Source: a virus
Length of the DNA stretch: 50,563 bases
IMG/VR virus record: IMGVR_UViG_3300031578_000056
Reading direction: 5' to 3' (one strand)
A program made the translations under genes and the position numbers. Positions 1-50,563 of the stretch are shown one piece after another. Each line of letters begins with the position of its first letter. Within the stretch, counting starts at the first letter, position 1. The notes beneath the pieces were generated by a model. That model made no database searches and was not told the DNA's origin. It worked only from the letters and a program-made list of their open reading frames with translations.

Positions 1-127
1 ATATTAATTTTGAATAAGAGGATATATCTGATCCTCTCCAAATTTCAAACTCAGAACTATCTTTTGATGTTGTAGGGAATGTTGTCAAAAAGGCAAAGTT
101 ACCTCTCTCTCTCATGCCTATTTTTAA
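1..127. repeat. Terminal overlap, copy 1 (identical to 50437..50563); closure of a circular contig
   Basis: Read directly: the first 127 nt (atattaattttgaataagagg...catgcctatttttaa) are repeated exactly as the last 127 nt. 127 is a common maximum assembler k-mer. Confidence 0.9.
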
Positions 128-487
128 GCCCGTTGCTTCTGTGGAGCTAGTTAAAGTTAGATTATTAATCCCAATAACCGAACTAATTACCGAATCATTT
201 TTTATGTTATCAGAGGAAGCTAATGCGAGTGTGTTTTTATTAATATTAACTAAGTTACTAAAACTCCCACTACCACTAGCTACCACATTACCTGCTGTAA
301 CATTACCACTAGCATCTATACGAGTAGTTCCGCCAATTTTTAGCGATGTAAAACTATTTTGAATCAACCCCTTTAAAATCCCCCAAGTTACATTAAACGC
401 ATTTACAGTTCCACTTCCGAACGCCGCTTTTTCGGAGTCTGAAATTGACGTTCTATTATCTCCAGTATTAAATAAATTTCTTGCCAT
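1..487 (-). CDS. Tail fibre/baseplate-associated structural protein, N-terminal part. The ORF crosses the linearisation point and continues 50436->49934 (329 aa in total).
   Basis: ATG at 487. My translation MARNLFNTGDNRTSISDSEKAAFGSGTVNAFNVTWGILKG...TGLKIGMRERGNFAF stays open to position 1 and is in frame with the Met at 115 (=50551). Missing from the ORF track only because it runs off the edge. Gly/Ser/Asn-rich and fibre-like. Confidence 0.6.
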   Translation of the reverse strand, partial: MARNLFNTGDNRTSISDSEKAAFGSGTVNAFNVTWGILKGLIQNSFTSLKIGGTTRIDASGNVTAGNVVASGSGSFSNLVNINKNTLALASSDNIKNDSVISSVIGINNLTLTSSTEATGLKIGMRERGNFAFLTTFPTTSKDSSEFEIWRGSDISSYSKLI

Positions 488-510
488 AATTATGTTATAG
501 TTGTGTTAAT

Positions 511-936
511 TTATGTTATTGTTGTGTTAATTGTTGGATCAATTTCCTTTAACTTTAATTGCATCGAATAAGCTACACTACCAGCGACAGATCCAATTCT
601 TTTAGCTTCCGCACCGGCTTCAAAAAAAGTGTGAAAAATGCGATTCAGATAAGTTACTTTTAAATCTTTTTGCCCTGCTGATTTTAAAAGATCGAAAAAA
701 GATATCATATTTGTTTGAGCTATCTGGACTGTAGATGCTAAAAAGTGAATATCTAACACAATATCCCTCGATTCAAAAAATATTTCACCATCCAATATAA
801 ACGGATCTACCCCGTTCACATCTGGGAAAGAGTAGTAAGAATCACCTTTCCTTTTCGGGAAAACCTCGAAGCCTGTAAGCTTTTCAACGGTTATTCCGAA
901 TGTACTTAAATCTATATCGTTAATGTAGTACGCCAT
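511..936 (-). CDS. Putative distal tail protein (Dit-like), unusually short
   Basis: Directly downstream of the tape measure gene. N-terminus MAYYINDIDLSTFGITVEKLTGFEVFPKRKG resembles Dit N-termini (recollection, not searched). Confidence 0.4.
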   Translation of the reverse strand: MAYYINDIDLSTFGITVEKLTGFEVFPKRKGDSYYSFPDVNGVDPFILDGEIFFESRDIVLDIHFLASTVQIAQTNMISFFDLLKSAGQKDLKVTYLNRIFHTFFEAGAEAKRIGSVAGSVAYSMQLKLKEIDPTINTTIT

Positions 937-945
937 AGCACAAAT

Positions 946-3900
946 TTACAAAATATTTCCCGTATCTCGACTACTTGAGTCGGAATTTAACTTACTATCT
1001 AAAGATTCACAAGCATTCGCCGTTCTTAAAGTATTAACCGCAATCTCACTCAAATACCCATTACTTTCTGTTAATATAGCGGTGTGTGAAATAGTTTCAA
1101 ATAGCGATCTATTCCAAATCCCCTGTAATTCTGTTGCTGTATCTTCGGTTAAGGCGGCTGAGATTGAACCAGCGGCACCAGTTGCAGATTCAGCACTATC
1201 GGTAATATCAGAACCAAAAGCCCCCTCAAAAACCTTATTTAAAGCGTCAAATTCAGTCGAAGCATTATCAATTAAATCCGAAAAACTACCCCTTAGTGTT
1301 TCGATTTCACTAGTAGTAATTCCATCCTGTGCCAAATCTCCAAATTCCTGAAAAAATCCTTCTGAAGCAGCTAATAGATATTTTGTTTTAAAACTTTCTA
1401 GTAAAGCGTTCTTCATTAAAGTTTCAAAATCATCAGCAAAATCTACAATAGAATCTTTTCCATCCGCAAAACCATCCCTTAATACATCTGCAATATCTTC
1501 ACTTGATGTTTGTGTTAAATCTTCTAACAACTCAGTCCTAGTAGCTAGTAATTCATTGTAGCGATCAATTAAATCTGCAATTTCATCTTCATTGGTAATC
1601 TTAAAACCCTGCTCAAGTAAAGATGCTGTTAATGCTGAAGCATCCCCAAGACCTATATACTTTTCAATAAGGTCCTCAATCCCCTCAGTCTCTTCAGTTA
1701 TTTTTGTTGTAGATTTATTAAGCCCAAATAGTCCGCTTTTTTTAGATTTTTTAAATCTTAGATCTTCTTTTCTAGCTAGTTCGTCAATTCCATCTATCTG
1801 TTTCTGAATCTCAGACAATACAGCCTTTTCTCCTGTACTTCTATCAACTCCCTCTAATGTATCAAGTAGTTCTATTTGTCGCTCTAACAGTCTATTCTGT
1901 CTCTCAATTTCAGACGCTAAACTTTCTGCTTCCTGAGCTAAATTGTAAGCCTTTGCACCGCCACCACTTAGAAGTGTACCTACAATCTGAAGTCCTCCTG
2001 CTATCGCTTGGACAGGATTTCCACCAGCAGCCAATCCTGCGACCATATTACCAACACCAGCAGCCAATCCTGAAGCGATATCTAAACCTTTTGCTAATTC
2101 ATCATCGAAATTACCGGCCACACTTGCCATTTCTCCCATTACATCCGAAGCGTCGAACAAGGTGTTGGTTAGTTTTTCTGAATTATCAGTAGATTCGGTT
2201 GAAATACCATTATACTTATTTAAATACTTCTGCATTTTAAGCCACTCACCGCCCATTTTAGCAAGCTCCTTGTTTTGATCTTCGTATTCTTTAGTTTGTT
2301 TTTTTGATAAAGAAATTCCTTCACTTGTATTTGCCGACCCTAAAGAAATAACCCCCTCTTGTTTCGCTTGGATACCCCTAATCTGATCGTTAATATCTGT
2401 AACGAATTTTACTAATTCTTCTTTTTTAGCTCTAATTTTAACCTCAATTTCTACAGCTTCAGACTTACTGGCAGTTTCAATCTCGGCATTTAAAGCTTTT
2501 AATTCTGCCTTTAAAGATGCTATTGTAATTTTTACTGGAACTTCTACAGTATCACCATCTTTTTTTGGTTTAGTTATTGATTTTTCTTTAATCTTAGCCA
2601 ATCTTTCCTCGGCAGATTCAAGTATCTGATAATATATTAAATTCCTATCCTTTGCCTCTTCCAATGCATTAGCATCAAATTGAAACCCTTTCTCTTTTCT
2701 ATCTTGTAGATTTTCGAATAGTTTAATATTCTCAGCCTGTTGCCTTCTAGTGTTTTCGATCTCGTTCTGAAAAGCTTCGTTTGATAAAGATTTAGTTTTG
2801 TTTGTAAATTCTTCGACTGCCTTTTCTGATTTAAGCAACGATTTAACGATATCCGGAGCAAATTGTTCAGCGGTAAATGTTCCAAAACCTAAAGATGCTG
2901 TGTTTAAAAGAACAGACAAAGCTTTTGCATAGAAAGGAATCGTATCATCTAAACCTACCTTCATTTCTGCATTTAACTGCTCTATTACAGGTAATAGTAT
3001 ATTCTTAATAACATTTCCCGTGCTATTTAATGCTACATTAAAATTATTCTGTAATAATGTAGATTGAGAATCGAAAGTTCCGTTCATTATCTTTAATGCA
3101 GCATCAGCACTCCCAGCACTATCATTAATTTTTTCAAGCGAATCAGCATATACATCAGCATTCTGATTTGTCAACATTAAAACACCGTTCACTGCCTCTA
3201 ACCTTCCGAAATACTTCTGCAATCCCTCGCCTGACTTGTCGGCTGCATCTCTAGCCATCTGTAAAGCTTCACCGAATGAGTGCGTTTGGAATACATTTTC
3301 ACCTAACTTCTCAGTAACCGAAACAATCGCAGCCTTAATCGAAGTCATAGCCTGAGCAGTTGGCGCACCTTGCTTAGTCATGGCGGCGGTTGCGGCCAAT
3401 GCTTCATTTACATTAACACCATATGCAGCCGCGATGGATGCGACCTGAGAAAAGGATGCCCCAATTTCTGCAAGGGTAGTTTTACCAAGTTCTACAGTCT
3501 TAAATAATTGATCTGATATAGTTGTTGCATCATCAGCGGATAGGCCGTAAGCGTTTATAATGGTCGTTAATGTATCTGCAGCAATTGCGGTTGTAGTCAC
3601 CCCAGCCACCGCAGCTTTGGCCGAAATTTCAAGGACATTCATCGCTTCAGCTCCATCGAATCCAGCCGAAACAATTTGATACAATGCTTTTGTCGAATCA
3701 ATCGCACCAACCGGAATTTCAGTAGTCATTTTCAGAATAGACTTTCTCATCTCATCCGCGTTTTCACGTGCCGATTGTGAAATAGTTTGCACTTCTGCGA
3801 ATGCTGTTTCGTATTGTCGCGCGAAATCTAAAGCCTCTGAGCCTAGTTTAACGAACGCAGCACCTAATGCAGCTGATCCTAATAATGCAGGATTGAAAAG

Positions 3901-4002
3901 CCCAGATAATGCTGATTGTCCTTGTTTTGCGTCTCGTTTGAATCCACTGAAGTCGACCCCTGTACTCCAGAATAATGAACCTACACTTGTGCCTGTTGCC
4001 AT
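946..4002 (-). CDS. Tail tape measure protein
   Basis: 1018 aa. Ala/Gly-rich core (ALYQIVSAGFDGAEAMNVLEISAKAAVAGVTTTAIAADTLTTIINAYGL...) typical of TP901-type tape measure cores, long coiled-coil middle, and a position downstream of the tail chaperone. Confidence 0.9.
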   Translation of the reverse strand: MATGTSVGSLFWSTGVDFSGFKRDAKQGQSALSGLFNPALLGSAALGAAFVKLGSEALDFARQYETAFAEVQTISQSARENADEMRKSILKMTTEIPVGAIDSTKALYQIVSAGFDGAEAMNVLEISAKAAVAGVTTTAIAADTLTTIINAYGLSADDATTISDQLFKTVELGKTTLAEIGASFSQVASIAAAYGVNVNEALAATAAMTKQGAPTAQAMTSIKAAIVSVTEKLGENVFQTHSFGEALQMARDAADKSGEGLQKYFGRLEAVNGVLMLTNQNADVYADSLEKINDSAGSADAALKIMNGTFDSQSTLLQNNFNVALNSTGNVIKNILLPVIEQLNAEMKVGLDDTIPFYAKALSVLLNTASLGFGTFTAEQFAPDIVKSLLKSEKAVEEFTNKTKSLSNEAFQNEIENTRRQQAENIKLFENLQDRKEKGFQFDANALEEAKDRNLIYYQILESAEERLAKIKEKSITKPKKDGDTVEVPVKITIASLKAELKALNAEIETASKSEAVEIEVKIRAKKEELVKFVTDINDQIRGIQAKQEGVISLGSANTSEGISLSKKQTKEYEDQNKELAKMGGEWLKMQKYLNKYNGISTESTDNSEKLTNTLFDASDVMGEMASVAGNFDDELAKGLDIASGLAAGVGNMVAGLAAGGNPVQAIAGGLQIVGTLLSGGGAKAYNLAQEAESLASEIERQNRLLERQIELLDTLEGVDRSTGEKAVLSEIQKQIDGIDELARKEDLRFKKSKKSGLFGLNKSTTKITEETEGIEDLIEKYIGLGDASALTASLLEQGFKITNEDEIADLIDRYNELLATRTELLEDLTQTSSEDIADVLRDGFADGKDSIVDFADDFETLMKNALLESFKTKYLLAASEGFFQEFGDLAQDGITTSEIETLRGSFSDLIDNASTEFDALNKVFEGAFGSDITDSAESATGAAGSISAALTEDTATELQGIWNRSLFETISHTAILTESNGYLSEIAVNTLRTANACESLDSKLNSDSSSRDTGNIL

Positions 4003-4040
4003 CTATATATAATTTTATCCAAAGGTACAAAAATTTAATG

Positions 4041-4054
4041 ATGTTTTAAAACAT
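4041..4054. promoter_or_regulatory. Perfect 14-bp palindrome ATGTTTTAAAACAT in a divergent promoter region (candidate operator)
   Basis: Self-complementary. The identical 16-mer ATGTTTTAAAACATAT recurs at 9855..9870 with the same spacing to flanking promoter elements. Confidence 0.6.
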
Positions 4055-4089
4055 ATGGGTTTAGATTAGGAAGTATCGAATGGTTTTAG

Positions 4090-4097
4090 TAAGTTTG
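4090..4097 (+). promoter_or_regulatory. Bacteroidota-type -7 box TAAGTTTG for plus-strand island A
   Basis: Matches TAnnTTTG, 22 nt upstream of the ATG at 4120. The same box is found at 12476..12483. Confidence 0.5.
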
Positions 4098-4119
4098 TTT
4101 TGAATTAAAAAATGAGAAA

Positions 4120-4464
4120 ATGGATAAGATTAATAAAAATACAATCGAAAGGCTAACCGTAAATGACAAAATACACATATGGCAATTTGAATATTATCCA
4201 GCCAAAAAAGGAAATTTTTTCAAAGAAGCAAAGCCAGATAGATGGGGGGATTGTGAGTACTTTTCAGAGAGTAAAGAAAAAATAGATAGAGAAGGGTTGT
4301 GTCAAATAATAAATAACAAAATATATACTAGACCTAATTTCACAATAAGATTAGTAAGCGGCAGGGAGATTATTAAAAGATTTGACACTTATAAAGAGGC
4401 TGAAAAGTTTGCATACAATTACATTAAGAACCATAATCTAATAGATTTTATTAATTTATTTTAA
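4120..4464 (+). CDS. Hypothetical protein (island A, gene 1)
   Basis: 114-aa ORF on the opposite strand to the tail operon, with its own promoter-like box. No recognisable motif. Confidence 0.6.
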   Translation: MDKINKNTIERLTVNDKIHIWQFEYYPAKKGNFFKEAKPDRWGDCEYFSESKEKIDREGLCQIINNKIYTRPNFTIRLVSGREIIKRFDTYKEAEKFAYNYIKNHNLIDFINLF

Positions 4465-4476
4465 AACCAAAAAAAC

Positions 4477-4869
4477 ATGAATTATTTCGAAGCAAAAGTT
4501 AAAAGTATTAACGAAGAAGGTAAAAAGGTTACCAAAAACTACCTAGTCGATGCAGTCTCACTAACTGAAATGGAAGCGCGAACAATTAAAGAGCTTGGAG
4601 AAGTTCAGGTAATTGCCGGAAAAGAATCAAATATCTCAACTGTTTACAGGAATGAAAATGGAGACCGTTTATTTAAGGCAAAAGTTGTTTACTTGGATGT
4701 TATCGATGGGAAAGAGAAAAAAATAATCGAATACAACCTGATTGAATCTGATACAGTTGAAAATGCTTCAACTCAGTTGAAAGAGAAATTATCAGATTCG
4801 ATTGTGCCGTTTGAGATTCCTTCAGTTAGTGAAAGTAATATTATTGATGTGTTTAATTATTTTGAATAA
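4477..4869 (+). CDS. DUF4494-like protein (island A, gene 2)
   Basis: MNYFEAKVKSINEEGKKVTKNYLVDAVSLTEMEARTIKE...SVSESNIIDVF resembles the Bacteroidota DUF4494 pattern (YLVDA.SFTEAEAR.I.E ... I.DV) from memory. Confidence 0.5.
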   Translation: MNYFEAKVKSINEEGKKVTKNYLVDAVSLTEMEARTIKELGEVQVIAGKESNISTVYRNENGDRLFKAKVVYLDVIDGKEKKIIEYNLIESDTVENASTQLKEKLSDSIVPFEIPSVSESNIIDVFNYFE

Positions 4870-4876
4870 CAACAAA

Positions 4877-4910
4877 AAGCCCCTACTAAAATAGGGGCTT
4901 TCTTTTATTT
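4877..4910. terminator. Hairpin terminator between convergent genes
   Basis: aagcccct(4877-4884)/aggggctt(4893-4900) 8-bp stem followed by tcttttattt. Lies after the island A stop at 4869. Confidence 0.7.
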
Positions 4911-5500
4911 CATAAATCCAGCCATTCCCATACCTGATAATTTTTTAGGAGCGTCCTTATCTTCTTTCTCAGGCCTTTCGTGTAAGATATTATTATCTAT
5001 TAACATTACCATCAGTAACCAGTAAGGCATTTCTAAAGCTTCTTTATAGCCTATTCCTAAACTCTTTTGAGCTACGACCAATAGATTTACTTCGTTGAAG
5101 ATTTTAGTTCGCTCTGTAGTGCCATTAGATCCTCCCTTTGATTTCTTGACAGGAGTTCTACGGATGTAATGGCTTTGATAAAATCCTCAGTACCCATTTG
5201 GCTCATTACTATTCCGAGCAAATTAAATAAATCAATTGGTAATAGCTCATCAAATTTACACTCGAATAATTCAGCAAATACAGCCCTTAAAGGTTCTGTA
5301 AAATTAATTAATTGGGGCACTACTTTTTCGTGAAAATCTTCCGGTGTTTTAATTTCTCCTTCGATTTGAATTTGTGCCAGGTGTGGGCTTATAGCTATTA
5401 ATTGGCTGACTGTAATCGGTTTTATTTCAATCTTGCCGTAAAAGGCTGATTTATTCCGAATTATATCGGCTTGTGCGTGAAGTTGTTTAATTAGATCCAT
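4905..5500 (-). CDS. Putative -1 frameshift-extended tail chaperone (GT-like)
   Basis: -1 frame reads ...KGGSNGTTERTKIFNEVNLLVVAQKSLGIGYKEALEMPYWLLMVMLIDNNILHERPEKEDKDAPKKLSGMGMAGFMK* with its stop at 4905-4907. Possible slip sites are CTAAAAT and AAAGGGA near the ORF end. Confidence 0.45.
5087..5500 (-). CDS. Tail assembly chaperone (G-like)
   Basis: 137-aa acidic ORF between the major tail protein and the tape measure region. The -1 frame stays open past its stop. Confidence 0.6.
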   Translation of the reverse strand: MDLIKQLHAQADIIRNKSAFYGKIEIKPITVSQLIAISPHLAQIQIEGEIKTPEDFHEKVVPQLINFTEPLRAVFAELFECKFDELLPIDLFNLLGIVMSQMGTEDFIKAITSVELLSRNQREDLMALQSELKSSTK

Positions 5501-5513
5501 AGGACAAAGATAC

Positions 5514-5544
5514 TAAAAAAAAGCCGACCCCATAAGAGTCAGCT
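5514..5544 (-). terminator. Rho-independent terminator after the major tail gene
   Basis: Minus strand AGCUGAC-UCUUAUGGG-GUCGGCU hairpin followed by U8, immediately followed by the -7 box TATCTTTG (5504-5511). Confidence 0.7.
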
Positions 5545-5576
5545 TTTAATTTTTCTGTATCGGCTTTTAATTTTTA

Positions 5577-6125
5577 TTAAGCAATTGTTTCTCCGTCAAC
5601 ATAATATGGAGTAGTTGGATCGCCAGAAGCGTCAACTGGTTGCAAGATTGATGCTGTCACCTGTAAACCTATCAAGTCTGTCTTTGTAGCTGTTTGTGTT
5701 TGTTCTGCATAAATTCTACACTTCACATAATTATAAACACCTACATTTCCATCGCCATCAACCGATGTTATCGCAATTGATTTTATAATATTAGGAATTG
5801 CGCTTGGTGCCTTCCATCTATCTTTAGTTCCACCAACTCCAGGTGTGAAAGTACCACCTAAGAAATCAGGTAAATCCGATAAGTGCAATCCAAACAATTC
5901 AAAGGTAAAACTCTTTGGTGATCCCGACAATTGTTGAGTGTAAGCAAAATCACTTTCCTCTATATTAATGTCCGTTGCGCTAGGTGCCGCAATGCTGAAG
6001 GTGAACGTGCCCTCTTTAATCCCTAGATATTGAGTTAATACGGAACCCATGATTCCATTAGCGCCAACAGCTCCCATCTCAAACTTATTGACTCCACCCA
6101 GTTCAAATTTATTTATATCTGCCAT
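5577..6125 (-). CDS. Major tail protein (putative)
   Basis: 182 aa, upstream of the chaperone and tape measure genes and followed by a strong terminator. Call rests on position and size. Confidence 0.6.
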   Translation of the reverse strand: MADINKFELGGVNKFEMGAVGANGIMGSVLTQYLGIKEGTFTFSIAAPSATDINIEESDFAYTQQLSGSPKSFTFELFGLHLSDLPDFLGGTFTPGVGGTKDRWKAPSAIPNIIKSIAITSVDGDGNVGVYNYVKCRIYAEQTQTATKTDLIGLQVTASILQPVDASGDPTTPYYVDGETIA

Positions 6126-6129
6126 AATT

Positions 6130-6519
6130 TTATGTGTAAGTTACTTCTATTCTAATATTTGTTAATGTTTCTTTATGTGACTCGTTAAAAGTCTGAGAGG
6201 GTTGAGAATCTAAATATGAATATCCGACTCTGGTAGTATCACCATTAAAGCTTTCAAGTGCATTCTGTACTAAATTATCCAATGTTTCAATCCTTGCTGA
6301 ATCAACCGCCAGGTTAAGTTTTGGAACAAAAATATTGACGTTTACCACATCATTATTTTGCTTAAAAGAACCGGCACGAACCTGATTGTTAGGAATCGAA
6401 TTTAAAACAATTCGTTCTATTCCTTCTTGGTCGATAGGGTGTGAAAATTTCCACACTTTAACGCCGATAGGAAGTAAAATATCCCGAATCAAATTAATTA
6501 TATCGCTTGTATTACTCAT
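6130..6519 (-). CDS. Tail completion/terminator-like protein (putative)
   Basis: 129 aa, located between the gp10-like protein and the major tail protein. Confidence 0.4.
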   Translation of the reverse strand: MSNTSDIINLIRDILLPIGVKVWKFSHPIDQEGIERIVLNSIPNNQVRAGSFKQNNDVVNVNIFVPKLNLAVDSARIETLDNLVQNALESFNGDTTRVGYSYLDSQPSQTFNESHKETLTNIRIEVTYT

Positions 6520-6928
6520 TTAGCAAGTCTTTAAATAATGATATTACTTCTTGTCGGCTCGGTCTTGATCCTGTTAAAACATCGTAACCATTCCTTTCAA
6601 CAGATGCAGCGTATTCCATTCCTGCAAAAACGATCAAATAAATAGTATTACCTCCGCGCTCCTGAACAATGCTAGTTACAAGATCTCCTGCCTCTGGTGA
6701 GTTTTTAGCTGTAAATTTTATAGTCTTGCCATTCCTTACTATTGCATAACCCACACTAGATCTAAGGTTTCCCGTATCATCTTGATAAGTCCTTATTGTT
6801 CTGGCCTTATTTACAAATTCCTCACCAAGATAAGCCAAAGCCTCAATAAACTTTTTCTCATTATCCTTAGCGAACTTAAGCAATGCTGTCTGTATTGCTA
6901 ATTTATCAAATTGAGGAATTAAACCCAT
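6512..6928 (-). CDS. HK97 gp10-like head-tail joining protein
   Basis: TGNLRSSVGYAIV...GMEYAASVERNGYDVL resembles the HK97 gp10 family signature (tGnLr.s ... YA..vE.G). Confidence 0.6.
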   Translation of the reverse strand: MGLIPQFDKLAIQTALLKFAKDNEKKFIEALAYLGEEFVNKARTIRTYQDDTGNLRSSVGYAIVRNGKTIKFTAKNSPEAGDLVTSIVQERGGNTIYLIVFAGMEYAASVERNGYDVLTGSRPSRQEVISLFKDLLNE

Positions 6929-7212
6929 ATCTCGCGATTTATTTTGTAATTATGAATTTGCAAAACATTGAATTCAATACCTTTATCAGAACGAACACGA
7001 ACAGCACCAAGCACATCAACTTTAGTAAACAGCGAATAAGTAATGGTAATATTGTCTCCATTCGTACCGACTACGAAACGCCCAGAGCTAGTCTGAACAT
7101 CGCACTCGAAAGGCACCCAAACCTCAGTAGCTGCAATCGGATTTCCATCCGCATCCTCACCGCCTCCGCTTGTGGTTAAATATTCCCATATATATCCGTA
7201 TCTATTTACCAT
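6919..7212 (-). CDS. Head closure/head-tail adaptor protein (putative)
   Basis: 97 aa, overlaps its neighbours, in the connector gene position. Confidence 0.4.
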   Translation of the reverse strand: MVNRYGYIWEYLTTSGGGEDADGNPIAATEVWVPFECDVQTSSGRFVVGTNGDNITITYSLFTKVDVLGAVRVRSDKGIEFNVLQIHNYKINREIWV

Positions 7213-7496
7213 ATCACTGAACTTACTGTCGGAGTTGTACCATCATTGTAATAAATTCCATTAGCTTTCAAAATCTGTTTCGCATTATTTTTCAGCAACG
7301 CACGAGCACTGTTTGAAAGCGTCTCCGATGTGCGACCTTGAGAGTAATCAACAGTCGTTGCCGACTCGATCATTCCCCATGCTCCTGAAACAGGAACTTG
7401 ATCTTCTAATGTTGGATCGATTGACTTAGTTTCCAAGACGAACTCCGCTCTGGAGTCGTCTGGAAAGTAAACCATGAAAGCTTCTTTATTGGTCAT
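7206..7496 (-). CDS. Head-tail connector protein (putative)
   Basis: 96 aa, directly after the major capsid gene. Confidence 0.35.
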   Translation of the reverse strand: MTNKEAFMVYFPDDSRAEFVLETKSIDPTLEDQVPVSGAWGMIESATTVDYSQGRTSETLSNSARALLKNNAKQILKANGIYYNDGTTPTVSSVIW

Positions 7497-7497
7497 A

Positions 7498-8580
7498 CTA
7501 AGATGCTACGTCTGTTTTTAAAATTGCAATCGAATTAGTCTTATTCAACACAGGAAAAGCATTAAATTCACCTTCAGTAAATTCGTTTCCATCCTGATCA
7601 GAGAATTTAGAAATCAAAACATTCATCGCATTTGCATACGCTTTTGTTTTATTCGGCATTCTTTCCTCATTTGCATAAGTTCGGTACATTTCGCCGTAGT
7701 TATTATCTACAGAGAAAGAAACGCGATTATCAGCAAAAGGTCTGATAGTTGTATAGGTACCATCTTTTTTCTCGATTGTAATCGGTACGTTAATAATTTC
7801 AATACTTGGCAAATCAATTGATACCATGAATTCATTAACTCGATCAACACCTAAGAAAGAATTTTTAATCTCAGTAACAGAACCCATTTGCATTTTGAAT
7901 GCCCCTAAGAACTCAGTAGTTTTCACCATCAAATTGAAAGTGGCTCTACTCATTTTCATAAGCTTAAAATCAACGCCTTTGTCAATCCAAGCATCAACTA
8001 CTTTTTTAATGTCAACAAGTGGAGTTGCAGCCACGTTAGACCAAATAGTTGCTACAGTATTTTGCTCGATTCCCCAATCAAGAGAATTATTCCAAACAAC
8101 ACCTTTAGGGTTATTGGCCGCGGTAGATGTCATAACACCAGTTGAAATTGCCTCTAAGAACAATCTATCAATCGCTCTATGTGGTCCAACAGTTGCACGT
8201 TGCAAGTCAGGCATGATGAAATCAATCAAAGTTGTCGCATCAATACCTAATCTTCCAATGTTGTCCTGAAGCTCTAACATTTCGCGAACTTGTCTTTTGC
8301 TCATTTGGTATTTATTACCAAAAGAAGCAAGCTCACCGTTTAATTTAGATGCAGTTGGACGAACCGCGATAGGTTTTCCAGAACTGAAATCAATAACAGA
8401 AGCGGCAGGACTTAATTCCATGACTCCTAAAATTGCACGCCAGTCTAATGATAAAGTAAATTTATCAGTTAAATATTTATTCCAAATCGGCTCTTCGAAA
8501 ACCTCGATGGCATTATCCATTAAAAGTTGAAATTCTTTTGAATCCTCCAAAAGCCCAACCATTGTTGCTTGATAGCTCAT
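7498..8580 (-). CDS. Major capsid protein
   Basis: 360 aa, preceded by scaffold-like and decoration-like genes. The overall pattern resembles lambda gpE-type capsid proteins (recollection). Confidence 0.75.
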   Translation of the reverse strand: MSYQATMVGLLEDSKEFQLLMDNAIEVFEEPIWNKYLTDKFTLSLDWRAILGVMELSPAASVIDFSSGKPIAVRPTASKLNGELASFGNKYQMSKRQVREMLELQDNIGRLGIDATTLIDFIMPDLQRATVGPHRAIDRLFLEAISTGVMTSTAANNPKGVVWNNSLDWGIEQNTVATIWSNVAATPLVDIKKVVDAWIDKGVDFKLMKMSRATFNLMVKTTEFLGAFKMQMGSVTEIKNSFLGVDRVNEFMVSIDLPSIEIINVPITIEKKDGTYTTIRPFADNRVSFSVDNNYGEMYRTYANEERMPNKTKAYANAMNVLISKFSDQDGNEFTEGEFNAFPVLNKTNSIAILKTDVAS

Positions 8581-8598
8581 AATTTTTTATTTAATAAG

Positions 8599-9192
8599 TT
8601 AAACGAATTGGAAGTATTGACCGTTAGAATTCAATGCAGTCTTAACAGCAGTAGGAATTGAAGCGGGCAAATTAAGTTCCTGAATTTCTTGAGCACTAAT
8701 TACGGCGCTAACTGTTGCAGTTCCGGAAATCTTAGTGTTGTCAGATAATAGAGCATTGGCTGCGAATAAATAAGCAGCACCGCCTGTACTAACTGCAGCG
8801 GCTTCAAATAAAACAGTTCCAGCTACAAAAGCACCACCATTTGTCAAGTGAGTTAATGCATCGTAATCAGCATTAGTAGTGTCGATTCCTGTAATTGCAA
8901 CCGCATTCCCAGAAAGTACATTAGCTACAATATCACCAACGATAAATAAACTGCCCTTAGCTACCCTCGTAACTGTTGTGGTAGATCCTGCAATCACTAC
9001 AGCAGTCTTTACAATTTCGGCTACTCTGGTTGTATAATTTACAGCCATTGGCAAGCCTTTTAAAATCCAACCACTAGCACTTGAGCTTGGTGTGTCGGCC
9101 GCAAGCGAGAAACCGCCCTGAGCACGTTTCGCATCGTACTCATCCCAAAGAATCTTATTCACGGGATCTTTTGTTCCAATATTTAAATTCAT
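8599..9192 (-). CDS. Capsid accessory/decoration-like protein (putative)
   Basis: 197 aa, Ala/Thr/Gly-rich, between the scaffold and major capsid genes, where lambda gpD sits. Confidence 0.35.
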   Translation of the reverse strand: MNLNIGTKDPVNKILWDEYDAKRAQGGFSLAADTPSSSASGWILKGLPMAVNYTTRVAEIVKTAVVIAGSTTTVTRVAKGSLFIVGDIVANVLSGNAVAITGIDTTNADYDALTHLTNGGAFVAGTVLFEAAAVSTGGAAYLFAANALLSDNTKISGTATVSAVISAQEIQELNLPASIPTAVKTALNSNGQYFQFV

Positions 9193-9809
9193 TATTTTTT
9201 AGTTTTTTTGTGTTTATCCGCCCATGCTTTCGCCGGTCCGGCAATGCTAGAATTACTCTTACCACCTGACCCTGGAGTGCCGAATTCCTTAACGCCAATA
9301 CTTGCCAATTCTTTTTTATAAGCAGTAATTTCAGCTTTAATATCCGCTTCAGTAGCATCAGATTTAAGACCTTTTTTAACTCTATTGATGTGAACATCGC
9401 TTAGAGATTCAGATTTTCCGACCTTAGAAACTAACACGTCAAATGACTCAAGAGCCTTTTGTCCTTTAATTTCAGTCAATTGATCCCTCAATTCTTTCAA
9501 CGCTAATGCAATTGAATCGTCTTGTTTTGGATCGGTTGGTTTTGGATCAGCCTTCTTGGATTGTCTAATTGAATCAATGAAGCCCTGTAAACCCTTAGCG
9601 CCTTTAAATTGCGGGTCTTTTGCTAGTTCCTCAATCTCTTCTTTTGTGTAATCTTGAAGCTTTTTCTCTGGTGCAGGAAGTCCCGATTTGTAAGCGTCAA
9701 CCCAACTGGTTAAATCTTCAGCCGTTTCGAACGATAAACCGTTACCTAATGTTTCACTGATACCCTCTTCTTTGAGTTTATCAATAATAACGTCCTTTTC
9801 AATTGCCAT
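9192..9809 (-). CDS. Scaffolding protein (putative)
   Basis: 205 aa, highly charged Lys/Glu-rich helical sequence upstream of the capsid genes. Confidence 0.55.
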   Translation of the reverse strand: MAIEKDVIIDKLKEEGISETLGNGLSFETAEDLTSWVDAYKSGLPAPEKKLQDYTKEEIEELAKDPQFKGAKGLQGFIDSIRQSKKADPKPTDPKQDDSIALALKELRDQLTEIKGQKALESFDVLVSKVGKSESLSDVHINRVKKGLKSDATEADIKAEITAYKKELASIGVKEFGTPGSGGKSNSSIAGPAKAWADKHKKTKK

Positions 9810-9854
9810 AATAATAAATATTTTTAGTTCAAAACAAAGGTAATGAAAATTTTC

Positions 9855-9868
9855 ATGTTTTAAAACAT
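9855..9868. promoter_or_regulatory. Second copy of the palindrome ATGTTTTAAAACAT (candidate operator)
   Basis: Identical to 4041..4054. In both copies the palindrome starts 61 nt before the conserved leader GAATTAAAAAAT and lies 12-13 nt from a minus-strand TACCTTTG box. Confidence 0.6.
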
Positions 9869-9903
9869 ATTAGGTAATTATTTGTTTTGTTAATAATTTT
9901 GTT

Positions 9904-9911
9904 TATCTTGT
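9904..9911 (+). promoter_or_regulatory. -7-like box TATCTTGT for plus-strand island B
   Basis: Same offset (49 nt) from the palindrome start as the box at 4090. One mismatch to TAnnTTTG. Confidence 0.4.
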
Positions 9912-9935
9912 GAGGGAATTAAAAAATTAGAAAGT

Positions 9936-10292
9936 ATGAATGAAAAAATTAAATGGTTCGGAAGATATATGAATAGTAAAATGACATATAAAGCTGTCAT
10001 GAATAGAAGTGTATATATTGTAGATGTTGGTAGTATTTTTCTATCTCAAATATTAACTGATAAATACGAGTGTAAACTAATCCTAAAAGAGCTTAAGTAT
10101 ATTACAGAAGAGGATTTGTGTGCAGTTAATAAAATAATATCTGAATACTCTGAGCATCTTGAATTGCATGATGAATATACGCTAACTAGATCGATTGAAT
10201 TTCTTCCTGACGAGATAGATTTTCTTCGCTCAAAAGGTTACGCAATTGGAATACCAAAAGAATATTATATAACTAAGGAGGATTTGAAATGA
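9936..10292 (+). CDS. Hypothetical protein (island B)
   Basis: 118-aa ORF with an ATGA stop/start overlap to the next small ORF. Confidence 0.6.
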   Translation: MNEKIKWFGRYMNSKMTYKAVMNRSVYIVDVGSIFLSQILTDKYECKLILKELKYITEEDLCAVNKIISEYSEHLELHDEYTLTRSIEFLPDEIDFLRSKGYAIGIPKEYYITKEDLK

Positions 10293-10378
10293 ACCCAAAC
10301 CTAATCCTATGCTCCCTAATGATAGGAGCGTTTATTTTAATGAGTATTGGAAAAATAATTAAGATTAAAAAGAGATGA
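10289..10378 (+). CDS. Tiny hydrophobic peptide (29 aa, one TM segment)
   Basis: MNPNLILCSLMIGAFILMSIGKIIKIKKR, translationally coupled (ATGA) at both ends. Confidence 0.4.
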   Translation: MNPNLILCSLMIGAFILMSIGKIIKIKKR

Positions 10379-10548
10379 AAGAAATAATAATGGTGCATGT
10401 TATATGTTGGGATGGCGTTGAATACAATAGAGAATCTTCAAAGCACGAAATTGACAAGCTAAGGAAAGGTGGATATGTAAAAGAAAAAGGTTATCATGGA
10501 ATAACTTTCGACTTCTACAATAATCAGAAAAATAGATACGAAATATAA
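10375..10548 (+). CDS. Hypothetical protein (57 aa, island B)
   Basis: My translation is MKEIIMVHVICWDGVEYNRESSKHEIDKLRKGGYVKEKGYHGITFDFYNNQKNRYEI. Coupled to the previous ORF. Confidence 0.45.
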   Translation: MKEIIMVHVICWDGVEYNRESSKHEIDKLRKGGYVKEKGYHGITFDFYNNQKNRYEI

Positions 10549-10566
10549 ACTTAAAAATTTACGAGC

Positions 10567-10782
10567 GTGGGATTACTTGAAAAATACAAAGAAAGACTAG
10601 AAACCATTGAATTAATAATGGAAACTAAAAGCGAAGCAGCAGACCCAATAGGATGGGCGCAATATGTAACGATGAAACAACAAACAGAGCTATTTATAAG
10701 TGACCTTAAAGTGCAAACAGAATTATTTTGCGAGTGCAAAGAGCTTAATGCTATTAATAGGGTATGTAAAAAATGTAAATAA
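10567..10782 (+). CDS. Hypothetical protein with C-terminal CxC...CxxC
   Basis: ORF track. GTG start is uncertain, with an alternative ATG at 10618. Ends ...FCECKELNAINRVCKKCK. Confidence 0.45.
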   Translation: MGLLEKYKERLETIELIMETKSEAADPIGWAQYVTMKQQTELFISDLKVQTELFCECKELNAINRVCKKCK

Positions 10783-10793
10783 AAACAAATCAA

Positions 10794-11009
10794 ATGACAA
10801 TAGAATCCAAATTAAAAAAAGTATTCGAATCAATACCCTATGAAGTATTAACAGTTGATCGATGGGGTTCAGATTTTAGAGTGATACTACTTACTAATAA
10901 ATACACGATGTTATCAGGCGTTGAAGTACTGAGTGTTTATGAAAGGAATATTCAACTTATAATAAGGCACGGAAATGTTGCTGCGTTTTTAGAGAGGTAT
11001 GGGGATTAA
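10794..11009 (+). CDS. Hypothetical protein (island B)
   Basis: 71-aa ORF, same strand and tight spacing within the island. Confidence 0.5.
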   Translation: MTIESKLKKVFESIPYEVLTVDRWGSDFRVILLTNKYTMLSGVEVLSVYERNIQLIIRHGNVAAFLERYGD

Positions 11010-11028
11010 TAAATAAAAAGATTGATAG

Positions 11029-11178
11029 ATGAAAAAGATATTAAGAAAGATATTAATAATTATATGTCTATGGGTTGCGATAACTTCAATAATTCAAGCA
11101 TTTATTAAACCAAGCATGACAGAAATGGAAAGATTTTTAAGTATTCCAAATTCATTTATATTAAAATTTGCACATTAA
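11029..11178 (+). CDS. Small membrane/secreted peptide (49 aa)
   Basis: MKKILRKILIIICLWVAITSIIQAF... has an N-terminal hydrophobic segment. Confidence 0.4.
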   Translation: MKKILRKILIIICLWVAITSIIQAFIKPSMTEMERFLSIPNSFILKFAH

Positions 11179-11280
11179 TCAAATTGTTTGTATATTGCAA
11201 ACTCTAAGAAGTACTGAACTTTACCAAACTAATTCAAAAGCCTATGCAAATCTGATCGTTTTTTATATTTATTAGTTTAG

Positions 11281-11308
11281 AAAGCCACCAATTAAGGTGG
11301 CTTTTTTT
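11281..11308. terminator. Bidirectional hairpin terminator
   Basis: aaagccacc(11281-11289)/ggtggcttt(11296-11304) stem then a T-run. Sits between island B and the convergent MuF-like gene (stop at 11313). Confidence 0.75.
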
Positions 11309-11312
11309 ATCT

Positions 11313-12425
11313 TCATACCTTAGCCGCACTCTTCAATATCTTCTTTTGAGGGGAGTAGTCTTTTGAATCAGTTGAAATTTTATAGGGTTCAATTCCTTTA
11401 GATGGACCCCCCAATCTTGCATAAGGTTCATTCTTAGAGTTGAAGTTTTCCTTCTGCCAATCCCAATAATTATTCTTTTTTACTGTTTTCTGATACCTCT
11501 GTGCTGATTTTGGGATCTGCTTAACTTGTCTAGTGCTTGGAATGCCCTTTACGAACTCATCTCTTTTGGCTAATATGCTCGTCACGTAACACATGCATGC
11601 GCTATGGAATCCACTGAAAATGAACTCTTTAGGATAATCTCCTACAAGAAAATCGCACATATCTGTTAATGTTCCATGCGCTCCCGACAAATGGATACGT
11701 TTCCCTACCACGAAATCGAGCTGCTGCATCCTCTCATGATCCGACAACCGATAAGCAGCATTCGTCTCCGTCCGAGTAACCCTAAACAAATTCTTCAAAG
11801 GACTTCTATAAATCCCCCTACCCGCCGCATTAGGTTGTAAAATCGAACTAATCTTACTTAATTTAGTTGGATTCCCTATAGCATCAAACACAGTTACATT
11901 CTTAGGATCTAAATTAATTGCATTTAATCCCCTGGCAATACTATCAGCAGATTTACCTTGTGTTATTCCACTACCGATATAATCCTGATATAATTGTTTA
12001 TTGGTAGATGTAAGGTTATGTATTCGATCCGATAAATTAAGGCCGTTAATGTTTCTTTTCTGAAATGCTTCGAGAGCGTCTAAATTAAGTTTTGCAAATT
12101 GTACCGGAACGCTCCCTAAAAACTTTTCAGTAAGTAGTGTATTTTTAGCATTGGCAAGGGACCATTGGCTTGAGGTTTGGCTGTTTAGCTCGCTGAATAA
12201 ATCCTTTTCTAATAGATCAAAATTCTTATTAATTATTGCTAATAATGCTTTATTCCGCTTTAATTGTGCCCCGTACTTTTTCGGCTCCAACAATCGCTTT
12301 GTTTGAAGTCTGTGTATTTCTTTTCCTAAAAAATCGGCGTTAACTTTCAGCATCCTAGCTAATTTATTGTAGCCGGATTGCATGTTAAGTATGTGTTTTG
12401 CTTCGTATTCTCGTTCTAATGCCAT
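11313..12425 (-). CDS. Minor head protein, Mu F / SPP1 gp7-like
   Basis: RVTRTETNAAYRLSDHERMQQLDFVVGKRIHLS...DMCDFLVGDYP resembles the Mu F/gp7 head morphogenesis motif. Follows the portal region. Confidence 0.7.
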   Translation of the reverse strand: MALEREYEAKHILNMQSGYNKLARMLKVNADFLGKEIHRLQTKRLLEPKKYGAQLKRNKALLAIINKNFDLLEKDLFSELNSQTSSQWSLANAKNTLLTEKFLGSVPVQFAKLNLDALEAFQKRNINGLNLSDRIHNLTSTNKQLYQDYIGSGITQGKSADSIARGLNAINLDPKNVTVFDAIGNPTKLSKISSILQPNAAGRGIYRSPLKNLFRVTRTETNAAYRLSDHERMQQLDFVVGKRIHLSGAHGTLTDMCDFLVGDYPKEFIFSGFHSACMCYVTSILAKRDEFVKGIPSTRQVKQIPKSAQRYQKTVKKNNYWDWQKENFNSKNEPYARLGGPSKGIEPYKISTDSKDYSPQKKILKSAAKV

Positions 12426-12475
12426 AAGACAAAGATAATAAATATAAATTAGTTGTTTATTAATTAAATTGTTTG

Positions 12476-12483
12476 TAAGTTTG
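12476..12483 (+). promoter_or_regulatory. Bacteroidota-type promoter -7 box TAAGTTTG (island C)
   Basis: TTG (12453-12455) then N20 then TAAGTTTG. The ATG at 12495 is only 11 nt downstream (near-leaderless). Confidence 0.5.
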
Positions 12484-12494
12484 AATTTATAAAT

Positions 12495-12641
12495 ATGGTG
12501 GTGGTAGGAAAAAAGGTTTGTAGTACTGAATGGAAATCTGAAACCTTGAAATACCCATTAAGATCGACAGTAGCCATTCATTGCCGCCACCTTATTTATA
12601 ACGTGTTGGGTATAGCATTCAATAAATGCCAAAATATTTAA
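12495..12641 (+). CDS. Small ORF (48 aa), first gene of island C
   Basis: MVVVGKKVCSTEWKSETLKYPLRSTVAIHCRHLIYNVLGIAFNKCQNI, directly behind a promoter-like box. The same region also folds into nested stems. Confidence 0.35.
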   Translation: MVVVGKKVCSTEWKSETLKYPLRSTVAIHCRHLIYNVLGIAFNKCQNI

Positions 12642-12662
12642 TTACTGGTAAATTTTTGAATT

Positions 12663-13058
12663 ATGAATAATATGGATTTAATAAACTATAAAGATATGAA
12701 AAATAAAGAGATTAAACAACCGCAACCCACCGAGGCAAGCAATGATTTTTATACGTTGTTATGCCCCGTTGATTTATTCCGTTTCTTTCTTCGCAAAAAC
12801 TACGAAGATATAGAAATAAGTAATGACGAGTGCGATGAGCTTGGAGAAGAATTTTATAAATACTTGCAAGACTTAAACCTAACCGAAAAGCAAAAGAAAA
12901 ATATATTGCCTAAAAATACATTTGATGTAATGTTGAACGCAAACCACCCATTAAGAATAAATGGATTCCCATCCGCTTATGTTTTGCACTTTACGCAATT
13001 TATAGAACAACAACAAGAAAAAGCGTTGGCAGAAGGTTACGACCCCAATGGGGCATAA
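12663..13058 (+). CDS. Hypothetical protein (island C)
   Basis: 131-aa ORF with no recognisable motif. Confidence 0.6.
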   Translation: MNNMDLINYKDMKNKEIKQPQPTEASNDFYTLLCPVDLFRFFLRKNYEDIEISNDECDELGEEFYKYLQDLNLTEKQKKNILPKNTFDVMLNANHPLRINGFPSAYVLHFTQFIEQQQEKALAEGYDPNGA

Positions 13059-13163
13059 CGGTCGAGGCTACGAACTGAAAGCCGACACCACAAAAATAAA
13101 TAATAGTAATAACCTTAACATCTGCTTTTTGTTTATAGCCTTTGTTAGCAAATCGTAAAAATT

Positions 13164-13337
13164 ATGGCAAAGAGAACGTTTGAATTTTGGGCTATTGATA
13201 AAAATGGCGATAAATGGAACGAGTATGTAACAACTAAAAGTAGTAGAAAAACAAAAGTAAAGGCTTTAATAGCCCAAAAATACAAGATAGATATAGAGCA
13301 ATGTAAAGATTTTGGAATACGAGAAGTAACCGAATAA
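13164..13337 (+). CDS. Hypothetical protein (57 aa)
   Basis: MAKRTFEFWAIDKNGDKWNEYVTTKSSRKTKVKALIAQKYKIDIEQCKDFGIREVTE (my translation). Confidence 0.4.
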   Translation: MAKRTFEFWAIDKNGDKWNEYVTTKSSRKTKVKALIAQKYKIDIEQCKDFGIREVTE

Positions 13338-13475
13338 TTTTTATGTTTGCTAACGTTTGGCTAAATACACTTTTAATAATAATTCAACCTATGGAAACTT
13401 ATATAATAGCAGATGATTTTACAGAAGAGCAGATTATTTTATTTGCTTTCGAGTTTGGAATTTTGATTGATGAGA

Positions 13476-13586
13476 TATGTATAATTTAGTAGAAGTAATT
13501 GTAATTTACGCTCTATTTTTTGGGGTGGTATTGTTAATTGGAATAATTAAAGATAAATATAAATGGAGAAATTAACCAAATATTAG
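13476..13586 (+). CDS. Small membrane peptide (36 aa)
   Basis: MYNLVEVIVIYALFFGVVLLIGIIKDKYKMEKLTKY, with one TM segment. Confidence 0.3.
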
Positions 13587-13590
13587 TGAG

Positions 13591-13722
13591 ATGAGTGAAA
13601 TATATACATGCCTTGATTGCGGATGGGAAGGATTAGAATCAGAGTTAATTACAAATGGCGATCCTTCTGTTATGCCTATAAATACTAACTGCCCTGTATG
13701 TTGTGGTGAAAATGTAGATTAA
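13591..13722 (+). CDS. Zinc-ribbon mini-protein (43 aa)
   Basis: MSEIYTCLDCGWEG...NCPVCCGENVD has a CxxC...CxxC arrangement. Confidence 0.45.
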   Translation: MSEIYTCLDCGWEGLESELITNGDPSVMPINTNCPVCCGENVD

Positions 13723-13810
13723 TTTTAAAACAAATAAAATATGAAAGATTATTTCGATGATTGGCCATTTGCAGAGTCCACTCACTTTATGCTAGTCGAG
13801 TTATAAAACA

Positions 13811-13848
13811 AACCCCAATAAGATTCAATTCTTATTGGGGTTCTTTAT
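13811..13848. terminator. Bidirectional terminator (12-bp stem)
   Basis: aaccccaataag(13811-13822)/cttattggggtt(13831-13842), between island C and the convergent portal gene (stop at 13851). Confidence 0.8.
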
Positions 13849-13850
13849 TC

Positions 13851-15242
13851 CTATGCTATCCCTCCAATCTCTCTGCCTTCTTCCTCTAAAATCTCTTTAG
13901 TAATATTAGGATTGCCATCATTAAAATTAAGCATTCCAATAGCCTGTGATTTAGAAGTTATTCCTGCACCAACTGCCACAGATAAGTAATCAGTTATCTC
14001 AGTAGTGTTTTCAGGAAGGATTGAATTGAATGTTACAGATATATTTAATTCATCAAATACAGAACCTTGAGCAACTGCCAACATCCTTTTAAGAATCGAT
14101 ACCCTACGACTAAAATCTTCGAATATAGCTTTCTTCAATCCGATTTTCACAAACGAATCTGTAAACATCAGCTTAATTGCAACTCCTGATAATGAACCGG
14201 TTTTAATCGACTCGCGTAAGAAAGATAAATCTGGCCATGTCAATTTATACATATCTTGCTTATAATCATCCAATTCCATTTTAATTGCCTCGGGAGCACT
14301 AGCAGACTGCAAATAACTAACAGATGATTTAATTGGTTTCCCTTCAATATCTTGCCCATTCTTAAGCGTCCAAACCTTAACATCTTGTCCGACTTCTGGC
14401 GGCCCTACTAATTCACCATCAACAACAACACTAGGACTACCAACACGTTTATTTACATCAGAATTTTGACTTCTAACATACTCCTGTTTAGAAATTAAAT
14501 CGGTAACTAAATGAAACTCCGGCTTTTTCTGATCGTAATAAACAATTTGTAATTTTTCGTATGGGTTGGCTGTTTGCTCCCATGCTCCGTCACCTTGTTT
14601 TTCCCACCTTGATTCAGCTGTCCAAATCTGAGTTACTTCTACATCTTCAGGCTTAGATCCGACTATCATTCTTTTTGTGTAAACTCTCGTTAGCGCATCC
14701 ATTTTCTTATCATCATCAAAATGCGCCCAAATATCATCGCCATTATCCTTAGATAGTAGCATCACTTTAATATCTCCTTCAGTATCGCCTCCATCGTGAA
14801 AATACAGCTCGGCACATTTACTTTCAACAAATAAAGCCTTTGCCATTTTTACCGAGAAGGTATCTAATCGTGTTTTGTTTCGCCACTGATCAACAAAGAT
14901 TTCAAAAGCATCCTTGTGGCCTGTCTCGTCGCCTGAATTTAGAGTTAATGTAACTGGTGCACCAACACACATGCCGACAGCAGTTTCAACGATTTGTTGC
15001 TGATAATTTATAACAAGCTTGGTTCGTTTTACTTGTTCAGAACCAGATATCTTCTTTTCGCCTGTAAGTGGATCCTCTTCGAATTTATCGATAGAATAAT
15101 CGGCACGTGACGGATCTGTAAGTATTGGATGCTTCCCGTCGAAATAATCAATATTCGATTGAATATTCCTGGTTACTGGATCAACTTGTAATTCTGTTAA
15201 CCACTGATCTTCTGAAAGTGAAAGTATTTCTTGTATGTTCAT
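13851..15242 (-). CDS. Portal protein (SPP1 gp6-like)
   Basis: 463 aa. N-terminal ...IDYFDGKHPIL...VKRTKLVINYQQQIVETAVGMCVGAPV resembles the SPP1-type portal pattern. Upstream of the MuF-like gene. Confidence 0.75.
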   Translation of the reverse strand: MNIQEILSLSEDQWLTELQVDPVTRNIQSNIDYFDGKHPILTDPSRADYSIDKFEEDPLTGEKKISGSEQVKRTKLVINYQQQIVETAVGMCVGAPVTLTLNSGDETGHKDAFEIFVDQWRNKTRLDTFSVKMAKALFVESKCAELYFHDGGDTEGDIKVMLLSKDNGDDIWAHFDDDKKMDALTRVYTKRMIVGSKPEDVEVTQIWTAESRWEKQGDGAWEQTANPYEKLQIVYYDQKKPEFHLVTDLISKQEYVRSQNSDVNKRVGSPSVVVDGELVGPPEVGQDVKVWTLKNGQDIEGKPIKSSVSYLQSASAPEAIKMELDDYKQDMYKLTWPDLSFLRESIKTGSLSGVAIKLMFTDSFVKIGLKKAIFEDFSRRVSILKRMLAVAQGSVFDELNISVTFNSILPENTTEITDYLSVAVGAGITSKSQAIGMLNFNDGNPNITKEILEEEGREIGGIA

Positions 15243-15261
15243 ATTGTAATTAATTTATATT

Positions 15262-16275
15262 TTATAATTCCCAAATATTATTATCAAATATCAAAGCTTG
15301 AAATCCACCAGATACACCCAAAGTAGCACTAACGGTCTCACATGTAAATACCACATCTGACTTCTCTTTTAGTATGGTAGGAATGGAATATACAGCCCTC
15401 CATGATGATCCTTGTGAATTGATTGATATTCTACGTCTAACCCTGAATACCTTACCAAATTCTCTTGTCTTAAAGAGCATGTCAGCACTCGCAGCCACAC
15501 CACCACCTTTCGATACAGATACAAATCCTTCTAAATAAACCGCAGTTTTTCCAGCAGGAACAGTATAAATCATCATCTCTGTTTGATTGGATGCAGCTTT
15601 TATCATCGCTCTAATCTTAGACGTATCTGTTGGAATTCCCCCACTTATGGCCGTATCCTCATAAATATAAACATCTCCAATTAAATCAGTGACATTGGCG
15701 TTAAATGCCCTATACACCCTAATTAAAGGCGTGGATAATAGTATTTTATTCTGGCCTATTAACTGTACATCTTGAATCACTCTATTCCAGTTCGCATCCA
15801 ACCCCTCTACAGTAATCAGTACGGCATCTAAAGCACTTGAGCTTGAAACTACATCTATAGCGGCCGAGGTGCTGAAATTATAAATACCACCGAAATCCCA
15901 AACATCTTCAGGGTCACTACTGGTTGTAATTTCAGAATTTTCACCAAATTTATTCACCGCATAAACTCCTGGAATTTTCCCCAATGCGACTTGAGTGGTG
16001 AAGGTTGGATTTTTCAGCATCTCTAATATTCCAGAATTAAACAATGATGATAGGTAAGTGATAGCATCAACTAATGAAGTTGGCACTGTATCATCTTTTT
16101 TAACTATGTCTGTGTAATTCCCGAATACAGTAGTCTCCTTACTTATTAGCTCTGTAAATCCCAATTGGTCGCCACTCACCCACAAGTCTGTTGCCTGTGG
16201 TGTGAATGCTTTAGTGTCTTTCCCTGCTTCTATAGCTAAGATTACACCGCCTGAATTATATATTTTTATACTCAT
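15262..16275 (-). CDS. Structural protein sharing its ~80-aa N-terminal module with the 986-aa protein
   Basis: MSIKIYNSGGVILAIEAGKDTKAFTPQATDLWVSGDQLGF...SLVDAITYLSSLF aligns with MSVKVYKSGNLILVEESGKDTVPLNPQATDLYCAGDTLGF...SLQDAIDYLALFF. Confidence 0.5.
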   Translation of the reverse strand: MSIKIYNSGGVILAIEAGKDTKAFTPQATDLWVSGDQLGFTELISKETTVFGNYTDIVKKDDTVPTSLVDAITYLSSLFNSGILEMLKNPTFTTQVALGKIPGVYAVNKFGENSEITTSSDPEDVWDFGGIYNFSTSAAIDVVSSSSALDAVLITVEGLDANWNRVIQDVQLIGQNKILLSTPLIRVYRAFNANVTDLIGDVYIYEDTAISGGIPTDTSKIRAMIKAASNQTEMMIYTVPAGKTAVYLEGFVSVSKGGGVAASADMLFKTREFGKVFRVRRRISINSQGSSWRAVYSIPTILKEKSDVVFTCETVSATLGVSGGFQALIFDNNIWEL

Positions 16276-16295
16276 ATTTTTTATTTATTTCTTAA

Positions 16296-19256
16296 TTAAT
16301 CCCCACTAGTATAATATACAAGAGACACAGCACCATTTGGAGTTCTATACGCATAGCCATCTTCATACCCTTGTGCTACTGCATCGTCATTATCGCTATA
16401 AATTGGCATGTTAATATCAGCTTTTGTAAACAATAATTTATCTCCTGCCCTTAATGCAAAAGATACATTGGTCAATACAGGGTCAATTATTGTAATCGGT
16501 AATAATGGTGCTGGGAATATTAGTGTATTAGTAAAATCTAGCACTAACGGTGTTGCATTGTAAAATGTACAGTTATCGAACAAAGTGGTACCTAGATGAC
16601 TTAGCTTCATATATTTATTAGCTGAACTTATGGCACTAGTGGCATTCTCGTTTATAAATGAACATCCAGTAAATTTAAAATCGACATTATGACTATATGT
16701 ACGCAATATATTGAATCCTGTATTAGTCCCTAGATATTTACCGGCCTTAGCAATAAATGTCGAATTCTTGATATTTGCCACTGGTCGATCATCAGATAAT
16801 ACATTACCGAATTGCTCCATCATAAATCTACACCATCCATCTACATACACATTGTCCCACTCAAAGGAAATTGGCATACCATATCGAGGAGAAATAGATC
16901 CTTCGATTATGGAATCTTTCATGTCCATAATTGGTACCACCGTATCCTGAAGATAATCACTATGGACTGTTTCGTAAGCATAACCGCCAAGGATTCTATT
17001 ACCTTCCCACTTACCACCAAATCCAGTAACAGAGGCGATTGCTGCAAAGAAACTTCCTGCTGTTCTCATTGTTACTTTGCAGGATGCTGGATCAGTAACT
17101 AGATTAGAAAGTTTTGTGATATCATTTAACAAGAAGTCATTATTAATCCAATCAGCCCCATTACAACGCTCCGAAACGAAGTACTCAAACATGTTAACAT
17201 CGTAAGTAAATTTATTGTCTTTTACTAATGATTTAACGCGATTTGCTGTACTGGCTTGATCACAAATTATTTTTGTATTGTGAAACTTATTATTTGTAAT
17301 GGTGTTTCCATTTGCTGTAAAAGAAATTTCAGCATTAAGTGTTTTGTTATTATCAAAAGAGTCGTTTCTATCTAGAATAACACGACCATGCTTAATAATA
17401 TTACCTGTTATAATCGTATTTCTAGCAGTCGCAGCACCGATACATGTATCTCCATAACTCCAACCCACCTTGGTATCACAATCGAAAGTACATCCCATTA
17501 TTTTAACATCTTCTGTACCAACTAGGAATATATCACCCCCAGCATTATCTCGGAATGTTAGATTTATAAAATTATAATCACGAGCTGAACGTCTTTGATC
17601 TTCAATATCTATGCCACATCCAGGAGTCCTACCTCCGTTTTCATAGATTTTAGAATTTGCCCAAGTTGTTCGGCATGGGAGATTAGAACCTCCTTGTCTA
17701 CCATTCTTCCAGGAATTTACATTGCTTAAATATAAACCAGATGGATTTAAATCAGCTCGCAATTGTAAATCCATTATAGTTAAATCGTCAGGCATGTCTA
17801 TTTCTACACGCGCTCCTGGATAATCTCCAAAATTGGTAATAGCCGAATAGAAATCTAACCATCCAGTCTTTTCCTGAAAAACACCTTCTGAATTATAATA
17901 AGCAATCCGATATCTAGGATATTTCATTCCAGCCCATCCACCGAAAGAACTTCCAGTTAAGGCAAAGAAATTAATACCACTTAATTCTTTAGCTCTAACG
18001 AATTGAGATTTACCAATATCAATAATGTTATCCGTATAGGCGTACGCAGTATCGGTAGTATCTATTACTCCAAGATCAGAAATTGCACCTTGTATCATTG
18101 TCGCAACTCCTGTTCCAATAGCTGAACCTTTTATGTAATTCGTAAATTGGGTATCCCCGTCCGCATAAATTCCATCACCTTGGAAATCATGAATGTTCAT
18201 ATTTCTAATTTCCCCATTATACGCTGCGGTGGTAATATGAATACCTGCATAAAACTCTTTTAAAGAACCCACATGAGAATCATAATCTCCAATTAATTCA
18301 CCACCTTCAAACTTGTATCTATCTGTATTGTATATCGTAAGTAAAGACCCTGAATCTAAGTCATTTGGGATCATCTGAATCTTAGACCCACCCATGAAAA
18401 CGTCAATGTCATTTACCCCATTACCAAAAACTAAACCTGTAGGTTCATCTCTAATTAAAGTTTGTCGGGCAGGAATATCAACATAATAATGCCCAGGAGT
18501 AAAAACATAACGCCCTGAGACTTGATTTCTAACAAATAAGAAGTTTTTAAGAGCATTATAATTGTCCGTAGTGATTAATCCGTTAGGATTAGCGCCTATA
18601 TTGGTAGTGTATAATGTGTGCGGTGGCAACCAAGACCCTGCTAAAGTGCCTGAAAATGCATTAATTAGAACCTCCATATTATCAGGAATCAATCTTGTAC
18701 TAACACCTGTCAAAGTAAATCCATTTAAATGAATTCTTCCACCAACGGCTTTAAGATCAATTCCTTCTAATAATGTGGCATCACCTGTTAAGGTAATGTC
18801 AGTTTGCAACTCCCACGTTTTACTTGCATTTAAAGCACTAGGGGCAGTGAAATCAGAAGAAGAAGTTGGAACGAATACGCTTGGATTTATACCACCAGCA
18901 GCCGCAATACTATCTGTGTAATCTTTAGATTGTTTTGCTGTTGGAGCTTTATCACTAACTATTCCAGATGAAAATTCTGCATCACTTGTTAATTCAGCCC
19001 CACCCGCAGATGAGGCTTTAAAAAAAAGCGCTAAATAGTCAATAGCGTCTTGAAGACTAGTACATGCTAAATCAGTATCTTTTATGATCTGATTCCAATG
19101 TCCTAGGAATTTATTATAACCTTTAGTGCTGTTTTGAAATCCTAACGTGTCACCTGCGCAATAAAGATCAGTAGCTTGAGGATTTAATGGTACGGTATCT
19201 TTCCCAGACTCTTCGACTAGGATAAGATTGCCTGATTTGTAAACTTTTACTGACAT
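16296..19256 (-). CDS. Large beta-helix protein, probable tailspike/fibre with polysaccharide depolymerase domain
   Basis: 986 aa with repeated beta-helix-like motifs (IHDFQGDGIYADGD, NAGGDIFLVGTEDVKIMGCTF, ITGNIIKHGRVIL, NGNTITNNKFHNT). N-terminal anchor module is shared with 15262..16275. Confidence 0.55.
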   Translation of the reverse strand: MSVKVYKSGNLILVEESGKDTVPLNPQATDLYCAGDTLGFQNSTKGYNKFLGHWNQIIKDTDLACTSLQDAIDYLALFFKASSAGGAELTSDAEFSSGIVSDKAPTAKQSKDYTDSIAAAGGINPSVFVPTSSSDFTAPSALNASKTWELQTDITLTGDATLLEGIDLKAVGGRIHLNGFTLTGVSTRLIPDNMEVLINAFSGTLAGSWLPPHTLYTTNIGANPNGLITTDNYNALKNFLFVRNQVSGRYVFTPGHYYVDIPARQTLIRDEPTGLVFGNGVNDIDVFMGGSKIQMIPNDLDSGSLLTIYNTDRYKFEGGELIGDYDSHVGSLKEFYAGIHITTAAYNGEIRNMNIHDFQGDGIYADGDTQFTNYIKGSAIGTGVATMIQGAISDLGVIDTTDTAYAYTDNIIDIGKSQFVRAKELSGINFFALTGSSFGGWAGMKYPRYRIAYYNSEGVFQEKTGWLDFYSAITNFGDYPGARVEIDMPDDLTIMDLQLRADLNPSGLYLSNVNSWKNGRQGGSNLPCRTTWANSKIYENGGRTPGCGIDIEDQRRSARDYNFINLTFRDNAGGDIFLVGTEDVKIMGCTFDCDTKVGWSYGDTCIGAATARNTIITGNIIKHGRVILDRNDSFDNNKTLNAEISFTANGNTITNNKFHNTKIICDQASTANRVKSLVKDNKFTYDVNMFEYFVSERCNGADWINNDFLLNDITKLSNLVTDPASCKVTMRTAGSFFAAIASVTGFGGKWEGNRILGGYAYETVHSDYLQDTVVPIMDMKDSIIEGSISPRYGMPISFEWDNVYVDGWCRFMMEQFGNVLSDDRPVANIKNSTFIAKAGKYLGTNTGFNILRTYSHNVDFKFTGCSFINENATSAISSANKYMKLSHLGTTLFDNCTFYNATPLVLDFTNTLIFPAPLLPITIIDPVLTNVSFALRAGDKLLFTKADINMPIYSDNDDAVAQGYEDGYAYRTPNGAVSLVYYTSGD

Positions 19257-19299
19257 AATTTAAATATTTAAATTAAAAAACTCATTTTAACAAAGATAC

Positions 19300-19336
19300 A
19301 AAAAAAAATCCACACCAAATTAATGGGGTGGATTTT
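19300..19336 (-). terminator. Rho-independent terminator of the RNA operon
   Basis: Minus strand AAUCCAC...GUGGAUU hairpin followed by U8-9, then the -7 box TATCTTTG (19291-19298) for the 986-aa gene. Confidence 0.75.
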
Positions 19337-19396
19337 TTAATAATCGGCTCCGTATTGTGGCGGAATTATACCGATTGATTTTGATTTTTCGGTTTG

Positions 19397-19466
19397 TGAT
19401 CTAACGGGATTCGAACCCTAAATACACTGCGCTAGCCTTGTGTGTAGCCTTAACACTTTTAGATCA
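19397..19466 (-). ncRNA. tRNA-shaped element C: acceptor stem and GGGTTCGAATCCC T-loop, no canonical anticodon arm
   Basis: TGATCTA...TAGATCA 7-bp acceptor pairing and a canonical T-loop. The T-stem has only 3 clean bp and the central region folds as TACAC-(14 nt)-GTGTA. Confidence 0.35.
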
Positions 19467-19607
19467 TTTGCAACTACTGTCGAGTTGCCAGACTGAAAAG
19501 ATTGCGTCTTACGCTACCATTTTCAATTGTGTGTTATTGAATTTTATTATTAACTAAAGATCTCATAACATCAACTAACCTATCTTGTCAAAATCCACGT
19601 CACCCCC
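19467..19607 (-). ncRNA. tmRNA-like coding-piece candidate (5' acceptor strand plus D-loop-like segment plus downstream RNA)
   Basis: Starts GGGGGTGACGTGGATTTTGACAAG, which resembles the canonical tmRNA 5' end (E. coli GGGGCTGATTCTGGATTCGAC). The 3' boundary is uncertain. Confidence 0.5.
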
Positions 19608-19675
19608 GTATTGTGCCGACTTTATTTTATCGTGTTCTTCCTTCGGCAAAAACCACGTACCTTTTAATTGTGTTG

Positions 19676-19741
19676 TGGAGGTGGAGGGGATCGAACCCTC
19701 GTCCAAAAATAGTGTTTATGAAATTCAACGAACTTTAATTG
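19676..19741 (-). ncRNA. tmRNA-like acceptor-piece candidate (P2-like strand, GGAC, T-arm, 3' acceptor strand, discriminator A)
   Basis: ...TTTTTGGAC-GAGGG-TTCGATC-CCCTC-CACCTCC-A. CACCTCC pairs with GGGGGTG at 19607-19601, including G3:U70. It lies UPSTREAM of the 5' half. Confidence 0.5.
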
Positions 19742-19813
19742 TGGAGATAGTAGGATTCGAACCTACGCGCTACGGGAGCTACCCTCGCTCTGACCATTCT
19801 GAGCTATATCCCC
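19742..19813 (-). tRNA. tRNA-like gene A with alanine-type acceptor stem (G3:U70); anticodon arm non-canonical, isotype unassigned
   Basis: GGGGATA-TA-GCTC-AGAATGGTCA-GAGC-G-[AGGGTAGCTCCCGTAGCGC]-GTAGG-TTCGAAT-CCTAC-TATCTCC-A. Acceptor, D and T arms are good, but the 19-nt middle cannot form a 5-bp stem with a 7-nt loop. Confidence 0.5.
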
Positions 19814-19870
19814 AAATCCAACCGCAACAACCACATTGCGATTGGTAATATTCTTTTAAACCTTACTCAA

Positions 19871-19878
19871 CAAATATA
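19871..19878 (-). promoter_or_regulatory. -7 box TATATTTG of the RNA operon promoter
   Basis: Minus strand TTG-N22-TATATTTG, about 50 nt upstream of tRNA-like A. Confidence 0.5.
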
Positions 19879-19904
19879 CTAATAATAATTTAATTAATTG
19901 CAAC

Positions 19905-20036
19905 CTAATCCACTAAAATATAAAATCTTCTACCTTTACATTTCGGGCATGCGTGTATTTTATGATTGCCACAATTAAATGGTATTAATTCAGATTGTTC
20001 TAAAATGTGCTTACAGCTTATACATTCGTACTTCAT
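19905..20036 (-). CDS. Zinc-ribbon mini-protein (43 aa)
   Basis: MKYECISCKHILEQSELIPFNCGNHKIHACPKCKGRRFYILVD has CxxC...CxxC (my translation). Confidence 0.45.
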   Translation of the reverse strand: MKYECISCKHILEQSELIPFNCGNHKIHACPKCKGRRFYILVD

Positions 20037-20039
20037 CTT

Positions 20040-20207
20040 TTAAATATTTAAATCATCATTAAACTCTTTTGCGGATCTCTTTAACTCCTCGTGTCCGCAA
20101 CATTCACATTTCATCTTTTCTATTCTTCTTTTGTAAACCCCACCTTTCTTTATTAGGAAAGGCTCCATTGGGTATCTACATTCAGGACATAGTGTTTCTT
20201 TTTTCAT
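20040..20207 (-). CDS. Zinc-ribbon mini-protein (55 aa; shorter start preferred over ORF-track 20279)
   Basis: MKKETLCPECRYPM...KCECCGHEE. The ATG at 20207 forms an ATGA overlap with the stop of 20204..20533. Confidence 0.5.
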   Translation of the reverse strand: MKKETLCPECRYPMEPFLIKKGGVYKRRIEKMKCECCGHEELKRSAKEFNDDLNI

Positions 20208-20533
20208 CTCAACCCCCCCGTACTTAATCCACATAGGGCAATCAAAGCCAATACTACACATCCACCGATAATAACCCAATTCATATTTGATTCCATCCAG
20301 ATAAATCCTCTTTTAATAAGTAAGAATGGATATTCAAATTCGAGATTCTTCTTTGCTAATGATCTGCCTTGTTCCGAATTAGCTGTGCAATTCTTCATTT
20401 CTTCGTTCGAAAGTTGCTCCATCCCTTCAGAAATTAAACAACTCAATCTGTGATGATACTTCAGAGCTTCGTTAAATGTATCAAATTGCCCTAATTGATA
20501 AGCTACATACGCTTCTTCTATTGTACTTTTCAT
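20204..20533 (-). CDS. Hypothetical protein with C-terminal TM segment
   Basis: 109 aa, with the C-terminus NWVIIGGCVVLALIALCGLSTGG. Confidence 0.5.
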   Translation of the reverse strand: MKSTIEEAYVAYQLGQFDTFNEALKYHHRLSCLISEGMEQLSNEEMKNCTANSEQGRSLAKKNLEFEYPFLLIKRGFIWMESNMNWVIIGGCVVLALIALCGLSTGGLR

Positions 20534-20703
20534 GATAACTGATTTTTATACCTGTTCAACTTGTCTAACTTTTTACTGTAATGATCTTTAGTTTTTGTGT
20601 TTAAACTAAATAATCTAAGAGTCCTGTTTATTTCATCGATCTGCTGATCAACCAACATTAATGCTAACTCCCTAGATCCTGCTTTTTCGATTAATTTTTT
20701 CAT
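20530..20703 (-). CDS. Hypothetical protein (57 aa)
   Basis: MKKLIEKAGSRELALMLVDQQIDEINRTLRLFSL..., with an ATGA overlap to the next gene. Confidence 0.4.
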   Translation of the reverse strand: MKKLIEKAGSRELALMLVDQQIDEINRTLRLFSLNTKTKDHYSKKLDKLNRYKNQLS

Positions 20704-20713
20704 GATGTTTTTT

Positions 20714-20890
20714 TTAGAAAATTGTTGCGAATATTGAGAATGCTAATACTGCATAAAATGCAAGAGAGATGAAATTTACATACTGTCTTAAGCTCATTAA
20801 TATTTTCAGCTCATTTAATTCTTCTTTTGTGCTAGCATTGAACATTAAATTTTGAATTCTAATATCGAGGTAATCTGTGTATTTTTTCAT
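20714..20890 (-). CDS. Small membrane protein (58 aa)
   Basis: MKKYTDYLDIRIQNLMFNASTKEELNELKILMSLRQYVNFISLAFYAVLAFSIFATIF has a C-terminal TM segment. Confidence 0.4.
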   Translation of the reverse strand: MKKYTDYLDIRIQNLMFNASTKEELNELKILMSLRQYVNFISLAFYAVLAFSIFATIF

Positions 20891-20901
20891 GATCTTTAGT
20901 T

Positions 20902-21081
20902 TTAACTGCTAAATGTTGTGTAACGACCCTTGTCAAATTTGATAAAAAAACCTAGCTCATTCAATAAATCCTCTTCGGTGTATACAGACCTTAATATTTG
21001 CCCCTCTTCGGAGTTTGGCTCGTATCCTTTAGCTTTAATAGCTATCGTGGCTAATTCGTATCTGTTAATAATTGTTGGCAT
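20902..21081 (-). CDS. Hypothetical protein (59 aa)
   Basis: MPTIINRYELATIAIKAKGYEPNSEEGQILRSVYTEEDLLNELGFFIKFDKGRYTTFSS. The plus-strand ORF 20930..21124 is its antisense shadow. Confidence 0.4.
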   Translation of the reverse strand: MPTIINRYELATIAIKAKGYEPNSEEGQILRSVYTEEDLLNELGFFIKFDKGRYTTFSS

Positions 21082-21158
21082 GATCTTTAATTTTAAGTGT
21101 TATTATCGTTTCTTTCTACTGTAAAGATAAAACAAAAGCATTAACTATGCAAACATTT

Positions 21159-21311
21159 TAATTAATATTTTTCATTTTAGTGTAATTAAATACGATTTTT
21201 AAAAATTTAATCACATTTGGAATGTCACAAACCTCTATGTTTTCCAGTGCTTTATATCCGATAGTCTCACGGATAATTATATGCTCATCAATTATTTTTA
21301 AGTCATCCATT
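21159..21311 (-). CDS. Hypothetical protein (50 aa)
   Basis: MDDLKIIDEHIIIRETIGYKALENIEVCDIPNVIKFLKIVFNYTKMKNIN, directly after terL. Confidence 0.35.
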
Positions 21312-21330
21312 GTTTTTATTTTTTTAAATA

Positions 21331-22974
21331 TCACCCAAAAGCACCAGGCGAAGGCCGGTAGGATTTCTTTTGAATTGCTGCGATAAGTCTTTCTTTAGGC
21401 GCAAAAGTTTGAGTTAATGCGTCAGACTCATCTGGAGAACCACCCAGTCTAGACGACAACTCATCCTTTGGCTCTATTATTAATTCACCTGTCTTTCTGT
21501 CGTACATGTATTTAATCTCTGCCAATTGCGCTTTTAGTTCATCTGAGGGCGGTAGCATTAATTTAGCATCGAATTGAGGATTTAAAGCGTCTCTCAAAGC
21601 CCAATGAACGTAAGCTCTCATGTTCTTAAACTTCATTGTTCCGGTAATGTCAGTTAGCCCCTTAGCTCCGTAAGAGTTCTTAAATGAATAAACGTTGTCT
21701 ATTCCAGCCTCTTTACATCCAGAGAAAACACCGCTTCCCTCTCCAATCGTATCAATATTAATAGCTTCGAATAGTTTTGCATCTTTATTGATATGTGCAG
21801 ACGTTTCCATGTGAGCAGTTTCCGGCTTTAATGGTATGATTACTCTTGGATGCGCTACGTAGTCGCCGTATCGGTCTATGAATACGGTTGAATCTCTTCC
21901 TTGACCTGATACATCAACGCCTCTTATCCCTTTTGAGTGTTCTATTCCTTTTTCAGTAGCTTCCAACCACCTATCCTGAGCCGCTTCAATCCAACTGAGC
22001 GGTATTAAATTCTCATCTGAGCTTTCGGGATGTACTGCAAGTATCTTGATTTTACAAACTCTTGATGGCCTATACCATTTACCTTCAAATTCGAAATCAT
22101 GTTTTGATAAATCCTTTTCTGACTCGTTTATTTTAATAGTCCAACCTTTTTTATTCACTCGATCCTTCACCCACGAATAATCTAATTGCCCTGGATATCT
22201 TAATTTTTGATATTCATCAGGAGTGATAATTCCATCATACATTTGTTTACCCAATTTAAAATTATCAGATTCGAACGCCGGTATCCGTTTTGATTTATAC
22301 TGCGGATCCTTCATCGATTCGTAAGCCTCGCCTTGAGAAAAATTTGGATTGTGCAGTAGAACTAATCTTGAATTATTTTGCAAACATCCTTCAATTCCTT
22401 CATAAATCAATGGAGGTAAGCCCGAAGCCTCGGTAGCAACTACCATAATGTTTTCATTGTGGTATCCGGTCCACCTTTCAGTATTGTATTCATCACCCTT
22501 GAATGCTTCGAGTGACCATTTTGCATAATTCCCGAACTTTGGATTTTCTTCCATTCCAGAAGGTATATTGAAATGAACGCCTTTCTGAGTTAATTTAAAA
22601 TCCCATAGTCCGGCCTTTACTAATTTAGGTAAAGCAGATCCGTAAAATTTAGATTTCAATTCTCCTAACATGATAGTATTAACCTGAGCCGCGGACGGAC
22701 CTGTATTAATAACTAAGGCCGTCTGAAGTATTCCGTTCGCATCGAAGTCAGGAGTGAGTAAAAGAAAGCACCATGAAGCAAGCGAACCAAGCCAATCCTT
22801 GCCCATACTTGTGGCTGAACAGAAAGAAGTTCTCTTGTTGTGCTGTATCATATGCAATCCTTCCTGTTGCCATTCGGAAGGGCGTACTTGCATTACATCA
22901 TAGGCAAATCTTACCCAATCGTCCTTCCACGATTGCATTAATTTGCGGTCGCTATCTGTTATTTTTAATCCCAT
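21331..22974 (-). CDS. terL: Terminase large subunit
   Basis: 547 aa with an N-terminal ATPase (SATSMGKD P-loop-like, IMVVATEASG Walker B-like) and a C-terminal nuclease motif (GVDVSGQGRDSTVFI). Confidence 0.85.
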   Translation of the reverse strand: MGLKITDSDRKLMQSWKDDWVRFAYDVMQVRPSEWQQEGLHMIQHNKRTSFCSATSMGKDWLGSLASWCFLLLTPDFDANGILQTALVINTGPSAAQVNTIMLGELKSKFYGSALPKLVKAGLWDFKLTQKGVHFNIPSGMEENPKFGNYAKWSLEAFKGDEYNTERWTGYHNENIMVVATEASGLPPLIYEGIEGCLQNNSRLVLLHNPNFSQGEAYESMKDPQYKSKRIPAFESDNFKLGKQMYDGIITPDEYQKLRYPGQLDYSWVKDRVNKKGWTIKINESEKDLSKHDFEFEGKWYRPSRVCKIKILAVHPESSDENLIPLSWIEAAQDRWLEATEKGIEHSKGIRGVDVSGQGRDSTVFIDRYGDYVAHPRVIIPLKPETAHMETSAHINKDAKLFEAINIDTIGEGSGVFSGCKEAGIDNVYSFKNSYGAKGLTDITGTMKFKNMRAYVHWALRDALNPQFDAKLMLPPSDELKAQLAEIKYMYDRKTGELIIEPKDELSSRLGGSPDESDALTQTFAPKERLIAAIQKKSYRPSPGAFG

Positions 22975-23545
22975 CGTAATCTTTTTTATGCATAAAAATG
23001 AATCCCTTAGTTTTATTTTTAACTCCAGAACATACTTTAGATATATTGTATGCCTTTATATTTAACGCCTCTGAAGCGTCAGCCATAGATCTGTATTCTT
23101 TTACAAACTTAAAGTTTAAATCTAATTGAATAATTGGCTTACAAAACGGATTATCATTTCTATCTATCTTATATCTATAGTTAGAATCTTTAGAGTTTAT
23201 GCCTATTTTATTCTTTATAGCCAATGGGAAGTTTTGATTCTCCATCATAGTACACCATCTTAAATTAGATACGTGGTTGTTTGTTGGATTCCCATCAATA
23301 TGATCTATACATGGCTTATTGTCTGGATTGGGTATAAATGCTAAAGCAACTAATCTGTGCGCTAAAAAAGTCCTGCGCTTTCCATGTTTGCTTAGATTGA
23401 TGTGTGAATATACGTTAGAGTCGCTAAAACTCATTATTATATTCTTCCTCAAACTCCGAACCCTACCAAGATTACTAACCTGATACAATCCCTCATAGCC
23501 CGTAATGTTTTTCCAAATTTCTGTCATAGTTTCGTTTTTTATCAC
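22952..23545 (-). CDS. HNH homing endonuclease (NUMOD4 plus HNH_3)
   Basis: WKNITGYEGLYQVSNLGRVRS (NUMOD4) and CIDHIDGNPTNNHVSNLRW (HNH). Overlaps the terL start by 23 nt. Confidence 0.85.
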   Translation of the reverse strand: MIKNETMTEIWKNITGYEGLYQVSNLGRVRSLRKNIIMSFSDSNVYSHINLSKHGKRRTFLAHRLVALAFIPNPDNKPCIDHIDGNPTNNHVSNLRWCTMMENQNFPLAIKNKIGINSKDSNYRYKIDRNDNPFCKPIIQLDLNFKFVKEYRSMADASEALNIKAYNISKVCSGVKNKTKGFIFMHKKDYDGIKNNR

Positions 23546-23630
23546 ACGTTATAGTAGTATTGGAGCAGGAACGTGTAACCTCATTGAATAAGACCGCTAA
23601 ATCTTAACTCCAATGTAAAGATAGCGAAAA

Positions 23631-23975
23631 TTAAATAGGTTCAGGCATTAATGGTAATCTAATAGCCTTTATTGTTTCTTTACCTTCTATTATAGATTTC
23701 AGTAGCCGGTGCCAACCATCACATATATAGCCAGTATCATCTAGTATGATAGGATATTGCAAATCTGCCTCGTTCATTCTTTTTATATGATATGCCATCG
23801 ATTTAATCGTAAGCTCACCCCAAGGGCTTAATCCTATATCAATACCAGCTATTGGAAGATCGAAAGGCTTATAGTTTTTTGATAATTCGACTAAATCAGA
23901 TACACTATATACCTTTCCGCTTCTGGTATATGATCCGTCTTTAAATTCGAATTCGTTTATTCCTAGTTTATCCAT
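23631..23975 (-). CDS. ParB-like nuclease domain protein
   Basis: YPIILDDTGYICDGWHRLLKSIIEGKETIKAIRL resembles the ParB/Srx DGhHR motif. Confidence 0.55.
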   Translation of the reverse strand: MDKLGINEFEFKDGSYTRSGKVYSVSDLVELSKNYKPFDLPIAGIDIGLSPWGELTIKSMAYHIKRMNEADLQYPIILDDTGYICDGWHRLLKSIIEGKETIKAIRLPLMPEPI

Positions 23976-23989
23976 CCTACAAATTTACT

Positions 23990-24009
23990 TAAAAAGCCTC
24001 AATCAAGAG
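23990..24009 (-). terminator. Hairpin terminator
   Basis: aagcctc/gaggctt stem. On the minus strand it is followed by UUUUU and then the TAAATTTG -7 box before the ATG at 23975. Confidence 0.6.
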
Positions 24010-24022
24010 GCTTTATATTAAA

Positions 24023-24277
24023 TTATCCGTTTAGCTCATAGTTGGCTTTCATATCTTCTCCGCCCTGAGAGTATCCCCTATCCCATTCGTCGTTTAGATT
24101 AATAGTTAATTGAACATCATTCTCTTGTTGTTTTTCTGAGTGCTCCTTTATGGCTTCAACTATTTGATCAGTGGTTAGGTTATCAATAACATCTGTTAAT
24201 GAGTAACCCTCATTACCTTCTTTGATATACTCTTCTATTGTTTTCATATTATTGAAGCTTTGCGTAAGTCCTACCAC
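24023..24277 (-). CDS. Hypothetical acidic protein
   Basis: 84-aa ORF overlapping its upstream neighbour. Confidence 0.5.
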   Translation of the reverse strand: MVGLTQSFNNMKTIEEYIKEGNEGYSLTDVIDNLTTDQIVEAIKEHSEKQQENDVQLTINLNDEWDRGYSQGGEDMKANYELNG

Positions 24278-24512
24278 TTTCGGTTACGATGTAATTATCA
24301 TCACTTCTAAATAACGGAATAGGATGCCCAAGAGAATCAAATACTATTGCAAAGACTCTTTCTTTAGCTTCGTCATTCATCCAATCTAGGCATTCTGAAA
24401 CTCGATTTTCCCAATCATTACAAAGGTCTTTACTTTCGTAAACGTACGAACTGCCAAGAGAAATATTAGATTCTCTTTTGTTTTCACTCTCAATTTTTCT
24501 TAAATAAAACAT
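24249..24512 (-). CDS. Hypothetical protein
   Basis: 87-aa ORF preceded by the -7 box TATATTTG (24546-24553). Confidence 0.5.
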   Translation of the reverse strand: MFYLRKIESENKRESNISLGSSYVYESKDLCNDWENRVSECLDWMNDEAKERVFAIVFDSLGHPIPLFRSDDNYIVTESGRTYAKLQ

Positions 24513-24669
24513 AGTATAAATGTATTAATGAATAAATATATAGTACAAATATACTAAAAAAGACCGACATTGTGCCGATCTTTTTAAATTAAAAGAGTTT
24601 CGAGTCGTTATGTTAGGCGATTCTCGAATTAATTGGTAAGTAACCCCACGTTAAAAAACAATTACTCTT

Positions 24670-24984
24670 TTATTCGTTGCAATTATCTGCTATCTCAGCC
24701 CACTTATCAGTAGCCTTGTGGTAAATTATATTCCAATTACTGTCCATTAAAGATCCATAGATCTCTGTAGTACTAAAAGGTTCTTTAATTATTATTTTTT
24801 GTCCCATAAGATAGGTAATACATTCAACCCCATCAATCAAGCCTTTTTTGTGTGCTATTCTTGTTAGTATTTTTAATTCTAATTCTGATGATTTTGTTAC
24901 CTCAGCACATTCAGCCCTATCAATCAACACTTTTTCCTCTACAAGTCTGTAGATATTTCCGTTTATATTTAATTCTTTTTTCAT
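24670..24984 (-). CDS. Hypothetical protein
   Basis: 104-aa ORF. Confidence 0.5.
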   Translation of the reverse strand: MKKELNINGNIYRLVEEKVLIDRAECAEVTKSSELELKILTRIAHKKGLIDGVECITYLMGQKIIIKEPFSTTEIYGSLMDSNWNIIYHKATDKWAEIADNCNE

Positions 24985-25038
24985 CTGTTTAGTTGTTAAT
25001 GTTATTAAAAGTGTATTTAGCCAATAATTAGAGGTAAT

Positions 25039-25290
25039 TTAAAGTTTCCATTTCCTTTTTACTTTCTGCAACTCTATACGGGTTTCGAATCTGCTTAAAT
25101 TGTGGCTGTGTGCGTACATTGCTGCGTTCTGCATTTCTAATACTATATTTTGTATATGTAATTTTTTAACCTCGCTTTCGTGGTATCTAACCGCAATTAC
25201 TTCACAGGCTTTTATATAATCTTCTAGCATTGTAGATTCCGCAATTGCTCCTAATCCTAGCTCTTTTACTAATTCTGCTTTAAAATCCAT
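25039..25290 (-). CDS. Hypothetical protein
   Basis: 83-aa ORF. Confidence 0.5.
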   Translation of the reverse strand: MDFKAELVKELGLGAIAESTMLEDYIKACEVIAVRYHESEVKKLHIQNIVLEMQNAAMYAHSHNLSRFETRIELQKVKRKWKL

Positions 25291-25353
25291 TTTCTATAAT
25301 TTAATCGGTTAAAAATCTACACATACAATTTGCCACTATAAAAAACTTGACAC

Positions 25354-25542
25354 CTATTTAAATTCGTGATTGTCGCAAGTGTCGCTAAACACTCTTAATG
25401 TATCCCATGCAGTAAATTCACCTTTATCATGTTTTTCTTGATTGTATTGCTTTTCATCTTCGCAGTGATGATTAGTTACTTTACATGATTTGAATCCTTT
25501 TCCTGCAAATTTGCAATTATAGCAATATGGTTTCTTTTTCAT
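25354..25542 (-). CDS. Cys-rich mini-protein
   Basis: MKKKPYCYNCKFAGKGFKSCKVTNHHCEDE...CDNHEF has multiple Cys/His residues. Confidence 0.5.
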   Translation of the reverse strand: MKKKPYCYNCKFAGKGFKSCKVTNHHCEDEKQYNQEKHDKGEFTAWDTLRVFSDTCDNHEFK

Positions 25543-25587
25543 TTGTCTTACTGTTAACTATTAGGCTTACTTGTTTACTATGTGAAA

Positions 25588-25839
25588 TTATGAATACACC
25601 TCAAATTTTAGGTAAACATCATCGTAAAACGGAAGATAAATATTTCCATAATCTGAACCATCGTCATAACCATCATTTTTAGTATCATTAAACTCATGTG
25701 TGAAATCACAATCTTCATATATTTCCTTTGTTGCTGTTTTTGGTATTTCTGTTTTATTTATAAAACCACATAACCATACTTGTGAGCAATCTTCTTTTAA
25801 AAATGTAAATCCTTGTTTTATTCTATTTACTTTTTCCAT
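25588..25839 (-). CDS. Hypothetical acidic protein
   Basis: 83-aa ORF. Confidence 0.5.
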   Translation of the reverse strand: MEKVNRIKQGFTFLKEDCSQVWLCGFINKTEIPKTATKEIYEDCDFTHEFNDTKNDGYDDGSDYGNIYLPFYDDVYLKFEVYS

Positions 25840-25849
25840 CTGATTAGTC

Positions 25850-25972
25850 TTAATTTTCTATAATATATTCAATTTTAAACTTGCAGCCGCAAATCTCACA
25901 TACTGCATTTTTACCTACAACACGAAGAGATTCTTCGCTCGCTCCACAATACGGACAACAATCTTTTTCCAT
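25850..25972 (-). CDS. Zinc-ribbon mini-protein (40 aa)
   Basis: MEKDCCPYCGASEESLRVVGKNAVCEICGCKFKIEYIIEN. The plus-strand ORF 25881..26063 is its shadow. Confidence 0.5.
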   Translation of the reverse strand: MEKDCCPYCGASEESLRVVGKNAVCEICGCKFKIEYIIEN

Positions 25973-25976
25973 TTGT

Positions 25977-26216
25977 TTAGTTTTTAGTTATATTATCGAA
26001 ATTAAGCATGTTGTCCCAATCAGGATCTTCCGTACCTTCCTTGCATGGTATCTCAGCAACTAATTCGCCTATTACTGTTAGATATCCCAATCCGTGTCTT
26101 TCGCAATACACTTGAGCATCCAACATAGATATGCCTGGAACGTTTGGACCGCAAAATTTAGTTAGCGACCCTGTTCTTGGATTAATAGCTCTTAATTCAG
26201 TTAAGTATGTTTTCAT
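25977..26216 (-). CDS. Hypothetical protein
   Basis: 79-aa ORF with the conserved leader CTAAACAAATG. Confidence 0.5.
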   Translation of the reverse strand: MKTYLTELRAINPRTGSLTKFCGPNVPGISMLDAQVYCERHGLGYLTVIGELVAEIPCKEGTEDPDWDNMLNFDNITKN

Positions 26217-26264
26217 TTGTTTAGCTTTTAATTGTTACACTTACTTGTTTGGTTACCAACCATA

Positions 26265-26621
26265 CTAAACAGCCTTAATGCTATTTTCGTGAAAGTGTGT
26301 TGACCAACTATTTGTACCACATAGGTAATATTTAGTGTCTGAGTGGTAATCTTCAACTTCTGCATTTTGCCATACACAACCCACAAGTACCTTTACTTTC
26401 TGTCCTTTAGTAAAAGTACGGTTGGTAACTTTAATAATAACACATTCACTAGGATCTGTGTAGGGTGAAGCTTCTATTCTAATCGTTCGATCGAATGGTG
26501 TGTATCCATTTTCCGATTTACGAACTTCTTGTGTTATATAATTATTTCCACAACATTTAAACTTAACCACATCACCAACATTTATATCCCTTCCGTTTTT
26601 ATCTTTAAATCCAGTTTTCAT
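26265..26621 (-). CDS. Hypothetical protein
   Basis: 118-aa ORF with the conserved leader CTAAACAAATG. Confidence 0.5.
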   Translation of the reverse strand: MKTGFKDKNGRDINVGDVVKFKCCGNNYITQEVRKSENGYTPFDRTIRIEASPYTDPSECVIIKVTNRTFTKGQKVKVLVGCVWQNAEVEDYHSDTKYYLCGTNSWSTHFHENSIKAV

Positions 26622-26649
26622 TTGTTTAGTTTTTAATTATTAGACTTAC

Positions 26650-26868
26650 TTATTTGGTATCATCTTGCACCTCCAAGAATATTAACACCTGTGAGCCTTT
26701 TTTGTCAGGGCGTATGCATTGAATATTACCGCAATTGGCGAAGTCGAGTGCGCATAATTCACATGAAGAGGGCTGAGATACTAACATGGCTCTTACTATT
26801 TTTCCGTTTATCTCGAATGTTTCTCCTATGGCTGGCGTGTATATTTCGTCTGGTTTTACTTTTTTCAT
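26650..26868 (-). CDS. Cys-containing mini-protein
   Basis: ...SSCELCALDFANCGNIQCIRPD... Confidence 0.5.
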   Translation of the reverse strand: MKKVKPDEIYTPAIGETFEINGKIVRAMLVSQPSSCELCALDFANCGNIQCIRPDKKGSQVLIFLEVQDDTK

Positions 26869-26884
26869 TTGATTAGTTTTTTAT

Positions 26885-27112
26885 TTATTTTTCTAAAGTT
26901 CTATATTTATAATCTAATCCGCCCCAAAATGAGGTGCCCTGTTTGGTTGTTCCCCAGTGAAAGGCGGTCTTTATAGTTAGAGTTCTTGGGGTTGGTCGAT
27001 CTGATCTAGATAGCGCACCATCGCATTTCTCACTTAATAAATTAGCTATAAATGCATCATATGCACAATTCCATTTTAGGAATTTAATTAATTCTTCGTC
27101 TACATTTTTCAT
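26885..27112 (-). CDS. Hypothetical protein
   Basis: 75-aa ORF. Confidence 0.5.
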   Translation of the reverse strand: MKNVDEELIKFLKWNCAYDAFIANLLSEKCDGALSRSDRPTPRTLTIKTAFHWGTTKQGTSFWGGLDYKYRTLEK

Positions 27113-27237
27113 GATTAAATTTGATTAAATGATTTACAACAAATCTACTAAAAGTATTTGGTTAAAGCAAACTGAGCTATCTGTTTATTTGATAGCTTCA
27201 GTTGTTTTATTTCCATTACAATATTGGATTAATATTA

Positions 27238-27489
27238 TTAAAATTGTTCTTCAAAGCCTAAGCTTGTAGATTCAGTTTGTTTTTTACCCTCCTTAATCAA
27301 GTACTCACAAAGGGTGTCCCTATCTTTTTTGTCAATACACTCAATACCCCTACCACATTGGAATTTAACTGCAAACTCTATCCATCCTGCATCATGCTTA
27401 ACGGTGTGTTTACGAAAATTATCACCGATACAATTTAATGTGTTATTATTGGCGTTCATTTCTTCGAAAATTTCAATTCCTTTTTTCAT
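27238..27489 (-). CDS. Hypothetical protein
   Basis: 83-aa ORF, the first gene after the terS terminator. Confidence 0.5.
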   Translation of the reverse strand: MKKGIEIFEEMNANNNTLNCIGDNFRKHTVKHDAGWIEFAVKFQCGRGIECIDKKDRDTLCEYLIKEGKKQTESTSLGFEEQF

Positions 27490-27611
27490 GATTTCCAGTT
27501 TTAATTATTGGTCTGATTATTATCTCATTTCCTATACCTCAAATATACGACGGATATATTTATAAAACAAATCTATTAATTAAATACATGCTATTTAGAA
27601 TTATTCTACAC

Positions 27612-27643
27612 AAAAAAAGCCGAACTAAATTAATAGTCCGGCT
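27612..27643 (-). terminator. Rho-independent terminator directly after terS
   Basis: Minus strand AGCCGGACU-AUUAAUUU-AGUUCGGCU hairpin followed by U7. Confidence 0.7.
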
Positions 27644-27722
27644 CAGAATCAAAAATCAATAATCATGAAAAAAATCAAAGAAGAAAGTATGAAACAAATG
27701 TAAGTATAATTATTTTAATAAA

Positions 27723-28232
27723 CTAATCTTTCTTTAATAAATCGGCGAGAGTCGTGTCAGTGATCTCTGTTTTAATCGGCGCGTCATAGCCTACCATCTT
27801 ACTAATTCGATCGTAAGCATATTTCACGCCGTAAATAGTTAGCTCAATTCCGTTTCTGCCTGGCTTAATTCCGGTGCAAGCTCTATCCATTGCTTTGGTC
27901 CAAGTATTAATGTCTTTATATTTTACTATACCAGTCAGAGGATCAATGCTTTCAACGTAATCTCTGATAGTTACAGTGGCAATTTCTCTAAGATCTTCGA
28001 GTATGGCTTCTTTGGATAAGATTTCTTTCTTTTCGAGTTTTTTCTGAAGTTCCTGAACCCTACTCACAACCTCAGTACGATTAAACAGTGCATTTGCGTT
28101 AGTCCAGACAGTATTTTCCTTCCATTTAAGAGACGAAGGATAACCAATCCTGTAAGCGGCTGATTTATTTCCTCCGTTGCTTAAAAACGCTTGTACGGCT
28201 TTCTCGTGTCTTTGGTTTTTTAGGATTGGCAT
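27723..28232 (-). CDS. terS: Terminase small subunit
   Basis: N-terminus RHEKAVQAFLSNGGNKSAAYRIGYPSSLKWKENTVWTNANALFNRTEVVSRVQELQ resembles the Terminase_2-type small-subunit HTH. Confidence 0.7.
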   Translation of the reverse strand: MPILKNQRHEKAVQAFLSNGGNKSAAYRIGYPSSLKWKENTVWTNANALFNRTEVVSRVQELQKKLEKKEILSKEAILEDLREIATVTIRDYVESIDPLTGIVKYKDINTWTKAMDRACTGIKPGRNGIELTIYGVKYAYDRISKMVGYDAPIKTEITDTTLADLLKKD

Positions 28233-28582
28233 ATCTTAAAACTTACTGGATTAACACCCCAAGCTACTGATGAGGATAATTTAAATTTTTTACATAGCTC
28301 AATATCATCTTCATTTTGATCGATACCAGCGGAACGATAAGGCGCACGCTCACAAACTAATCTAACTTTCATCGGATCACCATTCAGTACGATTTTAAAA
28401 TCTGCTATTGGTCCGTTTTCTACGTGTGATACAATCTCGAATGATTCCAACATTTTAGCGAGAAAGGCAGAATTTTGATGCGTAGATTGCCATGTCTTGG
28501 TTGTATTCGAATGCATCTGCTTTTTATTTTCGTTCTTCCATGCTCTTAGGAATGTTTTTAAAGTTGCTTCGGCTGTTTTCAT
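28220..28582 (-). CDS. Hypothetical protein
   Basis: 120-aa ORF overlapping terS. Confidence 0.5.
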   Translation of the reverse strand: MKTAEATLKTFLRAWKNENKKQMHSNTTKTWQSTHQNSAFLAKMLESFEIVSHVENGPIADFKIVLNGDPMKVRLVCERAPYRSAGIDQNEDDIELCKKFKLSSSVAWGVNPVSFKICQS

Positions 28583-28842
28583 GCTTTTAATTTTTTATTC
28601 TCTTCTATTAACCCGTTTATTCTAAATAAAATCTCTTTCGCATATTCATTAGAGAATTCGGGTATTGCCTTGTGAAAATTCTCATCAAGATTTTCACCTG
28701 AATAAAAATCAACATTCGATATTACAAGACAGCATAAAAGATACATATCGTTCGAGGTATTACAATTATCAATTATTGACTGTAATGTCTTAGCGTAATT
28801 AACGTCTACTTCTATGTTTGCGCTTAAAGTTCCTGTTTTCAT
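28579..28842 (-). CDS. Hypothetical protein
   Basis: 87-aa ORF preceded by the -7 box TATCTTTG (28869-28876). Confidence 0.5.
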   Translation of the reverse strand: MKTGTLSANIEVDVNYAKTLQSIIDNCNTSNDMYLLCCLVISNVDFYSGENLDENFHKAIPEFSNEYAKEILFRINGLIEENKKLKA

Positions 28843-28924
28843 TTTGCTTCATTAATTATTGTGTATGACAAAGATATTAAATAAAGCCCACTTTTGCAAA
28901 TAATACAAAAATGGGCTTAAAATA

Positions 28925-29446
28925 TTAAATCATACCTCTGATTTTAAATAACAGATCACAGCTTTTTTGGTGACCATCATGCCAGTAGGATACATCCTTG
29001 TGTAGTTGTTTGTTTTTAGAAATCAACTTCGCATTTTCCTGAGCCAACATATCAGCAGTATTTATTAGAGTCTCGATCGTTTGCTTTAGTTCGGCTTTTT
29101 CAATCATGTCATTAATTTTTCTCATCTGCTTATCAAAATCAAACTTTTCAATAACAGTAGGTCGTAATTTAGACCAATGGTTACTTAATTTAGCATCCTC
29201 AATTCCTAAAGCCTCTTGGATCTCATTCCAGTCGTGGGGCATTTGATAAACTGTGTCTCCCATCAATACTTCATATTTGTAATAGAAAAAATCCTCAAGG
29301 TTAGTTCCAATTACTAAATATTTAAAATTACCATCTTTAAAACGATCTTTGTCGTACCAAACAAGACCAGCTTGCTTCATAGCGTCAATCACTTTCTTTC
29401 TGTCCGCTTTCGAACATCCTTTTAATTTTAATGCAAAATCTTTCAT
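28925..29446 (-). CDS. Hypothetical protein
   Basis: 173-aa ORF with a coiled-coil C-terminal half. Confidence 0.5.
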   Translation of the reverse strand: MKDFALKLKGCSKADRKKVIDAMKQAGLVWYDKDRFKDGNFKYLVIGTNLEDFFYYKYEVLMGDTVYQMPHDWNEIQEALGIEDAKLSNHWSKLRPTVIEKFDFDKQMRKINDMIEKAELKQTIETLINTADMLAQENAKLISKNKQLHKDVSYWHDGHQKSCDLLFKIRGMI

Positions 29447-29450
29447 AGCC

Positions 29451-29639
29451 TTAAAATCTATAACCTTTAAAAATTCGTGTTGACTCTAATGTTTTAATTC
29501 TTCCTAAATGATTACGGAATAGATACCCATTCTTAACTTTGCGAAGATATAGCCAATGATTGCCGTCTTTGTCGATTAGTAGTGAATTTGTTCTGGCTTT
29601 TTTCTTGATAATTCCTAGTAATTGTAATAGTTTTTTCAT
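29451..29639 (-). CDS. Hypothetical basic protein
   Basis: 62-aa ORF. Confidence 0.45.
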   Translation of the reverse strand: MKKLLQLLGIIKKKARTNSLLIDKDGNHWLYLRKVKNGYLFRNHLGRIKTLESTRIFKGYRF

Positions 29640-29641
29640 AA

Positions 29642-30025
29642 TTATAAAGTATTAATGTTGATTGCTAAATTTTTATCAATTAATCCGAATATGTCGTAAT
29701 GCTTAGATATTAAGAATTGCACTGTTTCAAAGCTTAACTTATCAACTAGTGATATATGAATTAATCCTACTTTAATAAAAGCAATAGCTTCCTCAATGCG
29801 CTCGATATCCCACTCAGACAATTCATCTCTATGTCCTTCTATTGCATGATCGCTCCATAGATCTGATAATGGTCTAAGGATTGGTTTATTTTGAAAGTCC
29901 AATACAGTAGATAATGAATCTGGCCTTAATGTCCAAGGATCTATTTTAGATCCGTCTAAATTCTCCCAATACATTTTTAATCCGTAAGGCAAGTAATGAG
30001 CCAAGTGTTTTAATTCTAGTTTCAT
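29642..30025 (-). CDS. Hypothetical protein
   Basis: 127-aa ORF. Confidence 0.5.
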   Translation of the reverse strand: MKLELKHLAHYLPYGLKMYWENLDGSKIDPWTLRPDSLSTVLDFQNKPILRPLSDLWSDHAIEGHRDELSEWDIERIEEAIAFIKVGLIHISLVDKLSFETVQFLISKHYDIFGLIDKNLAININTL

Positions 30026-30354
30026 CCTATGATTTTATTAATGATTAATTTAAATTGTTCTAATGATCTACAAATAAAATATTCGAATCCGTGAGACTTT
30101 ACCAATTCTTCCCATTCCTTTTGATTCTTTTGTTGTGTGCCTGTATCGGTTTTCATCTCAATCAGGTAGCATTTACCTTTCCAAAGAAAAATAAGATCTG
30201 ATACTCCAGCTACTGTTCCTGTGGATTTTAATTTCTGGGCTTCTCTTGGATTTCTTAAACCACCATTTGGGACACTGAATAATAATTTACGGGTTTCGGG
30301 GTGTGTGTTCCAACAAAATCGAAAACATTCGGCTTGTAATTGGTCTTCTGTCAT
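30022..30354 (-). CDS. VRR-NUC domain nuclease
   Basis: ...SVPNGGLRNPREAQKLKSTGTVAGVSDLIFLWKGKCYLIEMKTDTGTQQKNQKEW... fits the PD-(D/E)xK VRR-NUC pattern. Confidence 0.8.
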   Translation of the reverse strand: MTEDQLQAECFRFCWNTHPETRKLLFSVPNGGLRNPREAQKLKSTGTVAGVSDLIFLWKGKCYLIEMKTDTGTQQKNQKEWEELVKSHGFEYFICRSLEQFKLIINKIIG

Positions 30355-30563
30355 GGCTTAACCTCCTTTAATTTATCTTTAATTGAGACAATGTCTGCAG
30401 CTATCGATATAACTAGTCCAAGCCAACTAGTAACGGATATGAATACATATAAGATTAACACAATCCAAAATCCAAGATCCTTGTAATCCTTTTTAGGCGT
30501 AGTTAAGTGGGCGTATATAACAGCAAGAGCTCCACCAATCATGTGAAAATATGTATATGTCAT
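30351..30563 (-). CDS. Small membrane protein (2 TM)
   Basis: 70 aa with two hydrophobic segments. Confidence 0.5.
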   Translation of the reverse strand: MTYTYFHMIGGALAVIYAHLTTPKKDYKDLGFWIVLILYVFISVTSWLGLVISIAADIVSIKDKLKEVKP

Positions 30564-30751
30564 TCCGAATCCTCCTTTAACCCTAAATACTCCTTTAAGA
30601 TATATGAATTAAAAATCAATTCGTCATTTAAAATACAATCATCACAATCAATTTCAACACATCCTATTTCAGTTATATACCCGCCACATCTATAATTTTG
30701 CTTTTTAGCTCCACTTGGGATTAATAGCCCTTTAAACTCTTCCATTATCAT
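30560..30751 (-). CDS. Hypothetical Cys-containing protein
   Basis: 63 aa. Preceded by AAGGAGGA and the -7 box TATCTTTG (30772-30779). Confidence 0.5.
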   Translation of the reverse strand: MIMEEFKGLLIPSGAKKQNYRCGGYITEIGCVEIDCDDCILNDELIFNSYILKEYLGLKEDSE

Positions 30752-30790
30752 CCTCCTTTTTTAATTCAATTCAAAGATAAAACAAATTAA

Positions 30791-31303
30791 TTAATCTACC
30801 AAGCTATTATGCAAATCAAATCTTTCTAAAATCGATTTAGCAGGGATGCCAGATTTTAACATTTCATCAATAAGTTTATATAAATCTTTAATGGCTTTTT
30901 TCTCAATATTGAAACAATCCTCACAAAGACCAACTCTGTTTAAAAATTTAAAAGCTTTATTTTCCTCGCAGTCTCCACATAATAATTCAGAATCTACGCT
31001 TATTTTATTACTATTATAAAGCTTTTTCCATTTTAAATTAGATGCTGAAATATTTGCTTTATTTCCATCGATGAAAAATGCTCTATAATTAATCTGTTTT
31101 TTACCAACGAAAGAATTTAAAACTAAATCATGAATATTTCTAGTGAAATTTTCACCACCTATACTTAAGCCAACTTTAAAATAACCCCTGCTTGATAGAC
31201 TTTGTTTTAATATTCTATTTCTGTACACATTTTTAACTCGTCCTAAATTACTGACATTGTAAATTCCATTAGTCCAATCAATAGGTTTCCACTCTTCTTG
31301 CAT
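30791..31303 (-). CDS. NUMOD4/HNH_3-like homing-endonuclease homologue with a degenerate HNH motif
   Basis: EEWKPIDWTNGIYNVSNLGRVKNV (NUMOD4). The HNH region reads AFFIDGNKANISASNLKW and lacks the DH of the canonical IDHIDGN. Confidence 0.6.
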   Translation of the reverse strand: MQEEWKPIDWTNGIYNVSNLGRVKNVYRNRILKQSLSSRGYFKVGLSIGGENFTRNIHDLVLNSFVGKKQINYRAFFIDGNKANISASNLKWKKLYNSNKISVDSELLCGDCEENKAFKFLNRVGLCEDCFNIEKKAIKDLYKLIDEMLKSGIPAKSILERFDLHNSLVD

Positions 31304-31354
31304 AATATAAGTTTATAATTTATTCAAAGATATGTATAATAATACAAATTACCT

Positions 31355-31660
31355 AAAATGTTACTATTTCATTTTTGTTACCACGATGTTACTTTTTGAA
31401 ATACCACTAAACTTACTTGTAATCATATAGTTATGGCATTGTTACTTTTGTTACCCGCTTTTTCAGAAAACCTTTTAGGATTTGAAAATTAGGAACGTCA
31501 TCTCAGGGCTGTTTTTCTAATTATCCCCTCTATATAATATATATATATATTTAGGTAACAAAGGTAACAAACGCTGTAAATGCCTGAGAATCAATTTCCC
31601 CAATGTTACCTTTCTGCTGGTAACATTGGGTAATAAACATACTAGAAAGGTAACACATCA
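31355..31660. other. Putative replication origin: TGTTAC/GTAACA iterons flanking a (TA)n tract
   Basis: TGTTAC at 31359, 31376, 31387, 31440, 31449 and 31604. GTAACA at 31555, 31564, 31620 and 31650. Perfect 10-bp inverted repeat caatgttacc(31601)/ggtaacattg(31619). tatataatatatatatatat at about 31531-31552. Confidence 0.55.
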
Positions 31661-33861
31661 TCTTGATTATGTTGTCTGTAAAGCTTATAACCCTTTTTTA
31701 ATGAGTTCTTTACTCTATGAGGTTTGTATTGCATCTTGTTTTTAATGAAAATATCCTTTATCTCATACTTATTCGGCCTCAACATTGTATTTGTATTAAA
31801 AAATGTCAAAACATCACCCTGATTCAAAACAACCTCAATATTAAAATCGTTCGATTCCTCTAATTTAAAAACATCAAAGAATTTTTCTTCGAATGGATCA
31901 ACTGTTTTATATCTGTCTGTATTATCTTCCAAATAAGAAACATCCTCATCAGTGTAAATTTTCCATTCAAATCCATCTTTCAAAAGCTTATAAGCTTCTA
32001 GCCATATATTATCAGCTTTAATCGATTTAATGCCCTTAAAATCGATATGTGTACCATCTATCGGCAATATCCTCCTATTTCCCGTAACGTCTTTAAGTAT
32101 ATCAATATCGTTAGTGGTACCCCCCAGAATTGACCTTCTTCTAAATTTCTCAGATGTCCTTTTGTATGGCCTCCGTATCTCAACTATCTGAAGATCTGAA
32201 AGCGCTTTATATGCCTTTGCATCTTTTATAGCCATTCCCCCAAATTCCTCATCAACTAAAATCAAAGATTGCCCTAATTTAAGTTTAGAATCTTTATCCT
32301 CTCCATTTATCCTTTCTTCTAGGCAGTAGTTTTTAAGGCTATTCGGATATAATTCTCTGAAAAATTGAGTCTTTCCAGATCCTTGTTTTCCTGAAATTAC
32401 TAAAGTTAAAGGGCATGTATAAGGATCAGAATAGTCACAAGTCCAATTATGAACGGCACCAACAAGCCATTTTGTAAAAGCCCATTTATTGTAAGATTTA
32501 ACTTCTTCACTTTCTGTAAGTATGCAATCAATATATTTATCTATAAATCCTGTTTTTATATCATCAACATTTACATCAAAAAATGAGCTTACTGGATCAA
32601 AATTTCTAACAGCAGAAGAGCCAAGCACAATATTAATATCCTGCATAGTAACACCCCAATCAAAAACAGTATTACAATCTATATAAACATCATTTAAAAC
32701 ATTGTCAGAAACCTCTTTATCTGATTTAATATATGCCACATTGCGAATAGTATCAAAATAAGGATCATAAGAATCAATAATAAAATCACGGATCTGTAAA
32801 ACTTTAGGAACATCTTTATTTATTTCTTTTCCGTAATTCTTTGTAGAATTCCAAACCTGATCAATTATATTTTGCTCTTCTTTTGTTACAATAATACCCT
32901 TATTATTTAGGCTTTCAATAGTTGACTCAATAGATATTCCAGTCTTATCCTTATTTGCTTTCCCTGCAGTAGTTACATTTACAATTTGTTTTGTCCTATC
33001 GCTATAAATCTCAACACCTGCCTCTTTTGCGTAATAATAAAAAGTAGAAATACTTATACCACTATTTGAACGGCTGCAGCAAATATTGTACGTTTTTTCG
33101 GCATGTTTTGAATTATATTTACTTGAACAGCTTGCTATTGATTTAAAATAATCCATACCTCCGGCACCAAACTGCGAAGAAATAGCGCAGGCAATATTAA
33201 AATATTCCTCGTAAGATTCAGTAATATTAATTTTTCTCGAAGTGATCGAACGAACTATATCATCAAAATCAGTCTGTAAGAAAACACAATTTTCAATAAT
33301 AGGAGTAGGCTTTTCTTTCCGGCCAACATTCTTGTATTTTTGAGCTGAAGGATTAACAAAAATATCAGCATCATAAGAAATATATCGCAATCTTGTTTGG
33401 TCCTTGCAAGCCTGATCAATTCGAATATCGTAATTTTCGAAATAATACTCGGCCAATTCATTAAAACAAATCAGGAATGATCCTGGGTTAATTTTAACGA
33501 AAATACAAACACCATCACCGCCAACTGACCGATGTAAAATGAAAGTGTACTTATCACCTTTAAGAGTTTCAATTTGATCGCTATCAATATCCTCGTCAAT
33601 ATCAATAACAATTAATCCGTTCAACTTCTCTATGTTTGTTTTGCTTCTTCCGCTCGAATTCATCACTGCGGAACCAGTAATACAAGGAAGTTTACTTTTA
33701 AGTTTCTTATACTCATCTGGGAATCCGTTGTTTTTTGCTTCTCTTGCAGATTCTACCATAGAGCGAGTTTCTCCATTCTTAACTATCTCAATGTACTGAT
33801 CAATAGTCAAGTCCTGCACTTTGATCTTATCAAATGCAGTGCGATATTTACTTACTATCAT
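31642..33861 (-). CDS. Primase-helicase (BT4734-like N-terminal domain plus VirE/D5-type P-loop NTPase)
   Basis: 739 aa with Walker A ISGKQGSGKTQF and Walker B LILVDEEFGG. The N-terminal LPCITGSAVM...LNGLIVIDIDEDID resembles the BT4734 primase-like domain. Confidence 0.7.
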   Translation of the reverse strand: MIVSKYRTAFDKIKVQDLTIDQYIEIVKNGETRSMVESAREAKNNGFPDEYKKLKSKLPCITGSAVMNSSGRSKTNIEKLNGLIVIDIDEDIDSDQIETLKGDKYTFILHRSVGGDGVCIFVKINPGSFLICFNELAEYYFENYDIRIDQACKDQTRLRYISYDADIFVNPSAQKYKNVGRKEKPTPIIENCVFLQTDFDDIVRSITSRKINITESYEEYFNIACAISSQFGAGGMDYFKSIASCSSKYNSKHAEKTYNICCSRSNSGISISTFYYYAKEAGVEIYSDRTKQIVNVTTAGKANKDKTGISIESTIESLNNKGIIVTKEEQNIIDQVWNSTKNYGKEINKDVPKVLQIRDFIIDSYDPYFDTIRNVAYIKSDKEVSDNVLNDVYIDCNTVFDWGVTMQDINIVLGSSAVRNFDPVSSFFDVNVDDIKTGFIDKYIDCILTESEEVKSYNKWAFTKWLVGAVHNWTCDYSDPYTCPLTLVISGKQGSGKTQFFRELYPNSLKNYCLEERINGEDKDSKLKLGQSLILVDEEFGGMAIKDAKAYKALSDLQIVEIRRPYKRTSEKFRRRSILGGTTNDIDILKDVTGNRRILPIDGTHIDFKGIKSIKADNIWLEAYKLLKDGFEWKIYTDEDVSYLEDNTDRYKTVDPFEEKFFDVFKLEESNDFNIEVVLNQGDVLTFFNTNTMLRPNKYEIKDIFIKNKMQYKPHRVKNSLKKGYKLYRQHNQDDVLPF

Positions 33862-34001
33862 TCAGAAATATCTACAAATTTAACTCCATCGATTTCAATT
33901 GATTTGATTATCTGTAATTCAATTAATTTATACACCCATGCTGTAGATTTCTCTATTGACTTAGCATAGGTGCTTACTTTCACTAAATTTTCAAGACTCA
34001 T
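33858..34001 (-). CDS. Small HTH (Xis/AlpA-like) DNA-binding protein; internal start preferred
   Basis: MSLENLVKVSTYAKSIEKSTAWVYKLIELQIIKSIEIDGVKFV. The -7 box TATCTTTG (34032-34039) lies inside the longer ORF-track version. Confidence 0.5.
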   Translation of the reverse strand: MSLENLVKVSTYAKSIEKSTAWVYKLIELQIIKSIEIDGVKFVDISE

Positions 34002-34146
34002 AATATTTGGTTTATAGTTTAAAACTCTCAACAAAGATAACAAAAAAACAACACTTATTACATTTAAGTGCTATTATAATAATTAAAAAGAACCCTATCA
34101 GGTATAAAAAGCTATAATAGTAGCAATATTATATCATATCGGGTAT

Positions 34147-34187
34147 AAAAAACCAACATTAAGCATAAAATAACTACTTAATGTTGG
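34147..34187 (-). terminator. Rho-independent terminator (11-bp stem)
   Basis: ccaacattaag(34153-34163)/cttaatgttgg(34177-34187), followed by U6 on the minus strand. Confidence 0.75.
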
Positions 34188-34197
34188 CAAATACCAT

Positions 34198-35433
34198 CTA
34201 AAAGAACCTGGGTATCGTAACCGGGGTTACTGAATCATTTTCATTAAAAGTCTGTATCGAATAACCAGCACGGCCTTTTTGAAAATTAGTCTGCACCCAT
34301 TGACTTGGTGGTGCAAATGAACCGTGATTTAAATAATCGAAAATATCCGAAGTACAGTAATCATACAGGCACTGGTGACTATCACCCTTCGAAAATTCAA
34401 TATGTCCTGTTAATTTATTACTTAAGATATAGTTTGTAATTTTCTTCTCTCCAGGCTGATCTAGTTTAGGCTTAAATCCAAATTTTGAATCTTCCATATC
34501 TTTACCGTGCGATATTATTTTAGTATGTTTGCCGATGGTGTAATGATTTATAAACTTAGAATGGTTAACTACACTTACATTTGGGTATTTAACGCTTAAG
34601 ATAGCCTTAACACATGAATTAACCATATATCCAAAATCTCCGGCATGGTTGTCGTTGCAAATATTGTTGAAAATGATATGAGAGAATAGTTTGCTGGCAA
34701 TTAAAACATCACAAAGCAATATTTTAAAATGAACAGCGTTATCAAACATTTCTCTATTGTTCAAGTTTTGAGGTAAGTCGTGACCTTTGCGTACCGTCTG
34801 AGCATCCAACCCATCTACATTATCACCAAGCTCATCAATAATACATTTGGATGCGTTGTAGTCTTTACCAGAAGTAACTACATCGCATGCAAATTCTGTA
34901 ATTCTTGTTAATTGATCTTCATAAGTCCAAGTACCACCGTAAACAGAAATACCTTTTTTATCGGGGTCCATTCCAATATGCATATCTGTATAAATTCCAC
35001 GAATTACATTTGAAGATTTAGGTTTCGGAATGTCAATATTTAATTGAAGTGCTCCAATATTTTTATCGACAATAGTCTGAATAAATTCTTCAGTAATAAA
35101 ATCAACTTCTTCATCTTTCTCGTGAAAAGCGATGTTATAAAAAGGCGTTCCAGTGTGAGTTACAAGTTTATAAGATCTAATATCTGCCCTTGGTAGTCCG
35201 TAAAATTCACAATACTTATTGATGTCCATTATTTTACCCACCTCATCAATGGCAGATAACACTATCTTTTCAGTTTTATATTGATTTGTTTTTGTTTTGG
35301 TTACTATCTCGATATCTTCATCTACTACATGTGTAAAAGTTTTACCACAAACCTTACATCTAAATCTATTTTGTTTTAAATCCTTGTTAATACTTCTTCC
35401 GCCGCAGTATGGGCAATTTGGTTTTTTAGTCAT
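34198..35433 (-). CDS. Zinc-ribbon plus calcineurin-like metallophosphoesterase
   Basis: N-terminal CPYCGG...CKVCG, then IYTDMHIGMD, ELGDNVDG, CNDNHAGD and ISHGKD, which resemble the DxH/GD/GNH(D/E)/GH phosphoesterase motifs. Confidence 0.45.
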   Translation of the reverse strand: MTKKPNCPYCGGRSINKDLKQNRFRCKVCGKTFTHVVDEDIEIVTKTKTNQYKTEKIVLSAIDEVGKIMDINKYCEFYGLPRADIRSYKLVTHTGTPFYNIAFHEKDEEVDFITEEFIQTIVDKNIGALQLNIDIPKPKSSNVIRGIYTDMHIGMDPDKKGISVYGGTWTYEDQLTRITEFACDVVTSGKDYNASKCIIDELGDNVDGLDAQTVRKGHDLPQNLNNREMFDNAVHFKILLCDVLIASKLFSHIIFNNICNDNHAGDFGYMVNSCVKAILSVKYPNVSVVNHSKFINHYTIGKHTKIISHGKDMEDSKFGFKPKLDQPGEKKITNYILSNKLTGHIEFSKGDSHQCLYDYCTSDIFDYLNHGSFAPPSQWVQTNFQKGRAGYSIQTFNENDSVTPVTIPRFF

Positions 35434-35645
35434 TTTGATTTTATATTAAGTAAATACTTCTCATGCTTATCTGATCTAATCATAAAGTGTTTAATCAGTA
35501 TCCATGATATTTCTTTGTTCATGAAGCTATTATCATTCATCCTCCTATTACATGAGCTATAAGATAAGTTCAATAATTGTACAAGGTAATTAATGCCTAA
35601 TCCTTTTCGGTTTAGGTCTGCTTTTAAGTGTTGTGCGAAGGTCAT
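35430..35645 (-). CDS. Small putative DNA-binding protein
   Basis: 71 aa. GINYLVQLLNLSYSSCNRRMN is HTH-like. Confidence 0.35.
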   Translation of the reverse strand: MTFAQHLKADLNRKGLGINYLVQLLNLSYSSCNRRMNDNSFMNKEISWILIKHFMIRSDKHEKYLLNIKSK

Positions 35646-35649
35646 ATTT

Positions 35650-36612
35650 TTAAAATAAACTTGGTTGTTGAAAATTACATCTTTGATTTGCCATATCTAC
35701 ATACTTTTTTTCTATGTCGTATCCTATATAGTTACGGCCTTCTTTTTTACTCATTGCGCATTCGGTACCAGAACCAGCGAAAGGAACAAATACTAAATCA
35801 TTTGGTCTGCTACATGTTAAAATTAGTGCTCTTGTTATGGTTTCAGGCTTTACGGTATCGTGATCATATTTAGCACCCGTTTTGGTTGCTTCATTTTTAA
35901 AGTTTAAAATCTCCTGTAATCTAAATTGATTATTAAAAGGTCTGCGTAAATGTTCGTATTCTTTGCGTAGTTCTTCGTATTCTTTGCGTAGTTCTTCGTA
36001 TTCTTTGCTGAAAAAACCTCTTTTTTGCAGCATCGTATATTTTTCTTTGGTAGGAAAAACAAACCTATCCCTTTTTTTACCGAACAATTCGCCAGCTAAA
36101 TTTGCCCCAGTTGTTGCTAACCCCATTAGTTGATTAGCTGTTTTTAAAGTAAGTCCACTTTTTTCGTATTCCTCCCAAAAATAAAACTTTATAGGTTTGT
36201 AGTGTTTTCCTGTCAAATCTTCTTGCTCTAATCCATACATCAAAATCCTTTCTGTACATGGCGCAAAACTTCTCAATCCTTCGCTTTCTTCTAACCCCAT
36301 AAATGATCCTTTATTCCAAGCTAAATTGTTTATAATATTAAAATGTTTGTCAAGTATAATCTGAGCATAAGCGATTTTTTTAGATGAACCATACCAAAAA
36401 AGCGTACCATTATCAGCCAACAACCTTTTACACTCAATAGCCCATTTTTCAACATCCTTTAAATAATCATCGAAAGACTTCCAAATGAAATCAAAATCAC
36501 CTTTAACCTGAAAATAAGGTGGATCTGCTATAAGTAACTGAACCGATTTATTTGGTAGCGTATTATCTAAAAAGTTTTTGTGATGTACTTTGTTTATTTG
36601 ATCATCTGTCAT
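35650..36612 (-). CDS. DNA methyltransferase (N6-adenine/N4-cytosine, beta class)
   Basis: LLIADPPYF (motif IV) precedes FVPFAGSGTE (motif I). No cognate nuclease is adjacent. Confidence 0.85.
   Translation of the reverse strand: MTDDQINKVHHKNFLDNTLPNKSVQLLIADPPYFQVKGDFDFIWKSFDDYLKDVEKWAIECKRLLADNGTLFWYGSSKKIAYAQIILDKHFNIINNLAWNKGSFMGLEESEGLRSFAPCTERILMYGLEQEDLTGKHYKPIKFYFWEEYEKSGLTLKTANQLMGLATTGANLAGELFGKKRDRFVFPTKEKYTMLQKRGFFSKEYEELRKEYEELRKEYEHLRRPFNNQFRLQEILNFKNEATKTGAKYDHDTVKPETITRALILTCSRPNDLVFVPFAGSGTECAMSKKEGRNYIGYDIEKKYVDMANQRCNFQQPSLF
35953..36008. repeat. In-frame 21-bp tandem repeat (about 2.7 copies) inside the methyltransferase
   Basis: ttcgtattctttgcgtagttc twice plus a partial copy, encoding EYEELRKEYEELRKEYEHLR. 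Confidence 0.9.
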
Positions 36613-36872
36613 AACCTAACATGTTTTTTAATTCGTTCCTCAAACTCAATTCTCTCATTATCTTTTTTAATAGCATTACATATAGCACTATGATCTGAAA
36701 ATCCGAAAAAATCTGCTATCGATCGAACGGTAAATCCAAGTTTTCTAAGCTTATTTATTATTTCAAATCTAACAATAGTCACCTCTGGCTTTCTCGTTTT
36801 TTGCATGATAAAATTTAATTTATCTATGTCGCTGTTGCATAATTCAAATGCATGTTGTTCAATTGTTTTCAT
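36609..36872 (-). CDS. DnaA domain IV-like HTH protein
   Basis: TRKPEVTIVRFEIINKLRKLGFTVRSIADFFGFSDHSAICNAIKK resembles the DnaA C-terminal DNA-binding domain. Confidence 0.5.
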   Translation of the reverse strand: MKTIEQHAFELCNSDIDKLNFIMQKTRKPEVTIVRFEIINKLRKLGFTVRSIADFFGFSDHSAICNAIKKDNERIEFEERIKKHVRL

Positions 36873-37006
36873 TCTTCTACAATTTTAATCTCAACACCGT
36901 CTAACATTGACATTGGCATTAAGATGTGTTTAACTTTCTCTTTATCATCTGGAATATAAGCATCCCAGGACTCATCAAATTCGATTTCTAATAATATTTT
37001 TTTCAT
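36869..37006 (-). CDS. Hypothetical acidic mini-protein (45 aa)
   Basis: MKKILLEIEFDESWDAYIPDDKEKVKHILMPMSMLDGVEIKIVEE, with an ATGA overlap to the next gene. Confidence 0.4.
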   Translation of the reverse strand: MKKILLEIEFDESWDAYIPDDKEKVKHILMPMSMLDGVEIKIVEE

Positions 37007-37041
37007 TCTGTATGATTTAATTTAAAACAAATATACTAATA

Positions 37042-38502
37042 TTATTTATAACCATCAAGTAATCTATAAATATATGGCCATTTATAATTTTTATTTTTCA
37101 TATACTCCTTAAACGCATCCTCACCCAACTTAAAAAAGATAGTCCGGAATACCCATGGCTTAGTGTATTTTTTCACGCGAGCAAGCATCTCAATATCTTC
37201 AACGGTTTGAAATTCTTCGACTGCTTCTTTGTATTGTTTGCCGTGGAATGTTTGCTCAACTAATTCAACCTCTTTTTGCTTCTGTGATTTCGGGAAAACA
37301 TATCCACAATAAGGACAAATCATTGCAGAAGCTAAAACCAAACAGCCACAATCAATGCCTTTACACTCCTTATAAGCTGCCACTCCTCCACCTTTCGACT
37401 CTTCATGTGATAATGAATATTCCCTGGGTGCTCGATAATGGCCTAATCTTTCAGCATTGGATCCAAAATCTAAAATATTGAAATGATCTTTGTTTGGGTT
37501 CGGTCTGGAGCCCCTGCCAATCATCTGTAAAAATAAATTATCTGAAGATGTTGCCCTATTAATTATAATCGTTTCTATTGGTTTATGATTAAAGCCTGAG
37601 GTTAAAATTCCGGCATTGATTAAAACTAAAAACTTTCGATCTTTCCAGTCTTGGATAATTTGCGCACGATTCCCGGAGTAAATAGAATATCCACTTTTAT
37701 AAGCTTCATATTCTTTGGTCTTAATTTCGTACTTGGTCCAATCTGCTTTATTATCAGATTTTGGTAATTTAGGTTTTGGCGGTTCCGATGAAATGAATTT
37801 TGCAGTAACCCCATTCTGATTAAAAACTTTGGCAGTTTGCAGACAATGTTGAATATTCACACAAAAGCAAAGTGTAAGTGTACCATGCGTAAATTTCGAC
37901 CAGTTATTAATTACACCTAAATAAAGCTCCGGCGAATTATAACGCTCATACATTTCTGAAGTAGAGAAATCACCACCTGATTTGCTTATCCCGGACATAT
38001 CAATTGGTACACCCCAATATTTATCAGGAAGCAAAAACCCCATTTTAATCAATTGCTGAGTGTCTGGACCTAAAATCATATCCTCATATTCGCTCGAAAG
38101 TTGATGCTGCTTATTCATTCGTTTTGGCGTGGCCGTAAAACCTAGAACAAACTGATTTTCAATAGCTTTATGAATATGGAAGAAGTCTTCAAGATGTGAT
38201 TCGTCGATTATTACCAATGAAAAAGAATTAAACCACTCCAACCATTCAGGGTTTTTAAGTCTGTTTTTCAAGGTCCCAGTCATTGCTACAGCGCACATAA
38301 ATGAGTCGTTAGGCTTTTTTGTTTTAGATGTTACTATGAAAGGAGTAATTCCAAACTCTTCAAGCGTCCCGCCTGTTTCGGTTAGTAGCTCAACTCTATG
38401 AGTGATTATTAAAACTTTTTTGTTTTTGAAGTTTGTATTCTGAGCTATCCATGAAAAAATTACGGTTTTTCCATTCATCCTCCCCCTGTGGGTAGTTGGC
38501 AA
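37042..38502 (-). CDS. SF2 (DExH) helicase, main part; N-terminus in another frame
   Basis: VIIDESHLE (motif II), GFTATP (III), QMIGRGSR (VI) and a C-terminal Cys4 ribbon. The track start is a TTG, and the GKT of motif I sits at residues 11-13. Confidence 0.85.
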   Translation of the reverse strand: MPTTHRGRMNGKTVIFSWIAQNTNFKNKKVLIITHRVELLTETGGTLEEFGITPFIVTSKTKKPNDSFMCAVAMTGTLKNRLKNPEWLEWFNSFSLVIIDESHLEDFFHIHKAIENQFVLGFTATPKRMNKQHQLSSEYEDMILGPDTQQLIKMGFLLPDKYWGVPIDMSGISKSGGDFSTSEMYERYNSPELYLGVINNWSKFTHGTLTLCFCVNIQHCLQTAKVFNQNGVTAKFISSEPPKPKLPKSDNKADWTKYEIKTKEYEAYKSGYSIYSGNRAQIIQDWKDRKFLVLINAGILTSGFNHKPIETIIINRATSSDNLFLQMIGRGSRPNPNKDHFNILDFGSNAERLGHYRAPREYSLSHEESKGGGVAAYKECKGIDCGCLVLASAMICPYCGYVFPKSQKQKEVELVEQTFHGKQYKEAVEEFQTVEDIEMLARVKKYTKPWVFRTIFFKLGEDAFKEYMKNKNYKWPYIYRLLDGYK

Positions 38503-38585
38503 AGTACTTTCTTTTTACCAGCTTTCCACAAGGGGAGAATAGCTTCTATTAGTTCGTTTTGGTATGGTCTTAATTTTATTCCCAT
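38475..38585 (-). CDS. Helicase N-terminal fragment (36 aa) ending inside Walker A
   Basis: MGIKLRPYQNELIEAILPLWKAGKKKVLCQLPTGGG*. It is in the +1 frame relative to 37042..38502 (the main ORF is -1 relative to it). The G5 run (38482-38486) lies at the junction. Confidence 0.65.
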   Translation of the reverse strand: MGIKLRPYQNELIEAILPLWKAGKKKVLCQLPTGGG

Positions 38586-38589
38586 TTCA

Positions 38590-38763
38590 TTAATATTTAC
38601 TTGTAAAAATTAACACCTCAATCGCATCATCTCCATGATATGTAATCGATCCACCTTGCTTTAATTTCAATACAGTTTTCCGTTCGCCGTTTGTGGTCGT
38701 GATAACTTCTTCTAACTTATCTGATTTGATAAGATTCTTAACTTCTTCTAGTATTTTTTTCAT
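38590..38763 (-). CDS. Hypothetical protein (57 aa)
   Basis: MKKILEEVKNLIKSDKLEEVITTTNGERKTVLKLKQGGSITYHGDDAIEVLIFTSKY. Confidence 0.4.
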   Translation of the reverse strand: MKKILEEVKNLIKSDKLEEVITTTNGERKTVLKLKQGGSITYHGDDAIEVLIFTSKY

Positions 38764-38815
38764 TACTTTGATTTTTTAATTCACCACTAAGTTAAACAAA
38801 TTTATTAATATACAC

Positions 38816-38845
38816 AAAAAGCATCCCTATAAAAGAGATGCTTTT
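38816..38845 (-). terminator. Hairpin terminator after the SSB gene
   Basis: aaaagcatc(38817-38825)/gatgctttt(38837-38845). Confidence 0.65.
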
Positions 38846-38868
38846 AAATGTGTTATAAAACAGATTAG

Positions 38869-39240
38869 TTAAAAAGGTAAACTGTCGTCTTCATCACCTG
38901 GCGCATCTGCTTTAAATTCCTCAACATTATTTGCCGGTGGAGTCTGAGCAGAAACAACCTTCTCAATTCTCCAGGCTTCAAGATTTGAAAAGTAATTTAC
39001 CTTTCCTTCTTTTTCCCATTTACGACCACGAACATTAAAAGAAACTTTAATTTCTTCATTCAAAGAAATTGCATCTAATAAATCGCAACGATCTTGAGTT
39101 AGCTGAAATTTAATGAAGTCATTCCATTCAGAATTACGTTCATTTTCAACCTCAATAACAAATTCTCTTTTCTTAAACTTATCACTAATTGATACAGTTT
39201 CTTCTTTTACAATTACTTTACCGTTAATTTCGAAATTCAT
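38869..39240 (-). CDS. Single-stranded DNA-binding protein, DUF3127 type
   Basis: OB-like N-terminus (MNFEINGKVI...REFVIEV...FQL) and an acidic C-terminal tip DEDDSLPF like the SSB DDDIPF tail. Confidence 0.6.
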   Translation of the reverse strand: MNFEINGKVIVKEETVSISDKFKKREFVIEVENERNSEWNDFIKFQLTQDRCDLLDAISLNEEIKVSFNVRGRKWEKEGKVNYFSNLEAWRIEKVVSAQTPPANNVEEFKADAPGDEDDSLPF

Positions 39241-39244
39241 ATTT

Positions 39245-39352
39245 TTATTTATTTACTTGATTACACATTGGACAACTTAAATACATTCTAGCATCATAAT
39301 AATGACCGCATGAATTGCATACTATATATGCTTCGTGATTATTCTCTTTCAT
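39245..39352 (-). CDS. Zinc-ribbon mini-protein (35 aa)
   Basis: MKENNHEAYIVCNSCGHYYDARMYLSCPMCNQVNK. Overlaps the exonuclease stop by 14 nt. Confidence 0.35.
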   Translation of the reverse strand: MKENNHEAYIVCNSCGHYYDARMYLSCPMCNQVNK

Positions 39353-40037
39353 TTAGGATGGTTTCGATGTTATCTATTTTATAATTTGCAGGATCCTCAA
39401 TGCATTTTTTTACTACATAAATTCCATCTTTAATCCTTGCAATAAGTTTCTCGATGTTGGCTAAATGATCTTTTCTGAACATTTTAACAATATGTCCTTC
39501 ATCATTATACCCATCGAAAATCACCCACCATAATTCTTTAGCTTCAGGAGTTCCGATCATGTGAGCGATGAACTGCCAGTAATATTCATGCTTATCATGA
39601 ATATCTGTTTCTTCGCGTAGCTTTTCGATTTTAACCTGATCTACAGGGCATTTAATTTCTACAACAACTTTTACAGATCCATCAGTATTTAAAATAAAAG
39701 CATCCGGCGAATCTCCAAACCCTTCAAATGGTTGCTGAAAAACAATCTGATCGAAATCAGATTCGCAAGATTTAACCTCATCCATTGTTTGGGCTCTCAA
39801 CCATTCGACTGCATTTGGTTCTTGTTCGTGTCCCCATTTAAATTGAAACAGATCTTTTTGTTCTAATTGCAAACCAGTTCTATGCTGATATTTAGCAGCA
39901 AACAAAACATCCTTTGCAGACTCACCCCAATCAACTCCTTTAGCTCTACCGCCTTTCATTAAGTTAGGACAAACACTTGCAGTTGCGTAGCATTCAGCAC
40001 GTTTATTCATCCAAATTTGTTCTCTAGTTAACTCCAT
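39339..40037 (-). CDS. YqaJ/lambda Exo-like recombination exonuclease
   Basis: GHEQEPNAVEWL... and GDSPDAFILNTDGSVKVVVEIKCP fit the PD-(D/E)xK pattern of YqaJ viral recombinases. Confidence 0.75.
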   Translation of the reverse strand: MELTREQIWMNKRAECYATASVCPNLMKGGRAKGVDWGESAKDVLFAAKYQHRTGLQLEQKDLFQFKWGHEQEPNAVEWLRAQTMDEVKSCESDFDQIVFQQPFEGFGDSPDAFILNTDGSVKVVVEIKCPVDQVKIEKLREETDIHDKHEYYWQFIAHMIGTPEAKELWWVIFDGYNDEGHIVKMFRKDHLANIEKLIARIKDGIYVVKKCIEDPANYKIDNIETILNERE

Positions 40038-40524
40038 CTTTTTTAATCGATTTTAATTCAGTTATTAATTCGTTTGAAATTGTATATTTTCCGGTAACCT
40101 TTAAAATGTCACCACCTCCTTTAAGGAAATCTACAACACTTTGATAAGCGTTATGTGTTTTCGTTAATACGGGTGGTTTCGGCTTCTCTTTTCTGATTCT
40201 AAGCGCATCAACCACATCACCGAAAGCCTTTATTCCTGATTGAATGTAGATAGTAATTTGCTTTCCTGCCCAATCTTCAATATATGGAGTACCATACATT
40301 TTTTCGATAGTCTTACAATTGGTACGATTCAAAATCATAGGCTTTATCCAATCTTCTTTTTCTTTAAAGTAGCAGATAAAACATTCCTGTTTTTTGCCAT
40401 CTCCACCAGTTACCAATTCTTTTTTTGTAGCGGCCATTGTTAGCACTACTTCATTTCCATCTTTCAAACTATAACTACCTAAATAGTCGTAGTTAAATTG
40501 CTTTTTCCAATGAGTCTTTTCCAT
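40024..40524 (-). CDS. Hypothetical protein in the annealase position of the recombination module
   Basis: 166 aa, overlaps the exonuclease start. Motif ...ILNRTNCKTIEKMYGTPYIEDWAGKQITIYIQSGIKAFGDVVDALRIR... Confidence 0.5.
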   Translation of the reverse strand: MEKTHWKKQFNYDYLGSYSLKDGNEVVLTMAATKKELVTGGDGKKQECFICYFKEKEDWIKPMILNRTNCKTIEKMYGTPYIEDWAGKQITIYIQSGIKAFGDVVDALRIRKEKPKPPVLTKTHNAYQSVVDFLKGGGDILKVTGKYTISNELITELKSIKKDGVN

Positions 40525-40596
40525 TTTCTTTGATTATTAATTTAAAACAAAGTTATTAAAATAATCGGATAAACCAAAGCCTACCCGATTAAATTT

Positions 40597-42372
40597 TTAC
40601 TTATTTAAAAGATATCCATTTTCAATTAAGAACTGCCCCTCTTCCAATCCGTCAACAGTAAAGTCACCAGTTGTCGAAGTAAAAATATCAATATCAAATT
40701 CATTTTTCATTTGCTTTAACGTAAGTCTAGTTTTCATATCCATTGGCATCTCAACAAAAATAGCTCTTAACCCATCATCACCTTTTTTAATCTTCTCATC
40801 CAATAAATATTTTTGCATTAATATTGCAATAATCGGGCGCTGAGTCTCTGAATATTGAGAAATTAAGCGCGGTTTTACTTCTTTACTATTCGGATCAAAT
40901 AAATCTGGATTATATCTACCATCGTACATCGTGCGAATCTCTGACTTCTCATCATCACCAACAATAGAAAGAGTAAGTCCAGGAACGCCCAAATCGATTT
41001 GAGTAAATAAATTACAATATTCTTTCCAAATCTCCTTTACGTTTTCATCTGCAGCTTGATGATCAAAGAATGAAGCCCAACGTTTATTTATTTTGTTGGT
41101 TTCGTTTGCTTTGGTGATTTGTGCTGTTAAATCGGAAGTGTCATAAGGAGTAGGATCGAAAGTTTTTGTTTCGGTTACTGGATTTGCCTTTAGTGCAATT
41201 AATGGAGCGATTTCTTTTCTTAATTCTGACAATACACATAAAGACATATTTATTTCATCTGTGTATTTTTGCGTAAAGTCCGTAATCTTACCATCTGTCA
41301 TTGGCACTTTTGCGAGGGGGGTTAGGGCTTCTAATTCAGAGTGTAATAGGCGAGGCGATCCAATTTCGTTAAGTTTTTCATACCAATTAACCAACTCATC
41401 AACAGGCGCGTTAACCCTTGATAGAAATGTTATACTTTCACTAGCTTGAGCCCTCCATTTCCGTTCATCATCAATATGAGTATTATGCTTGGATATCTCA
41501 GTACTCAATTTCTCACTCCTTAATTGCTCCTGAGCTTCCAACCCCGAATTATAAGCCGTAATTTTACCCATCAATTCCGATGCCTTAGAAGTCAGCACAT
41601 CAATTTCAGATTGTACTTTATTCATTGCATCAATCTTATTCTGATTCTGTGCAGTTGCGAATATTTCACGGGCAGTAATTAAACCTTCCTCTAAATCCTT
41701 TTTCTGAGCTTCCAACGCCTCAACATCTACCAATTCAGGAACATTCTGCTCATCCCATCCTTCAGCTTCTAAGTGATTTCGAAAACCATTCATAGCTTTT
41801 TTTGTGTACTCTTTAGCTGATCTGTCTGCTTTGGCTTGATCTAATCTCCAAAGTATTGAATCTTTATAGTCAGGTGCCGATTTATCGAAAATAACACCCA
41901 TATCTTTAAGCTTCCAAGAGTAAGTATCCATCATGAAGTCGAGTTGAACGCGTGGATCTTTAGAAGTAAATCTACCAGCTCCGAAAGTTAATTCAGTTTG
42001 GAAAGTATCTCTTGCAACTGCGGGTGTCATTTTACGGCCATTAATAACTGGGTTCTTGCAAATCTTACCGTCATTATCTTTTTGGTAGCAAATGCCGTCC
42101 CATTTACCATCCTTGGAGGTTGTCCTCATGTAAATATGTTCGGCAGATGAAATACAAACTTCATTTGAAAAGTCACCTTCGCCTGTTGGATCTTCAAATT
42201 GCTTTGTACTACCTCCTGACATTGCAAGTTCTGGAGCTTTATGGGTTGTTGATTTACCGGTGCCAACTCCACCCTTAATTTCTATAATTTCGCCTTTTGA
42301 ATCGAAATCTATTTCCTGTACTTTAATTCCTTTGTAATCTGAAAGGATGTTTAGTGATAATAACTTGCTCAT
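40597..42372 (-). CDS. SMC/Rad50/SbcC-like ATPase
   Basis: N-terminal Walker A GGVGTGKS, a long coiled-coil middle, and a C-terminal LRAIFVEMPMD Walker B-like motif. Confidence 0.6.
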   Translation of the reverse strand: MSKLLSLNILSDYKGIKVQEIDFDSKGEIIEIKGGVGTGKSTTHKAPELAMSGGSTKQFEDPTGEGDFSNEVCISSAEHIYMRTTSKDGKWDGICYQKDNDGKICKNPVINGRKMTPAVARDTFQTELTFGAGRFTSKDPRVQLDFMMDTYSWKLKDMGVIFDKSAPDYKDSILWRLDQAKADRSAKEYTKKAMNGFRNHLEAEGWDEQNVPELVDVEALEAQKKDLEEGLITAREIFATAQNQNKIDAMNKVQSEIDVLTSKASELMGKITAYNSGLEAQEQLRSEKLSTEISKHNTHIDDERKWRAQASESITFLSRVNAPVDELVNWYEKLNEIGSPRLLHSELEALTPLAKVPMTDGKITDFTQKYTDEINMSLCVLSELRKEIAPLIALKANPVTETKTFDPTPYDTSDLTAQITKANETNKINKRWASFFDHQAADENVKEIWKEYCNLFTQIDLGVPGLTLSIVGDDEKSEIRTMYDGRYNPDLFDPNSKEVKPRLISQYSETQRPIIAILMQKYLLDEKIKKGDDGLRAIFVEMPMDMKTRLTLKQMKNEFDIDIFTSTTGDFTVDGLEEGQFLIENGYLLNK

Positions 42373-42469
42373 TTCTTTAAGATTTTTGGTTCTTTAATAA
42401 TTATTGATTTCTTTAATTCTTCAACTATTTCTTTGTCGTTCATGTGTTGGGTGTATCCCGATGATTTCT

Positions 42470-42709
42470 TCACCCAATTTTCGCGTGATCTTCTAAGTTT
42501 AGACATAATTTCTCAAATTGATTTATAAAATTCTTTGTCATTAATATTCTAATTTCTGCTTCGTGCCGCTTTACTAATTTATTTATGTCAGCATTACAAG
42601 ATAACCAGTATTCTAAATTTCTAATAAATTGCTCAGATCTAATGTGAGATTTATTTAGGCTATTTAGGCGTTTACGGTTTTTGATTGCTTTAATTAATAA
42701 TTGCTTCAT
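42470..42709 (-). CDS. Hypothetical basic protein
   Basis: 79-aa ORF. Confidence 0.45.
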   Translation of the reverse strand: MKQLLIKAIKNRKRLNSLNKSHIRSEQFIRNLEYWLSCNADINKLVKRHEAEIRILMTKNFINQFEKLCLNLEDHAKIG

Positions 42710-42710
42710 C

Positions 42711-43034
42711 TTATTTTACATAGTTAATATTTTCAATAAATCCATCACAATCGTCATCAAAGATAAATTCATCAACAGTATTAATTTCCTTTGATTTTTC
42801 GATTTTAGCAACTACTAATTGTAGGATCTGATCGTAAGAGGATACGTCTTCGTAATTCCTAATAACATAATTGCTGGGTTGAAAGTGATCTGATAGTCTA
42901 TATCTAAATCCGTTAATGGTTATGTATTGTGAACCATGAACTGCATTGTGAACCATGAACGTAGACCCTAATTCTCTTACCGCTAACTCTAATTCTTGGA
43001 TTGTCATCTCTTCATTTTTTAACGTAAGCTTCAT
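42711..43034 (-). CDS. Hypothetical protein
   Basis: 107-aa ORF preceded by TTTG-N20-TATATTTG (-7 box at 43047-43054). Confidence 0.5.
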   Translation of the reverse strand: MKLTLKNEEMTIQELELAVRELGSTFMVHNAVHGSQYITINGFRYRLSDHFQPSNYVIRNYEDVSSYDQILQLVVAKIEKSKEINTVDEFIFDDDCDGFIENINYVK

Positions 43035-43116
43035 TGCTTTCTTCTACAAATATAAAACAAAACTATTAATAAACCAAATATTAAAAAAGGATATTTTCAA
43101 AATACCCTAATTTATT

Positions 43117-43296
43117 TTATTTACATCCCTTAATATAATCGTCAACAGTTTCACAGAAAGCATTTATAGCCTCATGTCTGGTATCACCCTCAAAAGTAAC
43201 CAAGTCCCTAATAATTTCTATCCTTCCATAGTAACACCTATCAGCTTCTGAATATTGTATCCTTCCTAAGTATCCTTTATGTGTTAAGTATATCAT
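43117..43296 (-). CDS. HicB-like antitoxin N-terminal domain protein (59 aa)
   Basis: MIYLTHKGYLGRIQYSEADRCYYGRIEIIRDLVTFEGDTRHEAINAFCETVDDYIKGCK resembles the HicB-family pattern (Y.G.i.ys.ed..f.G.v.gi.d.i.feg.t..E....f...vddYl..c). Confidence 0.5.
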   Translation of the reverse strand: MIYLTHKGYLGRIQYSEADRCYYGRIEIIRDLVTFEGDTRHEAINAFCETVDDYIKGCK

Positions 43297-43300
43297 AGTT

Positions 43301-43642
43301 TTAAAACTCCATCCAATCCAAGCAAAACTTTCTAATAGCCTGGTAATTTCCAGTTCCTCTTGTCGGCTTCTGCCTACCCTTTAAAAATTCACACACAGTA
43401 ACATTGTGTACCTCTATTTCTTCAGATACGGCAAATTGAGTTTTACCACTCTTTTGAATAGCTCTAAGGAACTTTTCGGATGTGTACTTCCAATCATTAG
43501 CGTGCAACTCAATGAATCGTTCAGTAGCCTCGCAATTGATTTTATCGGTATAGAAAGCATTTCTGCTCATCCCGATTTCTTTGATAGCTTGTGTTCGTGT
43601 GATACAAGCCTCATCTAATAATTTATCTAGTTCTTTTCTCAT
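43301..43642 (-). CDS. Two-HTH transcriptional regulator (internal start preferred)
   Basis: MRKELDKLLDEACITRTQAIKEIGMSRNAFY... and ...SGKTQFAVSEEIEVHNVTVCEFLKG. The -7 box TACTTTTG (43648-43655) lies 5 nt upstream of the ATG at 43642. Confidence 0.55.
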   Translation of the reverse strand: MRKELDKLLDEACITRTQAIKEIGMSRNAFYTDKINCEATERFIELHANDWKYTSEKFLRAIQKSGKTQFAVSEEIEVHNVTVCEFLKGRQKPTRGTGNYQAIRKFCLDWMEF

Positions 43643-43765
43643 ATGAACAAAAGTACTAAAAACAAATAGACTTACAAAACAAAACAGATAAAAAAGCAGA
43701 AAGCCCAACATTAAATGCTAGGCCTTCGTTAATCTGTCAACACTTGGTTGATGATTTAAATGTTT

Positions 43766-43942
43766 TTACTCGTGCTTTCCACCACCTTTTTTTAGGTTTG
43801 GAATGATAAGATTTATCAATTTATCCAGCCATTCGAATATTTTATTATCTTTTTCCGAAGGAGTTAAATTAACTATTACCTTTAAAAATGCCATGAACCC
43901 AATCAATAGCGGTACCCAATTTTCAATTAAAAAATCAATCAT
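43766..43942 (-). CDS. Small TM protein of the lysis cassette (58 aa, holin-like)
   Basis: MIDFLIENWVPLLIGFMAFLKVIVNLTPSEKDNKIFEWLDKLINLIIPNLKKGGGKHE. Confidence 0.4.
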   Translation of the reverse strand: MIDFLIENWVPLLIGFMAFLKVIVNLTPSEKDNKIFEWLDKLINLIIPNLKKGGGKHE

Positions 43943-43943
43943 T

Positions 43944-44135
43944 TTATTTATTTTTAGTTAAACGTTTTTCTTTTCGCCTTTCTTTTCTTGATAATTTATG
44001 CTTTGAATTATCTTTTACTTTCTGACTTTCAATATTATCTCCAGCTACATTTACAATAGAGGGATCCTTTAACTTCATAAAAATTAAAAACCCTGCGATT
44101 ATTCCGCCGAAAAATAGGCTTATGCTTCTCCACAT
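43944..44135 (-). CDS. Small TM protein with a highly basic C-tail (holin/spanin-like)
   Basis: MWRSISLFFGGIIAGFLIFMKL... followed by ...KHKLSRKERRKEKRLTKNK. Confidence 0.45.
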   Translation of the reverse strand: MWRSISLFFGGIIAGFLIFMKLKDPSIVNVAGDNIESQKVKDNSKHKLSRKERRKEKRLTKNK

Positions 44136-44539
44136 GATGCTAACTGATTACTTAATGTTACGGCACGTTTGCCAACCTGCTTAGCCCATGAACTATCAAG
44201 CATTTCAATAGAAGCGTTTCTATATCCACCTAATTCTATGTGACGCAAAGTCTTTTTAAACTTCAACAATCTAGGCATTCCCATATTAAAGCACATATCA
44301 ATCAATACGATTTGCGCAACTTCTGGAAGATCGTAAAAGAATGGTAGATTTTTACTTAATTCATGCATACAGATATCAATATCATTCTGTAGCATATACT
44401 CCGCTTCATCTTCTGAAATTCCGCGATCTTCAATATTACGACCTACTCCGATTGTTAGTTTCCCGGCGGTGCATTTGTAAGGCATTAACCTAATGCCTTC
44501 ATGCTTCTTTAGTTGTTCAATTAGTTTCTTTCTCATCAT
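44120..44539 (-). CDS. Endolysin, GH24 (T4-type) lysozyme
   Basis: HEGIRLMPYKCTAGKLTIGVGRN aligns with T4 lysozyme [21 protein letters not shown]. Glu and Thr are conserved, and the Asp20 position is Cys. Confidence 0.8.
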   Translation of the reverse strand: MMRKKLIEQLKKHEGIRLMPYKCTAGKLTIGVGRNIEDRGISEDEAEYMLQNDIDICMHELSKNLPFFYDLPEVAQIVLIDMCFNMGMPRLLKFKKTLRHIELGGYRNASIEMLDSSWAKQVGKRAVTLSNQLASCGEA

Positions 44540-44922
44540 TTTGCTCTAGTTCCTGAAAATTTAATTATTTCCATTATGTGATAATTATACTCTTGTTCCG
44601 CTGCATCAATCAAATCTTGTTTTCCTCCTGCAAATGCTGCCATTTTAGCCATGTATGATGCTGAAAGTTTAGATGTTAATTGCTGCCCTTGTTCGTATCT
44701 TTCAATTTTTAAATACACCTTATCGACAACATCTTTATCCGCCTTGCCCTGCTCTAAAATACCCATCTTATAGATGCCTGTACCCATCGCCCCAATGAAG
44801 AAAATAAAAAGAAGTGCAATTGTAGTCCACGCATTCTTATTTCTTTTCTCCAATCTCATATTCGATTCCTCTAGCGCTTGAAGTACGCTATTTGCCCTCA
44901 CTAAAAAATCCTGCTCGCTCAT
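44536..44922 (-). CDS. Single-TM protein of the lysis cassette
   Basis: 128 aa with the TM segment WTTIALLFIFFIGAMGTGIY. Confidence 0.45.
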   Translation of the reverse strand: MSEQDFLVRANSVLQALEESNMRLEKRNKNAWTTIALLFIFFIGAMGTGIYKMGILEQGKADKDVVDKVYLKIERYEQGQQLTSKLSASYMAKMAAFAGGKQDLIDAAEQEYNYHIMEIIKFSGTRAK

Positions 44923-45272
44923 ATCCTAAAACGTTGTATAATAGAGAATCCGATTATACACCACAGAATTTGAACACAAATCACTGGGTTAGATGTGAAA
45001 TCTCTATAATTATAGAATGGCTCAAATAATATAGCCAAATTAAACACAATATAAAACAATTTCCATAAAATTGCAACCTCTAAAACTCGCTTCCAAGATG
45101 TTGATTTAATTGTGCCGTGCACAAATAAAAATGCTAGCAATCCTAAAACGTGCTCATTCTCGAAAAATAAAGTAAACCAATCCGTATCATAAGCGTCACC
45201 AATGCATAAAAACACTGAGCCTACAGTTAAGTAAGCTAGTGTAATTAATCCTTTAATCCTGTCGCTAATCAT
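44919..45272 (-). CDS. Multi-TM membrane protein (holin candidate)
   Basis: 117 aa with about 4 hydrophobic segments. Confidence 0.45.
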   Translation of the reverse strand: MISDRIKGLITLAYLTVGSVFLCIGDAYDTDWFTLFFENEHVLGLLAFLFVHGTIKSTSWKRVLEVAILWKLFYIVFNLAILFEPFYNYRDFTSNPVICVQILWCIIGFSIIQRFRI

Positions 45273-45355
45273 TTTTTTGGCTTAATAATAGGAGGTTGAA
45301 CATCATCTTTTGGCTTATTTGGCATAGTAATATAGTTTTAGTTTACGTAAAGGTA

Positions 45356-45706
45356 CTAATTAAAATATAAACTTTCTAACTTTTTTTTATTAATCGATAT
45401 ATCTTCAGAAAATATCGATCTAAATGATTCCAATTGAGTTAACCCCATTTGAGAATGAATAACAATAATATAAGTTACACCATCCATTGAAAAATAAATC
45501 TCACAATGGTAATCATTAATGTATCTTTCTGAAGCTATAAATCTTTCGTCTAAAAGTAAATCTTTTACAGTTATACTATTATCACTCAGTTTTCCTAGAA
45601 TGTCATAATTAAGAACTTCATCGTAACATAAAGGCAGTGCATCTTCATTTTTATCGCAAGACATTACTCCTAGAGCTAGTACAAGCATTAATATTAAGTT
45701 TCTCAT
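45356..45706 (-). CDS. Lipoprotein
   Basis: MRNLILMLVLALGVMSC|DKNE is a signal peptide with a lipobox Cys. It has its own promoter (TATATTTG, 45710-45717). Confidence 0.65.
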   Translation of the reverse strand: MRNLILMLVLALGVMSCDKNEDALPLCYDEVLNYDILGKLSDNSITVKDLLLDERFIASERYINDYHCEIYFSMDGVTYIIVIHSQMGLTQLESFRSIFSEDISINKKKLESLYFN

Positions 45707-45755
45707 ACGTCAAATATAAAACAAATTAATTAATAAAACAACATGTTATAAAACA

Positions 45756-48700
45756 CTAAACACCTGTTGCAGTACTTGCAACTATCCATTGGTTGCCATC
45801 ATAAGTATATGTAGCAGCTTGTAGCTTATTATCAATATCCATCGAAGTTGAAGAAACCCCATTGAAAATTATATTCTTACCATTTCCGTTAACTGTTATT
45901 GGATTCGATCTTCTTGCCACCACAACACTTCTGCCTAAGCTTAAATTTAGTAATGGAAGCTTAATATCTCCAGTACCACTTTGCACTATCATATAATTAT
46001 CAGCCAACATAGTGTAGGTTGTTGATTGATTTATATTTTTTACATTCTCAAAAACTGCGCCTTTAAAAATCAAGTCGTCTTTAATTTCAATGTCTCCATC
46101 ACAAACAATAGCTCTCGAGTCTCCAGAATCGAATCCATCCCCAGCATATATTGCGCAATGCTGGCCAGGTGTTAACGATCCAGTTCCAACCTTAGCTCTT
46201 ATTGTTTGAGTTGTTCCTAACAAGGCAGTTCCACATTCAAATATTCCTGCCGCATTATTATTGCCACCACTTGAATTTATTACTCCATTATTTATTAGAA
46301 TACCACCAACCCCGGCGCCACTTAAATTATCATCTATGGTAACAGTTATTGAATTCTGGCTATTTATGAACTTCATGCTATTATCTGCTGCAGTCACTTC
46401 AATTCTCTGCCCAGTAGTTGCAGTCTTCAAATTCTGAACTCCTAAATTCTCGATGTAAGCCAATGAAGCAAATAGTAAGCTAGTTGCAACGCTATCAAAT
46501 TGAGCACCAAAAGTATTCCATTTGGCCGTATTAGTTGGCGTAACATTTGAGAATGTTCCTGCATCTGTTCGTGCCACATAATAAGACCCTGAATATTTCA
46601 CAATGTCAACCCTTGTCCCTGTTCCGTAATATGTTTTGGAAGATGAATAATCACCTTGAAAAACTGGACTTGGACCCGTAGCGCCCGTAGCACCTGTTGC
46701 GCCTGTTGCACCAGTATCACCTGTTGCACCTGTTGCACCATTAACCCCACTTATCCTAGTTGGAGTTGTCCAGTTCGAAATTAATGATGTGCCTGCGTAA
46801 TTCTTAATAGACTTAGTGATCCATAAGTATTCCAAAACCCCAACTACAGGTGGAGTTGTTGACCATCCAGTAGGATTCAAAGCAGATACTACTATTGTAG
46901 GCGGTGTTGTTGTACTTCCATTCTTTGCGTACTGATACTCAAAATAATTTCCATTTATTCCATCATCACCATTAGTTCCATTATCTCCGACATATTGAAC
47001 AAACAACTCCCCAGAAACGGGAAGCGTAGGTGCTGTTTGAGCCTCAAAAAATGTTACATACTTTTCGTTAGTTCTATTGAAAGTTTGATTACTTCCTGAA
47101 CTATCAGTTGCGTAAATTGGGTAAACAGAACCCCCATCATCTCCGATAAATTTAACAAAAGTAGCTGATATAGGTAAACTTGGAGCAGTTCCAACATACT
47201 CATAATAATTCACATACTCTTTCGATCCGGCCGTCAATGACTGATTAGTTCCTATAGAATCATCTGCGTAAACTATCAACACAGATAAACCATTGTCACC
47301 GTCAACTCCCCTAATATCTACAGGAGCAGACCAGTAAGCCACTCCGCTAAAGGAAGAGAATCCAGCCTCAAATTGTTCACCATCAGCATCAACAAATGGC
47401 TCCCCATCAAAATCAATTAAGGAATCTATTTCAGTTTCTTTCAATGCTTGAATTCTCCAAAGAGACGTGTCTAACGTGACGGGTGGGTCTATTGTCCATC
47501 CAGCAGGACTTAGTGAGCTGTCGACACTAGGAGCTGTTGCGCCAGTTGCATATCTATAATCGAACCAAACGCCATTTACTCCAGGAGCACCAGCGTCACC
47601 TTTACCGAATGGCGTTCCTGCAGTCCAAGTCTGAGGCGTACCTGCCTGAACAAAGTAAATTAATGACTCATCTGTTGCGAAATAGGAATAATTCAAAGGT
47701 AATGATACTGGGCTTGGCCTATCTGCGAATAATCCCTGCTCATCAATTGTAAAATCGTCACCTTTAGCAGCCTTTAAAGTCCAATAAGTATTTTCTGCAG
47801 GAGTATTACCACTTGATGGTAAAGCATTTATATATCTCCATGTAGAACCGCCATATGTAACTTCATCATCTGTATAATAAGGAGATACCGCACTATAATC
47901 ACCACGAAAAACCCCAATCCCAGAAGTGTTTCCCCCTGCATTTTGTACAATAGTCCCTTTTAATACTACATTTTGCAATGTTGTTGTATTGGCTGCCGAG
48001 ACATTAACATCAAACCCACCCATTTTAATTTGAGATGAATCCAAATCGAAATAATTCTGTCCGTCAATTGAGACTATTCGACCAGTTGTAACAGTACGCC
48101 CATTTATGAATGTTGATCCATAAGTAAAACTTGACTGCCTAAATCCGTCTATAACTTCATATAGTATTCCAACTAAAAAATAATAATCATTTGTTTGATC
48201 TACTGTTATTTGAGAAGTTGACAATTCCCAAACTCCGGTTGCAGTAACCTTTGAGCATTTAGCGTATAGATAGTAAAAATTACTAGCTACCAACCCAGAA
48301 GAATCTAACGCACCAATTATCCAGTCCATACCAACAGCTCCAGATATTTCTAAATGGTGTAACATTCCCTCTGTTGCAACAAATCTGTTCTGATCTGCCA
48401 AATAATTAGCCTTAAAAGTACATTTTTCAAGTTGAAAATTTTGAGATTTAGCCCCAACCGCCAACATTGAAGTATTGATCGACAGAGGTTTAATATTATC
48501 AGTGTCGAAAAAGTCGTCTGTATCAAATAAACGATCTTGTAATAAACGATTCTTTAAAGTGTTTTTTCTTGCAAGTTCAATATTATTACTATTAACTATC
48601 TCAACCTTACGTGTATTCTCAAGTGTTTTAGCGGTCAATCTAGTTTGTTCAGATATCGGTACAAAATCGGAAATGGCGGCTTTAAATGACTTCATTATCG

Positions 48701-49931
48701 TATCATTCTGATCCTGGATAGTGGAAGATAATCTAATAAGTCTATCAATTCCGAAAGAAGCATCTACTATTCGAACAAAATCACCAGGCTTTGGGATAAT
48801 GCTATTTTGCATTAAAAAACGCTGATCGAAAATAAGATCATAAACAACCCTAACGCTTTTATTTTCTTGCAAATAAGTCTCTGTTGCTGTTTTTAATTCA
48901 GCCTCAGCAGCCGTTACATAAGCTGTAGGCATTATAATATCTATAAAAGATAAAGTATCTCCTACATTTATTTTTAATACTGTATTTGGGAAAGTTGTAC
49001 CTGATTCGTCCGTGTCCTCTATTAATGTGAAAGTTTTGGTTGTGTTATTGTAAGAATTGTCTTTTATTACAAATTCCCTTCCTAACATATCGCCTGATTG
49101 AAAGATAACTTTAGCTTCCAACCCAGCATTTAATTGATCCAATAAATTGAAATCCATCGATGGAACTGTAATAGTTAAATCGTCAACCACCGAAGTAACC
49201 GCACCAGTAAATCGTGGATAAATATCTTCATTCGTGTATTCAGCCTCAATTATTTCAGAAAATTCGCTAAAATCCTCAACGTACCCCTCAGTAAATGAAA
49301 GTTCTGATTTGCCATAATCGGATGGTAAATTTTTAGAAGAACCAAAACCATAAACACGGGTTACAGTTTCTTTACTATCTACATTTTTTCTGCTTAATTG
49401 ATACAAGCCTTTACCCTGTCCATACTCGAAAGTATATCCTGTCAATTGGCCTACTTCTTTCTTGGCTGTAATTACCTTGTTCGTAATGTCAAATTCTACA
49501 TCAAACTCAGTTGCTAATTGATTTAAAAATGATCTGCAGTCTGTAGAACTGAAAGTAATAGTTTTACTATCTGTAACCTCAATATCTCCCTTACTCCAAG
49601 TCGGATAAGTTTCATTTATGTTGCTTATAATTAAATCAATAAAGAACTCTAGGTTTCCATAAACGGAAGCCTCTCTACTGCCAAGGTATAAAAATCTTTT
49701 TCGAAGTAAAAAATAAATATCAGCCTCTAATGATAAAGAATATTTAAATATATCCTTACCTCCTTTTTCAATTACGGCAGGACGTGTAAGGTAGTATGTT
49801 TCGCCATTTACTATTAACGCTGTATTTAACGCAAAATCTTCGAGCGTTGGAATACTAAAATTAACGGCTAATTTATTATCAGCCATTAATCTTTTAGTGA
49901 TTGTTTTCGGAAATTTTGATAAGTCTATCAT
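45756..49931 (-). CDS. Large tail protein (Tal/central fibre) with a collagen-like segment and internal repeats
   Basis: 1391 aa. N-terminus resembles siphovirus tail-associated/endopeptidase-tail proteins. Contains GATGATGDTGATGATGATGATG and repeated blocks YA.D..G.NQ...YV..FE...P.LP...FV...GD.G. Confidence 0.65.
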   Translation of the reverse strand: MIDLSKFPKTITKRLMADNKLAVNFSIPTLEDFALNTALIVNGETYYLTRPAVIEKGGKDIFKYSLSLEADIYFLLRKRFLYLGSREASVYGNLEFFIDLIISNINETYPTWSKGDIEVTDSKTITFSSTDCRSFLNQLATEFDVEFDITNKVITAKKEVGQLTGYTFEYGQGKGLYQLSRKNVDSKETVTRVYGFGSSKNLPSDYGKSELSFTEGYVEDFSEFSEIIEAEYTNEDIYPRFTGAVTSVVDDLTITVPSMDFNLLDQLNAGLEAKVIFQSGDMLGREFVIKDNSYNNTTKTFTLIEDTDESGTTFPNTVLKINVGDTLSFIDIIMPTAYVTAAEAELKTATETYLQENKSVRVVYDLIFDQRFLMQNSIIPKPGDFVRIVDASFGIDRLIRLSSTIQDQNDTIMKSFKAAISDFVPISEQTRLTAKTLENTRKVEIVNSNNIELARKNTLKNRLLQDRLFDTDDFFDTDNIKPLSINTSMLAVGAKSQNFQLEKCTFKANYLADQNRFVATEGMLHHLEISGAVGMDWIIGALDSSGLVASNFYYLYAKCSKVTATGVWELSTSQITVDQTNDYYFLVGILYEVIDGFRQSSFTYGSTFINGRTVTTGRIVSIDGQNYFDLDSSQIKMGGFDVNVSAANTTTLQNVVLKGTIVQNAGGNTSGIGVFRGDYSAVSPYYTDDEVTYGGSTWRYINALPSSGNTPAENTYWTLKAAKGDDFTIDEQGLFADRPSPVSLPLNYSYFATDESLIYFVQAGTPQTWTAGTPFGKGDAGAPGVNGVWFDYRYATGATAPSVDSSLSPAGWTIDPPVTLDTSLWRIQALKETEIDSLIDFDGEPFVDADGEQFEAGFSSFSGVAYWSAPVDIRGVDGDNGLSVLIVYADDSIGTNQSLTAGSKEYVNYYEYVGTAPSLPISATFVKFIGDDGGSVYPIYATDSSGSNQTFNRTNEKYVTFFEAQTAPTLPVSGELFVQYVGDNGTNGDDGINGNYFEYQYAKNGSTTTPPTIVVSALNPTGWSTTPPVVGVLEYLWITKSIKNYAGTSLISNWTTPTRISGVNGATGATGDTGATGATGATGATGPSPVFQGDYSSSKTYYGTGTRVDIVKYSGSYYVARTDAGTFSNVTPTNTAKWNTFGAQFDSVATSLLFASLAYIENLGVQNLKTATTGQRIEVTAADNSMKFINSQNSITVTIDDNLSGAGVGGILINNGVINSSGGNNNAAGIFECGTALLGTTQTIRAKVGTGSLTPGQHCAIYAGDGFDSGDSRAIVCDGDIEIKDDLIFKGAVFENVKNINQSTTYTMLADNYMIVQSGTGDIKLPLLNLSLGRSVVVARRSNPITVNGNGKNIIFNGVSSTSMDIDNKLQAATYTYDGNQWIVASTATGV
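46672..46743. repeat. 9-bp periodic collagen-like (Gly-X-Y) coding repeat
   Basis: Plus strand ...gtagcgcccgtagcacctgttgcgcctgttgcaccagtatcacctgttgcacctgttgcacca..., encoding (GAT)n on the minus strand. Confidence 0.85.
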
Positions 49932-49933
49932 TA

Positions 49934-50563
49934 TTATTCTTTTGTGTATGCTATTTTTCCACCTTCTGAATCTTCACCTGCAAATCCTACCATGTTTAAA
50001 GGTATATACTTGTCTTTAGATACTGTCGCTAATCCTTTTGTTTCGGATGGAATTAATACATCACCATACTCACAAGGACAATCAATTTCAACGAAAGCAT
50101 CACCAGTGGCTGCGATGTGATAATAAGTGTGAGCTTCGACCGCTTCAATTGCCTCTGTATCATCCGTGGCTTCTTGCGCTTCGACCGCTTCAACATTTAT
50201 AATATCATAAACAACGCCATAAATACCCTTTTTAGATTTATTGCAGTATGAAGCTTCCCAATCTGGTTGTTTGTCGTTAATCCATCCAATCGATTTAATT
50301 TCAACCAATTCCCCAAGCTTTAAATTCTCTTTAGATTTAGCGATGTGACAACCCGTAAAAGGAAGATAACCTGCGGCTGTCACTGTACCACTCACAACAG
50401 CATTGCCTGTTACGGCTATTCCTGATCCATTAATAGATATTAATTTTGAATAAGAGGATATATCTGATCCTCTCCAAATTTCAAACTCAGAACTATCTTT
50501 TGATGTTGTAGGGAATGTTGTCAAAAAGGCAAAGTTACCTCTCTCTCTCATGCCTATTTTTAA
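49934..50563 (-). CDS. C-terminal part of the same junction-spanning tail protein
   Basis: ORF-track entry 49934..50551 starts at an internal Met and the frame is open upstream to 50563. Lies between the Dit-like gene and the 1391-aa tail protein. Contains the short acidic repeat EAVEAQEATDDTEAIEAVEA. Confidence 0.6.
   Translation of the reverse strand, partial: LKIGMRERGNFAFLTTFPTTSKDSSEFEIWRGSDISSYSKLISINGSGIAVTGNAVVSGTVTAAGYLPFTGCHIAKSKENLKLGELVEIKSIGWINDKQPDWEASYCNKSKKGIYGVVYDIINVEAVEAQEATDDTEAIEAVEAHTYYHIAATGDAFVEIDCPCEYGDVLIPSETKGLATVSKDKYIPLNMVGFAGEDSEGGKIAYTKE
50437..50563. repeat. Terminal overlap, copy 2 (identical to 1..127)
   Basis: Same 127-nt string as 1..127, compared base by base. 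Confidence 0.9.

Follow-up and report, generated by a model that had tools for sequence, protein, structure and literature searches.

A circularly permuted tmRNA gene, probably of a Bacteroidota type that encodes no CCA, in a probable non-coding operon of a phage

Known two-piece and one-piece tmRNA genes

The permuted tmRNA genes of Alphaproteobacteria, Betaproteobacteria and Cyanobacteria are represented by the Rfam family RF04321, and marine phages such as Melnitz and pelagiphages carry permuted tmRNA as well (PMC9004378). In a 2022 paper, two-piece forms make up 53 of the 133 unique phage tmRNAs. The genes most similar to the one discussed here are the annotated tmRNA SsrA genes of Maribacter phage Panino (PP540027, 27557-27889; PMC11590407) and of Chryseobacterium phage MA9V-3 (PV245944, 22766-23124), both of which have hosts in the Bacteroidota (Flavobacteriia). 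We determined that both genes are permuted, which is stated neither in the two records nor in those places of the Panino paper that mention tmRNA.

The locus of interest lies on the minus strand of IMG/VR virus record IMGVR_UViG_3300031578_000056, a stretch of 50,563 nucleotides that we analyzed whole and call the window; the host of this phage is probably a member of the Bacteroidota. Like the Panino and MA9V-3 genes, the window gene is permuted, encodes no CCA, has a GGGGGTG/CACCTCC acceptor, keeps the same P2a register (one unpaired U before GGAC) and has an ATAA leader, and it shares with Panino a layout of tRNA, 66-nt piece, spacer, 140-nt piece and tRNA. It differs from them in its tag, because those of Panino and MA9V-3 start with Gly (GGN; GKVMNVSFAPTVRQFA and GNVIDINKYVAKLEVAA), and in its flanks, which in Panino are a normal tRNA-Asp and tRNA-Thr. 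Beyond the core, neither phage has detectable nucleotide similarity to the window. We refer below to the CCA-less permuted genes of the window, Panino, MA9V-3 and about 18 IMG/VR contigs as the window clade.

With the alphaproteobacterial, betaproteobacterial and cyanobacterial genes, the window gene has in common the permutation, the tRNA-like domain, the P2 helix and excision of a spacer, which is predicted here. In contrast, CCA is encoded in the alpha-like phage genes of IMG/VR, whose tags are of the form AND...ALAA and whose P2a lies in another register, and the glutamine riboswitch of Melnitz is absent from the window clade. The missing CCA, the P2a register and the Gly-type tag family point, indirectly, away from an alpha-like subtype. 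Compared with the alpha/beta/cyano type, the clade has shorter pieces and resembles the one-piece tmRNA of Bacteroidota (Rikenellaceae, Alistipes; 363-412 nt). Those genes share with it the 5' end GGGGGTGAC.GGTTTTGACAGCAG, the 3' end CTGTTTGGAC-GAGGGTTCGA..CCCTCCACCTCCA after which comes CAA and not CCA, and tags that begin with Gly, and six of the seven that we sampled encode no CCA. They differ from the window gene in being unpermuted and about twice as long, with a pseudoknot-rich body and tags that end in YALAA. A further phage RNA related to tmRNA, that of mycobacteriophage DS6A, likewise departs from canonical tag function; it lacks any coding part, whereas the coding piece of the window is complete and its tag frame open.

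The preliminary description of this locus had held that permuted ssrA genes were not known from Bacteroidota or their phages. This claim to novelty fails. The CCA-less permuted type is already annotated as tmRNA in other phages, namely Panino and MA9V-3, standard tools detect it, it is common in IMG/VR, and the tmRNA database lists 18 + 23 + 7 = 48 permuted genes in Bacteroidota assemblies.

Identity of the gene and pairing of its two pieces

The only ARAGORN call in the whole 50.5-kb window is a permuted tmRNA (tmRNA*). RF04321 (tmRNA_permuted) matches 19480-19723 on the minus strand over model positions 1-213 of 213, scoring 58.7 bits where the gathering score is 47; E is 6.3e-9 when the whole window is searched. 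A permissive Rfam scan of the locus returned RF04321 and RF00023 only; RF01849, RF01850 and RF01851, absent from its output, have been merged into RF04321 (PMC11915505). The minus strand reads GGAC-GAGGG-TTCGATC-CCCTC-CACCTCC-A at 19704-19676 and then, after a 68-nt spacer, GGGGGTGACGTGGATTTTGAC from 19607. The T-arm and 3' acceptor strand therefore lie upstream of the 5' acceptor strand, which is the permuted order. GGGGGTG pairs with CACCTCC at all seven positions, G3:U70 included, and the discriminator is A (A73). The match is far beyond chance, and a circularly permuted tmRNA gene of the two-piece type is real in this phage.

The preliminary description had proposed from the letters alone two tmRNA-like halves, the complete acceptor pairing with its wobble and a non-coding unit running from promoter to terminator, and had named ARAGORN and the Rfam tmRNA models as checks. 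All of its quoted elements are present, both checks gave a permuted tmRNA, and the unit holds, with both signals where it had placed them and no minus-strand open reading frame (ORF) in the locus longer than 43 aa. Its account of the segment as two halves was right but incomplete, as two tRNA-like elements lie there too (Table 1).

Table 1. Features of the locus, with positions in the window
Feature	Position	Strand	Basis or remark
Bacteroidota-type candidate promoter	19871..19903	-	Consensus match: -33 TTG 19903-19901, 22-nt spacer, -7 box TATATTTG 19878-19871
tRNA-like element 1	19742..19813	-	Rfam tRNA, 47.4 bits; 3' end abuts acceptor piece
Acceptor piece, ~66 nt, CCA not encoded	19676..19741	-	RF04321 alignment, covariation; 5' boundary inferred from end of tRNA-like element 1
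P2c strand AATTAAAG, acceptor piece	19740-19733	-	
Conserved GTTGA, acceptor piece	19729-19725	-	
P2b strand TTTCATAA, acceptor piece	19723-19716	-	
P2a strand CTATTTT, acceptor piece	19712-19706	-	
GGAC	19704-19701	-	
T-arm	19700-19684	-	
3' acceptor strand CACCTCC; discriminator A	19683-19677; 19676	-	
Intervening sequence, 68 nt	19608..19675	-	Between discriminator and G1; predicted removal on maturation
Coding piece, ~141 nt	19467..19607	-	RF04321, alignment, co-fold; 3' boundary inferred from start of tRNA-like element 2
5' acceptor strand GGGGGTG	19607-19601	-	
P2a strand AAGATAG, coding piece	19586-19580	-	
P2b strand TTATGAGA, coding piece	19568-19561	-	
P2c strand CTTTAGTT, coding piece	19559-19552	-	
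Tag leader AATAATAAAA	19551-19542	-	
Tag reading frame and stop	19509..19541	-	Alignment with 11 relatives
3' hairpin GCAACT/AGTTGC of coding piece	19488-19470	-	
tRNA-like element 2	19396..19466	-	ARAGORN at relaxed threshold, fold; 5' end abuts coding piece
Conserved hairpin between tRNA-like element 2 and terminator	19342..19376	-	-11.6 kcal/mol, z = -2.65
Intrinsic terminator	19300..19336	-	10-bp stem with one mismatch, then nine U

The promoter consensus, TAnnTTTG, shows no overall enrichment in the window, and many ORF starts have a minus-strand copy a short way upstream. As far as 19813, promoter and leader share 94% identity with those of the closest relative, the contig L248, which also keeps the terminator and matches the stretch around the hairpin that precedes it (89% over 19403-19285). 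The terminator fold (-16.5 kcal/mol, z = -5.2) was equaled by none of 200 shuffles; a simple terminator scan missed this hairpin because of its one stem mismatch. On the opposite strand, an ORF of 87 aa (19585-19848, +) has no Pfam match and no similarity to the antisense coding sequence annotated in Panino, and it should not be called in annotation.

Covariation was examined in 18 related phage genes without encoded CCA, the window included. Across the acceptor stem, T-arm and P2a, 91.5% of cells pair versus 73.3% in shuffles, a level that none of 500 shuffles reached, and slid registers gave at most 57%. Twelve base pairs have changed on both sides, and G3:U70 is invariant. P2a, which played no part in choosing the sequences, is a perfect 7-bp helix in the window (AAGATAG/CTATTTT); six of its seven pairs are compensatory across the 18 genes, and 83% of its cells pair versus 62% with shuffled partners. 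The distal tails also pair better with cognate than with non-cognate coding pieces (p about 0.0002), and the acceptor piece appears to use its 5' tail to pair with the roughly 40 nt that separate P2a from the leader. The covariation that the preliminary description had suggested looking for in relatives is found in the acceptor stem and P2a, and the permuted order recurs there.

Of the three inter-piece complementarities listed in that description, the first is the P2a helix just described, and the second, TTATGA/TCATAA, forms part of an 8-bp helix, P2b (TTATGAGA/TTTCATAA), that is consistent with the Rfam alignment. The third, AATTCAA/TTGAATT, which uses the GTTGA motif, found no support in co-folding, where CTTTAGTT/AATTAAAG is preferred as P2c, and we rejected it. 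GTTGA is conserved across the clade, but we saw no conserved partner for it. A PK1-like pseudoknot between P2 and the tag was not evident from co-folding and the pairing comparison.

A scan of IMG/VR for the permuted order that left the 3' acceptor strand free gave at least 72 validated permuted genes. Among the matches listed, 72 of 135 candidates pair at all seven acceptor positions, where by our own estimate about 0.6 would do so by chance; the other 63 are false positives from neighboring tRNA parts. Positions 5 and 6 of the acceptor show at least nine pair combinations, whereas G3:U70 and the discriminator A are present in 72 of the 72 listed genes.

A close homologue of the window tmRNA was found in none of the viral, metagenome and phage collections searched. 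Megablast and blastn against GenBank phages matched only a 34-nt tRNA-like core in MA9V-3, which is identical there and in the contig L002, and a concatenated clade query had no match at E 1e-6. An exact 23-mer matched four viral loci. The leader 25-mer was found only in the contig of L248 itself and in no metagenome, and the pattern of the tag end only in L053 and L108 among viral contigs, with eight chance matches within coding sequence in metagenomes. The sequence of the tRNA-like 3' end occurs in many phyla and so is not host-diagnostic.

Synteny through the 547-aa neighbor led to L248. This contig, with 87% amino-acid identity in the neighboring gene, lacks the tmRNA cassette, which is thus dispensable. 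It also lacks tRNA-like element 1, and it retains the closing stem and flanks of tRNA-like element 2 around a different 110-nt interior; this replacement element has no Rfam match. Besides L248, the 547-aa neighbor has homologues at 13 more distant loci, with no ARAGORN tmRNA in any of the 13 and no Rfam tmRNA in the nine of them scanned. For the 986-aa neighbor there are only two homologues, both distant and both on contigs without a tmRNA.

Tag frame, flanking elements and competing explanations

The tag frame reads TTC AAT AAC ACA CAA TTG AAA ATG GTA GCG TAA (FNNTQLKMVA-stop, 10 codons), with its stop codon inside a small hairpin, GCG-UAAGA-CGC. In all 12 genes compared, those of the window and 11 relatives, the leader ATAA and the final GCN-stop are unchanged. 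The window frame aligns with that of L053 codon by codon, and its 3' part is nearly identical there (...TTG AAA GCC GCA GCG TAA GACGCAA). The window TTC aligns with the resume codons of the relatives, which are GGN in 10 of 11; in L026, a member of this clade, the resume codon is CCA, which likewise does not begin with G. The preliminary description saw no canonical ...ALAA tag frame and considered a tag-divergent, tag-less or decoy RNA. The homologous frame contradicts the absence of a tag, and divergence survives as a weaker statement because the resume codon UUC (not GCN or GGN) and the C-terminal VA (not AA) are atypical. The two candidate frames of the preliminary description, GNSTVV... 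and ANDLKVLRLHTRLAQCI, of which the latter is also the ARAGORN tag, were rejected; neither is homologous to the tags of the relatives, and translation in either would run on through tRNA-like element 2. Annotation of the locus should give a permuted tmRNA between two tRNA-like elements and the tag FNNTQLKMVA, not the one from ARAGORN.

Both flanking elements depart from tRNA in the anticodon region. Element 1 folds as a cloverleaf in which the D- and T-arms are normal and the acceptor resembles that of tRNA-Ala (G3:U70, A73); the anticodon arm, a 3-bp stem with a loop of 5-6 nt, is 3 nt short. Element 2 has an acceptor stem TGATCTA/TAGATCA, a D-arm with GG and a T-arm GGG-TTCGAAT-CCC, together with an aberrant anticodon region. 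ARAGORN calls them solely at a relaxed threshold, as tRNA-???(gc) and tRNA-?(ag), respectively, with anticodons of 2 nt; at its default it makes no call, and neither 19813-19742 nor 19466-19396 forms a cloverleaf with a 7-nt anticodon loop. Their distances from the tmRNA are those of the normal tRNAs of Panino and the contig L087. From the end of the upstream element to the T-arm there are 40 nt in the window, 39 in Panino and 38 in L087, and from G1 to the downstream tRNA or tRNA-like element there are 141 nt in the window and 139-145 nt in L087 (139), Panino (140) and L023. This agreement suggests that tRNA-processing enzymes cut all four ends.

We consider it likely that the locus is a non-coding operon of the phage that carries a CCA-less, Bacteroidota-type permuted tmRNA (ssrA) working in ribosome rescue. 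In the corresponding model, a single transcript would run from the TAnnTTTG promoter to the terminator, and host tRNA-processing enzymes would make four cuts, at predicted sites. First, 3' processing of tRNA-like element 1, after A19742, would create the 5' end of the ~66-nt acceptor piece. Second, an RNase Z-type enzyme would cut after discriminator A19676 and CCA would then be added, creating the 3' end of this piece and an RNA of about 69 nt ending ...CACCUCCACCA; since CCA is not encoded, maturation needs the CCA-adding enzyme of the host. Third, RNase P would cut before G19607 to give the 5' end of the coding piece (GGGGGUG), and fourth, it would cut before U19466, the first nucleotide of tRNA-like element 2, and so end the ~141-nt coding piece. 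Sequence in the spacer between the pieces is not conserved among relatives, and its length varies from 41 to 93 nt. The two pieces would be held together by the acceptor stem and the P2 stack, charged by host AlaRS through G3:U70 and A73, and brought to stalled ribosomes by host SmpB and EF-Tu; no SmpB is encoded among the phage ORFs scanned. Translation would resume at UUC, add Ala-FNNTQLKMVA and stop at UAA, giving the phage an accessory ribosome rescue during infection, with its own tag.

A different function for the same folded RNA is unlikely but deserves discussion. Tagging could be defective or altered, so that the molecule acts mainly through its tRNA-like domain, either as a decoy for SmpB, AlaRS or tmRNA or in rescue without proteolysis. 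The resume codon UUC in place of GGN, a tag end MVA versus AAA in L053, the closest relative in this respect, and the absence of an evident PK1 would all fit, as would the second element with alanine identity that adjoins the tmRNA. There is also precedent in the RNA of mycobacteriophage DS6A, which consists of a tRNA-like domain only, and in a molecule of similar kind that is a strong inhibitor of tmRNA in E. coli (PMC11915505, PMC4131195). But a pure decoy has no need for a coding piece, and the one here has an open frame of a normal 10 codons, a conserved leader, a stop in a hairpin and an Ala end. Nor are its oddities unique, given the CCA resume codon of L026 and the tag ends AVA, LAV and FA in other phage tmRNAs called by ARAGORN.

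It is also quite improbable that the cassette is a decaying remnant of a once functional tRNA-tmRNA-tRNA module on its way out of the lineage. The loss of a normal anticodon loop from both flanking tRNAs, the drift of resume codon and tag end, and the lack of a tmRNA in L248 could be read as decay. Yet the acceptor stem, T-arm and GGAC are canonical at every position, MA9V-3 and L002 have the identical 34-nt core, P2a is a perfect 7 bp, and tag frame, promoter and terminator are intact.

Genes for tmRNA are common integration sites, and many bacterial one-piece genes have exactly this tRNA-like 3' end, so the halves could be host ssrA debris from imprecise excision at an attachment site, as the preliminary description had allowed. 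This explanation is very improbable and in effect refuted: 79 bacterial genes with the same 3' end have the standard order, whereas the window is permuted with a spacer; the permuted architecture recurs, with covariation, in at least 20 unrelated phage contigs; and the locus has its own promoter and terminator, with no integrase among the window ORFs scanned. Finally, chance could have placed the 3' part of a tRNA beside the 5' part of a second one in a small tRNA array, a reading that the other tRNA-like elements of the locus and the 63 false positives of the scan bring to mind. It can be dismissed with near certainty, as the halves pair 7/7 with G3:U70, carry GGAC and GAC motifs, a covarying P2a and a homologous tag frame, and the covariance-model score and covariation effectively refute it.

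Possible origin and significance of the clade

Its resemblance to the one-piece tmRNA of Bacteroidota raises the possibility that the window clade may be an undescribed, separate permuted lineage. The clade is present in databases, and we found no description of it as a group in the searchable literature. We propose, tentatively and at rather less than even confidence, a fuller account, in which its CCA-less permuted genes would represent a separate two-piece origin from the one-piece Bacteroidota gene and not from the alpha/beta/cyano type. At about 69 + 141 nt, the mature RNA would be unusually small and would hold few pseudoknots, if any; its outer ends would be set either by abutting tRNAs or by a promoter and a terminator. 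The abutting tRNAs of the window would have decayed to anticodon-less "processing handles," one of which keeps alanine identity (G3:U70, A73).

The window gene is a divergent addition to a phage-borne clade of Bacteroidota-type two-piece tmRNA. This clade could reveal the minimum size of a tag-encoding tmRNA and how the outer ends of two-piece tmRNA form, and the fixed distances of 38-40 nt and 139-145 nt to abutting tRNAs amount to a directly testable processing model. Two close relatives that differ in the presence of the gene, moreover, offer a natural experiment on the benefit to a phage of a ribosome-rescue RNA of its own.

A permuted tmRNA gene and its family

The window carries a genuine permuted tmRNA gene. 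Both halves pointed out in the preliminary description are present on the minus strand, the first reading GGAC-GAGGG-TTCGATC-CCCTC-CACCTCC-A at 19704-19676 and the second, GGGGGTGACGTGGATTTTGAC, starting 68 nt further on at 19607. The detectors that it named agree: ARAGORN makes a single call in the entire 50.5-kb window, a permuted tmRNA, and the full length of the Rfam model RF04321 (tmRNA_permuted) aligns to 19480-19723, scoring 58.7 bits (E 6.3e-9), above the gathering score of 47. A permissive scan of the RNA locus added only a truncated match of a one-piece model to the 3' half. The promoter-like site and the terminator also lie where they had been placed, the terminator hairpin folding at -16.5 kcal/mol (z = -5.2) with nine U directly after it. 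On the minus strand of the locus the longest ORF is no longer than 43 aa; an 87-aa plus-strand ORF was rejected as unsupported.

Features of the RNA operon and of the replacement element in the close relative L248
Feature	Position	Strand or counterpart	Remark
Promoter-like site TTG-N22-TATATTTG	-7 box 19878-19871	-	read from sequence
tRNA-like element 1	19813-19742	-	Rfam tRNA 47.4 bits
Stop TAA	19511-19509	-	within small hairpin
tRNA-like element 2	19466-19396	-	acceptor stem, D-arm, GGGTTCGAATCCC T-arm
L248 replacement element, ~110 nt	L248:2714-2823	counterpart of window 19466-19396	closing stem overlaps flanking matches

Viral contigs were scanned for the permuted order with a pattern of T-loop, ten free bases, A, 40-70 nt and GGGGNNGA...GAC, which gave at least 120 loci; ARAGORN called 68 tmRNAs, nearly all permuted, in the 120 listed. 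The pattern put no constraint on the 3' acceptor strand, and among the matches listed all seven acceptor positions were paired in 72 of 135 candidate sites, against a chance expectation, by our own estimate, of about 0.6. Acceptor positions 5 and 6 showed at least nine pair combinations among these listed matches, where G3:U70 and discriminator A occurred in 72/72 validated genes and an encoded CCA with alpha-like AND...ALAA tags in 50/72; the remainder were 21 unique sequences, two of them false or unrelated matches (L046 and L092), that like the window lack an encoded CCA.

From this CCA-less group 18 genes were aligned with the spacer excised, and pairs were counted in the T-arm, the acceptor stem and P2a, the inter-piece helix AAGATAG/CTATTTT. 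Genes had entered this set only if the acceptor stem was paired throughout and the T-arm had no more than one mismatch, P2a playing no part in the choice. Of the cells counted, 91.5% paired, compared with 73.3% in shuffles (0/500 as high) and no more than 56.8% when registers were slid, and 12 pairs had changed on both sides. The first inter-piece helix proposed for the window, P2a, is confirmed because six of its seven pairs are compensatory and, in an alignment-free test, it was 83% paired versus 62 ± 3% with shuffled partners. Distal tails folded at -11.1 kcal/mol with their own coding pieces versus -9.0 kcal/mol with those of others (permutation p ~0.0002). The second proposed helix, TTATGA/TCATAA, belongs to an 8-bp helix, TTATGAGA/TTTCATAA; the third, AATTCAA/TTGAATT, is unsupported, co-folding favoring CTTTAGTT/AATTAAAG at the extreme 5' end of the acceptor piece.

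The tag, the flanking elements and a relative lacking the gene

We read the tag as FNNTQLKMVA (19541-19512, minus strand) because the window aligns with L053, a locus in another contig, and with other relatives. The window has ...AATAATAAAA followed by TTC AAT AAC ACA CAA TTG AAA ATG GTA GCG TAA GACGCAA, and L053 has ...GATGATAACA followed by GGC AAC TGG AAT CAA GAA TTG AAA GCC GCA GCG TAA GACGCAA; none of the 12 coding pieces aligned, the window's and those of relatives, departs from the leader ATAA or the final GCN-stop. The preliminary description had seen no canonical tag frame. The tag given by ARAGORN was rejected, as it would read into the next RNA element. The window's tag is atypical in two ways: its resume codon is UUC (GGN in ten relatives, CCA in one), and it ends in Val-Ala rather than Ala-Ala.

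Two tRNA-like elements adjoining the tmRNA had been overlooked. Element 1 has the complete alanine identity set (G3:U70, A73), normal D- and T-arms and a shortened anticodon arm; it might be charged by AlaRS yet be unable to decode, having no usable anticodon loop. ARAGORN calls both elements at a relaxed threshold only, with 2-nt "anticodons." Both abut the tmRNA, with 40 nt between the end of element 1 and the T-arm and 141 nt from G1 to the start of element 2. A normal tRNA-Asn and a tRNA-Phe stand at 38 and 139 nt in another locus (L087), a normal tRNA-Asp and a tRNA-Thr at 39 and 140 nt in Maribacter phage Panino, and a downstream tRNA-like call (tRNA-???) at 145 nt in the locus L023; other clade members start at a TAnnTTTG promoter or finish at a terminator instead. 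RNase P and RNase Z would use the abutting tRNAs, or their decayed remains, as handles, and their cuts would define the outer ends of both pieces.

Short sequences recur in the operon (minus strand): CACAATAC followed by GG stands at 19615-19608, before the tmRNA G1, and at 19359-19352, before GGAGCCG inside a conserved hairpin near the terminator, and CAATTAAA trails element 1 (19741-19733) and the acceptor piece (19675-19660). These leaders and trailers may mark the surroundings of processing sites or be left over from duplication. In another phage contig (L003:1900-8500), a CCA-less permuted tmRNA lies next to an array of 16 tRNA genes, and the tRNA-like element directly upstream of it is called by ARAGORN at the relaxed threshold only.

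The IMG/VR contig L248, whose 547-aa neighboring protein is 87% identical to the window's, has no tmRNA. The contig's match to the window covers the promoter and leader and stops exactly at 19813 (94%), then resumes at 19403 and runs to the terminator (89%), ~100 nt replacing the window's 409 nt. Because L248 shares both flanks but has only this short stretch between them, the cassette of element 1 and tmRNA (~347 nt) is, on sequence comparison, an insertion/deletion difference between close relatives; it is dispensable. The L248 element shares with element 2 the TGATCTA(G)/(C)TAGATCA stem that frames it, but not the interior. Besides the closing stem of 8 bp (TGATCTAG/CTAGATCA), it has a D-arm-like hairpin, two more hairpins and a T-arm-like CAGG-ATCAAAA-CCTG; over its length there is neither a match in Rfam nor a call by ARAGORN. 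It has the look of RNA cargo that can be exchanged within a conserved frame. L248 also lacks the 986-aa ORF that follows the RNA operon directly downstream (16296-19256, minus strand), a second insertion/deletion difference beside the cassette. This ORF has no Pfam domain, and a comparison with 5.8 billion proteins gave just two distant homologues (41% and 32% identity). A Cys-rich ORF of ~45 aa (CxxC...CxxC, zinc-ribbon-like; ~19905-20040, minus strand) ends directly upstream of the operon promoter, and this stretch is 94% identical in nucleotides to L248:2493-2630.

Judged from its sequence, the permuted tmRNA gene is probably functional. A tag-defective or decoy RNA seems unlikely. That the cassette is a decaying remnant is distinctly improbable. 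With the covariation in hand, we give very little credence to the two halves being att-site debris and least of all to chance.

The phage, its probable host and a possible origin of the clade

The window is a siphovirus-like phage with ORFs that include portal, tape measure, primase-helicase, terminase small subunit, major head protein and endolysin. Among sequenced phages, the portal has relatives only in those of Bacteroidota hosts (Cellulophaga, Riemerella, Porphyromonas), and other ORFs match DUF4494, DUF3127 and a Bxa-like ADP-ribosyltransferase family, which we take to be typical of Bacteroidota. TAnnTTTG boxes lie directly upstream of many ORF starts, the motif overall being unenriched. 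Neither an integrase nor SmpB was found in the window ORFs scanned. The host is probably a member of the Bacteroidota. An HNH homing-type endonuclease (22952-23545, minus strand) adjoins the 547-aa gene, which may encode the large terminase; another match, to HNH/NUMOD4, and the Bxa-like family match lie elsewhere.

The traits that set the window's clade apart from alpha-like permuted phage genes are those of Bacteroidales one-piece genes, which have the 5' end GGGGGTGACCGGTTTTGACAGCAGG, the 3' end ...CTGTTTGGAC-GAGGGTTCGA...CACCTCCA and then CAA, no encoded CCA, and Gly-initiated tags. Against a small one-piece reference set chosen by shared 3' end (7/50 Bacteroidota), the variable parts beside the tRNA-like domain matched a Bacteroidota gene best in 14/21 CCA-less genes versus 6/50 CCA-encoding ones (Mann-Whitney p 8.5e-9). 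The resemblance could reflect adaptation to host factors of Bacteroidota, or a Bacteroidota one-piece gene may have been permuted independently; the latter we hold only tentatively, as a possible origin of the clade, because the reference set is small and so selected.

What was known and what is particular to this gene

Permuted tmRNA genes in phages are already known, and detectors find the window's gene out of the box. A 2022 survey of 18,146 phage genomes gave 133 unique tmRNAs, 53 of them two-piece and mostly marine (PMC9004378). The tmRNA database of 2025 (PMC11915505) includes 79 sequences from phages, and the permuted genes that it records for Bacteroidota assemblies number 18+23+7. Chryseobacterium phage MA9V-3 and Panino (PMC11590407) carry the same CCA-less permuted type, annotated as tmRNA. 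The suggestion that such genes were unknown in Bacteroidota phages is thus wrong for databases and standard tools; it holds in that the group is undescribed in the literature searched, the tmRNA passages of the Panino paper (PMC11590407) and of the other papers examined mentioning neither permutation nor a Bacteroidota-phage lineage. In Panino's GenBank record (PP540027) a hypothetical protein of 49 aa (27669-27818, minus strand) lies antisense to the tmRNA, whose own feature overlaps both adjacent tRNA features; both are probably artefacts of annotation that stem from the loose boundaries ARAGORN draws for permuted genes.

What marks out the window's gene is a UUC resume codon, a tag ending in VA, an anticodon-less tRNA-like element on either side, and a cassette that is dispensable. 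The clade as a whole, together with the model of tRNA-punctuated processing, is worth a short comparative study.
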